Assembly (NCBI RefSeq): GCF_024521635.1
Contig: NW_026250442.1
Span: 1 to 64,000 of the forward strand
DNA from: Tricharina praecox
Lineage: Eukaryota
Length of the DNA: 64,000 nt
Direction of reading: 5' to 3'
This document shows, piece after piece, positions 1-64,000 of the stretch (position 1 is the stretch's first letter; each line of letters opens with the position of its first letter). The notes beneath the pieces were generated by a model. It did no database searches, was not told where the DNA came from, and saw nothing but the letters and a program-made list of their open reading frames with translations. A program made the position numbers and the translations under genes.

Positions 1-765
1 CGTATGTAATAGGGAACTAGCTACTCTACAAAGACCACCAGCATCCTGAGGAGGAGAAGGGGAAGAGCAGATCGTCTGTGTTCATCATACCATATGCTAA
101 GTAATCTTCTCCGCGATGACCGCACGCACAGTTTCGCTTGTAAGGCTGAAAGTTGCACCTGCGCTCTGTTTGCGGGGGATGGGGGGGAGGGGGGATCTAG
201 AACCGGGAGCACGCGGAGGAGGCATATCGTTTTCAGCATGTAGGGAGTGGTGGTTGTGGTCATGATTGTGGTGGAGGTGGAGGTAAAGGTGGAGGAAGTG
301 GTGGAGGTGGTGGAGGATAGAAGTGGGGGAAGGGGAGGATGACATTTCGTTCTCAGCCCATCCATCCATCCCACTGCCCAAATGCCCACGACCAAAGCGG
401 TGCGGAACACAGTAGAGCAACTAGAGTTGAGAGAGAGAAGATGTCGATTTCAATTGTTCTCACCATTTCTGGCCGCGCTGCACGCACCACCCGCACCGCA
501 CACACATTCCCCCATGATGTTTCAGCTGCAAGACGCTTCGCCAAATTAGAGTCGAAGGTAGGTCCTCTATGATGTCTCTCGTTCACCAGAGGGCTGGGTG
601 GTTTTTATGTATAGTAGTACGTAGAGGGCATGGCCTCGAGTGCGGTCCAACTAAAGTTTTTGGGGTAACTCTTACGCCGGAAGCTGTCTAGACTGGTTGC
701 GAGTAGTTACCGACATCTGACGGGCAGGGAGGGCCACGCACGCAGAGACAAGACTTGTCGGGGAA

Positions 766-905
<140 letters not shown>

Positions 906-1639
906 GGGAGAGGGAGCGTGTGGAAGGATGGATGGGCTGAGGACAGAATAGCGAGAGAGCGACTGGCCAACGACAGCGAGGGAGGCGCAACTTGTGGGAC
1001 TTCCGCACTGACTGGCTGGCTGGCCGCTGGCGGGGCTGGTTGGGCTGGGCTGGCTGGCTGCAGGTAGCGCGGGGGAGCTTGGAATTGTGCTCGATTGTGC
1101 TTGGAAAGTGTGCTTGGAACTGTGCTTGGAGGGGACGAGCCAATTGGAATGGCAGCAGTCCCGGTTCGTGCGAAGTTGTCCAGTTTCGAGTTATATTCGA
1201 GTGAATACACAATAAGCCCGATGCCGAGAGCCCCAATGCAGTGTGGTCGGCGTGCTGCCCAGCGTCCCGGGTTGGCTGCACTAAAGTAACTCGAGCAACC
1301 TTACTGTCGCTCGTCTTCGTCGTCGCGCGCTTTAAAGGGAGCCGGTCTGGCCAGCCGTGCGAATCTGATCTTCAACTCAAAATCAAAATCAAATCAATAT
1401 CAAAAATCAGAAATCAAAAATCACGCTGCCCAAAACACGGCAACTGTGGTAACTACGGCAACTACGGTACTATACACTCGATACGCAGACTCTCGTCTGC
1501 TCTGCCAGTTCAGCACACATCTCCACCGCCAGCTCCCCCGTCATTGGCGTTCGCTCCGACCACTCGCCATACTCTGGCCCTACACCGCCACCCGTCCGCC
1601 CCCAACACTCGCCCGCCGACACCCACAACAAAACACGGG

Positions 1640-2718
1640 ATGGCCTCATACCAGCACCAGCAGCCGCCATTCTATGGCCAGCACGGCGGCGGCCCACAGT
1701 TCCCGCCCACGCCGAACCCGCAGGACGACTTTCGCGATGGTTGGCACCCCAGCGCAGCCCCTGCTCCCGCCCCGCTTCACCACCACACCCCTTGCTAACC
1801 CCTCTCCGTCGCTCTATGTAGCCGTACTATGACGCCTCCTTCGCCGCCTCCTTCGGCCACCCCTTCGACCTCACGGGCGCCACCGGCACGCACGCCTCCG
1901 GAGGCATCCCGGCCATGGCGCGCGGGCCCTCGCCCACCCACGAGGGCAGCGCGAGCAGCACCGGCAGCGGCCACAACTCGCGGGGCGGCCGCGGGTCGAG
2001 CGAGTAGAAAAGAACTGACGCCCGGGCAGAAGCGACGGAAGGAGCAGAAACCGCGCCGCGTACGTCCCCCCTGCCTCCCCCTCTCCCCACCCCCCCCCCC
2101 CCCCCCCCCCGCCGCACTAGACAGCTAACACACCCCCAGACAACGCGCGTTCCGCGAGCGCAAAGAGCGCCACGTCAAAGAGCTCGAGCAGCGGCTGGCG
2201 TCGCTGGAGCAAGCGAACACGCGGGCCGCCGTGGAGAACGACAAGCTCAAGGCGGCGCTGGAGAAGACACGGCTCGAGAACCGTTTGCTGCACGAGAACA
2301 CGATTCGCGGCAGCGGCAGCAGCGGGAGCTTGGGCGGCGGCAGTGGCGGGGCGGGCACTCCCCGCCGCCTGAAGTCGGCCCCATGGCGTTCAAACCGCTG
2401 GACCCAGAATCGCTGCGCTCCAACCCGCCAGCGAAGTTTACCTCGCCGATATTTGGGCAGCACCCGAACCGCGGGCCGATCCATCGCATCACCACCTCAC
2501 CGAGCACGGGCGAGAAGCTGCTCGGCGCGGGCGCCGCCTGGGACCTTATCATGTGCCACCCGCTTTATGAACAAGGCCTCGTCGATATTGGTGATATCAG
2601 CGAGAGGCTAAAGACCTCGCTCGATGTGATGGGCAGGGCCCGTCTTCGAGGAGAGTATCATCCTCGATGTTATACAGGCTAGTCGTGGCAGTGGGAGGGA
2701 CGAGCTGCTCGTCGATAG
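1640..2718 (+). pseudogene. Fcr3/Yap-type bZIP transcription factor with several frameshifts (pseudogene or consensus errors)
   Basis: Pieces read KELTPGQKRRKEQ(N)RAA|QRAFRERKERHVKELEQRLASLEQAN (basic region and zipper), then GEKLLGAGAAWDLIMCHPLYEQGLVDIGDISERL and ARCDGQGP-VFEESIILDVI-SRGSGRDELL, in shifting frames. Introns at ~1740-1821 and ~2061-2139. The 3' end is approximate. Confidence 0.75.
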
Positions 2719-2762
2719 TGGGGCACGCGATTATTAGGCGGGCCGGCGGGCGGGATTGTGCG

Positions 2763-2813
2763 GACTTGGAACTTGGAACTTGGAACTTGGAACTTGGAAC
2801 TTGGGACTTGGGA
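2763..2813. repeat. (GGAACTT)n heptamer tandem repeat
   Basis: About 7 copies of GGAACTT/GGGACTT. Confidence 0.85.
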
Positions 2814-3084
2814 CCGGGTGTTGGATAGGTTGGGATGGGATGGAGATTGGCGCCACTTCGTTTTTTTTCTTCTTTTTTCTTCTTTTTTTCTTCTTTTTTT
2901 GTTTCTGCTTTTCTTGACCTTTCTGTCGTGTTTTCTGATTCTTTCGTTATGGATACCTTGCTTCATATGCTTACTTTTTCATCTGATCTGATCTGATTCA
3001 CTTTTCTCTCTCGAGTCTGAGGAAAACAGTCAACAGTCAAAACGTCAACACTTCAACAGTCGTCAAATCGACAAATCGTTCTGA

Positions 3085-3361
3085 CACTTCTGGCACTTCT
3101 GGCACTTCTGGCACTTCTGGCACTTCTGGCACTTCTGGCACTTCTGGCACTTCTGGCACTTCTGGCACTTCTGGCACTTCTAGCACTTCTGGCACTTCTG
3201 GCACTTCTGGCACTTCTGGCACTTCTGGCACTTCTGGCACTTCTGGCACTTCTGGCACTTCTGGCACTTCTGGCACTTCTGGCACTTCTAGCACTTCTGG
3301 CACTTCTGGCACTTCTGGCACTTCTGGCACTTCTGGCACTTCTGGCACTTCTGGCACTTCT
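3085..3361. repeat. 9-bp minisatellite (CACTTCTGG)n, about 30 copies
   Basis: Nearly perfect tandem array; variant CACTTCTAG units with the A at 3182 and 3290. Confidence 0.97.
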
Positions 3362-3546
3362 ACTCTACATACGGTACTCCTCACTCACTGTGTATCTACC
3401 TCCACCAAGAGTAGCTGTGGATATATCCCCCTCCCCTGCAATGGGTGGTGAGCCGGGGTAACCACATATTCATCTTTTCTTCTTGCACTGCCTCACTCGT
3501 TTAACTTTAGAGTCTTAGAGTCGGTACATAACGACAACTCTAAGTA

Positions 3547-4126
3547 TGGTTGGGGACGCCTATAACCGGAGTGAATTGCGACATTCATTTTGGCTGACAA
3601 ATCACGAGTGATTATAGTGTGTCTACGCCAAAAATGGGGGGTTAATAAGTGCGCCGCAGGTAATTTTTCGAATACAGAGCAAGTAATTTTCGTAATTATG
3701 AAGATTTTTGGGCCGTATGGCCCCATTTTTGACCTATTTGGATGTGTTCTGAAGAGGTCCAAGTCGAATAGCACTCATGCGCGAGCTCAGTTTGGATGAG
3801 CAAGGATCAATCCGCGCCAAGGCTCGAATAAGGCTCACTATATGTCACTCCTATCACCGCTGTGGGAAATTAAAAGAGTGCCAGAGCCTTAGTGCATGCT
3901 ATTATTTGCGACGTTCCAAAATCCTGCCCATACAAATCAATTCTTTTCAACCCGCTTAAATTAATTCATCACGCTTTATATTTTTATTTCGCTTCTATGG
4001 CGACCTACTTTAATCCTTCCTCTATCATGCTATAGAGCTCTTTTAATTTTACTGGGTGTTGAGGTTGAGTTAAACCGGGGGTGGAGTTGGGCATTTTTTC
4101 ACTCCTATTTTAGGTGTCCCCAACCA
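3547..4126. mobile_element. Non-autonomous TIR DNA transposon (MITE, Tc1/mariner-like), 580 bp
   Basis: Left end TGGTTGGGGACGCCTATAACCGGAGTGAA matches the reverse complement of the right end, TGGTTGGGGACACCTAAAATAGGAGTGAA (29 bp, 4 mismatches). TA flanks both sides (3545-3546, 4127-4128). AT-rich interior with no transposase ORF. Confidence 0.75.
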
Positions 4127-4565
4127 TATAACCTCCCTACATAATCTACCGCATCTTCGAAATTGCTTCGTGCGAGTACATAGTGCATTGATGGGGGGGG
4201 AGGGAGGGGCGACGATGATGATGACGGGCGGCATCGTGCACGGGGAATCACTCGTCTGCGCTCTCGGTCTGCTCTGCGGTCTCGGTCTCGATAGGTGTAG
4301 TAAGGGTGAATGTTCTGGTCTTTTATAGCAGAGGAGGTACATAGCAGTAGTAAACAGACATGCATATCGGTCTAGACAACTCCCACCATATAAACAACTC
4401 AAGGAAAATGGTAATCAGAAGATGAACCTGAAGCGAAAAACAAAACAAACAGAAGCATGTTCTATCAATACAATACGCGTCCGCCTCTCATCCACGGTAC
4501 ATACATGGTATCTATCTCCAAGATCCAGATACAAGCACCACCATCCCCGGGCCCCCTGTACTATA

Positions 4566-6663
4566 TCATATTCTATCATACTCCCTCCAGCTCTTCAACG
4601 GCAGAGCGCTCAGCCTCGTCGCGGCGGGCTTGATATATCCCCAGAAGGTAACAACACCGATGAGTATACACAACACGTTCGTGACATAGTACCCGTCCTG
4701 CTGGATGACACATTTGCCGCCCTGGTCTATGCAGCGGTGCTTATCGAGTTCGAGGGCGCAGCTGAACTCCGCAAACGGGCTGGGGAAGGTGGAGGTCGGC
4801 TTCTCTGGCGGGAAACACGTCGCCGTCGTGAAGTAGTCGACTAGCTTCAGCACGAAGATCCGCGGGAAGGTCCCGCCGAGGTTGGAGACGCTGTGGTGGG
4901 TGGGGGGTTAGTAAGCGATGATGGGGAGGGCGGGGGGAAGGGGGACGTACGTGGCTAGGAGCGTCATGTACGTTCCGCCGATCTCGGGGTCGGCAATCTT
5001 TGCGTGGAACGCAGAGATGGCGACGAACATGACGGTGCCGGCGAAGGTGGAGAAAATGTGCTCTGCGATGACGACGAGGAGGTACCAGCTCTCGACCACG
5101 CCGTCTTTGGGGAAGATGTACACCGTGATCTGGGCGAGTACGGCGGCGATGAGGCGGCCGACGAAGCCCCACATCCACAGCTTCATCGGCGGGAAGTACG
5201 CACACCATTTACCAGCGTAGTAGCCGAGGGCGATCTCGAACGGGAAGTCGATCAGCACCGTCAGTGCCATGTCTTCCTGCGTGAAACCCTTGTCGAGCAG
5301 CTTGAGGTTGGTCACGGCGTCGTTCGCCTGGAAGCCGATCTTGGAGATCAGATGGATGATCACGAACGTCTGGATGTCTGTTGTCATGTGTCAGCATTGT
5401 GCCATGTATTTTCATAATAGCCTGGGAGGGTCGGGTACGCTTGAGCTTGAGGACGCTCCACATGGTCTTGTAGACGCTAGCGATGCCATCACGGTTGCTG
5501 GTTTTCTCTTCCTTCTTGAGGACCGCGAGACCAATCGTAACAAGCAGGTAGGCCCATCCCCAGAACTGGAGGTAGCCTCCAAGCGTGAAGAGGCCGTTCT
5601 TGAGGGGTGTCGAGCGGAAGTAGTGGTTCGAAAAGTCGGCCGAATTGAAGGCGAGGAACACGGTGTTCGACAAGAATTGGCCGGCGGTAAGTCCGACGGT
5701 CTGAGCGGTCGACGCATACGAGAGGTTCTCGGGGGATATCAGAGTTAACGCCCAGCCTGTCAAAGCACGTTAGTCATACGATCTCGAGCCAGATGGCGCC
5801 ATGAAACCCGGGGTGCATATATGGGCTGCAGGCGATAGATGGCGCGGGTAATAGCCTCACGCTCGGAGGGAGAGGAAGGAAACATGCATACCGTCCACCG
5901 CAACGTCCTGCGTCGCGCAGAGCATCACCAAGCAAAAGAACACCCATGTGAAGAAGTAGAGCCTCGTGTTCGCCTCTTCCATCATCTTCTCCGCCTGCCC
6001 GCCCAACCAGAGCAACATGATGGCGCTGACCGCCTGCACCGGAACGATCCAACTCTTGCGCCGGCCCATCCGCGGGCTCCAGATTGCGTCGACGATCGGC
6101 GACCATAACAACTTCATCGAGTACGGATACGACGCCAGTGTGAACACGCCAATCTCGCCGTACGAGAGCTTCGACTTGAGTAGGAACGGCACTGAGCCCA
6201 TCGCCAGCCCCATCGGCACGCCCTGCAGGAAGTAGAGCAGCACCAGCAGGAAGAAGTTGCGCCTATCCTTTGGCGACAGGTCCATCAGCGACGCGGCCGC
6301 GGGCTTCGACACATCGTGATCGTGATCGAGCGAGAAGGATTCCCGAGCGATGAGGTGTTCCGTCTGCGCGGCCGAGGATTCCCCACCTTCCACCCCTACC
6401 TTCCCGCGCCGGAACTCGACCGACGACGAGGAATTCATGCCCTTGCGCTTGCCGGATGATGAGCCACCCCCTCGTCTGCTACGATTCATTCTCTCTCCCG
6501 ATCGGACCGAAGCGGTGGTGGTGCTGCTGCTGGAGTCGGTGTCGTCAGTGTCTTCTACGTCTGGGTCGTACAGGGGCTGAAGTTCAAAGTCCTGAGTGCT
6601 GGTCCTGTTCGTCCGGAAGTAATTGTGGTCGGTGCTGGTAACGTGGAGAGGAGAGAAAGACAT
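4566..6663 (-). CDS. Acetyl-CoA transporter 1 (AT-1/SLC33A1 family, MFS)
   Basis: LLVLLYFLQGVPMGLAMGS, LASYPYSMKLLWSPIVDAIW, ATQDVAVDGWAL, DPEIGGTYMTLLATVSNLGG. Introns 5891-5757, 5438-5378, 4950-4891. Start codon uncertain (6663 or ~6489). Confidence 0.92.
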
Positions 6664-7628
6664 GCACAGCACTGAGTCTAGAGTAGATGTGGATCTCCTT
6701 TGCTTCTAAGCTGCTCCCAAGCAACTAGGTAGGTGGAGATATCTAGGCCCTTCGAGAGGTAGTTGGGCGAGCGCGTCAAGACAGGGATTCGTTTAATGCT
6801 CCACCGTGTTCAGATGATGTGGTAGCAGGGACTAGTTTGGAGTAAGTAGTCAGAGTTTAGCAGAGGATTTCGACGAGGGTCCGGATCGGAAACGACGGGT
6901 GAGACAGATAAGATAAGATTTGATCGGAGATTTGAATGAGAACGACGCCGGGACCACGGTACTAGGTATACGCACGATTGGCGATTGGGCAAGGACGATC
7001 TTGGTCGGGTCCCAGAAGCATGTCTATACTCTGCAGAGGCGTGGCAATCGCAGCTATGTTTACGCCTTACTCCCTTCCGGTGGTTCACATGCATACAGTG
7101 GCTATCATCGGCCCTGCCACTCCATTGACTCTGCTAGGCGGTACATACAGCTGTTACAGACCGTCTTGGGTTCCCAGCTATCCGTCTGGTGGGTCGCTCC
7201 TTATACTCGCGATCATTGCAGCGCAAACTCGGTACAGTGTGCGGTCTCGTGCGATAGGTTGTGGGCACCTCCCTTTTCCGGAAGCGGAAGCAAAGGAAGC
7301 TCACGGTGGAGGCGGGCGTGCGTCTGATACGAACCATGTACAGCTCAGCAGCACTATTGGTGAGTGATCTTTGATGAATGATATCAATGGGAACGTGTAT
7401 CTATGCTCTAGGTAGTACCAGCTTATACTTTCCAACCATGTTGGTGGATCTCAAGATGGTCAACGAACGGGCTTCCATCCTCTTGCGCACCCGCCTCACG
7501 GAATATCACTTCGATTTGACCGCCGGAGCACGCCAAGGACCCTGCCAATCCCGCGTCTCCAGGATGTGCACATCCACGACCGCACATCCACCCGCAATGT
7601 CTCCATCGGCAGCATCATCACCGCAGAA

Positions 7629-9189
7629 ATGGCCGTCACCGACACCGCCACATCCGACGCGCTCCCCTTCCACGAGCCGCCCATAACGCAAATCCTCGTG
7701 CACGTCTCCTTCCTCCTGCTCCTCAACATCGTCAACCACCTTCTCGATGCGCTTACCTATTGCGGGCTGGTCGGGCAAGTGCTCCTCGGCGTATTCTGGG
7801 GCACACCACTCGGCGGCCTCCTCCCACGCACAACCGAGAGCACCGTCGTAACACTCGGCTACCTGGGGCTGATCCTGATCGTGTACGAGGGCGGGCTGAA
7901 CACCGCTCTGCGGCCGTTGATGCAGAATCTCGTGCTCTCGAGCATCGTCGCGGCCACTGGCATCGCGCTTCCGATCGCACTGTCGTTTCTACTGGGACCC
8001 CTGGCGGGCGCGACGAGCTTGCAGTGCTTTGCGGCCGGCGCTGCCCTCTCCGCAACGAGTCTGGGTACCACGTTTACCATCCTGGCCAGCGCGGGCATGG
8101 CGGATACGCGTTTGGGCACTGTGCTCACCAGCGCGGCTATGATGGATGATGTTATCGGGCTGGTGATGATTCAGGTTGTGGCGTCGCTTGGTGGGAGTGG
8201 GGGTAATGTCAGCGGGGAGGCGGTGGCAAGGCCGGTGGGTGCTAGTGTTGGGCTGTTGATTGCGGTTGTGATTGGGGGGTGGGGCCTGAAACGGACGCTG
8301 GGGACAGTCGAAGTGAAGGGGTGGGGGGAAACGCTGAAGGCGAAGGTGGTAATGCAGACGGCGATGCTACTCGCCGTGGTGACGGCGGCGAGTTACGCTG
8401 GTGCTTCGGTGCTTTTTGCGGCCTTTTTGGCGGGTGCTGCGGTGGGCTGGTGGGATGATGTCCGCACGAGAGGGAAAACGGGTGATAGAGTCTCTGGGGT
8501 ACATGTCTTCGAGACCTATTACTCCCCCATCAACAGGCGGCTTTTGGCACCGTTCTTCTTCGTAAGTACCACCCACGCAGCAGTTTCTGAGGATGCCTTC
8601 TGATCAGCGACAGGCATCAATTGGCTTTTCGATCCCAATCCGCCAGATGTTCGCCGCCACAACCGTCTGGAAGGGGCTGGTCTACTCCCTCCTGATGGTG
8701 CTCGGAAAACTAGCTACAGGCGTCTGGCTCCTCCCCGTATCGCCGGTGCTGACAACGGTATCGCAACGGCTCCGCGAATTGCGGAAGCTGGGCGTCACAC
8801 CCGCACCTCCAATTCCCCATACTCCCCAAAGCACTCCCACTACTACTACCACCGAACCCAAATCGTCGGAGGCCGCTTCCCCCGCAATCGCCGCCGCAGA
8901 AGACGCTAAACCCCCGAAATCCCTCTACCCAGCCTCGATTCTTGGGCTAGCCATGGTGGCGCGCGGAGAAGTTGCATTCCTTATCGCATCCGTGGCCCAG
9001 TCCTCGGGGATATTTGATTCCTCCGAGGGATTGTATCTCATTGTCGTCTGGGCCGCCATGGTGTGCACCATTGCCGGCCCGCTGGGCGTGGGCAGTCTTG
9101 TGCGCCGGGTGAAGGCGCTGGAGAAGACGCGCGCTGATACACGAGGCAATGGAGGTGTCAGTGTGTTGGGTGTTTGGGGGGTTAGTTGA
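7629..9189 (+). CDS. Cation/H+ antiporter, CPA2 (Na_H_Exchanger) family
   Basis: LPFHEP N-terminus, LGYLGLILIVYEGG, AGAALSATSLGTTF, SAAMMDDVIGLVM, GLAMVARGEVAFLIA. Intron 8562-8613. Confidence 0.9.
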
Positions 9190-9884
9190 TGCATGTACAC
9201 AAGAGAGAGAGAACATCAATTTATTGTCGCATGCGGCCTTACGAGACTATGGCGACCAACCGATGTATGTAAACGGAGATCATATGCGAGGAATATATAG
9301 AGTCCGAGTGTTTATCCGTGATCCCGGGTCGAGAGCCAAACGCCCAATTTCGATCCCGACCATCCGGTAAAATATCCCGACGTTAAGCCATAGTTAACCT
9401 CACCCTCGTTTTACATACCTACCACGGCCCCCCTCCCTCTCGTAGATCGTTCGCCGGAACCCATTCCGTCCGTCTCACAGTCCTACATATGTACTTACTT
9501 TCTTACTTGCACGCACGCATAGAAGGTCGTATTCGCTTCTTCAGCCGGGATGTTTTGCCTATGTAATCTACCGGAAAATACGAAGATATGCTTGAACGGC
9601 TCGTTAAACTGAAACGCGGCACCGTGACCCCGTGGTCCGACAGAACCGTTGCGCCGTCCATGCGCCTCTCACACAGCGCCGGAGTCCGGCGGATCAGCAG
9701 GATCTGTGCCACGGAAGGGCGGGCGGGCGGCACCTGAGGGGGATCAAAGGGATGAAAGGGAGGGAAGAATGATGGAAGGGATGGAAGGAGGGAGGGAAAT
9801 ATATAGCCTACACATGCCCACCTCCTCGAAAGCAAGCAAGCAAGACGGAAATAAAATAAAATAAGAAACTATGTTGGCTGACAG

Positions 9885-10317
9885 CGAAATCGCGCTCCTC
9901 CTCGTGATCGGAAACTTCTTGTCGGCGTGCTGGAGCTACTTCTGCATCGTGTCCTCACTGAACCAGTACCGGTTCATGCGGCGTGAAGAGGTGGTCTGGG
10001 TATGTATCTCCTCTCCCCCCTCTCCCCCCAAAACCCTCCCCTCTGTGTTGTCTTGTTTGCTCACGATGGATACATAGTATGCGCTGTGGTACAGCTGCAC
10101 CACCTACGCCTTCCTCGTGTCGGTCACGAATCTGGGCGTGGCGGCGTACGTAGCGGTGCGCCTCGGGTGGCGGGGAAAGGTCTTTGGGCGGGGGAGGGTG
10201 GCGCTACGGATTCTCGGGGCGGCGGTGGCAGCGGTACTGGGGGCTATGCTGTGTTTCGTGCCGTTACGGATGACCATGATGCAGGCTGAGCGGGCGGGGG
10301 TGGGGCATTTGGGATGA
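9885..10317 (+). CDS. Small hypothetical membrane protein (3' exons; first exon not located)
   Basis: Three hydrophobic segments joined in frame across a GTATGT..TAG intron at 10000-10077; upstream GCTGACAG acceptor. Confidence 0.45.
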
Positions 10318-10417
10318 GATGAGATGGGATGGGATGGGATTTGTTTTTGCTCGGGCGTTTGGGTGTACTTAACCAAGGAGTATTTATATTATACGGTTCA
10401 ATTCATTGACTGGCGGT

Positions 10418-12836
10418 TTACAAAGGACGTATCCGCGCACTAACCGCCTCCTTCACGCCGAGCGTCAACACGGCGGCCTTCTGCGCCTCACCCACCGCCT
10501 CCTCCAGCGGCAGACCACGGACCATAGCGGCCACCAGAACGCCGAGGAACGTATCCCCCGCGCCATTAACGCTTTGCACGCCGTCCACTCCCAGCTTCTC
10601 AGCGGCAAAATACCTCACCTCGACACCACCCACCTCCTCTCCCTCCCGTGCCTCCACAACAACACTCTCCCTAGACCTCCGCGGCTTCTCGCCCACCTCC
10701 AGCAGGCGCACAACAATGACGCCCTGCTCGCCCAGCTTAACGAACAGCCGTGGGATGTACGGCAGCAGCGACACCGCCTTCTGGACGATTCCGCTCTCGG
10801 AGAGGTCGACGCCGGTGCGCGCCGCCAGTTGGTCCACGCGGTCGCGGAACCCGCTGTCGATCGTGAGTGCATCGATCGTGGGCCACCACGGCAGCGACGT
10901 AGAGAATAGCTCCGCCGCTGTCGCCGCAGAGTACATGCTGTCTAGCTCGTGGATGTTGGGCGCCGCAAGGTACAGCGCACATGAAGGGTGCGAGGGAAGC
11001 GTGGCGTGGAAGATGTGTGCTGATTTTGCGGTGGAGGTGGGTTCGAAGATGGCTGGTGGGCACTCACTCGTTAGCTGTATGCACACGGTATCACTCGGGT
11101 TAGGAGGGACCTTTGATCCCGGATTTGAGACAGTATTCGAGCACTCCCTTTGTCGTCTGCTGTGATAGATTCCCGTCGAGAACCACCCACTCCGCATTCG
11201 CAGCTTTAATCACCTCGGTGACATCTGCTGTCCCCAGGTGCTCGATGACCCTCATGTCCGCACTAGCAACGAACAGCCCGCCGTTGGCATCGTTGACGGC
11301 AACATACCTCGCTGTAGCGCGGGCCGGGTCGGTGAAGATTCCCTCGGTATCCATCCCGCGCTCCTGTACGCGCTCGCGCACCCATGAGCCGGCAAGGTCT
11401 GCGCCGACGGAGGATACTAAGCGGGTCCGCACGCCGGAGAGGTGCAGGGCGTAGGCAACGTTATTGCCGACGCCGCCGAGGGACTCGGTGATGGTAGACG
11501 GGTTGGAGGTGTGCAGACTTGGAGTCGGCGAGGAAGTGTCGCAGTTTACGTCTACGGCTACACCGCCGACTACGACCACCTCTGGGGGCGGCGATGGAAC
11601 TACGGGGTTTGCCTCCTCCTTCGGGCGTATCTGCGAGGGTGGGATGTGCGGCATATGTGTCTGCCTACGCTCGCTAAATACAAAACAATCAGGACCCATC
11701 GGTTACAGTGGACGAAACTAAAAGCCAGCAGAATTCCCAGACCCAGTGCCCTCAAGCCTTGCCAGTTCTACGGCGACCTTTGCTCCCATCGCAGCGTTGT
11801 TCAGTATCAGCCCACGATTGGCCTCGATGCTGCGACCACCGGTGCGCTTGAGTATGTCGTTGAGGATGAACGGCGTGACGTCTTTCCCGCTGGACTTCCC
11901 TTCCGCCACTTTCACCGACTCGGCAATGATGGACTGTATCTCCTCGTTCGGGATCTCGTATGCCGCCGGAATGGGATTGGTGAAGAGGTGGCCCGAGGTG
12001 AGGCCAAGGGAATGGCTTGCGTCTGGGGGGCACAGCACTCATGAGCACCCCTCACCATGGACAGTCACTCATTCATCGAACTCACAGATAATCCTGGCGG
12101 CCTCGTTCGCATCTTCCACCACGCTCGGCGCCTTGATACCACACCCTCTACTCCAAAACGCCGGAAACTCGACCACCTCCCCGGCATCCCTCCCATCCCT
12201 GAACGTGCCGACATAGACCCCCTCGGTCTCCAGATACTCCAGTGTCCGTGGCAGATCCAGGAACGCTTTGGAGCCCGCACATACAACAGCGACAGGCGTG
12301 CGTCCCAACTCCGTCAGATCCGCAGAAACATCCATGGTATTCTGAACACCCCTGTGGACGCCGCCCAGGCCACCAGTCGCGAATACCTTAATCCCGGCGA
12401 GGTGCGCAAGGACACTCGTGCCCGCGATCGTCGTGCCACCGATCTTCGTCGCGCCCGCGCCAGCAAGGAGATATCCCAGGTCTCGTCTACTCACCTTAGC
12501 GGTACCGCTCTTCCCCGCTGCGTCAGCGAGCTGCTCGAGCTCCTTCGCCTCGAGCCCGATCCGCGCCTTGCCGTTGAGGATGCAGATGGTGGCGGGGACT
12601 GCGCCGTTCGCGCGGATGACGGCCTCGATCTCGCGCGCGAGCGAGAGGTTCGCCGGGTGCGGGAAGCCGTGCGTGTAGATTGCGGATTCGAGCGCGACGA
12701 CGGGATGTCCGGCCGACAGCGCCGATTGCACTTCCGGCGTGATCGACAGGTATTGCGATAATCGCGAGGAGGCGCGGAGGGTAGAGTAGTAACGCGGAGG
12801 GGCGCGGAGGCCGCGGCGGAAGAGGAGGGAGCGCAT
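10418..12836 (-). CDS. Bifunctional pseudouridine-5'-phosphate glycosidase (IndA/PsuG) plus PfkB pseudouridine kinase
   Basis: Glycosidase motifs VVALESAIYTHG, KVSRRDL, ATGGLGGVHRG, DVSADLTELGRTPV, GKDVTPFIL. Kinase motifs SLGGVGNNVA and SVNGAGDTFLG. Introns 12085-12023, ~11742-11674, 11110-11053. Confidence 0.93.
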
Positions 12837-13100
12837 TGGGGTGGTTGGTGGTGGGTGGGGTGGTGTGGAGTGGATCAAGAGTCGTGGGACCCTGGAGGGC
12901 CCGTTTGTCGGCAGTCTCCGATGTCACGAGTGCGGAGACTAACGAGCTTCGACACCAGCTTCTAGAAGCTCAGATGATAGGCTTTGAAGATTACACCGGG
13001 ACTTTTCCATAAAGCTACAGAGCAAAAAACCCAAACACGAAAAGGCAAAAGAAAAAGGAAAACCCGACCCTGCGAACCCCTAAAAACTAACAGCGGCCCT

Positions 13101-14677
13101 CTATTTTCCGATCCTCACATCGATCTTGCTGACTATCCACGAAAACACGAATACCGTCGACAGCGCAGTGAAGATGACGAATGGCTTCCGGAAGCCAGCG
13201 GTCTTGGGCAGATGGTAGGTCACGATCAGCTCCTTGTGGTGCTGCTCGTCAACTACGTTGGAAAAGCGCAACTTGAAGGCGGTGCGGCCAATAGTGTCCA
13301 TGAACGTCTTGTGGAGGAAGTGCTCCTCTCCAATGATGGGGATGGGGGATGAGTATTTGACGTCGCTGGAACGGTGTTAGATATGGGTTGGGGGTTGATA
13401 GGTGTGGGTTGGTGACTTACGTGGCACCTTCGGGCAAGATCACCCTAATCTCGACATCGCCGTAGACGACGGGCTCCTTAGGCCCCTCCAACAGCGGAAC
13501 CCTGAGCACGAAATCCTCGCCATTGGGCTTCGCCCGGACGAACTCCCTCAGATCGTGGTTCCACCCAAGGGTGAAGGTGTAGTTCCAACCACCAAACACC
13601 GGATACCTCGGCTTGATCTCCAGATGCGACTCGCGCATGTTGCTGCGGAAGCGGGAAGTCGAAACATTTCCAATCTCATCGGTGAAGTAAGGGCCGATCG
13701 AGCCCACCTTCAAGTTGTAAGTGAGGGCCTTGATCGCAGACGTCGGGGGACCGTAGTAGCTGGCCGCCGCCCACTTGACACGCGAGAACTGGTTCTTAAG
13801 CTTCGCCGCGGCATTGGTCATGACGTATTTCTCCTCGAAAGCGATGTTGCCGCCCCAATGGGAGACCTCGATATCGCGCGTGAGCTTCTCCATCACGATG
13901 ACGGGATGCGTGTACTCGTATCTGATCTTAACGGTCTTTCCGGCGCCGCTCGACGGCTTCACGTCCTCGTAGGGACCGTACGTGAACGCTGAGCCGACCT
14001 TGGTGGGATCGGAGGTGCCGTCGGATTTCGCGGTGAGCTTGGTGAACTCGGGCGCTTCATTGTTGGGCAGCTTCAGCTTCGTCTTTTGCTTGTCGGTGAC
14101 GTACGCGCTCGCCACGTATTGCGTGCCGGTCCACTGGAGGAACTGCTTCTCGACCTGCTCGATCTCGGCGGGAATGGGCTCGACGACGGTAGTCTTGCCG
14201 ATAGCCACTTGGAGGGTGATCTGGTTTCCGGGCGCGAGAGGTTCGGTCAAGAGAATGCGGTAGTATTGTGTCGGACTGTGCAGGTCTCCACATCAGTTCC
14301 AACTCCACACCCACAAACCCCCCAAAAAGAAAGGGCAAACTCCAGTCCGTAGCGCACCTTTGAGGATCGAACTCCACCTCATCGACCTTAAACTCTCCGA
14401 AGGGGGCCTTCTTGTCCCCGGCCTCGAAGAAGCTGACTTTCGTCACCTCGTCGGCCGCAAACGGCATATAATACTCGGTCTGCCCCTCTTTCGAGACATT
14501 CTCGACGATAACGGAAATGACTTCCTTCGAGTACGGTTTCGTCAGATCTATCGAGCGCAGTAGATTGATATTTCTGAAGACGGGCGCGGGCGCGAACGAG
14601 GGCGGCAGGATGAGCTTCGCATTGACGGTGGTGAGGACCGAGGAGAGGAGGAGCAGGGCTCCCGTGAAGGAACGCAT
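13101..14677 (-). CDS. OST1: Oligosaccharyltransferase alpha subunit (ribophorin I)
   Basis: Signal peptide, LTRDIEVSHWGGNIAFEE, YFTDEIGNVSTSRFR, KPRYPVFGGWNYTFTLGW, MDTIGRT, C-terminal TM segment. Introns 14357-14276 and 13420-13366. Confidence 0.95.
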
Positions 14678-14805
14678 TTTCGCAGGCCGGGTGGGGGATG
14701 TGCTGTGGCCGAGCGGAAGAATTGAGGTAGGATCTTTGGTTTGGAGAAGGCGGTCACGCAGCAACAGCTCGAAGTTCACGAAACTACCCTGGGAACTGCT
14801 TTGGG

Positions 14806-15612
14806 TTACGTGTTGTCTTGACGAACCCTGGCGGGGCCGCGAATGACTTGCATGCTGGCGCTAGCGAGTCTCCGAGCCGCGAGAGCATGGTATGTCACTC
14901 GGCGAGCCAGCCTGGGTGTTAAGCTTGAGCTTGAGCTTGAGCTTGACCCACGAGTGAGGTTGGTATTGGGTGGATAAACTCCGCAAGAAAGTCCTCTAGA
15001 AATAGCTTGATATAAATGGATAGCTATTACCTCCAGGCCACATCGATCCAGGTCTTCCACTGGCATGCTAGGGCCAACAGTCAGGCTTGTAGCTGCGGTT
15101 GGTGTCGGAATAGAGGGATTGAAAAGGGTCCAGTGGGCACCTATGTACTCGGTGAAAAGGACCGAATGGATTGCATGAGCAGCCAGGTCGTATACACAGA
15201 GCAGGACTCCCGTGGACCACCAAGCAGAGGGACGGGAGTTGACGGGGAAGTCTAGGTATTGGAATCCTATGGATCTCCCCGGTGCAAGATGTGAAGTATC
15301 CAACGCAATTCGAACTCGACCCACCCAACGGCGAGTACTAGGAAACATCCGTGTGGTGACCACACGGTGTGTGGTCATTAGGCCAGCGCCACTTAATGTA
15401 AAGTCATAAGTATGGCAGGTTCTGCAATACGCGGTATCATCGCTAGAGTGAGCTGGAGCAGGTACAGTAGGTTCAATCTGTAGATCTAGCGGCATCGTAA
15501 CTTCTGCGGCATCATTCGAAATACGATCTTGAAACAGAGGCTGAGTATCTGCTTCCACGCCTTGTAGTGTTCTGACTCTTCGTCGTTGCCGTGGCAGTCG
15601 TTGAACTTCCAT
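14806..15612 (-). CDS. Orphan ORF, 268 aa, unknown function
   Basis: Long non-repetitive ORF in lower-GC DNA, preceded by a CTAAT..TTTAG acceptor-like signal; no recognisable domain. Confidence 0.35.
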   Translation of the reverse strand: MEVQRLPRQRRRVRTLQGVEADTQPLFQDRISNDAAEVTMPLDLQIEPTVPAPAHSSDDTAYCRTCHTYDFTLSGAGLMTTHRVVTTRMFPSTRRWVGRVRIALDTSHLAPGRSIGFQYLDFPVNSRPSAWWSTGVLLCVYDLAAHAIHSVLFTEYIGAHWTLFNPSIPTPTAATSLTVGPSMPVEDLDRCGLEVIAIHLYQAISRGLSCGVYPPNTNLTRGSSSSSSSSLTPRLARRVTYHALAARRLASASMQVIRGPARVRQDNT

Positions 15613-16222
15613 CTAAAGAACAGTATTAGGGCCCGTTTGGATGGCCTCAGTTTTCAGTTCCAGTTTTAGAGCGAAATTCAGTTCCCCGCCGGGACATCGA
15701 ATACTGCCCAGTTTCAGTTTCCGGAGAACTGTGAGGTGAACAGAGTGTTGGGCAGTTCTCAGATTACTCAGCCATAAGTCTAAATAATAGGCTTCACCAC
15801 AACTTTAATAGTGGACACATTGTGGCCCCGCTTTTTTGTCTTCCCCGTAAACCGTAAAGGGAGTTGAAGTTAAAATGCGATACTGAGTGGCGGTAAAGAA
15901 ATGAATAAATTCCATTCTATTAGAGTCCACGGAGATCTACAAATCTAGCAGTGTAACGGCAGCGCAGTCTCTCCGCAGTATCGTCGCTAAAGCTCCTCCA
16001 CGGCTCTGCTCCAAAATATTAGGGCTGGGCAGTCGCTTCGCTCCAAAATCCGACGGTCGGAAACTTAGGGTTGAGCCACGGAAATCGCCACACCACTGCC
16101 CTTTATAGGAATAGATACGGGTTAACCCTATCGACCCCGGGTAATACATCCACTGCCCTCCCTCCCATCTACTTCAACCCCCCCACGCCTTCCCCCCCCT
16201 CACCACGACCAACACGACAACC

Positions 16223-17113
16223 ATGGCGACCAACCCGGCCATGGCCCCTCCTCCGACGACGACCAAGCCCGCGAAGACGACGATGCGGCACGCCGGCGAC
16301 TACAAGCGGCGGCTCCCGTTCTCTCGTCGCCTGCGGCACCACATGCGGAACACCGCGAACCTGACCGGCGAGCTCGTCCCCTTCGTTATGGAGAAAGCGT
16401 CCTTCTCCGCTTTGCCCAACGTTGGGCGCACAGGTTTGATCGGGGTTCGGCGCACGCTCCCATTCCATGAGTTTATTGACCGCAACTTTAGGGGCATGAT
16501 GGAAGACGTGCACGGTGCGGGGGCGGCGGCGGAGCGCCGCGGCCTCGTCATCCGCATCGGCAAAACGCTCGACGCTATCCCCCTCGACAGCTTGGCCGGC
16601 GATACTCACACCGTCGAACAGGTCTGGATGACTTTTAAGGACGTGGATCAGGCGTGCTACATCGTCTACTACGAACAGGGAGGAGGAGATGGCTGGAAGA
16701 AATTCTTCAAGATCATGCCAGACGAGGATATGACTGGAATGGTTAACACGCCCCGTCAGGCTCGTCGCATCGAGAGACAGGCGCGCATTCAAGTTCAGGC
16801 CCGCGCCGCTCGGCGTCAGGCTCTTCAAGCTGAGCTCCAGGCCCGCGCTGTGCGCCGTCACGCTCGTCAGGTTGCGATCCAGGGCGTCGCTCAGCGTCAG
16901 GCTCAAGTTCAGGCTCGTCAGCTTAAGACCCAGGCCCAGGTTAAAGTTCAACCCCTGGCCCAGGTTAAAGTTCAGACCCAGGTTCCAGTTCCAGTTCAGG
17001 CTCGGGTTCATGTTCTGCTCCAAGCCCGCGCCGCTCGGCGTGAGGCTAAAGTTCAGGCCCGCGCCGCTCGGTGTCAGACCCGGCAGGACTTGAAGGCGTA
17101 TATACTGCGTTAA
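16223..17113 (+). CDS. Divergent Atg8/LC3-like ubiquitin-fold protein with a basic QARAARR-repeat C-terminal extension
   Basis: YKRRLPFSRRL..R..LVPFVMEKASFSALP aligns with Atg8 FKSEYPFEKRK..R..RIPVICEKAEKSDIP; FKDVDQACYIVY aligns with [12 protein letters not shown]. Intronless, with a good CAACCATGG start context. Confidence 0.7.
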   Translation: MATNPAMAPPPTTTKPAKTTMRHAGDYKRRLPFSRRLRHHMRNTANLTGELVPFVMEKASFSALPNVGRTGLIGVRRTLPFHEFIDRNFRGMMEDVHGAGAAAERRGLVIRIGKTLDAIPLDSLAGDTHTVEQVWMTFKDVDQACYIVYYEQGGGDGWKKFFKIMPDEDMTGMVNTPRQARRIERQARIQVQARAARRQALQAELQARAVRRHARQVAIQGVAQRQAQVQARQLKTQAQVKVQPLAQVKVQTQVPVPVQARVHVLLQARAARREAKVQARAARCQTRQDLKAYILR

Positions 17114-17603
17114 TACAATATACCTAGTCGGCAAGGACACAACGACGGATAACCTCTACTGGACTGGACTGGCATGTCGGCTTCTTCGTAGCTTTTTTCT
17201 AGAAAAAAAAGGACGAAAAAAGGGTTCACTTTCACTTTCACTATTTCTAGTTCGTCTATTTCTGGTTCGTCTGTTTTGCTCTATTTGCTCCGTGATTAGA
17301 CCGGTTCCCGGTAATATGTAACACCACCCAGTGCACGCACCAGCACGCCCTCTAGGCTCCAGGCTCCGAGAACCGGAGACGAAAGTCGGTGGCGGATCGG
17401 TACATAGACAATCGCTTATATACACGCAAAAGGTTAACCAATCCCACCACATCATCCGTAATCCGAGTGCTTTCCATGGTCCACGCGCTGCAGGTAGGTA
17501 GCTCAAGTTCATCGAGCAAAGCTCGAACAGGTATTATCAATTACGTTTATACCGTCTACATCGTCATCATGACCATCACCATCATCTTCCCATCACCTTC
17601 CAA

Positions 17604-19913
17604 TCACCTTCCCCTTCCCCTACCCTTCTCCCTCCCCGCATCCACATCCATCGTCCCACCAGCACTCTTCCACACGCCCTCCTCGACCCTAACGGGGACC
17701 TTCCCGCCCCTGAGCGCGGTATCGATGATCCACAGGCCGACCACCCACTCCTCCCTGCTGAGCCGTCCCTTCGCGCCTCGATCCACAAGCTGCCACACCT
17801 CGGCGAGCACACGGTTCTCGAGGCGACTTCGCTGCCACAGTTCACGGACGACATAGTTCTCGATATACTTGTACCCCGGGGAGTTAGATGCGAACAAGCC
17901 CTCGTAGCGGCGTCTAGCAGCCGCGGGGATGGTGCGTGCCCACGTGTGGTTGAGCACTTCGTTGTGGCGGTGGCGGCGCGGCGGAGGCTTCGGTGGTGGG
18001 GGGGTGGGACTACGCGGTGGGCGCAGGGTCCGCGGGAGGGCGGGGAGGGAGCGGCGCCGTTGCGGTGAAGGTTTGTGCGGCGGGACGGGGGCGGGTGGTT
18101 TACGTGGCCCTGGGGGGATGGAGCGCGAGGGCGCAAGGGAGGCGGCGATTGTGGCGGCAGGGCGGGAAGGGATGGGTGGTGGGATGGTGGGGAGGGAGCG
18201 ACGACGACGGGGGAGGGGGGCCGGTGGTTTGCGGGTGCTGGTCGGGAGGAAGGGTTTTTTCTGGGGTGGTGGGGGTGGTCGGAGGACGACGGTTGTTGCG
18301 ATGGAGGCGCCAGAGGCGGAGGTTTCGGAGGTTGCCCGCGCAAACGAAGGCGGGTCAATGATCTTCCGTCGCGGCGGAGGAGTTTGGCCGTCCGACTTGC
18401 GTGGAGACGAAATGTGGGCCCTTGCTGCCGCCGTGGGCGCGCTGGAGCCTGAAGACGCTGAGGCCGTTGATGATGTGCGCGCGGGTAGGGTGGGTCGTAA
18501 GTTACTGGTGGAGGGAAGTTTCCGTGGTGGTGGGCGCGCTTTCCGCGGTAGTGGAGGCATCGGAGCCCCTCCTCCTCCGGTATTCTGCGGCCTCGAAGCG
18601 TGAGCTATCGTTGCCGCCGTCAAGGCGCTGGGCCGTCCCGAGTTGTGCGACACCACCGATTCGGTGTGTCTTACTGGGGAAGCGTCTCCTGTCGCCTTCT
18701 TCCTCGTCGGGGGAGGCAGCGGTGATCTTCCGCCCGTCGTTTGTGGAGACGGGAGTGCCGATGTGGGCCTCGATGATGCATGGGCTACCGTTGCTGCCGC
18801 CAGTGCGTCGTTCCGCGCTCCTACACCCGAGATTCCCGAGTCCAGTGATTCCGTCCGCGCGATCGGCGGCTTCTTTGGCGGCGGAGGCTTGGACTTGATC
18901 CGTTCCAAGTCATGCGAAGCGGCCGATTCCGTCCGTGCGATGGGAGACATGTCCACTTTCTTCTTCTTCGGTGGTAGAGGCGCCGGACTCGACACACCCG
19001 CCCCCACCGTGGCTGTCACGGGGGTTGTGCGCGCGGGGTGGGATGGTCGCACGTTGGTGGTTGTCGTGGGGGGTTTACGCCGCGGTCCACGAGCCTTCCG
19101 TGGTAGTGGAGGCATCGGAGCTCCCCTTGCACCCCCACCGGTAGTCTGCGGGCTCGAAGCATGGGTCCTCGTTGCCGCCGACTCCCTGGACTCCGTCCTT
19201 GCGATTGTAGGTCGGTCCAGATCTACCCTCTTCCACGGCGCCGGTCCTCCCGCTCCACCGGTAGTCCGCGGACTCGAAGCATGCGCGCGGGACGCCGCCG
19301 TTATCGCGCTGGAACTCTCCGAGTTCCTCGAAGCCACCGAGACCGAGGACGGTTTGGGCGCAACCGGGGGTTTCGGGCTCATGCTCGGGCTCGGGCTCTG
19401 ACCAGCACTGGTTGCGACGATTGCGGCAGCCAGGGACGGGCTCTTTGCGGTAGTCTGCTGTTCGAACATCGATTTGAGAGAGGAGATGTCGTCGAGCGAT
19501 GAAGAGTCGACTTTTTCCGGACTGCCGGGGCGCTTCCGCGCATGACTCGTCGTTGTCGAGGGTGATAGGGGGGTTTCGTCCGCTTCTCCGAATAGCTTCA
19601 GGCGCTGCCGCACCGCGAGCGCTTCTCCTTCCCCTGCCATGGCCGATGAAGAGGAGCCAGAACGAGAGTGTCGCGATGACCTGGTGTTGGAGCGCGATGT
19701 CCGCTGTTGTTGGCGTTGGTGTTGTTGTTGCTGTTGTTGTGGTGGTGGTGGTTGTCTCCTATCCCCCCGTTCGCGTATAGCTGGTGCTGGTGGTGGTGCA
19801 GGTGCTGGTTGCTTTTTGGCAAAGCTCAGCACTGCCGCGCGGAGAGCTGCAGAGTCCGGGGCCGGCGATGCCGTTGCATTTGCGGCTGGCTTTGGGGCCG
19901 CCCGCTTGTACAT
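17604..19913 (-). CDS. IRS4/TAX4-like protein: long Pro/Ser-rich region plus C-terminal EH domain
   Basis: RRRYEGLFASN..NYVVRELWQRSRL..LAEVWQLVDRGAKGRLSREEWVVGLWIIDTALRGGKVPVRVEEGVW. Confidence 0.85.
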   Translation of the reverse strand: MYKRAAPKPAANATASPAPDSAALRAAVLSFAKKQPAPAPPPAPAIRERGDRRQPPPPQQQQQQHQRQQQRTSRSNTRSSRHSRSGSSSSAMAGEGEALAVRQRLKLFGEADETPLSPSTTTSHARKRPGSPEKVDSSSLDDISSLKSMFEQQTTAKSPSLAAAIVATSAGQSPSPSMSPKPPVAPKPSSVSVASRNSESSSAITAASRAHASSPRTTGGAGGPAPWKRVDLDRPTIARTESRESAATRTHASSPQTTGGGARGAPMPPLPRKARGPRRKPPTTTTNVRPSHPARTTPVTATVGAGVSSPAPLPPKKKKVDMSPIARTESAASHDLERIKSKPPPPKKPPIARTESLDSGISGVGARNDALAAATVAHASSRPTSALPSPQTTGGRSPLPPPTRKKATGDASPVRHTESVVSHNSGRPSALTAATIAHASRPQNTGGGGAPMPPLPRKARPPPRKLPSTSNLRPTLPARTSSTASASSGSSAPTAAARAHISSPRKSDGQTPPPRRKIIDPPSFARATSETSASGASIATTVVLRPPPPPQKKPFLPTSTRKPPAPLPRRRRSLPTIPPPIPSRPAATIAASLAPSRSIPPGPRKPPAPVPPHKPSPQRRRSLPALPRTLRPPRSPTPPPPKPPPRRHRHNEVLNHTWARTIPAAARRRYEGLFASNSPGYKYIENYVVRELWQRSRLENRVLAEVWQLVDRGAKGRLSREEWVVGLWIIDTALRGGKVPVRVEEGVWKSAGGTMDVDAGREKGRGRGR

Positions 19914-20735
19914 GTCATTAAAATAGGTATCTAGTGCCGAAGCCGAGGAGCGAGAGATCGTGAATCACAAACACAGGAACGAAAGAGAGAGAAGGAGAGA
20001 GAGAGAAAGATAAACGACAGGAAGAGATATGGATGGATGACTGGATGGGGGGCTGGGAAGGGAATGTCAATAATGCCTGTTGCTTGTACAAAGTGCATAA
20101 GCTGTCCACGATGCAGCTGAAACGGCGTTCGAGCAGCCGGGCCGTAGGGAACTGGTAGGCTCTGCAGCTGATCCTCGTTTGGGAGCCTCTCGGGCAAAAA
20201 AGGTCTTTGATTTTGCGGACGGTCGGTAGTGGTAGCAACAAGTATTTCTTTGTGTGCGGCCGTGGATGAAGTTCCATCACCACTACAATAACAACAACAC
20301 AACACCGCCGTTTGGGCTCGACGCCAGTTCCCTCCAAGACCGCCTCGTATCAGTTTTCTAGAATTGTACAACTCGTTCCAAAGCCCAAAGCGACGAGCGT
20401 TGCCAGTAGCTAGAGTACTAGGCACATAAGCAACACATACATCCGTTGAGTGCCGGCTTTGATGGGTTCGCGGAAGTACCATGGACGGTACCCATGCATG
20501 TGCGGTGCTTGACCGGACCGGACCATACGGAATAGGTATCGAATGGACTTGGAGGCTTTTGTACGGTCATCGTGAAGACCCGGCTTAGTACGTCCGTCCG
20601 GCAGGCGTGGTGCATCACTCCCCTGTGAGGCCGATGGCCCATGTATATATGCAGAAAACACGCTTCAAATTCCACTTCCAATTCCAGTACAAGTAGGTAT
20701 CATATCATATCACATCACACACTCTCCAGCCCCTA

Positions 20736-23700
20736 CTACACACCAAACCTCTCCTCATCCAGCAGCGTCCTCTCCCCGATCGACTCGCTCACCCACTCCC
20801 TCCCCACCACTCTCGGGGCCTTCCCGCTCCACTTTGCAATCTCGCTTCTGATCTCTCGTAACTTTTCGGGCGATGTCTTAGCGTCCACCACCACGTGTGT
20901 GATCCCCCTCCCGGCGGCGGCGGGGAGTGTTCCGGCAACGACCTTCCCGCCCGCGAACAGGATCGGTGTCGCCGCGAGCGTGTAGCTGCTGGATTGTGGT
21001 GGGGCGGCGATGTACACTACGCAGGAGGTGAAGAGCCAGCCGGGCAGTTCTGCGTCGTCGGAGTCCTGGGTTGATAGGGAGGCGTGGAAGGAGGCGTGGA
21101 GGGCGGGGTCGGTGTCGGTGTCGGTGGAAGCCGGCATACCCTCGAGCAGCGCGCGCAGCTCGGCCGCGTCGATGTCGCGGGCGTAGCTATCGCCGTATTT
21201 GTCGACGCGGTTGGCGGCTTTGTGTGCGGTGAGCGGGGTGGCGAAGAATAGGTGGCGCGGCTCGAGGGGGAGGAGGTGGTGCTCGCCCGTTCTCTCGTGC
21301 TGCGCGATGCAGTCGAAGAGCCACTGCGGGTGGATGATATCGTGGGTGCCCCGCTTCTTCAGCGCCGAGATCTTGACGGTGTTGCGGTCGCCGATGACGT
21401 GGATGGAAGGGTGGTTCTCATTCTGCAGGAAGTGGCCGCCGTGGGATTTGATGAGTGCTTCGATCTCGGGCTTGGAGACTTTGTTGCGCCGCGAGGAGGA
21501 GTCGGTCAGGACATAGAATGTGTGGTTGGCGAAGAGCGTGTCCGGGATGGCCGCGAAGCGCGGGACCGAGTGCTCGTCCGCGCCTGCGACAGTGAACTCC
21601 TTCTTTACGCGCTTGTTGCGCTGGCGGCGCCGCTCGACGTCGAGCTTCTTTGTTTGCGCGGAGTGCAGGGCGTCGGCCTGAAGCTTCATGAAGCCCTGGA
21701 TGCTGAGGGCGGTTTTCCAGTCGCGATCTGGGCGCAGCCGCTTGAACCGCGGGAAGCGCAGTGTCTGGTTCATGCGGAACTGGTCCGTGGCTGCGATGGA
21801 GGCGGCCTTGACCTCGACTACGAATGAGTTCTCCGGGTGGATCCACATGTGCGGCTTCTCGAAGTGGCGGTCGCCACCTGCTAGCTCGAGCCAGTCCGGC
21901 GGTGGGTGCGCATTCCACTTCCGCCACAGCCCGTCGGTGTTGTGCGCAATCGTCGCATAGTCGTTCGCCGTGAAGCCCCCGCCCACTTTGAAGAAGCTGT
22001 AGAACTTCATCGGGTTCGCCCCGGGCGGCAGCGCGTTGCCGTCGACGCGCAGCGCACATAGGTACGACGAGAGGATGCTCCCCCGCTTGCCGGTGCCCCA
22101 GTACCCGCCGACCACGAGGCAGTCCAGGGACTCGCCGTATTCGGTCATGTACTCGGGCTTAACCTTGACCCAGTCGTCGTTGCGGTCGTTGAGGCGGTAG
22201 ACTGAGCGCGGGTTCTTGATCACGAGGCCTTCGAAGGCACTGGCGATGACCTGCCGGAGCTCGGCCTCGATCTCCTCCGTGGTTGTGGCTGAGTTGTACT
22301 GGTGGATTTCGATGCGGCCGGGCTCCGAGGTCATAACGCCGGTCAAAGCTTTCCGGCGGTCTTCGAGCGAGTAGTCGAGGAGACTCTGGCCGTTCAGGAA
22401 GAGGATGTCAAAGACGCGGAATAACGGACGGTGCTGCATCCCCTCCGGATTGTTGCTCGTTTCGATCGCCGCGGTTTTCAGTGTTCCGAAGCCGACGATG
22501 CAGTCCACCGTTGGATCCCAGGTGATCATCTCGCCGTCAAGGATGATGCTGCCGACACGCTTGTCGAATATCCCTTCGGCGAAGCGCGAGACACTGCCGT
22601 TCTTGAAGCTCGAGCCGTAGAGATGCGTATACTCCTTCGCCTTCCTGCTCCACCATCTGAACTCGCCATTATCAAAATGCATCTGCATGCGCTCGCCATC
22701 CAGTTTCTCCTCGATCCAGAACTCTTGTCCGCCCATAGCCTTGATCACCGTAGCCAGCGACTTCTTCTGGAACTGTGCCAGCTGCGGTTGAAAGCACGAC
22801 ATGAGAGTAACGCCCTTCTCGTCCGCGCCCACGCGGAAGTCGGGATCGTACAGTTCCCAGCAGACGCGGCGCAGAGAGGATGAGACATTGAACATGGTAT
22901 CGGCATCGGGGTGCCAGGCGTCAAAGAAGGTCTTCTCTGTGGCTCCGACTTTCATCTGCTTCAGGATTATGCGGATCAGCCACATGAGCTCTTCTGCGCA
23001 CATGTTGTTGTAGAATTCCTCCATGATCGGTAGTTGGTTTTCACTACGGCCGGTCAGTCGTCTTCGCTGGATAAGGCCAACCAAGAGATATGCACTTACT
23101 CTCCGGTTACTTGTGAGAGGCGATCCAGCATCTCATTGACCTGCGCAATCGTCAGGGGCCCTGGCGTGGTCCGCATCGGACGCTTCTTGATGATCTCGTA
23201 GCATCGCAGCGCAAAATCACCAGCGCTCCTGGACCATGCACCAGGCAACTTCCAGTGGAGCAAGCCGTATCCATCGTCACTGTCCTTCCTAATCTTCATC
23301 ACCTTGACGAGGAGCTTTCCTATGCGCTGCTCCTTCATGTGATACCTTTCCGCACAAAATCAGCATCATTCCCACCCCCCCTTCACACACCAATCCCTCA
23401 GGCTCCAGCACTCACACATTCCTCTCACGATCCTTATCGCACAAGATCAACCTGAACGCGGGGAAGATATCCGGGCCGACCTCGCTCCTCCACCTCTTGA
23501 CGAAAGTCTCGATGATATTCCGCCTAACCTCATGCGGCTTCAACTCGCGGTTCCCTCGCAGTCCCACCCCGGTCCGCTTCGTCTTGTTCTGCAGCAGCGG
23601 CACGAATAGCTTCGTGTATAAAACATGGAACGGGAACGTCGCGTGCGTGTTAAGTGGTCGGTGAGGGTATTTCGCCTCGATCTCGGCTTCGGTGAGGGAT

Positions 23701-23828
23701 GAGAGGCTGCTGGCTAGGTCGTCGTCGTCATGGTCGGCGTCGCGGTCGGGGTCAAGGTCGTGGTCAAGGTCGTGGTCAAGGTCGTGGTCGTGGTCGGGCG
23801 CGGCGTCGGTGGAGGGCGGGTGGTCCAT
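20736..23828 (-). CDS. LIG4: DNA ligase IV (NHEJ)
   Basis: WIEEKLDGERMQMH adenylation motif, EGLVIK, WVKVKPEY, TLRFPRF, two BRCT domains. Introns 23415-23346 and 23099-23044. Confidence 0.97.
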
Positions 23829-26522
23829 GGTCGCTGGTCGCTGGCGTCGCGTGGGAATACTGTCCGTCTGGTGGGGGGCGGGGGAGACGCGTCAAAGAGT
23901 GGACGCGACGGGCTGGCGGCCTGGATCACGTTACGTCATCCTCACCCGTGTCAAGTCTAGCCTCTTTAAAATGGCGAATCCATTGCGCACCACATGTAGA
24001 TACCCAAGCCAAGTATATGATCATGTAGGTACTCCCTATCGTTTCAGCGTGTCTGTGTGCTATCTATCTCCATACTTCTCTCGAGTCTCGGAAAAACTAA
24101 GACCACATTCTCGTCCATTTCCTGCACTTCCCGGCCCGTTTCCGAGCCCGCCGCTCGGCCTCAGGCGATCGTTGCCTGGCCTGGGACCGCATCTCGCGAA
24201 GAGCTACATACGTACCAAGTAGAGTACGTAGTATCTCCAAGTCAACACGAAGAGGGAGCCCAAAAAGAAAGGGGAACACCTGGGCCAGAAACGAACCCCG
24301 GATGCCCCGCGGCCCGTCTGCCATCCGAGCTGGCTAATCACCCGTTGCAGTTCGACATCTTCTACATACGTCCGCTACCGTGGTAGATCGGAGAATCGGT
24401 ACCAAGGTAAGGGAAGGTAACGAGCATCAGTCGGCGCTCGGTATATGCATGGTGTGAGATAGGGAACCATATGCACCCACCATCTCTGGTGGTGTGAGCG
24501 AGTGGACGAGTGATGATGACGATGACCCACTCGACTCCGCCAGCCCCGCCGACATCAACGATAATCCCCTCGAGGATGCGCCGCACACCGCCCCTCAGCT
24601 CTCGGCAGAAGGGATCTGTTGTACATGGAGTACTGGCTGTGATTACGGGCGTCGTTGATGGCAGGAGTGCTCAGTGGACGAGAGGTCCAGCTCGAAGTTC
24701 CGAGTGCACATTGCGATAATCTAATCTAATCTGATGTGCTATAACCGCTTATCCATCTGATCGCATCTGCAGCAAACAAAGAACCGCACCCGATTCTGGG
24801 ACGGAAACATTCGACGCGACACTCCACAGCTCATCACACACTGCCCCCACACATCTCATACATCTCTGAACTGTACTCTAATTTGCCGAAAGCACGTACA
24901 TACTTTAGATCTAGATGGCGGGGACAACACCTAGATCGCACTTATGTGAGGGGTGAGGGGGGCCGGGGCGGGATAGTTACCGCCCGCACTGGGCCGTCAG
25001 CATCTAGCAAGCTCTCGGGTCTCGCGTCTCGTTTCAACCACGACAGGTGCGAGGCGGATTGTTGATGATTACACACTACATGCACCGCGGTCCGCGGAGG
25101 AGTCGAATCAACGGCGACCTTGTCAAACGAAGGGTTCCGATGCGGTCCACGCACAACCATTTCATCGCATCGCCCAAGCCACCACACCAAGCGTGCGTGG
25201 AGAAGACCAAGCCTACCTGCCACGAAACGTTGCGGACAAACAGAAAAATCAAATCGACGGCCGCAGTGAAGGGCAGTGAAGGGAAGTGCGTGGAGAAGAG
25301 TACGGGTGCCACTTGGAAGGGATAGTTATCGATCTGGAGGCGTCCGTTTGTTGGTTTATCGGTGGCGGAACGTACAGTACGGGTGAGTACCGGTACTCTA
25401 GGTGGTACTTGGGTTACAAAGTCCCGTTGGCGTCGGAGTGTACTACGGTAGAGTATGTACTCGTGCTCGCCGTGATGTCGACAGAGTTGCTGCTTGCTGC
25501 TGCTGCTGCTGCTATTACTCCATGCATTTCGTGATTTCGCGATTTCGTGATAGCCATCGGAGCCAAAGAACATTCTGCATGATTGTAGTAGTCTCACCTC
25601 CGACCCACTTCCCCATCCACGCCCCCCGCGCCGCCTATCTGCCGTCGTCTCCCGCTTCTGCCGCCACGGCCGCCTATCACCTCAGAGCTGTGGGTCGATG
25701 CTCTGGGAAGCAGTTATCTGTGTGATCTGAGGAATGCAATCCAGGCGGCAACCTGCAAGTCGTCTTCGTGCCTCCGCTCCGCTGCTCCATGTATGTCGAG
25801 TACTCTACACCGCAATAACCATGCTGCCACTGCTCGAGTTTAGCTCGAACCGAGTAACAGTTACCAGCCTCTGCTCACTAGTCTCCAAGCACTCTGGGAG
25901 CCTTCTCGGCGGGTTGCCCCTACTTCATCCCCTGCTGCCAATTCCTCGGAGCTTGACATCCCTCCCTGGCCTGCCTGCCAGCATCCCCCTACCCGCCCTC
26001 CTCGTCCTTGTTCTCGACCTCTTCCGCCTCCCACTCCAAGCCGGTGCTATCGGTACTCTACATTCCCACTCCGAAAGAGAGACAGAGGCGAGACTCGGAA
26101 GACAGAGACTGAAAGAGACTGAGACACAGACAGAGACAGAGCAAGAAGAAGAGAGAAGTCTCCCCACCGCGCTCGTCCTCACCTTCGAATCCTCCCACCG
26201 GCCTAAACCACCCCCCACTCCTCTTTGCCACTCGAAGTCGCCATTGCCATCTATCTCCATAATTACATACTCTACATACCTCCTACTCTGCGCGCTTCGC
26301 TCACCAGCCAACCAGCCTCTCTGGCGAATTTGCCTGTCCCGGTTGAAGTCGAGGTAGAGTACCGACTCTCACATACTGCCGTATACATCGGTCCCCTACG
26401 CGCACAAACACAGCGGTCGTCTTACATAGTGCTCACATAGCCCCCCCTTGCCTTTCTTTTGGGCATATTGAACATTTTGAAGGGTGGGTTGCTGCTGCTC
26501 GCGCATTTTTTTACATATTACA

Positions 26523-28517
26523 ATGTTGCCTTCTGGGATTGCCACCACCTCTCACATTGTGTCACACGCTTCTTCCTCTAACAGCAACAATAACTCCTCT
26601 TCCGCCACTACAACTTCGTCAGCAAACTCGGGCTCGCGAACCGGCCGACTACGCGGACTCTCGTACCTACGCTCCTACGCTCACGGCCACTCTCACTCCC
26701 ACAACAACAACAACAACAACAACCACAACACTGGCAACCACAACACTGGCAACCACAACAACGGCAACGGCCAACCTGCAAACGCTACCATCGTAACCAC
26801 CACTACCACTACCACTACCATCACTTCCTCCTCCTCCGCCTCCCCCTCCTTCGCAAACTCCTGGAATCCATCCTCCCCCCCGGCTTCTTCTCGTCCTCCG
26901 CGCCAACGCCGCGCCACTTCGCCTCTGAACAACACCGCCTTGAATTCATGGATACCGACCGTTAGTGGTGTGAGCGGTCTATCACGTGTCGTGTCGCTAC
27001 CGGCTGCTGAACTTTCTACGCCAACCGTGCATGCTACAAACGTCCCACCCCCTCCAAACGACGGCTCCGACCCCAGCTCCGCCGTCCGTTCGATCGACCA
27101 GACCATATCTTCCCACGGCCCCTCCTTTTCGTCGCAACAGCAGTCATCCGCCATGGTCACTGCCAACAGCAATGGTGCCCGCGCGGGGCTTCATCCCGAC
27201 AACCAGCCTCTGCCGTCGATACGCTTCACGCCCTACATAGACCTCCGCTCGAACCGCGAGTCCCTGCACTTTGCTCCGATCGAACGCTGCCTGCGACAGA
27301 AGGACGAACACATTCGAGTCGGCCGTGCCAGCGAACGCGACGCCAACAACCCTCACGCTCCCGTCGGCTTCAGTTCGAAGGTGGTGTCGAGGCGGCACTG
27401 CGAGTTCTGGTGCGACAACGGTCAGTGGTTCGTTAAGGATGTTAAGAGCTCCAGCGGCACGTTCCTGAACCACATTCGACTGTCGGCACCTGGCATGGAG
27501 AGCAAGGCCTATCCCCTCAACGACGGCGACATACTGCAGTTGGGAATAGATTTCAAGGGCGGTGAGGAGCAGATCTTCAGATGCGTCAAGATACGGGTCG
27601 AGTTGAACCGGGCATGGCAGAAGGCTCTGAATAACTTCAAGTATGCAAACCCAACTCACCCCCACTTCTGCGGAATGGCAAACTTACTCGGCTCCAGCAT
27701 GTCCGCGCACCGCCGGTTACGAAATCTTGCAACGGCCGGGAAGGACCCAGATACCAGCTCATTGAACACTTCGGAATGCGCGATATGTCTCCTCCCTGTG
27801 GCAGTAAGTTGCTCATGTGCTACCGGAAATGAGGCGCTCAATATCGGTCTTGTGATGTGTGCTAATCCCACATCCTAGCCCTGTCAATCTTTGTTCGTTG
27901 CGCCCTGTTCCCATGTTTGGCACTACAAGTGTATCCGACCTCTGGTTGAGAAGGAATACCCGACCTTCCTCTGCCCGAACTGTCGCGCCATCGCGGATCT
28001 CGAGCGCGAGATCGAAGAGGACGAGTTCAGAGAGGAGCTCTGGGAGGCGCCGCCGCCCGAAATCCTGGAACCATACGCCAAAAACCAGTCGCATTCCGAG
28101 TCGCCGACTGGCGCAGTGGGCACCGCCGAAGCCACCACGGCCACCGCTGCAATCACCTCGAGCGACGCTGTGATTTCCGGTCCCTCCGGCAATGGCACCG
28201 CCACCAACGCACCCCCGGCGGCGCCCCCGCAGACCATCGCCGTCGCAGTCCCGAGCCCTTCACAGTCACCCCCGGCCGAGACGGCGCCTCCATTCGGCCC
28301 CCAAACTCCGCCACTACAAATCAACTGCCCATGGCGCAACCGGCGTAGCGTCGACGAGGGAGGCTCAAGCGATAGCAGCGGCGGCGAGACGGGCCACGAG
28401 GGCCCATTGACGCCCATGAACGACGTCGGCCCCTTCGTTCTCGACGGGAGTCAGCCGCGCGGAGACAGGGGACGTAGGGAAACTCTGTTCCTGCCACTGG
28501 GAATGGGCGCCCTTTAG
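26523..28517 (+). CDS. DMA1: FHA and RING-H2 E3 ubiquitin ligase (Dma1/Chfr family)
   Basis: FHA: IRVGR, SKVVSRRHCEF, DVKSSSGTFLNHIRL. RING: CAICL..PCQSLFVAPCSHVWHYKC..FLCPNCR. Introns 27641-27697 and 27804-27878. Confidence 0.93.
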
Positions 28518-29600
28518 TTCAGTAGTCGGATACATTTACGGGAGGCTACTGCCTCTTTCAGAGTTCTTTTTCATTTGATACGGTTTTTTTTCTTTTCTTA
28601 TTCTCTGCTTTGACTTTGACGATGCCATTGCTTGCTTGTGGTACATAATTCGATCCCATTACGCCGCCTCTCACTTTCTTTCCTTTTTCGTTTTCCTGTT
28701 TCTTTCGTTCTCCTCCACTTCTTCTTCTTCTTCTTCTTCTTTTTCTGTGTTGAATTGCGTGCTTAGCTAGCAAAGCATAGCGTGCGGTTTGTTGTTGCTG
28801 TTGCTGTTGGTGTCGGCGGTTTGGTGATGCTTGGTGTTGCTCGATGGGATGGGATGGGAGGTTGAACGAACTAGTACACAATGTGGGCAATGACGAGTGC
28901 TTTGTGGATGGGCGATTTCCTTTTTCACTTGCGAGAATGATGCTGGTGAAATGGATGAATGCGAGGAGTAGATGGATAGGGAATTGGGAATTGATACTCG
29001 AGAGAGTGAGAGTTATATACTAGTACACTGGGCCCATGGCGGCTCGTGAGTGTGAACTCGGCAGACACCAAAAGAGACGAGAGTGCTATCAAACGAGAGC
29101 AGCGTACCCACCTACATGCGTCTGTCAGGACTCGAGCAACGGGCGGCCAACCACACACGATCACTCGCCCTTGGAACCCGTTGTTGCCGAATTTGGAATA
29201 CCTAGATCTCCGTGCCGCGAATCTCTGCGGACGAGGAGGAGGAGATTCCAAGGCTGCGTACGAAGAGTTGTGCGTACTCTACGCTGATGCTGCTGCCTGC
29301 TGCCTGAAGCCTGAAGCCGTACATACATAAGGCTCCAAGCCAACGTCATCCCTATCTATCCCTATCCCGAGCTATCCCTGTTAGGTGCGGCGGCAATCCC
29401 CGTCCGCCGCGCTGTCGCGGCCGAGCCCCACCAGGCCACCATACCATAGCTCCTGGATACATCATACCGTACACCCATCAACATCAACTCTCAACCCCCT
29501 CACTACCCCCCTCCCCCCCATCACTACCCCCCTCACCGCCCGCCCGCTCGCCCGCCCCGCCCCCTCCCACCCGCCCCGCCCCCTCCCACCTACCACCACG

Positions 29601-30472
29601 ATGAACCCCTCCCTCCCGGACATGCCGATCCAAGTACCGATCGACGACCCGAATGCGGACACGGAATGGAACGACATCCTGCGGAAGCACAAGATCATCC
29701 CGGAGCGGGCGCCGTCGCCAACGCCGCTGATCGAGGAGGCGTTCCACGAGGCGCGGCGCCTCGCGCACGAGAACCGCCTGGAGGGCCTCGATCTCGACGA
29801 GCTCGACGAGCTCGAGGATATTGAGGACGAACAGTTTTTGGAGGGGTACAGGTACGTCTCTCTGTCTCTGTGCCCAAGCCGCGGGGGATGGGGGAGGGGC
29901 GGGGGCGAGGGGTTAGGGGGTGAGAAGGCTGATGGTGGTGGGGTAGGCAGAAGCGAATGCAAGAGATCTCCGCGCTCGCCGCGGCCGCGCTGCACGGAAA
30001 GGTCTACCCTATCACGAAGCCGGAGTACGCGCGGTCTGTGACGGAAGCGTCGGTTTCGTATCCGGTGCTGCTGCACCTGTCGTCGTCGACGCATGGGAAC
30101 ACCGCGTCGCGCCTGCTGTCGGAGCTGTTCCGGCAGGCGGCCCAGAAGTACCCCGAAATCAAGTTCTGCGAGATCCCAGGGAACATGTGCATCGAGGGTT
30201 ATCCCGACAAGAACTGTCCGACGATTCTGGTCTACAAAGGGGGCGAGCTGACTAAGAACTTGATTGGCCTGGGCGAGATGCGCGGGACTGATACGAAGCT
30301 GCATGATTTTGAGAGGTGGCTCGTCGAGCAGGGTGTGCTGATGCAGGGCGATATGAGGCTCAGGAGGAGGCAGGAGGAGGAGGACGACAGGGAGAAGAGC
30401 GCCGCCGTGGGGATTAAGAGTGCCAGTAATAAGGCCCGCGTTGATGATGATGAGGATAGTGATTGGGAGTAG
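29601..30472 (+). CDS. PLP2: Phosducin-like protein 2 (PhLP2/PDCL3, CCT co-chaperone)
   Basis: DPNADTEWNDILRKHKIIP, MCIEGYPDKNCPTILVYK, acidic tail DDDEDSDWE. Intron 29852-29948. Confidence 0.92.
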
Positions 30473-31784
30473 ATGTGGCGCGGGCGGGGGCGGGGACTTT
30501 GTACATACCATACGATACCTACCAGGAAGGTCTGATTTCGGTGAGGCCTCATGATGTATCATACCTGCATTCCCCTCGACATGGCATACAAAACGAAAGC
30601 AAGCAAGCAAGAGCTCCTCCAACAGTGCAAATGTCCCACCGTCCCACCGTCCCACCGTCCCACCGTCCCCCACTCCCACTTCCCCGTTTTATGGACGAAT
30701 ACCTACCTATCATCTATCTGGCGTATACCTAAGTGTAGCAGCAGCATCCCCCCAGCGTTCCAACCAGGGATGCGGTCCCGGACGAGGACCGCACGGCTTG
30801 AAGGGTGGGCGGTTACTGATCCGTGACAACTTTCCGCGAAGGACACTCCGTGATGTAGGTGGCGAGAAGTAAGGCGTGTGATCGTGTGTGATGCAGTGTG
30901 AAGCGCCGTCGAGACGACCACCACCATCACCACCACCACCGGTAAACCCGTTTCATCATTTACTCGCATGCACCCTATCCGAATATGCTATCCGGGTATC
31001 CTATATGTGTGAGAGGTCAGGCTCGTTTTTTATTTTTATTTTGAGTAGCGAGGAGACGTTCCGAGTGCAGACGTGTGATTCCGTTCAACCCGTTCGGACC
31101 ATCACCACTTCCACTCCACCTCCACTCCACTCCACCTCCACTCCACTCCACCTCCACTCAACTCAACTCAACTCAACTCAACTTCACCGTGAAATCCAGC
31201 CAGCAGGTAATCCACGCAAATGGACAGCAGAAACCAACGCAGTGAAGTGTCCGAATTGTTTGGTTGGTTGAAACTTGATGGCGAGGTTACAAGGTAAGGC
31301 ATTATAATGTAGTAATCGTCCATTTCCATTTCCATTTCCATCCCCAATGCAACTGCCACTGCCACCGTCTATAACTCCCAATCCAATCCAATCCAATACA
31401 TCGCCCCATATCCCATCAATCATCTTCATCCCGCCGTCCCCCTCGCCCCCTCGCCCCCTCCCCCTCCTCCAACTCCATTACCCCACCCATCTATCCCCAT
31501 TGCAAAATTCACAAACCCCCCCAAAAGACAAAAACAGTACACAACAAAAGTTCTGAATCAAAAGCAAACGCCCCCATAACATCGTATCATATCTTACACA
31601 TACACAACACACGTACCCGCACCCGCACCAGCAATGCCCTACATAACACAAAACACTTTTTATCTAAAAAAGGAAATAAGGAAAGAAAAAAGGGTAGTTG
31701 GGAGAAGAAAATACCACACCGCCGTTTATGGGGCCGCGGAGTACTGTTCTAGCCACCACAAAAAAACAGCCTGGTCGAATAGTA

Positions 31785-33320
31785 TCAATCATCGAAACTA
31801 TACCCGAACGTGGTCCGTCCCATTCCGCCTAGTGTCAAATCCGGACTTTTCCCTCCCTGCGCCTCATTTACAGGCGCCGGGGAGGCGGTGCGACTGATGG
31901 GCGCGGACTTCGACGCGCCGCCAAACGCAGGCGAAGCCGTGCGGCTGATGGGCGCGGACGCGGGGAAGTACCCGAAATTGGGCTCGCCGGGACTGTGTGG
32001 TGGCGAGGAGCCGCCCTGGCTGTTGGGGCGGCTGTTGCCCAGCGGCGGGCCCGACGTGTGGAATGTGTAGCCGAAGGTGCCGCGCGGAGGACCCGAACGC
32101 CGACCGTTGCCGAAGGTGAGCTTCGTGGGCGAGGGGAGGGGCGCGCTGTGGTCGTGGGTTAGTACGTGGGGGTGGAGAAGGGGAGAAGGCCGGGGGACTT
32201 ACTCTTCGGAGATGGTGGCCATGCTGCCGCGGGCTGGTGGAGGTGTGGGCGGCATTGGGGGCGGGGTTGGGGCCTGCGGCGGTGGGGTGGGTGCCGGTGG
32301 CGGCGGAGTCACGGCGCTGCTTCGGTCTGCGGGAGTGATCTTGCGTTCGAGGTTTAGGCTGCCGACCGGAGATGCTGTTCGTCGTTCGGCGAGGGTTTCG
32401 ATCCTGAGGACTGGTATGGCGGAGGGTGCAACGACTGCTGCTTTCGTTCCCACGACGGGTGTGGTCTTGAGCTCAACGGGTGTAGTCTTGCGCTCGACGG
32501 GTGTGGTTTTGCGCTCGACGGGTGTCGACTTGTGTTCCAAAGATGCGTCGAGCATTGACATTTGAGCCGTCACCGTTGCGGAAGCGGGTCGCTTTTCGAC
32601 GCTGTTGCCATTCGTTTTTGGCGACGCCGCATTGCCGTTCGTCTTCGTAGGAGGAGGAGGAGGAGGAGGAGGAGGCGGAGGAGGCGGAGGAGGAGGAGGA
32701 GGAGGAGGAGGAGGAGGAGGAGTAGCAGCAGTTTTCCGACTCGGAGCCGCCGCTACGGGAATCTGCGTTGGAGGGGTGATCGCATCGGCCCGTCGGTCGA
32801 CTGCAGCGGGACCGACACTCGCGACCGGCGACGAATTGAGTTGCGATGGGCTCGCCGGGGACAACGGCCGTGCAACAGGCGTAGGCGAGAGCGATCGGAC
32901 AGGAGCAGACCCACTTTCGTTGGAGCCTCTTGCGGCCGTGGTCGTGGTCGTGGTCGTGGTTGTGATCGCGGTCGCGGTCGCGGTTGTGGTCGCAGCTGCC
33001 GCACTGGGCACAAACGAAGTCGCAATCGCAGGCGCGGAGGTCTGAGCGTCGCCGGTAGAAACATTCAGCCGCCGCTGCTGCTGCTGCTGCGGTTGGGTCT
33101 GGATCGCCGCCGGCTTTGGCGAGGGCGTCCTCGACGCTTTGATCTGCGCCATGTTTGGCAGCGCCGCCGTTCCGTTCGGTTTCGTTTCGACTGGTGGCTG
33201 GGCTGTTCTTCTGACCGCCCTCTCGTCCGCGTCCGACGAGTTCGCTTCCGACACCGTGCTCTTTGTCCTCTTCTTCCCCCCGCCGGCACCGTCCTTTCCT
33301 TTGCTCATACAGCTCCCCAT
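31785..33320 (-). CDS. Disordered orphan protein (~492 aa) with an MGSCMSK dual-acylation N-terminus and C-terminal FGY repeats
   Basis: Exons 33320-32203 and 32145-31785 joined by a GTAAGT..CTAAC..CAG intron; poly-Pro encoded by a (CCT)n microsatellite. Confidence 0.7.
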
Positions 33321-36300
33321 CGTGGTCGTTGTCGTTGTCGTCGGTAGGTGATGATTTGTTGTTGTTATCGTTGTTGTTATCGTTCTTCTTTTTCTTTCTT
33401 CCTTTCTTTCTTTCTTTTCCTCCTCGTTCGTCTGGGGTGGGTGGACCCGTCTTGTTATACCAACCCCGGCTCCAAGACCAATATCACAGGCGCAGTCAGA
33501 CCGAGAGCGCGAGCCTGAGGATCCAATCCAGCAAACGGGTGGGACGTGTCGTAGCCACGACTCGCTGTTCCCGGAAAACGCGGCTTACCTATTCTCCCTT
33601 CCAGCCAGATGGGGGACGAATGGGGTTCACGAATTGCAGTCGGCCAAGGTTACTCGAGCGGTAGATTTCTTCCTTTCGCGTTCGAAAGGGGGGGATGAGG
33701 GTGGACTTTAAATGTCACCAGTCCATGCCACCACCACCACTGCCATGGACGATTGTGTGTGGTGACGGTATGTATGCTTCCAAAAAATTCTTCTCTTCCG
33801 AAAGGCATGGCGGGTATGTAGAACACTGCAGAGCACTGTACGGTACATGGGCATAGGTAAAGTAACCATTCTGCCTCGACCCCAGCAGGCAAAGCAGATA
33901 ACTAGACGGAAGTCGTCAAGCTATGATCCTGGCTCGAGCTGTACCTCCGTTCCTAGCACCTGCTGCTTGCCGCACACCAAGACCTGGAAGAGCAAAAGCA
34001 AAGAAAACGGATCAGAGCCGGTTGCGCCGCAGCCTCTCGGCTGAGTTGAGTCAGTTGAGTCCGTCGAGTTGTCAGTGGGTACATTGGGTAGGCAGTTACT
34101 GGTATGTACGATACCGGTATCACTGCTGGGCAGTCTGCTACTGGTATGTAGAGAATCTGCCAATCAGCCAGCGACGGGGCGGGGAATGGGGGTGGGTGGT
34201 GCGGTGTGTTTGGAGCGGTGGGAGGTGGTGGGATGGTGGGATGGTGGGACGGTGGGAACTGGCGCTGGCGACGGTGCGAACGCCAGGCAGAATTGGTGCT
34301 GGGTTCTGGGGAATGCACACTGCACAGCATGGAATGGTACAGAAGTCCGTCCATGCTTTGCTTGCGAACCAATCCGGATCACGCCTCTTTTTCTGCAGCA
34401 GCAGCAGCACGGATGCGAATGGGGAACCACCCACAGCCTTGAAGAAGCAGAAATCCAATCCCCTCCGCCTGTTTCCGTCCCATCATCCCACGTCTGTCGC
34501 CACGGAAGAAGGAAGGACGAAATGGTATTATCATCATTATCATCGCTATTATTATTGTTATTATTATTGTTATTATTATTTCCGGACACTCATTTCGCGC
34601 GCCTGGCTTGCCAGCTACAGACTAGTACACGATCGGTAACCACTCTACACCAGTGCTTAGAGCAGACTGGCTAACGACCTCCGTAAGCGGTGGGGGGAGG
34701 GGGGGTGGGCGGCGGAAAGCCGTTGCGAATCGCAATCTCGTTCCTTTTTCTCGCACGCACTCTCCACAAGGTGAATCTAGCACCGAAGCTTTCAGACTTC
34801 CAGTTCCTGGAGCCAAGAGGCCAAGAGGCCAAGAGACCGCGAATACCAACGGATTTACCGAGCTGGAACGCGCGAGCCGATTGGCTGGCTGGATGACTGG
34901 CTGGCCGTCGAGCGGAGGGAGATCCTCACGCTGCGACTCTGCGTCAAGAAATGCGCTCTTTCCTCCCTTCCCTTCCCTTCCTTTACATACCGCACTTTCC
35001 TTCCTTCCTAGCACGGCCACCGGCCGGCAGTCCGGGGATGGGCAGTCATGGTCATGGTCATGGTCAGCGCAAACAGAATTGTACCGAATCGAGGACATAT
35101 CATACAACCCTACACATCACGTATCTCCCTACCGTATCCACGGAGCAGCACGGACACGGCTCCTCCCGTTCGTTTGGTTGCGTTTCGTTTCGTCAAACAA
35201 CGCTTGGAAAGTTGCGGCCTGTCTTCCAAGTTCCAAGTTCCCCCCGCTCCCCACTCCCCTATCCCCCTCCCCCATCCATCCAACCATCCACCCATCCACC
35301 CATCCACCCATCGTCTTCGCTTCGGAGACGAGGCCGCTATGTACATAGAGTACACACTCTAAACATCCCCCTCCTTCCCGCATCTCGATGTGTCAATCTT
35401 TCAATCTTTCAATCTCAATGATTAATCTCACGCTCCAATTCAATTTGCCAGCGCACTTCACCTGTACCTCCACCTGAACCTTCAACTCCTCACTTTTCCC
35501 TCCTCACACCTCGCACCCGCAGGCGCAGCGAAAGAAAAGAGAGAAAAAAACCGAGCATCTGTCTACCCCTCCCGCCCACCCCCATCCCCCTCCCCCGGTT
35601 AAAATTGCTTCCCCCCATCCTCCATCCCAGACATGCGCAGGAAACATGGAAAAGAAAAGAGAGAGAAAAAGATAAAGGAAAGGAAAGGAAAGGGATCGGC
35701 AATTGTAATATCCAGGCGCGCATCACTCTCAGCGCCCAGTGGCCGCTGTCATCATCGGGAAGGAGGATGGGGGAAAACGATGGGGAGGATCGAGGGGGGA
35801 TCGAGAGTAAACCGTTTACTCCCTCAGTCTCAAGGCTGGAACGATGGATGGATGGATGAAAAGCCTTCCTGGCTCCAACGACTTTTGTTTTTGTTTGATG
35901 ATCGTTGCATTCGACCTTCGGTAGATCATGGCTGGCTCGTGCTGCGATCCCGCCCCGTGATGACCGGGCGGCGAGTGATATCCCATGCCATCACACGCCC
36001 GTGGTTTTCCCACGCCTCAGCCTCCCCCACCCCTTTGCTACACAAGTACTAGTAAGTAAAAGAAACTTTCAACAAAACGGCCTTACGCCCGCCGCCACCG
36101 CCGCCGCCGCCATCGTCGTGCTCGCCATCGTCGTCGCTGTGGTCGTGCTCGCCTCTTTCTGCGACTAACCTCCATACTACCTCCATACTACTGCTAGTAC
36201 TGCTAGTACGATACCGACTCTATATAACGCTCGCGATCCTGCCGACTGCTTCCTAGGCCGTGCGTTAGTTAGCCACCCCCAGCCTCCTGCAAGCGACAAT

Positions 36301-37110
36301 TCGCACTCCCGCTCCGGAGTCGAGTTTCCGCCCCCTCTCGCAAGTTAGAGTACAAGTTGCAACCCGTTGCTTCAGCCCCAAGGTAAAAAATGAAACGTCA
36401 AAAGTGCAAGTTGAACTGAAGCGGAGCGCTGTGAGCTCGACTCTCGAGTACCTACCTACCCTGCCTAGATGGAGAATCGCCAACTGCTACTCAACTACAG
36501 CTAGAGTACCCAACTTCCAAGTCCTCAACCCAGGCGTGTATCTAGGGTATCCAGTTGGCCCCTCGTGCCTTCTCCTCTCCCATCCTCTTCTCTCCTCTCC
36601 TCTCCTCTCCTCTACCCTAGGTACCTAGGAAGGGGGATCATGCGGTCATATGCACTCACTCGCCCGCACTCACTCGCCTCTTCGGTACATTTCCAGGCAG
36701 AGATGCGGTCATCGTACTTGCGCAAGCAAGCAAGCCCGTGGTTACCCACAGACCTCCTTTGTATCGAGTCCACCGGTTACCTACATACCTGCCTACCTGC
36801 AGCGTCGGTACTCATTTGCCGACAGCTATGTACCTAACTGTAGGTAGTACATACGGTACATACATACCACTAAAGACCACCTGCTCCGTGAGATTCATAT
36901 TTAGGTGGTTATGTATGTGGGCAGCCACCCAGTGCTCCGTATGTACCTGTGTATCTCGCGTCATTCTATTCCCCGTATCTAACCTATGCTAGGTACCTAT
37001 CCTATGTACAAGTAGATACAACCCACAGAGCTCCGAAGGCCGAAGGGCCGTGAGCACTGCTCTAGCATAGGTGCGGAGCACCAAAGCTCCGGCGCACTAT
37101 TTACACTACC

Positions 37111-39134
<2,024 letters not shown>

Positions 39135-39151
39135 TCAACCACATCACCGCA

Positions 39152-39913
39152 ATGCCGTTCAACCTCTCCGCCACCGTCAGCGTCCTCCGCTGCCTAAAAA
39201 ACCCCGCACTGCTATACCCGCAATGCACGATCGCCACATTCGACCAGCTGCCGTACCCGCTGTCCTCCGCATTCCCCGGTAAACCCGATATCCGCGCCGT
39301 CGTGCTGGACAAGGACAACTGCTTCGCGACGCCGTACTCGCTGGAGGTGTATCCAGCCTACACAGTTCCGCCCCTCGCCGCTCACCCCTCACCCCACCAT
39401 CTAACTCTGCGTCCCGGTAGTAGAAAACCTTTACTCGCCTCCGCGCCGAGTTCCCGGGCGACCGGCTCCTGATCGTGTCTAACTCGTCGGGCACATCCGA
39501 CGACGCCTCGCACGCGGAGGCGGCACATCTCGAGAGCGCCTTAGGCGTGCGAGTCCTACGGCACAGTACGAAGAAGCCCGGATGCCACGGCGAGATCCTA
39601 GAGTTTTTCCGGACGTCGCCCGACGGCATCGGGATCACCCGCGCGGACCAGATTGCCGTCGTCGGTGATCGTCTGTGCACCGACGTGCTCATGGCGAATC
39701 TCATGGGCAGCTATGCTGTGTGGGTGAGGGATGGCGTTAGGCCCGCGAGGGAGAAATTCGTGAGTGGTTCCTGGGAGTGCCCGCGGCAAAGGAGGCAAGG
39801 CGCCGCTGATACGTGGTGGTGGTGCGCAGTACGGAAAGGTCGAGAGTCGGATTATGCAAATGCTCAAGCGGAGGGGGTGGGCGGCGCCGACGCCCTCGTC
39901 CAGTCCTTTGTGA
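39152..39913 (+). CDS. GEP4: Mitochondrial phosphatidylglycerophosphate phosphatase (HAD family)
   Basis: IRAVVLDKDNCF, LLIVSNSSG, HSTKKPGC, VVGDRLCTDVLMANLMG. Introns 39365-39423 and 39760-39829. Confidence 0.92.
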
Positions 39914-41031
39914 TCATGCGGCCAGCCAACCTGCCAACATTTATACCACCGATGTACCGTAGTTTAGATATCCCCACGAGTCACGAGTCACGACCAGTCA
40001 CTCACTCACTCACTCACTCACTCACTCACTCACCATATAAGTTCAAAGATCTTCCATTCCATTCCGTACCTATCCCTCACACACTCCTTATGAAAATCAA
40101 AGCACAAAGCAAAGCAGAGCGCACGCACGCATCAAGGAACGGAATCAAGCTCGATATCACTATGGCAAGATGAAAAAAAAAGATGAAGGGTTCGAAATAG
40201 GTAACTCCTAACCGAAAAGAAAGAAACAAAAAAAAATGTTACCACTGCTTCTTCTTCTTCTCCTCGGCCTTCTTCAGCTCCTTATTCTTGTTCTGGTTCT
40301 TGTTCTGGTTCTTCTTCAGCTCTTCAGATCAATTTTTCTCAACGGCACGGCAAAACACCCCACACATGAATGAAAGGAAAGGAAAGAAAGGATATGAAGG
40401 TAAAAAAAGAGTAAAAAAGGTAAAAGGTAAAGGTAAAGGTAAAGGTAAAAAATCGAATCCCAGCCAGCCAGAAAAAAAAACATGAAAAAGAGAAGGAGAA
40501 AATGAAATGAAATGAAGAAAGAAGCAAAAAAAAAAGATATCCCCACGCCAGCTTCCAAGTACTACATCCACAGACAGACCCAAGAACGTAAAAAAAAGTC
40601 AGAAGAAACCAAACAAAAGAAAAGAAAAGAAAAGAAAAAGAAGCGTGTGAGAGTGTGAATCAAAAGAGCATATTCAAGATCAAGAGCGCATATGGCGGGG
40701 AAAAGGACCATAGAAAGGAAAAGGAACGAAAGGACTCTCTCTCGTAAGGATACACGGTAAAACTTCCCCCCACCCTTCACCGATCGACTGAGTTGGTCGG
40801 TCGATGGCCGGGTGATTCATGTAATGAAAGGGAAAGGAATCGGTAACACTCCCTCCTCTTCATCTTCGCCTCCGTTTCCCCCAAAGACAACAGCCCCCAG
40901 AAGCTCGACGGAAATATGGAATATATCCCCAATCAAAGCTTTTGGTAAATCCCAACGAAACTCTCACTCGCAGCTGACATGAAAAGAAGAAAAAAAAAGT
41001 AGGAAAAAGATGCGTATTACGGGCCGTCGAT

Positions 41032-42489
41032 TTATGCCCAAACCTTGAGCTGTTGGGGGAGATGCGTGTAAGTAAAACCATATCTCGAATCGTGGAGAGG
41101 ATTGATCGACTTACAAGAGAATCCCACGAGCCAGTACACAGACTGATGCCGTCATTAGAGACACCGAGACAGCTGACCCTATTGTCGTGACCGCTAAGGG
41201 TGCCGACACGCTCGCCACGGAGGACATCCCAGACCTAGAATCCTCCAATCAGCCCTGCAAACGCGGTGATATCATGTGCGAGGCGAAGGGCAAAGACACA
41301 GCGTGTTTCACAACCATGCCTCTCTACCCAACACCAACATCTGCACATCGGATCCAACTCACTTTGCACTCGAAGTCGTCGTATCCTGCGAACAGTAGCC
41401 GTCCGGACACCGAGAAGGCGACTGATGTGATACCGCACAGAATCTGGTCGGACTGTACGGAAGAAGAAAAAGCAAAACGTTAGCAAAACAAAAACCACCA
41501 AACACAGACATTCGACCCTAGTGCATTCCATACCGAGTAATTGTTGAGTTCCCTGTCAGCACGGATGTCGAACAGACGGCAAGTGGCATCGTCGGATCCG
41601 GTACCGAACGCGTTTCCGTCCGGGAAGAACTGAACTGCGTTGATGTCGGACTCGTGGCCAGCAAAAGTCTGCACAGCCTTGCCGGTGCGAACATCCCAAA
41701 GCTTGGCGAAGGCATCACAGGCACCCGACACGAAGATGTTCTGATTCGTCGGGTTAATGCTCAAACTCATCACGTCACCGAGATGGTCAGAAAACTCGGT
41801 AATCTTGGCGCCCGTGTCGATATCCCACAGCATACAGGTCATGTCACCGGACGACGTCAGGATGCGCCTATCATTAATAAAGCGGCAGCAGGACAGGTAG
41901 CCCGAGTGGCCCGAGAGTTCGCGGGCGACGCGAGTGGGTCCGTCACGGGTGGACAGGTTGTAGACGGAGCAGATGTTGTCGAGACCTCCACAAGCGACAA
42001 AGTTTCCGCTGGGGGCGTAGGCGCAGGTCATAACCCACGACGAGCGCAGCGGAATCGCGTGGACCTTGTTCGTGGTGTAGGCATCCCAGATGATGAGCTT
42101 GCCGTCCTGCGAGGCCGACACGAGATGGCGCCTGTCGGTCGACCAGTGCATGGCGTAGATCTTGGCGAGATGGCCCTTGAGGTTCTTTCGGACCTTCATG
42201 TTGGTGCGAGGAAGAGGCTCCAGCGTGTCTCTCGCGACCTGTCGCACTGTAGAACGAAAGCGGGTCACATCAGTATTCCGTTAAACCACTTGATAGAACG
42301 GATGACGAGTATCATCACGCCGCGTAACGTTGTGCGACCGCGGCGTTACGCGGCGTGAAGAAGGATCTAGCGCATGGGGATATGCTTACAGTCTGCATCT
42401 GCCAGTTCCTCCTTCTTAGACTTTATTCTGGCCTTGAGGTTCTCAGCCTCTCGCCGGGCAGCAGCAATGCGATCCTGGATGTCGGACAT
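41032..42489 (-). CDS. gnb-1: Heterotrimeric G-protein beta subunit (gnb-1/SfaD/Ste4 orthologue)
   Basis: [30 protein letters not shown]40 repeats, TGSWDSLLKVWA. Introns 42389-42247, 41533-41453, 41362-41235, 41114-41050. Confidence 0.98.
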
Positions 42490-44558
42490 TATGGTTGTAG
42501 TTTTCGCTGTTGGGAGACTACGAGGGGGTGGAGGGGAGGAGAGGAGGAGTGAAGTGTTGAAAGGTGTCGAGTGTGCGATTGGACGAGGCAAGTTGCGTGT
42601 CGCGAGACTACTTGAGTGTGTTGTTGGGAAGTTTGAGTATGTGCTTAGACCAAGGAGGCGAGAGTGCGGTTAATGGGGGGTGGGTGGGTTGCCAGGCTGG
42701 GGGGATGGATGGATGGGTTAGGTGTCGGTCGAGAGCGAGTTGGAGCCGCTGTCAAACACACGACGAAAGCGGACGAATAACTTGCTGGACCGGGGGTGGA
42801 TGGGCTGAAGTCGGAGAGGGGGGACGAGAGCGGTGATGGTGGCAGTGGTGACGGGAGATGGCCGGCGGAGGAGGAGGAGAGAGAGAGTGAGGGAACGGTG
42901 TGGTGTGGTTGGTGGTTTGGTTGGCTGGGGGGAAAGGGGGATTGGGTTGGTGGGCGATCGAGCATCACAGCGCGAGTACATGGTGGCAGCAGCAAGCCCC
43001 CGGTCCATTATTTACTGCCGACTCCACGCTCTAGCTGGCATTAACTAGCACAAGAAACCCAGCATTCAGCACAAGCAACCCGGCATTCAGAAATAATGGC
43101 CTGGCCGAGACACACCAACCCACAAAGGCTTTGGCGGCAAATAGGTACCATCCATCAGTACTTTGATAGTGGTTGTTCACCTGGTGCTGGCCTCTATGTT
43201 TGCAGACTACCCAGCGGCACGGATTTTGCAGGCTTCGCGGACTATCCTGAACGGGAAGAACAAACTCTCGACGAACAGATTCGGGTTTTTAGAGTAGCAA
43301 CCTCATCTCGTTCTGCTCCATGCAAGAAGAAGAAGAGAAAGAAGCCACGCAAAAAAGAGCCACGGAAAGAGCCGGGAAGGGCGAGTGCGCGAGAAGAACG
43401 AGAACTGGTGGAAGGAAGGAATCGACCCTCGGATCTGAAGCTAGCAGTTGCTGACCGTCTTCGTCGCATCGATGGGATGTGCCGAACCGCCATGTAGTTA
43501 CTCCACCTACCTAGCCGTCGGTTCCACTCCTGCACCGCACCTCCACACAGCTCGTACCGCGGTAACGAGAGCAACTCATCCTCAGCTTTTCACCGGAGCG
43601 AGAACGGCGGCTGCGATCCCGCAGTGAAAAGTCGGGAACCGATAACGGAACCGGCATCGCCACTTCGAAAAGAAAGGAAAAAAAGAAAAAAAGAGAAAGA
43701 AAAAAGAAACAAAGCCTCGCAACGAAATACTTGTTCACTAGAATACGGTATGGCTGCGTCGTGTTTCTTGCTTCCCCGGGATGGAACTCCGATGACCTCG
43801 TCTCCACGGGCTGGGAACAAAATGCCGCTTTCAGGGTCCCGCAAATGATGTCGATTTCGGATAATTCGCAGCGCGTCGCACCCGCGTCGCACCCCATATC
43901 CACTGGCCAGTAGCGGATACCGGTACATAGCACGTACGGATGTCTGGACAGTGGAGTAGGTGGGTAGTAGTGTGGCCCATGTGACGGCGTCCCAGCAACA
44001 ACCGGTGTGTGGTGGAACAGGAACACTGAGGATGAACACTGGTTATATAGAATGTATAGTACTGGTAGCCCAGTAATCATCTGCCTTTTGCGGGTCTGTT
44101 GGCGGTACTATGATAGTAATATACACAAGTAAAGACTTGGATACCCTAGAAGTGGTTCAATGAGTCTAGGCATTCACAGCTGTGAACGTGCGAATGGCTC
44201 CAAAGTCTTCAAAGTCCAACGTGCAACTGTCAAGCCCATCACTCGTCCCGTCGGAGAAGTGCAACCGCCACCGGCCGAGCCACGATTCGATGTGCGGGGA
44301 CGGGTGACATACGCCTCAGGAATGCATATTTGCAGGTGCATATGGATACCGTATGCACAATCGCGAATGTTTGTTTGTCATCCGCCCCACATTTTATCCA
44401 TCGTTCATGGTGAGACATTACACGATGTCCAGCGAATCGGAGGCGGCCGATGCGGAACACGACATGGGGAGGGCCTTCGAGCTTATGTCAGTCATTGCTT
44501 CCTATCGTCGTGCTCCGCATCCACGCAACACCAGAGACTGAGACTGAGAGAGAGAGTC

Positions 44559-45872
44559 ATGGCCGAGTTTAAGTCCTTTTGCGAGCAACTCTCGAAGATT
44601 GTGAGTTTACCTCTAATTACCAGTTAGTTAGTAGCGGTGGGTGGGTGGATGATCAGAGCTGACAGACCACAGGAGCTGCACGCGCATCTCACAGGCAGTA
44701 TCCGTCGCGGATGCCTTCACGAGATATGGCTCGACAGGAAGGAGAAGGACCCTGCGTTCGAGCTGCAGGACCCGTTGGAAGTCATCCCGGCCGACGGGGT
44801 GACCGATATCATGGCCTTTGTCCGTTCCGCTTCTCTGGCAGAGCAACAAGTGCTGATGCACTAGGTATTGGTACGATAGTTCCCGCTGTTCTCGAAATAC
44901 ATCTACCACCTCTGCAACGACGTGGCCACGGTAGGGCGGTCTACCACCTCCGTCCTGCACGATTTCCATAATGACGGCGTGGTGTACCTGGAGCTGCGGA
45001 CCACCCCACGGCACAACGCCGCGACGGGCCTGACGAAGACGGCCTATGTCGAGACCGTCCTGCGAACCATCGCCGAGTTTCCGGGCGCCATGAAGACCAA
45101 CCTGATCCTCTCCGTCGACCGCCGCGACAGCCTCGAGACGGCGACGGAAACAGTCGATCTCGCCATCCGCTATCGCAACGCGGGAGTAGTCGGCGTCGAC
45201 CTCTGCGGCGACCCAACTGTGATTTCCCCGCCTCCCATTCCCGCCCGCAACACCTACCATATCGCCGTACTGACCCCCCGTTGACAGAAAGGCGAACCGC
45301 ACGTCTTCCGCACGATCTTCGCACGCGCCAAGTCAGCCGGTCTGGGGCTGACACTGCACTTCGCGGAGATCGCGGCGACGTCGAGCGACGCCGAGCTGGA
45401 AACGCTGCTGTCGTTCGGCCCCGACCGGATCGGCCATGTGATCCACGTGTCAGACCACATAAAGCGCAGGATCGCAACCATGGACCCAAAGCCGACGCTC
45501 GAACTGTGCATCTCTTGCAACGTCCAGGTCGGCCTGGATCCGAGGGTGCAGGAACATCGCGATCACCATTTCGGTGAGTGGTGGAGGGAGGGGACGAATC
45601 CGATCGTTGTCTGTGTAAGTTTTTCCATTCCGTTTCGTTTCGTTGCTTCCGAGAAGCAACTGATAATAGGACATGCACTGTAGACGGACGACGTGGGAAT
45701 CTTCAGTACGTCATGCTCGAACGAGTATTTGCTGGTGGCGACGCACTTTGGGCTGTCAGAGCAGCAGCTCTGGGAGCTGGCATTCGGCGCGGTCAATTCA
45801 ATTTTTGCCGACGATGTAACGAAGACGCGACTGTGTGAGATTTTCCTGTCGTGGAGGGAAAATAACATGTAA
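44559..45872 (+). CDS. Adenosine deaminase-like protein (ADAL/MAPDA, probable N6-methyl-AMP deaminase)
   Basis: KIELHAHLTGSI, DGVVYLELRTTPR, VVGVDLCGDP, TLHFAE, DRIGHV, ELCISCN, CTDDVGIF. Introns 44601-44672, 44820-44879, 45219-45287, 45615-45683. Confidence 0.9.
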
Positions 45873-46015
45873 TTCATGCATGTACTTGTACACACCATTT
45901 ATTTATCAGTCATCGTGGTATTGATGGTGTTGGTGTTGTTGTGTAGTAGTAGCGTCGTTAGTGTTGTTACGCATATATGTACTGAGTGGGTCATCTCTCA
46001 TAAAGCAAGTCAAGT

Positions 46016-46125
46016 TTTCACCAGTCGGCCTCGGCGTAACAGAACCCACATCTTGCCTTTTACCAGATATGGCCGTGTGCTGGGCACTTTCGACTGGAAA
46101 TACTCTTTGGAAAAACTTGTCACTC
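46016..46125 (+). ncRNA. U5: U5 spliceosomal snRNA
   Basis: Invariant loop 1 TGCCTTTTACC closed by CCACATCT/AGATATGG, followed by CCG; nested stems GCCTCGGCGT/GTGCTGGGC and CCAGTCG/CGACTGG; T-rich 3' region. Ends are approximate. Confidence 0.88.
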
Positions 46126-46575
46126 GCAGCACCTTGTGTTCGAATCTTCTTTTTGACTTTTACTTTTTTTTTGGAGGGGGGCGGAGGGTGGGGGAGCTAG
46201 GCTAGCGGCGGCGATCCTGGCGGAGATGGAGCTTGAGCAACAGAAGTGGACAACATTTTTTACAGTAGCAGACATGAACGAAAGGAGAGCAGCATTTCAG
46301 TTCTACACGCCCGCTTTTCCGTCCCTACTCACTCTGCACTTACCACGACGGACGGACGAAAAACATCAGCATCATCATCGAGAAGCTCGACATCCGCGAG
46401 TGCTGCGCTGTGAAGCACGCGTGCGTGGAGACGAACCACTGACCGAGTTGCAGATCGGGGGGAGGGGGAGACATGGGAACTTCACTTCATAGCTTCCGTG
46501 TGGCTGCGGCGATCCCAGATCCCGAGTGTGAGCGCGAAGAGACCACGGGTGCAATCTTCGGAGCCGCCTCACACT

Positions 46576-46883
46576 TGCGATCACTCGGGCGCCGCTCGCC
46601 ACGAGCTGGTTTTATGTGATATTTGTCTGACTGTCTGCTGGGCTGGTACGGGTGGACGGGTTGCTTGGATACTACTACTTGTATACACCGAGGATCGTGA
46701 TCATCTCCTCCGTCGCTGCCTCTGTGCGGTTGGTGGGAGCACGGCTTCTCCGCTGTCAATATTTACACGTACACCTGCTATCTATCATCTGCCACCTGTC
46801 ACCTGCCTACCCGTCCGCCTTCCCGCCGCTCCGCTGTTCCGCCGGTATATGGTGTGCGGTGTGTGTTGCAGATACCGCCACAT

Positions 46884-46914
<31 letters not shown>

Positions 46915-47148
46915 CATGCGATCACTCGGGTACTGCTCGCCACGGGCTGGTTTTATGTGATATTTGTCTGCTGGGCTGGTACGGCGTGGGATGGTCGCCT
47001 GGTTGCTTGGATACTTGGATACTTGGGTAGAGGTGCTTGGCTACTTGGGTACTATATACCGAAGGGCGCGATCATCTCCTCCGTCGTAGTCTCTGCGCGG
47101 TTGGTGCGGGCGTGGGCTTCTCCGCTGGTAATACTTGTACATACCTGC
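46576..47148. repeat. Degenerate direct duplication of ~200-230 bp (46576-46778 and 46917-47148)
   Basis: Shared blocks TGCGATCACTCGGG, GCTGGTTTTATGTGATATTTGTCTG, CTGGGCTGGTACGG, GATCATCTCCTCCGTCG and GGCTTCTCCGCTG, in the same order. Confidence 0.85.
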
Positions 47149-47550
47149 CACCCTGCCTGCCTGCCCACAGCCGTGTGCATGCTGTCTGCTGTGATGATGC
47201 ATGCTGATGAAATTTTTCACCTGCGTACATAACTATGGGGAGGTGAACAGTGGGACTGCGATAGAGGGCCACCGTGTGGATAGTGTGGATGGTGAAAGAA
47301 CGGTTACTCTACTGCCGATTCCGTATCATGGATGTTTCCAATGTATTCATGAAAGCATTGCCTACTTACAAACTCGTCCACCCAAATGGAGTGAGTGAGT
47401 GATACAACCCCATACTACCTACATAATACACACGACTCTCCAGTCCAAACCCAAACACAAACAGAAACAGAAACAGAAACAGAAACGCCACACTCCAAAA
47501 AAAGCCCCAGCCCAAATCGTCAATATCCTAACTCCGACTTCCCCCGCTTG

Positions 47551-49489
47551 CTACTCCTTCTGCCCAAACGAAATCATGAACCCAAACATCGTTCCCTCCT
47601 TCTCACACTCCTGTCGTATAGTCTTATTATTCCACCACCAGGGCACGCCACTCCTCAAAAACTCCGCGTAGAGCTCTGAATAGTAGTGTCGTCCCGCCTG
47701 CACCATGACCTTGACGGCATCCATCTGCTCGGCTGAAACACTGCTCTTCGCCACCACCGGCAGCGCGATCCGACACGACTTGATGTCGCCGAACCCGGCG
47801 ATGTCCAGGTAGTCCAGCAGCTTCTTTGACGGGCGTGCGACGAGGCCGCATTCGTCGATGGAATTGAGGAGTCGCGCCTCGGCCCACGCGGTGAGGAGCT
47901 CGCCGGGCCGGCTCGGCAGCGCGTCGAGTGATTGGATCTCGAGCCAGCCGCCGGGCTTCAGGCAGCGGTGGCATTCTTGCAGAACGGAGAGCCAGGATTT
48001 GGATTTTACGGTGGTCGAGAAGGCGCGTGATGTGATCACGTCGAAGTAATTGTCGGGGAAGGGGAAGAAATCGTCGCCGGCGGGGATGTGAGATGTGCAG
48101 TGGTTTGTTGGCGCCGGCCAGCTGTAGCTTTGATGGGTGGTCTGGGAGTTCCGATTGGTATTGGTCGTGCTGAGGGTGTAGACTGTACTGGTGGGGTATT
48201 TGGCGGCGAGAACCCATCCGTCCGCTATTGCCACGTTAGTCGACGTTAAGGGAGAGAGTGAAGAGGGTTCATGATCTAACCGATGGAATCGTGAAGATTC
48301 AGGATCGTCCTTGAGTCCTCCAACCTCGAGGCCACGAGCATCTCGTGCGCAGGACACTGCAGCTGCTTTCCCTGCGTCAACCACTGCCTGGCCATCAGCG
48401 CCCACAGCTTCTGCTCGAACAGCGCCTCCTCCAGACCCTCGGCGTTATTGCCAAAGTCCTCGCTCCAATCCTCGCTTAACCGCTTCAACATGATCTTCAA
48501 CCCCCCCTTCTCCATCCTTGCCAGTGCCATCTGGAACGGCGAGTTCGGCTGCGGGGAAGACGGCAGCGCCGGAAGAGGACCGTGACCGCAGTCCCCATCT
48601 TCGGAGTCGATGATAGTTGCTAAACCGCCGGGACGGAATCGGTCGTCGGCTGGGAAATTGCCTGTGCTGCTGTCTGGCGAAAGGGGACCGGTATCCTTCG
48701 GTGGTGCTTTCGGCCGCGATTGTTTACTGCTGTTGCGCTCGGTCCAGGGGGTTTTGTTTGATGGGGCCCCGAAGGTGGAGGAGTCGGGAGTTAACGGGAA
48801 GAGGTCCAATATGCTGTCCTCGCAGTAGTCTTCCTCGTAATTTTTGTCGTTCCATTCCGCTGGTACCCGTGGGGATCGAGGTTGCAAGCTGTGTACGTGT
48901 GTGGTCAGTTGCTGACAATCGTAGGGAGTACCATCATGTGGCTTGCGACTCACCTGCTTAAGCTCTCGTATGAGGTCTCTCTTACGCTTAATCTCTCGAA
49001 GTTCTTGGTGATGGATGCTGTCGTCGTCGTCGGCGTCGGCGGCATGCTACCACCTCGATATCGATTCGAGTGCACATCGTCATGAACGGCCCGTGCAGAC
49101 TCGGACTCGGGCGGTGTGAACGTCAAAGGAGAGGCCCTTCCATTCCTGCTACCACCGATCACCGCTGGCCCACTATCGTCCGTCGCGATACTAGGGCTCC
49201 TCGACGGAGTAGGAGGCGTAGGAATGCTCAGTTTCGCGGCGGCGGCGGCATCCTTCTTGGCCGATTTCCTATGGAAGAAGCCGCCGAACGCCGAGCTGCT
49301 CCGTTCGGACGTCGACGTCGAAGATCTAGTCGCAGAACTCTGCGATGCCGGGCGCGACGATGAGGTGCGTTCGCTCGAGCTTTGGGAACTTATGGAGCCT
49401 TCCCGTTCCTTAGCCTTGCGTTCCCGTCGGCTGCCGACCGTTTCCACCGGGTATGGGCCCGTGAACGAAGTGTCGTACGCGAAGAACAT
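47551..49489 (-). CDS. Fungal SAM-dependent methyltransferase-fold protein with a disordered N-terminus
   Basis: FPFPDNYFDVITSR and VLQECHRCLKPGGWLEI. Introns 48953-48889 and ~48280-48226. Confidence 0.8.
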
Positions 49490-52400
49490 GGTCTACTGAT
49501 CTACCTATACGGATTCCCCGATTACACATCAGCCCAGTTTCCCACGTGTATCCGATCTGCGGGAGGGGGGGTAGGTTGTTCTTACCAATAGTCGAGGGGC
49601 AAAAGCCAGCGGCGGGAAACAACCACAGAAAATCAACAGGCTCGGAAGGAATCTTGCGGTGTATGGATGGATGGCACACTGCTGGGCCGGCAAGGTTAGT
49701 TACTGCGTCGTAGAGAGAGCAGAGTAGAGCAGAGTAGAGTAGAGCAGAACAGAGTAGAGTAGGTCTACCGCGATCATAGTGGGAGATCGGCAATATCTAC
49801 CCTTAGTACCAGCGATGAGAAGGCAGAAGAAGTTCTTGTTTTAGCCGCTGAACCCAATCCACGCACGCCGAAGCACCTGCATCCTGCAAACCGTTCCGGC
49901 GTTGGGGTCCACTAGGTAGGTAGGTACTCTCCACCAGGGACCGGGGCCCCTTCTTTGGCGGACAGACAGACGGACAGCCAAGCAGACAGACAGGACCCCA
50001 TTATTGGCGGACAGGCGGACGGACAGCCAGGCGGACAGCCAGACAGCCCATCATCTCCTCACGGTCGGGCCAATGACAATAACTCATGGTAGATACCGCG
50101 TGCAGGCCGGCGAGCACGCGGGGTCACCCTTTCCTTCGACCAGAGCCAGTAGGTAGGTACGCCACTCCATGCTTGGCAAGCCACCGAAGCCATTGCGCCT
50201 CCACCGAAAGCTCGTGAGAGCGAGGAAAAGCCGGTGCCGAATGTGGGCGCGCGCCGTCCAGCTCCGCTCGCTCGCTGCCTCGCGTGGAGAAACATGCGAT
50301 GTCTCCGCTGTGTGTGGGAGTGGGTGTGGGTGACATCTGATGGAGCCTGTTAGTTTACCGATGGTCCGGTAGATGCGCCAATTCCCTCAGCTACAAGGTA
50401 TAGAGTACCTAGTTTCGGATGTCGTACACCGCCTTGCCGGAGCGGACAACGTATGTACATAAGGGAAGGTGCTCGTGCGAAAAACTTCAATCGCAATCGA
50501 CGGAGAAGCGAGGATATGGCGAAGCAAGGCGACAGTGGGTATGTATGCACCGTAGAATAGAGTAGAATATGCACCGTATGTGAAGTAAAGTAGAGTGTAA
50601 AGATGAGGGGTTTATGTTGGCACGGTATGCATGTATGTAGAGTGCATCCATAGTCCATGGAGATATCTACTAGTGGGAGGAGAGCAGCGGAAGCGGGAAG
50701 CTACGGGGGATCTAGTGGCAGTCATCCCTCCAGAGTCCATGTGGGCGGCCATCGCAGACCACGGTTGTTGTGTGGATTCCTAATTCGGCAACACAAGGAG
50801 AAGCTAGAGTAGAGCAGTTCACCGAACCACAGCACCGGCGTGACGCCACACTATGATAGTACACAAGTATTATCTTGTAAACACACAGAGAAACTGCGTC
50901 CTCTCACATTCGTTCCGGTCAATAAAAAATGTCAGATATGGCCGAGTCACCTCCGATTCAGCGCATTTTTGTTTTCTCTGTTTAATCGTTGATTTGCAGC
51001 CGATTCAGCGTAGGTAGCACGCTCCGGTGGAGCTGGGTGTTGGAATTGAGAGAAGAATTTGACTTGATTGATGAAAGGAATGAGAAAGACGAGTAAAAGA
51101 GACTGTTTTTGCAGGGAAACAACGAGCTCGTGTAGAAAAGGGATGAAGCTTCAGACAGAGGATGCTACGATAGACAATGCCGGAGTGGGCCAAAGAGGCT
51201 GATTCTGATGAGAAGCCAGGAACAATTCTGAGAAGCCGCAATGGCTGCTTATGGCGACGATATGCAAGTACATAGAACAGTGCAAAGAACCAGTGACAGT
51301 AAGAGGTAAGTAGATGTGTAATAACCGACATTGGGGGGTGGCCTGACGATCGAGTGATATCATGTGATACCGCCGCGGGGTTGCTGCCGGTGTTGCGGCC
51401 GCTCGGTGGGATTCTCTAGGATCGGAAAATATCCTTCGAGAAGCATTACCGTTCTGTAGTTGGACATGGTGGCCTGGCGGCCGGGGACATCGAAAGACCA
51501 CCTATTACTAAAGTAGTACTCCTACATACCGTTTGCTGGATGCTGGAAACGACAGCGGGTATCCATACACAAGTACATACTACCTAGATAGATGGGGATC
51601 ATGCTGCAAGTATGTTCGACAAGCGTTTTTATCTCTGCGGCACGGCGTAACCACCTAATGCCCGAAGTCGACACAGGTGACAGGCTACCTAGGTATCAAG
51701 AAATGATAGAAAAAGGGGATTGGTTCGCCAGCGGTCACATCTTATTGGGGGCTTCCCTGAGATACCTACCGATTTTTCCATCGACACTGCACCACCGGCG
51801 TTTCGGCGAGATGGAGCGTGGAGGCCTGCGGCAGGTATCTGTCTATCTCCTGGGAGATGGCGGGGAACGCGCCAGTTCCTGTCGCACTGCAGCTTGTGGT
51901 TCGCCGAAGGGGTTGCGGAAGTATCCACACTGTTGATGTCACTCACCCCAGGGGGCTATGTATCATACCAGTACTAGTAGGCCGTGGGTGGTGGATGCTT
52001 CTTCCTTCCATGTGACGGCGGTGCGCATGTGGGGAGATATGTACTAGGTACTGCTATGTAGTATGTAGAGTAGTAGGTAGAGTACACACCAGGGTGAAAC
52101 CCGAACGCCTCACAGCCCTGGTACATGTGTAGAGCGCAATGCGAAGAAAAAAATGTCAAACTCCCACCATCCCTCCTTCCGTGTCTCCTTGTTATCCATC
52201 GCCCTATACTCTAGTTGGTTCCCCGTAGATGCGGTACTACCTGTAGGTATGCATACTCTATCTAAAACCCATACTTCCTTCCTTCGGGAAACGCTCAGGA
52301 AACGTCCGGGGGAAGGCAAACGCAAGATGGGATGAACTCAAACTGCATACTTATGCGTAGTGCAGTGGCTTTCAGGTTTTCAGGCCTTCAGCTTACAGTC

Positions 52401-54567
52401 TTTGCGTTCCAGTGTGTATATAGCCATCCACTCGTGCCGCCGCTCGGCACCGCCCGCGTACCTATTCGGCCTATGTCGAACCGGGCCCTTTATCGAGTAC
52501 CATCAGCCGGTGGGGGAAGCAAAAAAAGGAAGCAAAAAAAGGAAGCAAACCCCGATACGACTCGGAGTCGGCCGGCGAGTTCGCCGTTGTTACTCAGTAG
52601 GTGGGGAATACCTAGATCACCACGCCCACGGGGCCGTAGGTTCCCACCGCAAGGGCTTCTCCGGTATGCACCCCCCGATACCGGTATTCGGCCGCACGTA
52701 AGCAGCGAATCTATGTAGAAGCTGGTGAAATGGCAGGATCAATTATCTGTGTATGCACGCATATAAGCCTTAAGTGTCGGAATGATCCTCCCTCTTCCCC
52801 CACCCCAATGATATCGATACCAACTCCCGTGTGGCGGCCGGCGCTAACTACCGCCGGTACCGTGCAAACTACCGCCAGTACCGTGCAAACGACCGCTCCT
52901 GCGGGGCCATTGACTAGATAGATACTATAATACCTGCTCGCCTCCGCCGTGCAGGATGGGGAGATAGTGGAGTACTGCGGATGCAAGGGTTGGATGCCGG
53001 GTTTACATTCATATATAGAGTACAGACTACAGAGGGAGACGTGGGGTTTGAACTTTGTGTGGACGTATTTACGGGATGATCTCCCGCGCACATGCACACA
53101 CGTGATGTCACTGGCGAAACGTAGGTATTTGAGCACAGTCATGCCCTCGCAGCAGCACCCGTCGGATGTCTATGTAGTTCTGTGGTGGTTGCTTTCCGCG
53201 GGTGCTTTACCGATTCCCGTCCGGGTCGGAGGGGTGTACCGGTAGGCCGCGAAATCCGTCGAGAGTACGGTGGCTGGTGGACAGGTAGAGCTTCTCGTAC
53301 GTTTATTTATTAGGTTGTGAGTCCCGCCTTCTACTAGTAGCATGTACATAGGGAGGTATCTACCAAGATATTGAGCCAGCCAGCCATCGGGACGGGCAGT
53401 GACCGGCGACCATAGACGTCCTCCGCGGACCACGAGCGTTCCCGACGGGCGAGTACGCAGTCCCGCACGCTCTCCCAGCTACTGTTCACGGAAATCCAAA
53501 GCCAGCCGTTTTCCAGCCGTCTTCCCGTAGCGAGTCCTGGCCGGCGTCGAGGGCGATCACGCCTCCGCACTCGACCGTCCCGCTGCTACCCATCACTCGC
53601 TCGCTGCAGCCTGGTTGGCGAGGGATCTAGGTACTTCTTTGCGCCTCGCGGGTCCGGATATGTACTGCCACACCCCCCTAGGTACTCGGGCCGGATGCCT
53701 GCCAGCCATGACCCAAGGGATTAATGTAGACCCGGACCTGGACCCAGACCACGACGTCCGGTGGATGAATCGGGGTATGTAGATGTAGATGTATCAGTCG
53801 TCCTCCGTGATGTATATATAGTTGACGTAAATCTTGGTGGATAAGATACCTCTACTTCTACCTGTCTTGCAGGGCCCGCACTCGTCCGCACTCGTCCGCC
53901 CTAGGTAATCATCTGTGAGGAAGCACACGCTCTCACTCATCGTATGTCTTTAGAACCGGACATGGCGCGGTTTTTCTAAAGTACATACGGAAGGAGACGG
54001 TGAGGGGCGAGGGGTAAGCATCGCTCCAAGATACATGACCTCTTCACGGACGAGCCGTGCAGCTAGGCCATCCTACATTTTCTCGCCACCACTAATCAAG
54101 AGGCAGGGGCTGAGGCCGAGTGAGGAGCGGGCCTTTTCTTTCCTAGCTTTATTTCCTAGGTGTGCTCTACTCTACATGTATCTTCGTGAAAGGGCCAGGG
54201 CGGAGGGTATGGGAAGTCCATCGTGCCGCATGACCTCGGTCTGGCTGGGCAGTAGACATTGAAATGGTGTGCATCGGCATCATCTAGATGAGGCGCAAAC
54301 CGCGGTTTTTTTTAAAAAAGTATCCAATTACTTCCAAGCAGGTAACGATGATAGCCATCGTCTCATTTACCTTTCCATCCTCATCCACACATTCCTTCAC
54401 CCATAACAAAGGCATCAAGAGAAGAGAAGTCAAAGCAAACTGACAGCGCCCAAAACAGAGATTACAACCACAATCATAAAAAGAATAAGCAAATGGCCCT
54501 CGGAAAGAAATGAAAATGAAAGAAAACACTCAGAATGAAGAATGGAAAATGGAAAGTAGAGTAAGCA

Positions 54568-57500
54568 CTAAACTGCAGCGTCATGGGTATCAGGGGTTAC
54601 CGGGCCCGCCTCGATCTTGTCACCAGCAGCCCCGATCCTGTCACTAGCAGCCGCAGTCTCGTCACCGGCAGCCCCGGTCTTCTCGGTCTTGTCAACAGCA
54701 GCCTCGGTCTTATCACCAGTGGCGTCGGTCTTGTCAACAGCAGCCTCGGTCTTATCACCAGTGGCGTCGGTCTTGTCGCCGGCAGCGTCGTTCTCGTCAC
54801 CGGCAGCCTCGAACTTCTCGAACTTCTCACTAGCAGTCTCGAACTTCTCACTAGCAGCCTCGGTCTCCTCACTAGCAGCCTCATCAACCCGGATGCTAAC
54901 GGATTCTTCTACTGACAGCTGGTCAGAGTCTAGCTCTTTCGGCAGGGCTTCGTCGTCATCAATTTCCTCTATGGGGACTTCGACGTCCTCTCCGGAGATT
55001 TCGCCTTCTCCGTCGAACTGCTCTGGGGCGTCGTCGTATTCCTCTCCCTGCTCCAGGTCCTCGTCCTCGTCCTCGCTATCACCGCTCACTTCGATGATAT
55101 CACCAGCCTCCGCTTCATCTTCGTCGTCGTCTAGATCCTGAATCTCAACATCGTCGTCATTAACAGGCGATACATCACAGTGGTCTGGCCCCGAGTAATC
55201 CTGTGCGACGGAAGTGCGTCCACGAGTGACATCTACCAGCAGCTCGGGGAAGAGCCAAGGAAACGAGACGAGCGGCAACGTTTCAAGTTCCTTCTTCGAG
55301 AGTGTAGCAACCGACAGGCGAGTGGACTTTGCGCGGGGAGTGGCACGATTGCGATCCTGCTCGATCTTCTCGAGTGTCTCTGCGAGCTCGCGCTGGGTAA
55401 CGACGTACATTGCGACGACCTTCCTCAGCAGCTGCGTAGTGCGGTTGGTACAGCTGTGGATGATCTGTTTACGGAAGCGGTCCTTGAGCGAGAATGAGAT
55501 CTCGCCGATTTCCTCGTGGAACTTGTAGTCGTTGCCGTTGCTGTGTAACATGACGAAGGTGCTCCATACTTCGAACTCGGTTTGGATCTCATGCTGCGCC
55601 ATGATTCTGCGCATCGCTCGGTCATATTCGTTTTTGAAGTGCTTGGCTTCGTCGAGTTCGGCATCGGTCAGGTTGAACGCCGTCATGAGATACTCGTTCG
55701 GCGGTAGATCGTAGCAAGGCTTGAACTCGACGCGCTCGACCATGTCGTAGAGCTGGCCGAGGATCTTGGTGCTGTGATAGGAGCTTTCCTCGACGGGCTT
55801 CTCAAAGAAGTGAGGCCACTGTCGGATTCGGAACTTACTGCCCATCACCGCCTTGATACCCGTCTTGGGGTAGTCTACAGCATCGGAATGGAGAGTCGCA
55901 AGGTCAAGGCCTGGAAGCACCAAAGTTAGTCGGCAGATACGCAACATGAAAGGACGGAAACAAACGTACAGATTGTACTCTTCACTCCCTGGTCCGACTT
56001 GTCCGCCCACGCAAGATGCGCATTGGCGATCGCTCCCAATCGGTCATTCTTCATGTAATTGACGAAGAAACCGGTGATGTCTTGGATAGTGACGTCGCGA
56101 TCTAGTGGGGACGGGACATGTGGCTTGTACGAGGCTGGCGGTTCATTGATCAAGATGCCGGGAGCGGTGAGATCCTTATCCCAGATCACCACGTAATCAT
56201 CGCCATCAAGATCGCCACCGGACAACATGCTGGGGATGTCACGATCCCCAGTCTGCGGGAAAACAACGACATCTATGAGGTGGTGTAGCTCCGGAACATC
56301 GACTGCCTCGACGAGCCGTACATCTCCGGGATGCAAGCTTGGGTTGCGAGCGACGATGACCGGGCCGGTGATGATCCTGGGACGGCAAGTCGCGAGGTCG
56401 GTGACCTGACAAAAGACCTCCGGGAGGACATCTTCGGTATCGTGGTAGTACCCCTTCAGGATCCCCGTTTCGTCGACTACACCCAGCAGGAAGGCGCCGT
56501 CGTCGATGGTAATCTTTGCCTTTTCCTTGAGGTACTTGATCGTCCAGGCGCGCCAGAGGCACATCAGCGAGATTACGAATGGCTCCATCGATGTCATGAG
56601 CCCACCACGGACCATATTGGCGATTTCCAAAGTCATATGATTCGGATCGATGTGTTTGGTGAGGAGTTCTAAAGCCTTCGCCGGATTGCTTATGGCAGTT
56701 GAATAGTCGCTGAGTATCTGCATCAACCTCTCCCGGAAGAATTCGTCGGGGACACCTAATGTCGACATGACTTGGATCAACTGCCGGTTCAGCGACGCCG
56801 AGGCAAACTGAGAACAGCGGATAATCTCGAGGTCCTTGTGGGGCGACCAAAATTTCATCTGACTCTCACGCAGCTGGATCTCGCAGTTCGTGAGTTCGGG
56901 GTTCACCACAAGCACACCCTTGTGACCTCCTAGACGGAACTGGAAGCAAGAAGACCGGTAGTTTAGTGGAGTCGTGCGTCGGGAGCCGATCAACTGTGCC
57001 GTTATTAGGACGGCTAGAATCGGGGACATCTTGCCGACACCATCCGAGAAGCAGTAGCCATGCCGCTCGATATCCGGTATCTTGGAGGGCTCCACTTTGA
57101 ATTGCTTGAACGCTTTCGTGGTCGAGAAACATTGACCGAGGCGTGAAGCGTTTTTCGCAATGATTCGGATATTGGAGAAATGACCCATCCAGTCACGGAT
57201 ATCGGAAGCCTTTAAAAGTATTAGTAACGCACAGTATCAAAAACCCAAGAAATACCTTACAGTGAGATCATCAGCACGGGCGAAAAAGTACGCTCCATGC
57301 TCCCGCAACTGCGAATTACCAAACGCAAGGAACTCATATCGCCTATCGCCGAGGACGATACCGTTGTTTAGGGTTCTGAAAACACGGCTGAACAGCTCAT
57401 TGGAAACGACCTTGTCGGTGAACCTGATTCTGCCGGACGACTTTTCATCTGTGAAGGACACACGAATGAATCGATCCGCATACTTCTCATAGTACCGAAC

Positions 57501-59885
57501 GACCCTGTTTGAGATCTCGACGGACGGACTGTGGAACTGGATCCCCGTAGGAGAGACTGTCGCTCGCCGCATGTACACACAAAACTCTGGAATCGCCTTC
57601 ATCAAGTCCGCCTTTTTGCTACGGGGGATGCTGAACACCTCCATCGGATTAAAGAAACGGATTTTCCTTTCTTGAACCAATTCGAGTAGAGATATGGCGT
57701 CATGCTGGGACATATTCTCCAACCTGTCGATGAACGGAGGTGCGAGGTTATACTCGTTGAGGAGTCCATGAGAAATGCACACTTCCAGCTGATATCGTAC
57801 TGGGAACTCAAGATGACTCTTCAGTAGCTCACTGTTGCTAGTGGTGGCAGGAGGATCGAGGTAACTCCAGATGGGGTTGAGTGTAGATTTGTCCTTATTA
57901 ACACGGAATGTCTCCAGCGGCTTTTTGCGCACATTGAAGTCTTGCAAGGCCTCCATCATGAGCTTGAAGGTGGTGAGCAATTTTTCATCCTGCAAGTCAA
58001 ACGACAATCGGTACGTTGTCCACCGGCCTATCACAGAAGCTTAGCATGCGTGACGAGTAGCTGTGGAAGTGGAACCAAAGGGAAAATATACCAATATCAA
58101 TTATGGGGTTTTTATGTCGTAAGCTTACCGGGCGCTCCTGTCTGGCCCTCATGTCGTACTCGATATCTGTCTGACGCATCCATGCATCGTATATGCTCCA
58201 GCGAGTAAGGCTGGCTTCATTCATACTCTTGGTGAGGTCTTGAAGTAACCTTGAGATCTTTGGGGGATCCGGCAATGGAATTATGAAGGTCCGCTTAGAG
58301 CTACTCTCATCCTCATCGACAGGAATGAAGATGTCTTGTAGTTGCGTGAATGGTATCTCGATCATGTACTTTTCGACACGATCGTAGTCTGTTTCTACCG
58401 TTATACCCTCGCTGGTTTTTGCGTCGGTCCGATCGATCTCTAGTCTGAAGGTCATTTCTATTCTCTTCTTCTGCAGGTTGACTTCCCAGCTGATATTAGC
58501 ATCCGGCTTCGTCTTGTACATAGGCATGAACTCTTCCGGCTGGAACATGAACCCAAACTCGATCGACTCCACAGGAAACATCTGGCGGACATGTGTTAGC
58601 TGCTGTCCATCCGCCAACAACAACGGAATACGGAGATGGATGTATTTACTAGCTTCATAGGGTAATATTTCGATGGATTGACACGACTCTGAACGAAAAA
58701 GCCTCCACGCGGCTTCTCAAGCCTGACCTGGACGAGTCCTGCCCCGAAATCTAACTTCATGTTTTCCCAGAAAGGCTCATAGACCTTGCGAAATCGCACT
58801 TTGGCAGTTCCTTGCTTGTTTCCGCTTATATCGACATCTAGAAAGATCGAATCGACATCTCCGAAATCCTTAACGGTGATATAGATATGCTTGATCGTTA
58901 CATGCTTCGCTAAATTCGGGCCGATACGAACGTCCACCTCCGGGTATTTCTTCCACTTATCATTCTTCACTAACGGCAGGTGAGTTGGCCGGTACACAAC
59001 GGGCGTCCTCGGACCCGTGTCGCCTGGGCTGTTACCCCCTGTTTCTAGCGGTAAAGACATTGGCCATGGAGACGTTGGCGGTGGGAAAGCCGGCAGCGGA
59101 GGGGCTGTGTTCTGTGAGGAATCGGCGATGGGCAGAGATGGACCAGGAGAAGGACGTAAGCCCGGACCAGTTGGGAGGGCGAAGGAAGGACCAGCCACGA
59201 AAGAGAGATCCGGGCCAGCATGGGTGCCAATTCCAACGTAAGGGGTTCGGGAAGGTGGGAGATTTCCATTTGAAGGGAGATCTATTGAAGCAGCCCCAAC
59301 CGGCAAGGCGTTCGCTTGGCGGGTATTGTCTGGAGATCGCAAATGTGGAGGTGTAGGTACTGGTCGCGAAGGGCCAGAAGGAATCTCTTGCACCTGTGCT
59401 GTGACCGGAGATCGCAGATTTGGAGGTGCAGGTACTGGTCGCGAAGGACCATAAGGAATCTCTTGCGCCTGTGCTGTGACCGGAGATCGCATATTTGAAG
59501 GTGCAGGTACTGGTCGCGAAGGGCCATAAGGAATCTCTTGCACCTGTGCTGTCACCGGACGGGAAGCGGAGCTAATAGATGGTTCGGGCGCCCGTTGTTT
59601 GCCACGTAAAGGAGTCTTGCGAGGAGGAGGAGGAGGAGGAGCGGCGGCAAGGTTCTTTAGGATTGGGACCTGATGAGCGAACTGTTGACTCTGACCTTGA
59701 CGTCGAGCCTGCTGCTGCTGCTGCTGCTTCTGCGGGGTGAGACCTTCTTTCTTGACATCTGTCTCCTTTGCTTTCTGAGCAGGAGCCGGAGCAGCGCGCG
59801 GAGCCGGAGCATTCACATTGTTTCCAGCGCTAGCACGAGGTTCCAGCGCGGGCCAATCTTCCGAATACCCGGCCGAGTCCGGCAT
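54568..59885 (-). CDS. Cellular RNA-dependent RNA polymerase (RNAi; probably the SAD-1/Rdp1-type clade)
   Basis: FSDGVGKMS, FQFRLGGHKGVL, ARNPSLHPGDVR, catalytic SGGDLDGDDY, LHSDAVDYPKTG, N-terminal DIGRWTTY. Introns 58649-58582, 58091-58028, 57260-57210, 55969-55911, plus a probable 5'UTR intron at ~60002-59953. Confidence 0.96.
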
Positions 59886-60074
59886 TCCTGCGTGGGCTGC
59901 TATCTACGAGTCTTGGTTGTCGGCACAAGTGATATTTCGGCTCGAAATTGTCTGTACGACTGTTAGCTCCTCTTATACAGAACGTCAGGGTTGTTTTCAT
60001 ACCTAATATAGTCGTCTGTCACTGGAAGGCTGCGGATTTAACCTGAGACGGAAAGGTGGATGATTGAGAACAAA

Positions 60075-60320
60075 GAGGAGGGATGTGATGATGGCAGGCT
60101 AGGGTGTGGCTGAGACAACGAGTAGGAGGATGTGATGATGGCAGGATAGGGTGTGGCTGAGACAACGAGTAGGAGGATGTGATGATGGCAGGCTAGGGTG
60201 TGGCTGATAGAACGAGTAGGAGGGATGTGATGATGATGGCAGTGGTTGTGGCGGTGAAAATGAGTAGGAGGGAACGAGTAGGAGGGCTGTGATGATGGAA
60301 GGCTAGGTTGTAGCGGTGAA
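60075..60320. repeat. 47-bp tandem repeat upstream of the RdRP gene
   Basis: Unit GATGTGATGATGGCAGGCTAGGGTGTGGCTGAGACAACGAGTAGGAG starts at 60082, 60129 and 60176, followed by two degenerate copies. Confidence 0.9.
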
Positions 60321-61929
60321 TGAATATGGAGTGAGGAAAGAAACGCCGAGAATTGATAGAGGGGTGCGGAATGAAATGGTGAGAATTGATAGGGGGAAGG
60401 TGAAATGGTCGATGGACTGAGTGGTATCCCAGGTTGGTTGGTTGGCTAGTTTGGTGCTGCCGTCCAAAGGAACCTCATGGAAATATCTCCCCGCGTTGTA
60501 GATGCTGCTTTGTTGCCGTGTAACACCAAGGGGTCCAGCTCAAAAGAACCTTTTTCCCTAAGGAAAGCGATCGCGCGTCGGGCTTGTACTAATTTTGCGC
60601 GTCTACGGCCGCAGGGCTGACGTCGATCACGAAAACCGCTTAATCTGGATATCTAGCGGGGCGGTGACCGACGCGGGGTTGACGACGCGGGGTTGAGGTC
60701 TGGCGGACTTCGCAGTGTCAAAGTCGAAGTCGACGTCTAAGCTGGGTTCTTCTGTCTCGTCTTTGTTCTCTGCCGATGGATTATAGAGCTGGATCCGAGT
60801 TTGCTCCACCCACGCGCAAGGTGATGCAAAGCTGTGCGGTGATCTGGTGATGAACGTCCGCAGCTGACCAAGGAAATCAGCGACGAATGATCATGACTGG
60901 GTGATAGCCATGTAGCCGTCCTGCATCGGGCCTGCCGGACTCGAACTCTAGAGTAGGTGTTGGAAGTTTGAGCTGCTGCCTGGGGAGCACACTTGGACAC
61001 TACATATGACGCGTGTAGGTAAAGCCGGCAAGCACTCAAGCACATCAGGTATCTACATCTGTATAGTCAAGGGGGGGTAAAAAAATGGTAGTGCGCCCAT
61101 ATCTTTAAGAAAATGCTAGTGGTATCGTATTAGTACGGTCAAAATACGTGTTTTTTATGCCCTGATACGATATCAATATTCGTCCAGCGGGAAACAACGG
61201 TTGATATAAGTACATGTATCCAAGTTCCTCGAAGAAGTTTTTTTGTTTGCTTGTTTCACCGCATTGCATTCGACCATTTCCGACCATGGCCGGTTCAGTC
61301 GTCTATACATACTATCCTATCTCCTCCGGATCCTACATAGTCCCCCCCTTCCCGCTGCGCGGCACTTGCTGGTGGTGTGAACGAGCCGGCGTCGAGCAGT
61401 CTCACGGACATCTCCACGGATTTCCTGGAATTGAGGACGGAAGTAGGCACTGTCGGGATCAGGAGGAAGATACGAAGTGGAAAGTCCAGGTTTGGAATCC
61501 GAGCTGTTTGCGGAAGGAAAGTGTACCGTAGGCAAGCAAGCTATATTTGACTTTCTCACGAGCACGCTGGATTAGTTTGCCTGCGGAATCCCGACCGGCT
61601 CACGAATATCGTTGAGCAAATTGCTCCCGCCAGGCCATCTCGAACCAAAAATTCTTCACATGAGGCCCCTTACGGTTTGGCCCATTCGAGACCAGATTGA
61701 AGAGAACAGTAATGGTATTCCCCGCCGCCAAAACAAACCCATTAAAGATACAGATGCAGACCGAAATCGAGTACATACCAAAAAAAAAACCAAGGAAAAA
61801 GCAGATGAGGTAACAAACAGCAGGCCCACGAAAGACACTCCAAACACTCCTGAGCAGAAATATACCCTCGGCCAGCCAAACCGGAAAGGAAGAGGAAAAG
61901 GAAACTGAAATGAAGAAATGAAAGAGAAA

Positions 61930-64000
61930 TTAATCTTCTTCATCAATTTCTTGGGAATCCTCGCCTACGGTTCCTTCGCCACTCGATCCCTCATCGTCAC
62001 TATGCTCATGGGCCTCCTGTTCATAGTCACGATCCTCCTGTTGAGTTCTGTCGAGATCGAATTCATGGCGGTCCTTCTGGCTGATCGTGACATGTTCGAA
62101 GTTCCCCGGCAGCGGCAGTCCGTTGCGTAAAAACTGGAGCTTCATATTTCTCGCTTTATCTTTGAGATTGACGTTTGTTCTACCATACAGCAGGGGTTCC
62201 TCCTTCTAAACACCCCGGATTAATTAACCCTGTCTCCATCGGTGGTGGATAAGTGGATGGAATGACATACCGCTGCAATGAGTTGCCAATTCGTGCCATA
62301 TTTCCCAATCATCCTGACAAGCATGTTGGCCTGCTCCTCCGTCCAAGGGTTCCTCCCTTTTCGTACCCCCCTCCTCTTGTTGGCTGTCCTGTTCAATTTT
62401 TCGATTTTGTTGACCATTGAGACAAGACCATCATCCTCCGACTGTGGTGAGAGTGAACGCCGCGGGTGGGCTCCGACGTGCGCAGGAACCAACTCGTTTC
62501 GGTGCATATCGCTTCCGCGAGCCGTAGAAGAAGCATTCGATGCCCGAATCGGCCTATTTTGAAGTCCATTGCTTCTGCGAACTCTTGAGGGACCGGCTGG
62601 CATCTGCCCTACCGAAACCCCGGAAGTGCGTGCTGCTGAACCAGCAGAGGCTCGGCTACGGGCCGAAACATTGGAATGACGAGTGAGAGAAGCGCCCGCA
62701 GACCGAGCAACAGGGATCGGATGTTGCTGTACCCAGGGATCTGCCTCCGCGATAACTTGACGTGAGCGTTTTTTGAGGACCCGATTCTCTTTGCGGTTAT
62801 CGGCCTCAAACACTTCGTTGTCATCTTCGTCCTCGTCTAGAGTGCGGCGCCTCTTCTTGCCCTGGCCCTTTTCTGCCGCCCCTGAACTCCTGCGCGATTC
62901 TGGATCCTGGGTTTCTTCAAGCTGCGTGTCAAATTCTATACGTATTGCGCCGGGCTGGGGATCAATAAAGCGACGCCTGGACGGGCCAGCAACGGATTCC
63001 GCGGCTTGGTTCTCTTTGTTGTTCTCTCTTGCGTGTTCAAAGTACAAGTTGAGAAGCTCCGCACCAGAGGGTGATGGAGATGAAGTATCGTTTCTGTCTT
63101 GTTGGTGTTCGGGTCTGTGTGTCTTGTCAACCTGGAGATGTACAGCATGGTCTTCCTCCCCTGCCATCTCCTCCTCTTCCTCCTCTTCTTCATCCGGGCT
63201 GAGCTCTTCCAGCTCCTCTTCCTCCTGCTCCAGTGCTTTGATCTCCCCAAGTCTGAAGGAAACCCTCGGAATCTGTTGTTTTCTGCCAGACGAATTAGAA
63301 TGAACAAGAAGTAACTACCATATAGACAACAAACCCTTGTTCCCGTCGCGTGGCTTTTTCCTCCGGAGCCGGAAGGGGTTGAATCTTTTTATCTTTGGCT
63401 TCCGGTAAAACTGGCGAATCTAGCTGTTCGGCATCTTGCGAGAAAGACCCAGCCACTGCATCCACGGCGGCCGCAATCCTAGCTTGTCGATTAGGGTCTT
63501 GGAGTAGGTGTCGGGAGTATGCTGCCATCTTGCTTGCAAAGTTATCCCAAGGATACTTCTCACGAAGTGCTCTCAATCCTCTCTCTGCGTCATCATGCCC
63601 CAGCAACCCGTACAGTTCCAGCTCCCTTTTTTCAGTCTCCTCCCGCCAGTGAGGGTACTTCATGTCACCACCAAATGGGAGCAGAGGTCTCGGGTCCTCC
63701 TCCTGGGCGTAAAATATTTGGTGGAGGAGATGCACAGGACTGACGTGTTCCTCGTCCTTATTTTTCCGAAGGGCCGCGATCAAAGTCTGGGTGCGAAGAT
63801 CCAGAACAAGGCCAAAGTTATCAGCTGTGATACTTTCACCGACCATTCCCGGGAACTGCTGGCCGAGCGCCCTCAAGTTCTCAAACATCTGATCCTTCTC
63901 GTGCGTAGCGGTGAAGATGAAAGTCGTGAGGACGGCAAGGTTTGCCTCATGTATTACCGGATCGTAGGCCTGAGATTTGAGAGCTCTGTGTATCACTTCG
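61930..64000 (-). CDS. Telobox Myb protein with a TRFH-like N-terminal region (TRF/Tbf1 family); 5' end lies outside the window
   Basis: RNPWTEEQANMLVRMIGKYGTNWQLI..RTNVNLKDKARNMK (telobox); EANLAVL and LDLRTQTLIAAL in the N-terminal part. Introns 63334-63283 and 62270-62206. Confidence 0.8.

Follow-up and report, generated by a model that had tools for sequence, protein, structure and literature searches.

An orphan gene of Tricharina praecox joins a constrained domain with remote profile similarity to Atg8 to a species-specific basic repeat tail

By the usual description, an ascomycete has a single, highly conserved ATG8, in whose product the K-Y-L-V-P motif and the basic residues of helix 3 serve the docking of LIR/AIM ligands. 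Ubiquitin-ribosomal protein fusions are, in turn, precursors in which a ubiquitin-like domain is joined to a basic protein. A single Atg8 isoform is described for yeast in PMC11607642, and we found no report of a second Atg8-like gene in Pezizomycetes in the accessible portion of the literature on Tricharina praecox or on fungal ATG8 paralogs. Diverged Atg8-like proteins have precedents in the kinetoplastid ATG8A/B/C families (PMC3561585, PMC10903960), and apicomplexan Atg8 has a non-autophagic role (PMC9973341). The protist proteins are thus precedents for Atg8 folds that diverged in sequence and acquired other roles; Atg8/Atg12 family models still detect them, whereas the orphan protein presented here is fungal, unrecognised and known from two sources. 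FUBI-eS30 (PMC8354635) likewise presents an N-terminal ubiquitin-like domain, glycines and then a strongly basic polypeptide, although the tail of the orphan is repeat-derived low complexity instead of a ribosomal protein, and the arrangement is absent from its homologue.

Here we describe an open reading frame (ORF) found in a window of 64 kb (the whole stretch of T. praecox DNA analyzed). The reading we favor, with a probability of roughly 0.55, is that of a real, lineage-restricted gene encoding a diverged and probably non-lipidated Atg8-fold protein with a young tail.

The ORF and its database records

The protein encoded by the ORF (Table 1) is recorded in identical form in NCBI and UniRef; this record and that of a variant differing in one amino acid (P0003) both carry the annotation hypothetical protein and come from Tricharina praecox. 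The third copy in the databases, P0002, has a disrupted frame and corresponds to the window DNA read as a three-frame mosaic; its letters are identical to the window in all frame segments, which suggests indel errors or a copy of very recent date and not decay. In a word-index search using residues 1-175, the 355 candidates yielded two proteins, P0002 besides the query, and no second copy of the ORF was found within the window. Moreover, the neighboring DNA ligase IV gene is likewise represented by two accessions on two contigs, which together with P0003 and the mosaic P0002 points to a segment that is either duplicated or was assembled redundantly; a transposon-borne multi-copy family was considered and rejected on these grounds.

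Table 1. Coordinates of the ORF, its parts and the adjoining candidate leader (positions in the window).
Feature	Position	Strand	Basis or remark
Complete ORF, 296 codons plus stop	16223..17113	+	ORF list and translation
Possible 5' untranslated leader	16162..16222	+	Contig starts at 16162 and 16164 (two runs); no ATG upstream of 16223
Pro/Thr/Ala-rich N-terminal extension, residues 1-20	16223..16282	+	Absent from homologue P0004
Conserved Atg8-like domain, residues 21-157	16283..16693	+	Identity to P0004, dN/dS, hhalign with controls, structure leads
RTGLIGV, residues 69-75	16427..16447	+	At the Atg8 strand-2 K-Y-L-V-P position; KTGVIGV in P0004
Gly/Ala-rich 10-residue insertion, residues 96-105	16508..16537	+	After the third helix; absent from P0004
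Gly cluster, G153-G154-G155-D156-G157	16679..16693	+	Directly after the last strand; register by ungapped alignment extension
Species-specific basic Q/A/R/V-rich low-complexity tail, residues 158-296 (139 aa)	16694..17110	+	Composition, codon use, no counterpart in L001
Imperfect 42-nt tandem repeat, 2.7 copies, 71 % matches	16796..16904	+	Encodes QARAARRQA-type units
24-nt tandem repeats, 2.1 copies at 92 % and 2.0 copies at 78 %	16929..17015	+	Encode AQVKVQ-type units

Two sequencing runs each provided one ungapped contig, spanning 16162-17773 and 16164-18059, with 0 mismatches and without joints. The preliminary description of this locus had called the gene intronless and possibly retroposed; intronless fits the open frame and these collinear contigs, and its account of the ORF also held, as the three quoted blocks, the RTGLIGV and EQGGGDG motifs and the tail were all located. 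The DNA of the homologue is likewise a single open frame. Positions 14768-15303 and 15974-16107 lack run cover, and adjacent contigs lie more than 10-fold apart in depth. Such gaps and depth differences would fit transcript assemblies but do not count as evidence of transcription, the RNA status of both runs being a guess; the leader in Table 1 is a candidate.

The N-terminal extension displays a codon score of 0.48 and a GC3 of 0.90 in the sense frame, and no hydrophobic signal-peptide-like stretch was seen at the N-terminus of the ORF when the translation was read. The homologue starts at the equivalent of Met21.

A single relative and purifying selection on the domain

A scan of 1.84 billion proteins returned no Atg8 match and one true relative, P0004, a metagenome protein of 149 aa which is 59-62 % identical to the ORF over residues 21-156 and has no tail. 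One relative was also obtained among the 171 pattern matches of a metagenome scan, this being the DNA of P0004 (L001), and a word-index search for further relatives of P0004 returned P0004 alone among 50 candidates; the orphan family has two known members. Identity between them peaks in strand 1 and the following loop (15/18), strand 2 (9/12) and strand 5 (9/10).

Comparison with L001 over 126 codons gave a dN of 0.307 and a dS of 1.381 by NG86, that is a ratio of 0.22 (0.21 by LWL85), and 40, 25 and 64 differences at the first, second and third codon positions, respectively. A dN/dS of about 0.22 identifies the domain as constrained coding sequence; the ratio is far from the value near 1 that the preliminary description had named as speaking against its proposal.

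These values also bear on whether the ORF could be non-functional as read, either as a decaying or spurious frame or because the real gene is an overlapping antisense ORF of 280 aa (16169-17011, minus strand). The antisense frame is indeed open for 280 codons and has the better codon score over the tail (0.18 vs -0.06 in sense), and the frame disruption of P0002 could be taken in the same direction. However, besides the low dN/dS, the differences from L001 fall mostly at third codon positions of the sense frame, where the antisense frame has its first positions; within the domain no frame exceeds the sense frame in codon score, and its GC3 there is gene-like; the antisense product has neither a Pfam family nor a protein record; and P0002, as described above, matches the window letter by letter in each of its frame segments. 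We consider a non-functional or antisense reading very improbable.

Resemblance to Atg8 and differences from it

The preliminary description had proposed, from three blocks which we located at residues 27-42, 51-67 and 130-149, that the ORF hides a strongly diverged domain of Atg8 type ahead of its basic repeat tail. Ordinary searches did not recover the resemblance. Neither PF02991 nor any other Atg8 or ubiquitin family appeared among the Pfam rows at E<=10 for the 296-aa ORF, for the domain alone or for P0004, and sequence (phmmer) and profile searches of the PDB gave no Atg8 chain at E<=10. The only PDB sequence match, TCERG1 (E 9e-4, bias 20.8), was discarded as compositional and driven by the QA repeats.

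The proposal found support when profiles were compared. We used hhalign with an alignment of the two orphan proteins (A3) as query and an alignment of 40 Atg8 sequences (A4), 40/40 of them matching PF02991, as template. A4 was built from giant-virus sequences chosen by motif, and the invariance of the strand-2 motif in it is forced by the retrieval pattern. The comparison gave a probability of 56.3 %, a P of 1.1e-4 and a score of 30.7 over 107 collinear columns, values to be read with Atg8 as the sole profile compared, where another fold family could score equally well. The alignment runs from helix 1 to strand 5 (query 5-121 vs template 4-112) and reproduces all three blocks. None of 200 column shuffles reached 30.7 (mean 12.4, sd 2.6, maximum 21.0, at most 58 columns), and reversing the query or the template lowered the score to 14.5 and 14.0, respectively. 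Taken singly against A4, the ORF domain scored 21.5 over 109 columns (P 0.0049, probability 7 %) and P0004 scored 26.6, in both cases with 0/100 shuffles reaching the score; among 65 natural unrelated segments none attained 21.5 (maximum 19.0, at most 32 columns). We hold with moderate confidence, on these alignments, that remote Atg8 homology is detectable profile against profile across the whole domain.

A different origin was considered for the C-terminal half of the domain, namely a single blade of a bacterial-type FG-GAP_2 beta-propeller. In the all-protein search, 9 of the 13 proteins at E<=0.001 were FG-GAP_2 proteins with 5-6 matching stretches each, and the best pairwise BLASTP segment showed 33 % identity over 67 residues (E 9e-6 in a single comparison). 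Those scores, however, are sums across near-identical repeat copies; PF14312 does not match the ORF at E<=10, there being one unit-length stretch only; the matching residues (G-D-T and Trp158) are lost in P0004; one blade does not make a propeller; and the same stretch is aligned to helix 4 and strand 5 of Atg8. The blade was rejected on these grounds, and we regard it as hardly credible.

Structure predictions were obtained from two different predictors. The Atlas model of P0004 (pLDDT 0.69, pTM 0.68) has Atg8 clusters as its nearest structures, at TM 0.55 and 0.59, with an overlap of 113-119 residues within residues 1-128. The Atlas feature search gave Atg12/Atg8 clusters, mostly of Euglenozoa, as the nearest named neighbors of P0004 (scores 0.77-0.78) and unnamed clusters for the ORF domain (best 0.78); scores of 0.76-0.78 fall under the informative level of the tool, and we take these neighbors as a lead only. 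The AF2 models were of low confidence for both P0004 (pLDDT 46.1) and the T. praecox domain (pLDDT 41.6). For the former, 24 of the 44 Foldseek matches listed were Atg8/LC3/GABARAP chains, with no row of any kind reaching E 0.001. A Foldseek-independent search with the same model returned ubiquitin-like, RA, UBX, FERM or PB1 structures, judged by title, in 42 of the 50 best rows (Z<=4.6), human and yeast Atg12 being among the matches, and in a second look with VIA 16 of the 50 best rows were Atg8-family members (Z 3.3-3.7, model residues 38-120 vs chain residues 18-112). Ubiquitin-like folds reached Z 3.2-4.7 with this low-confidence model and no VIA Z exceeded 5.0; by geometry Atg8 was no better than UFM1, RA or MCU domains. 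The model of the T. praecox domain had no Foldseek match at E<=0.001, and a wide VIA search with it returned a miscellany rather than beta-grasp folds (best 9bk5_A, Z 5.0). The models of the homologue point, at low confidence, toward the fold proposed in the preliminary description; the AF2 model of the T. praecox domain, which lacks a beta-grasp match, does not.

Atg12 and UFM1 deserve mention here, as their geometry fits the AF2 model of P0004 equally well as or slightly better than that of Atg8 (UFM1 Z 3.6-4.2, Atg12 Z 3.5) and both are also found among its Atlas neighbors. They differ in lacking the N-terminal helical extension of ~30 residues which the orphans have aligned to the Atg8 helices.

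An alternative explanation accepts a real conserved gene but sees in it an orphan alpha/beta domain unrelated to Atg8, the similarity being due to convergence or modelling bias. It would account for the blank standard searches, the low AF2 confidence, the T. praecox model without beta-grasp match and the hhalign probability of 56 %; moreover, among the aligned positions that are invariant in A4 the matches are limited to P28, K46, V51 and F60. On the other hand, the collinear alignment, which spans helix 1 through strand 5 in 107-109 columns, outperformed 200 column shuffles, two sets of 100 residue shuffles and 65 natural segments, and two different predictors gave P0004 neighbors that are ubiquitin-like or Atg8-like. 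We judge an unrelated domain unlikely, although it is to be taken seriously.

Compared with Atg8/LC3/GABARAP (PF02991), the orphans have in common an N-terminal extension of similar length before strand 1, the P-x-x-x-E-K motif of strand 1, the F of helix 3, the D-x-x-x-Y-[IV]-x-Y motif of strand 5 and a Gly cluster following this strand; the Atg8-family neighbors of the predicted P0004 fold add to these likenesses. By contrast, the strand-2 K-Y-L-V-P is replaced by [RK]-T-G-[LV]-I-G-V, the docking residues reading R-T-G-L-I-G-V-R in T. praecox and K-T-G-V-I-G-V-R in P0004; most of the basic R-K-R in helix 3 has disappeared, with R65 retained in T. praecox alone and R67 being F in both; and the C-terminal E-x-x-F-G has become [QK]-G-x-G-D. 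The orphans also differ by two insertions, one of 8 and one of 10 residues, and by tails that are long and species-specific, and they fall below every Pfam and HMMER threshold. That RTGLIGV stands in place of KYLVP and that the Gly is no longer preceded by an aromatic residue, as the preliminary description had remarked, is visible in the alignment and its ungapped extension.

According to the reading favored here, residues 21-157 would form a very diverged ubiquitin-like fold of the Atg8 kind, with a basic N-terminal helical extension followed by a predicted beta-grasp core, which purifying selection would have kept after the sequence features behind the role of a lipid-conjugated autophagy adaptor were lost. 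The product may act as a soluble, non-lipidated interaction module that would use its most conserved surface (strands 1, 2 and 5) to bind a partner other than canonical LIR/AIM ligands. The earlier idea of a non-lipidated decoy would agree with the loss of the docking motif and of the C-terminal one. If the Atg8-fold reading is true, a second constrained Atg8-fold gene has been invisible to family models, and this fold can leave autophagy conjugation and diverge beyond recognition in fungi; "orphan" genes could then conceal known folds that are recoverable only by profile-profile comparison and structure prediction. The narrow distribution, two sources, limits this significance.

The glycine cluster and the tail

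The EQGGGDG motif occupies residues 151-157, and of its cluster G153, G155 and D156 are retained in P0004; conservation between both proteins stops there. The A4-invariant residues E112, F115 and G116 lie beyond the end of the hhalign alignments; ungapped extension places G155-D156 (G125-D126 in P0004) on F115-G116, with a Gly one position to either side and no aromatic residue.

This arrangement could also be that of a true ubiquitin-like precursor, in which a protease cut at the conserved G-x-G-D exposes a Gly for conjugation and/or frees the tail, which in T. praecox would be a basic peptide of 140 aa. FUBI-eS30 provides a precedent (PMC8354635), ungapped extension brings the cluster, which contains G-G-G in T. 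praecox, to within one residue of the Atg8 Gly, and beyond it the two tails are unrelated in length and charge. However, G-D stands at the aromatic-Gly position of Atg8, with no aromatic and with a conserved Asp following the Gly; the homologue reads G-L-G-D and lacks a di-Gly; the end of conservation is accounted for by a domain boundary alone; and the tail belongs to no known family and has atypical codon usage. The hallmark of Ubl/ribosomal-protein fusions, Gly-Gly followed by a conserved basic ribosomal protein, was not found, G-G-G being present in T. praecox alone. We find a processed precursor rather doubtful. An extended version, in which an Atg8-derived Ubl modifier family of a narrow Pezizales lineage is cut at G-x-G-D and conjugated to a non-canonical target, the cut in T. 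praecox also freeing a cationic peptide of 140 aa in whose synthesis the Ubl would serve as chaperone, seems to us quite improbable.

P0004 carries a short acidic tail, whereas that of the T. praecox protein is long, basic and built of QARAARRQA/QVKVQ repeats: region 151-296 contains 30 K+R and 9 D+E among its 146 residues (~21 % K+R), with a net charge of about +21. The suggestion in the preliminary description of a pro-protein that could release an Arg-rich, protamine- or antimicrobial-like peptide is not favored by this limited K+R share, by the lack of the tail in the one homologue or by the N-terminus without a signal-peptide-like stretch. No counterpart of the tail was detected in L001 by tblastn at E<=10, nor did it match a ribosomal or any other Pfam family. 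The tail is young, having grown through tandem duplication of 24-42-nt units, and lies outside the conserved function; it would probably add unspecific polyanion binding or self-association. The two homologues may serve as a natural experiment, one domain with either a short acidic or a long basic repeat tail, which could show how low-complexity extensions join Ubl domains. The coding properties of the tail set it apart as well, since its sense codon score is atypical and its GC3 is 0.58, compared to 0.79 for the domain and 0.65-0.83 for reference genes.

The reading frame, its copies and its surroundings

The gene is a single uninterrupted ORF of 296 codons, and a protein identical to its product is recorded in NCBI and UniRef; a one-residue variant (P0003) is recorded there as a hypothetical protein of Tricharina praecox. 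The motifs on which the preliminary description had based its proposal of a hidden, diverged Atg8/LC3 paralogue were all located in the product, namely three Atg8-like blocks (residues 27-42, 51-67 and 130-149), RTGLIGV (69-75) and the Gly cluster EQGGGDG (151-157), followed by a Q/A/R/V-rich tail of 139 residues. The neighbours are all ordinary genes (ribophorin I, an EH-domain protein, DNA ligase IV, an IndA/pfkB pair and a Na/H exchanger). Between the ORF stop and the point where the convergent EH-domain gene ends lies a palindrome, which may be a 3'-end region common to both.

Features of the window discussed in the text
Feature	Position	Strand	Remarks
Studied ORF	16223-17113	+	296 codons
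Antisense ORF	16169-17011	-	280 aa
FG-GAP_2-like stretch	16568-16747		residues about 116-175
Segment skipped in P0002	16428-16618
Contig of one run of guessed kind	16162-17773
Contig of the other run of guessed kind	16164-18059
Upstream stretch	15626-15735		~110 nt
25-nt match to L001	17168-17192		L001 822-846
Palindrome	17193-17210		T6-CTAG-A8
DNA ligase IV gene	20736-23024	-	4 kb from ORF
Long imperfect inverted repeat	765-835 / 2066-2113		run of ~50 or more G against C-rich run ~1.2 kb off
Long tandem arrays	3007-3406; 54587-54877; 59327-60333		units: 9-nt in over 30 registers, up to 98-99 % identity; 21-nt; 75-nt and 47-nt

No second copy of the ORF was found across the 64-kb window; elsewhere, contigs of 19.9 kb and 56 kb carry, respectively, a variant differing by one amino acid and a frame-mosaic copy. 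In the T. praecox model P0002, the window DNA is translated piecewise from frames 0, +1 and +2; the pieces are letter-identical to the window, at least nine frame switches occur and one stretch is skipped. The DNA ligase IV gene is likewise doubled (two NCBI accessions, two T. praecox contigs), suggesting that a segment of several kb has been duplicated or redundantly assembled, and a gene-family reading of the copies was set aside for this one.

None of the runs recorded as RNA contains the locus. Runs X1 and X2, whose kind was guessed, each include one ungapped contig over it, with 0 mismatches and no joints; these fit a putative unspliced message beginning about 60 nt ahead of the first ATG, and are not proof of transcription. 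Just upstream of the gene, a stretch occurring once in the window is present in many X1 and X2 contigs, where its depth exceeds 500 and the loose ends flanking it on either side are unrelated, which suggests a short dispersed element present in many transcripts or loci.

Relatives and coding constraint

HMMER comparison of the protein, whose proposed Atg8-like domain comprises residues 21-157, with 1.84 billion representatives returned 13 proteins at E<=0.001: the query itself, P0002, P0004, nine bacterial FG-GAP_2 proteins and one repeat protein. P0004, a metagenome protein of 149 aa lacking the basic tail, is 62 % identical to residues 21-156 and starts at the equivalent of Met21; the metagenome contig L001 encodes it with one amino acid change. 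Two members of the domain family are known.

The FG-GAP_2 proteins and the repeat protein match solely through summed short repeats and were rejected as relatives. The stretch behind these matches resembles one bacterial FG-GAP_2 unit (S-L-A-G-D-T ... A-x-Y-[IV]-x-Y-x-Q-G-G-x-D-x-W), strongly enough to draw nine such proteins into the search; its FG-GAP_2-like residues are not kept in P0004, and that the domain is an FG-GAP blade is scarcely credible.

Over 126 aligned codons, the window's domain and L001 gave a dN/dS of 0.22 (NG86), with dS (1.38) near saturation, and 40, 25 and 64 nucleotide differences at codon positions 1, 2 and 3. The domain, for which the preliminary description had named dN/dS as a check, is therefore coding sequence under constraint, read in the sense frame. 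Such constraint argues against the overlapping antisense ORF, which covers nearly the whole gene and scores better in codon usage than the sense frame inside the tail region; its product has neither a Pfam family nor a database protein record. We regard it as very unlikely that the antisense frame is the real reading, or that the ORF is non-functional.

Resemblance to Atg8

The anticipated PF02991 match was absent at E<=10 for the ORF, the domain alone and P0004, as were Pfam ubiquitin-like families. No Atg8-family chain was found among all PDB sequences (phmmer and profile search, E<=10); the single sub-threshold match, TCERG1, was dismissed as QA-repeat bias. Structure prediction followed by Foldseek, also proposed earlier, matched nothing coherent for the T. 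praecox domain, whose AF2 model from a two-sequence alignment was poor (pLDDT 41.6).

The Atlas model of P0004 (pLDDT 0.69, pTM 0.68) had Atg8 clusters as its nearest structures (TM 0.55 and 0.59, 113-119 residues aligned), followed by Atg12 (TM 0.49); its named feature neighbours, Atg12, Atg8 and Ufm1 clusters scoring 0.76-0.78, are a lead only. With the AF2 model of P0004 from three sequences (pLDDT 46.1; residues 57-119 at 50-71), no Foldseek match reached E 0.001, and 24 of the 44 matches listed, all above that value, were Atg8/LC3/GABARAP chains. By the Foldseek-independent search VIA, 42 of the 50 matches listed were ubiquitin-like, RA, UBX, FERM or PB1 by title (Z 3.2-4.6), and a second look placed Atg8-family chains at Z 3.3-3.7 and UFM1 at Z 3.6-4.2. 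The modelled geometry thus points weakly to a beta-grasp and does not single out Atg8; the structural models behind the fold assignment are of low confidence.

For profile comparison, a viral collection was scanned with a short degenerate Atg8 motif pattern, yielding 96 distinct ORFs from giant-virus loci, 40 of which were aligned (A4); all 40 match PF02991, in a set picked by motif. The Atg8 homologues encoded on these giant-virus metagenome contigs (L002-L081) number at least 96 distinct sequences, are 105-150 aa long and mostly end exactly at F-G. Alignment by hhalign of the orphan alignment A3 (orphans: the window's domain and P0004) with A4, Atg8 being the one family profile compared, gave a single alignment of 107 columns placing orphan residues 5-121 on Atg8 columns 4-112 (probability 56.3 %, P 1.1e-4, score 30.7), and recovered the three blocks first noticed by eye. 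P0004 alone scored 26.6 (76 columns) and the window's domain alone 21.5 (P 0.0049, 109 columns). None of the controls reached any real score: A3 with its columns shuffled 200 times (mean score 12.4, sd 2.6, maximum 21.0, <=58 columns), 100 residue shuffles each of the window's domain (maximum 19.8) and P0004 (maximum 19.5), the reversed query (14.5, 11 columns), the reversed template (14.0, 11 columns) and 65 natural unrelated 149-aa segments (maximum 19.0, <=32 columns). These scores, set beside the controls, are the strongest evidence for a real resemblance; an unrelated orphan fold, for which the empty Pfam and PDB searches speak, seems unlikely.

The orphans keep the strand-1 P-x-x-x-E-K motif of Atg8, a basic residue at K46, V51, the Phe of helix 3, a helix-4 aromatic residue and the strand-5 pattern D-x-x-x-Y-[IV]-x-Y. 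Strand-2 K48, Y49 and P52 are lost, the segment reading [RK]-T-G-[LV]-I-G-V-R, which bears out the replacement of the docking segment by RTGLIGV described earlier (in A4, the retrieval pattern itself imposes the invariance of K48 to F60); D54, T56, Q59 and the majority of basic residues in helix 3 are also gone. The C-terminal E-x-x-F-G is missing, and ungapped extension sets the orphan G-D on F-G, in line with the reported loss of the Phe before the Gly. Between the window's domain and P0004, identity is highest in strand 1 and its loop (15/18), strand 2 (9/12) and strand 5 (9/10), and likeness ends right after G-x-G-D.

The most likely reading, at a probability of about 0.55, is that of an Atg8-fold protein which has diverged and dropped out of the Atg4/Atg7/Atg3 lipidation route. 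The domain would act as a binding module through the conserved face of strands 1, 2 and 5, and the T. praecox tail might contribute basic binding of low specificity. A processed precursor or modifier, which the Gly cluster could bring to mind, appears improbable beside the altered C-terminus.

The basic tail

The tail is 21 % K+R with a net charge of about +21, and has no counterpart in L001 at E<=10 (tblastn). It holds 42-nt and 24-nt tandem repeats, with a GC3 of 0.58 against 0.79 in the domain and a codon score of -0.06 against 0.23; we read it as a recent extension driven by repeats. Beyond the stop codons, a 25-nt match to L001 (84 %, E 0.02 in a small search) follows the stop by 55 nt in the window and by 46 nt in L001; should the match be real, it would mean that the tail arose by insertion between the domain and a conserved 3' element.
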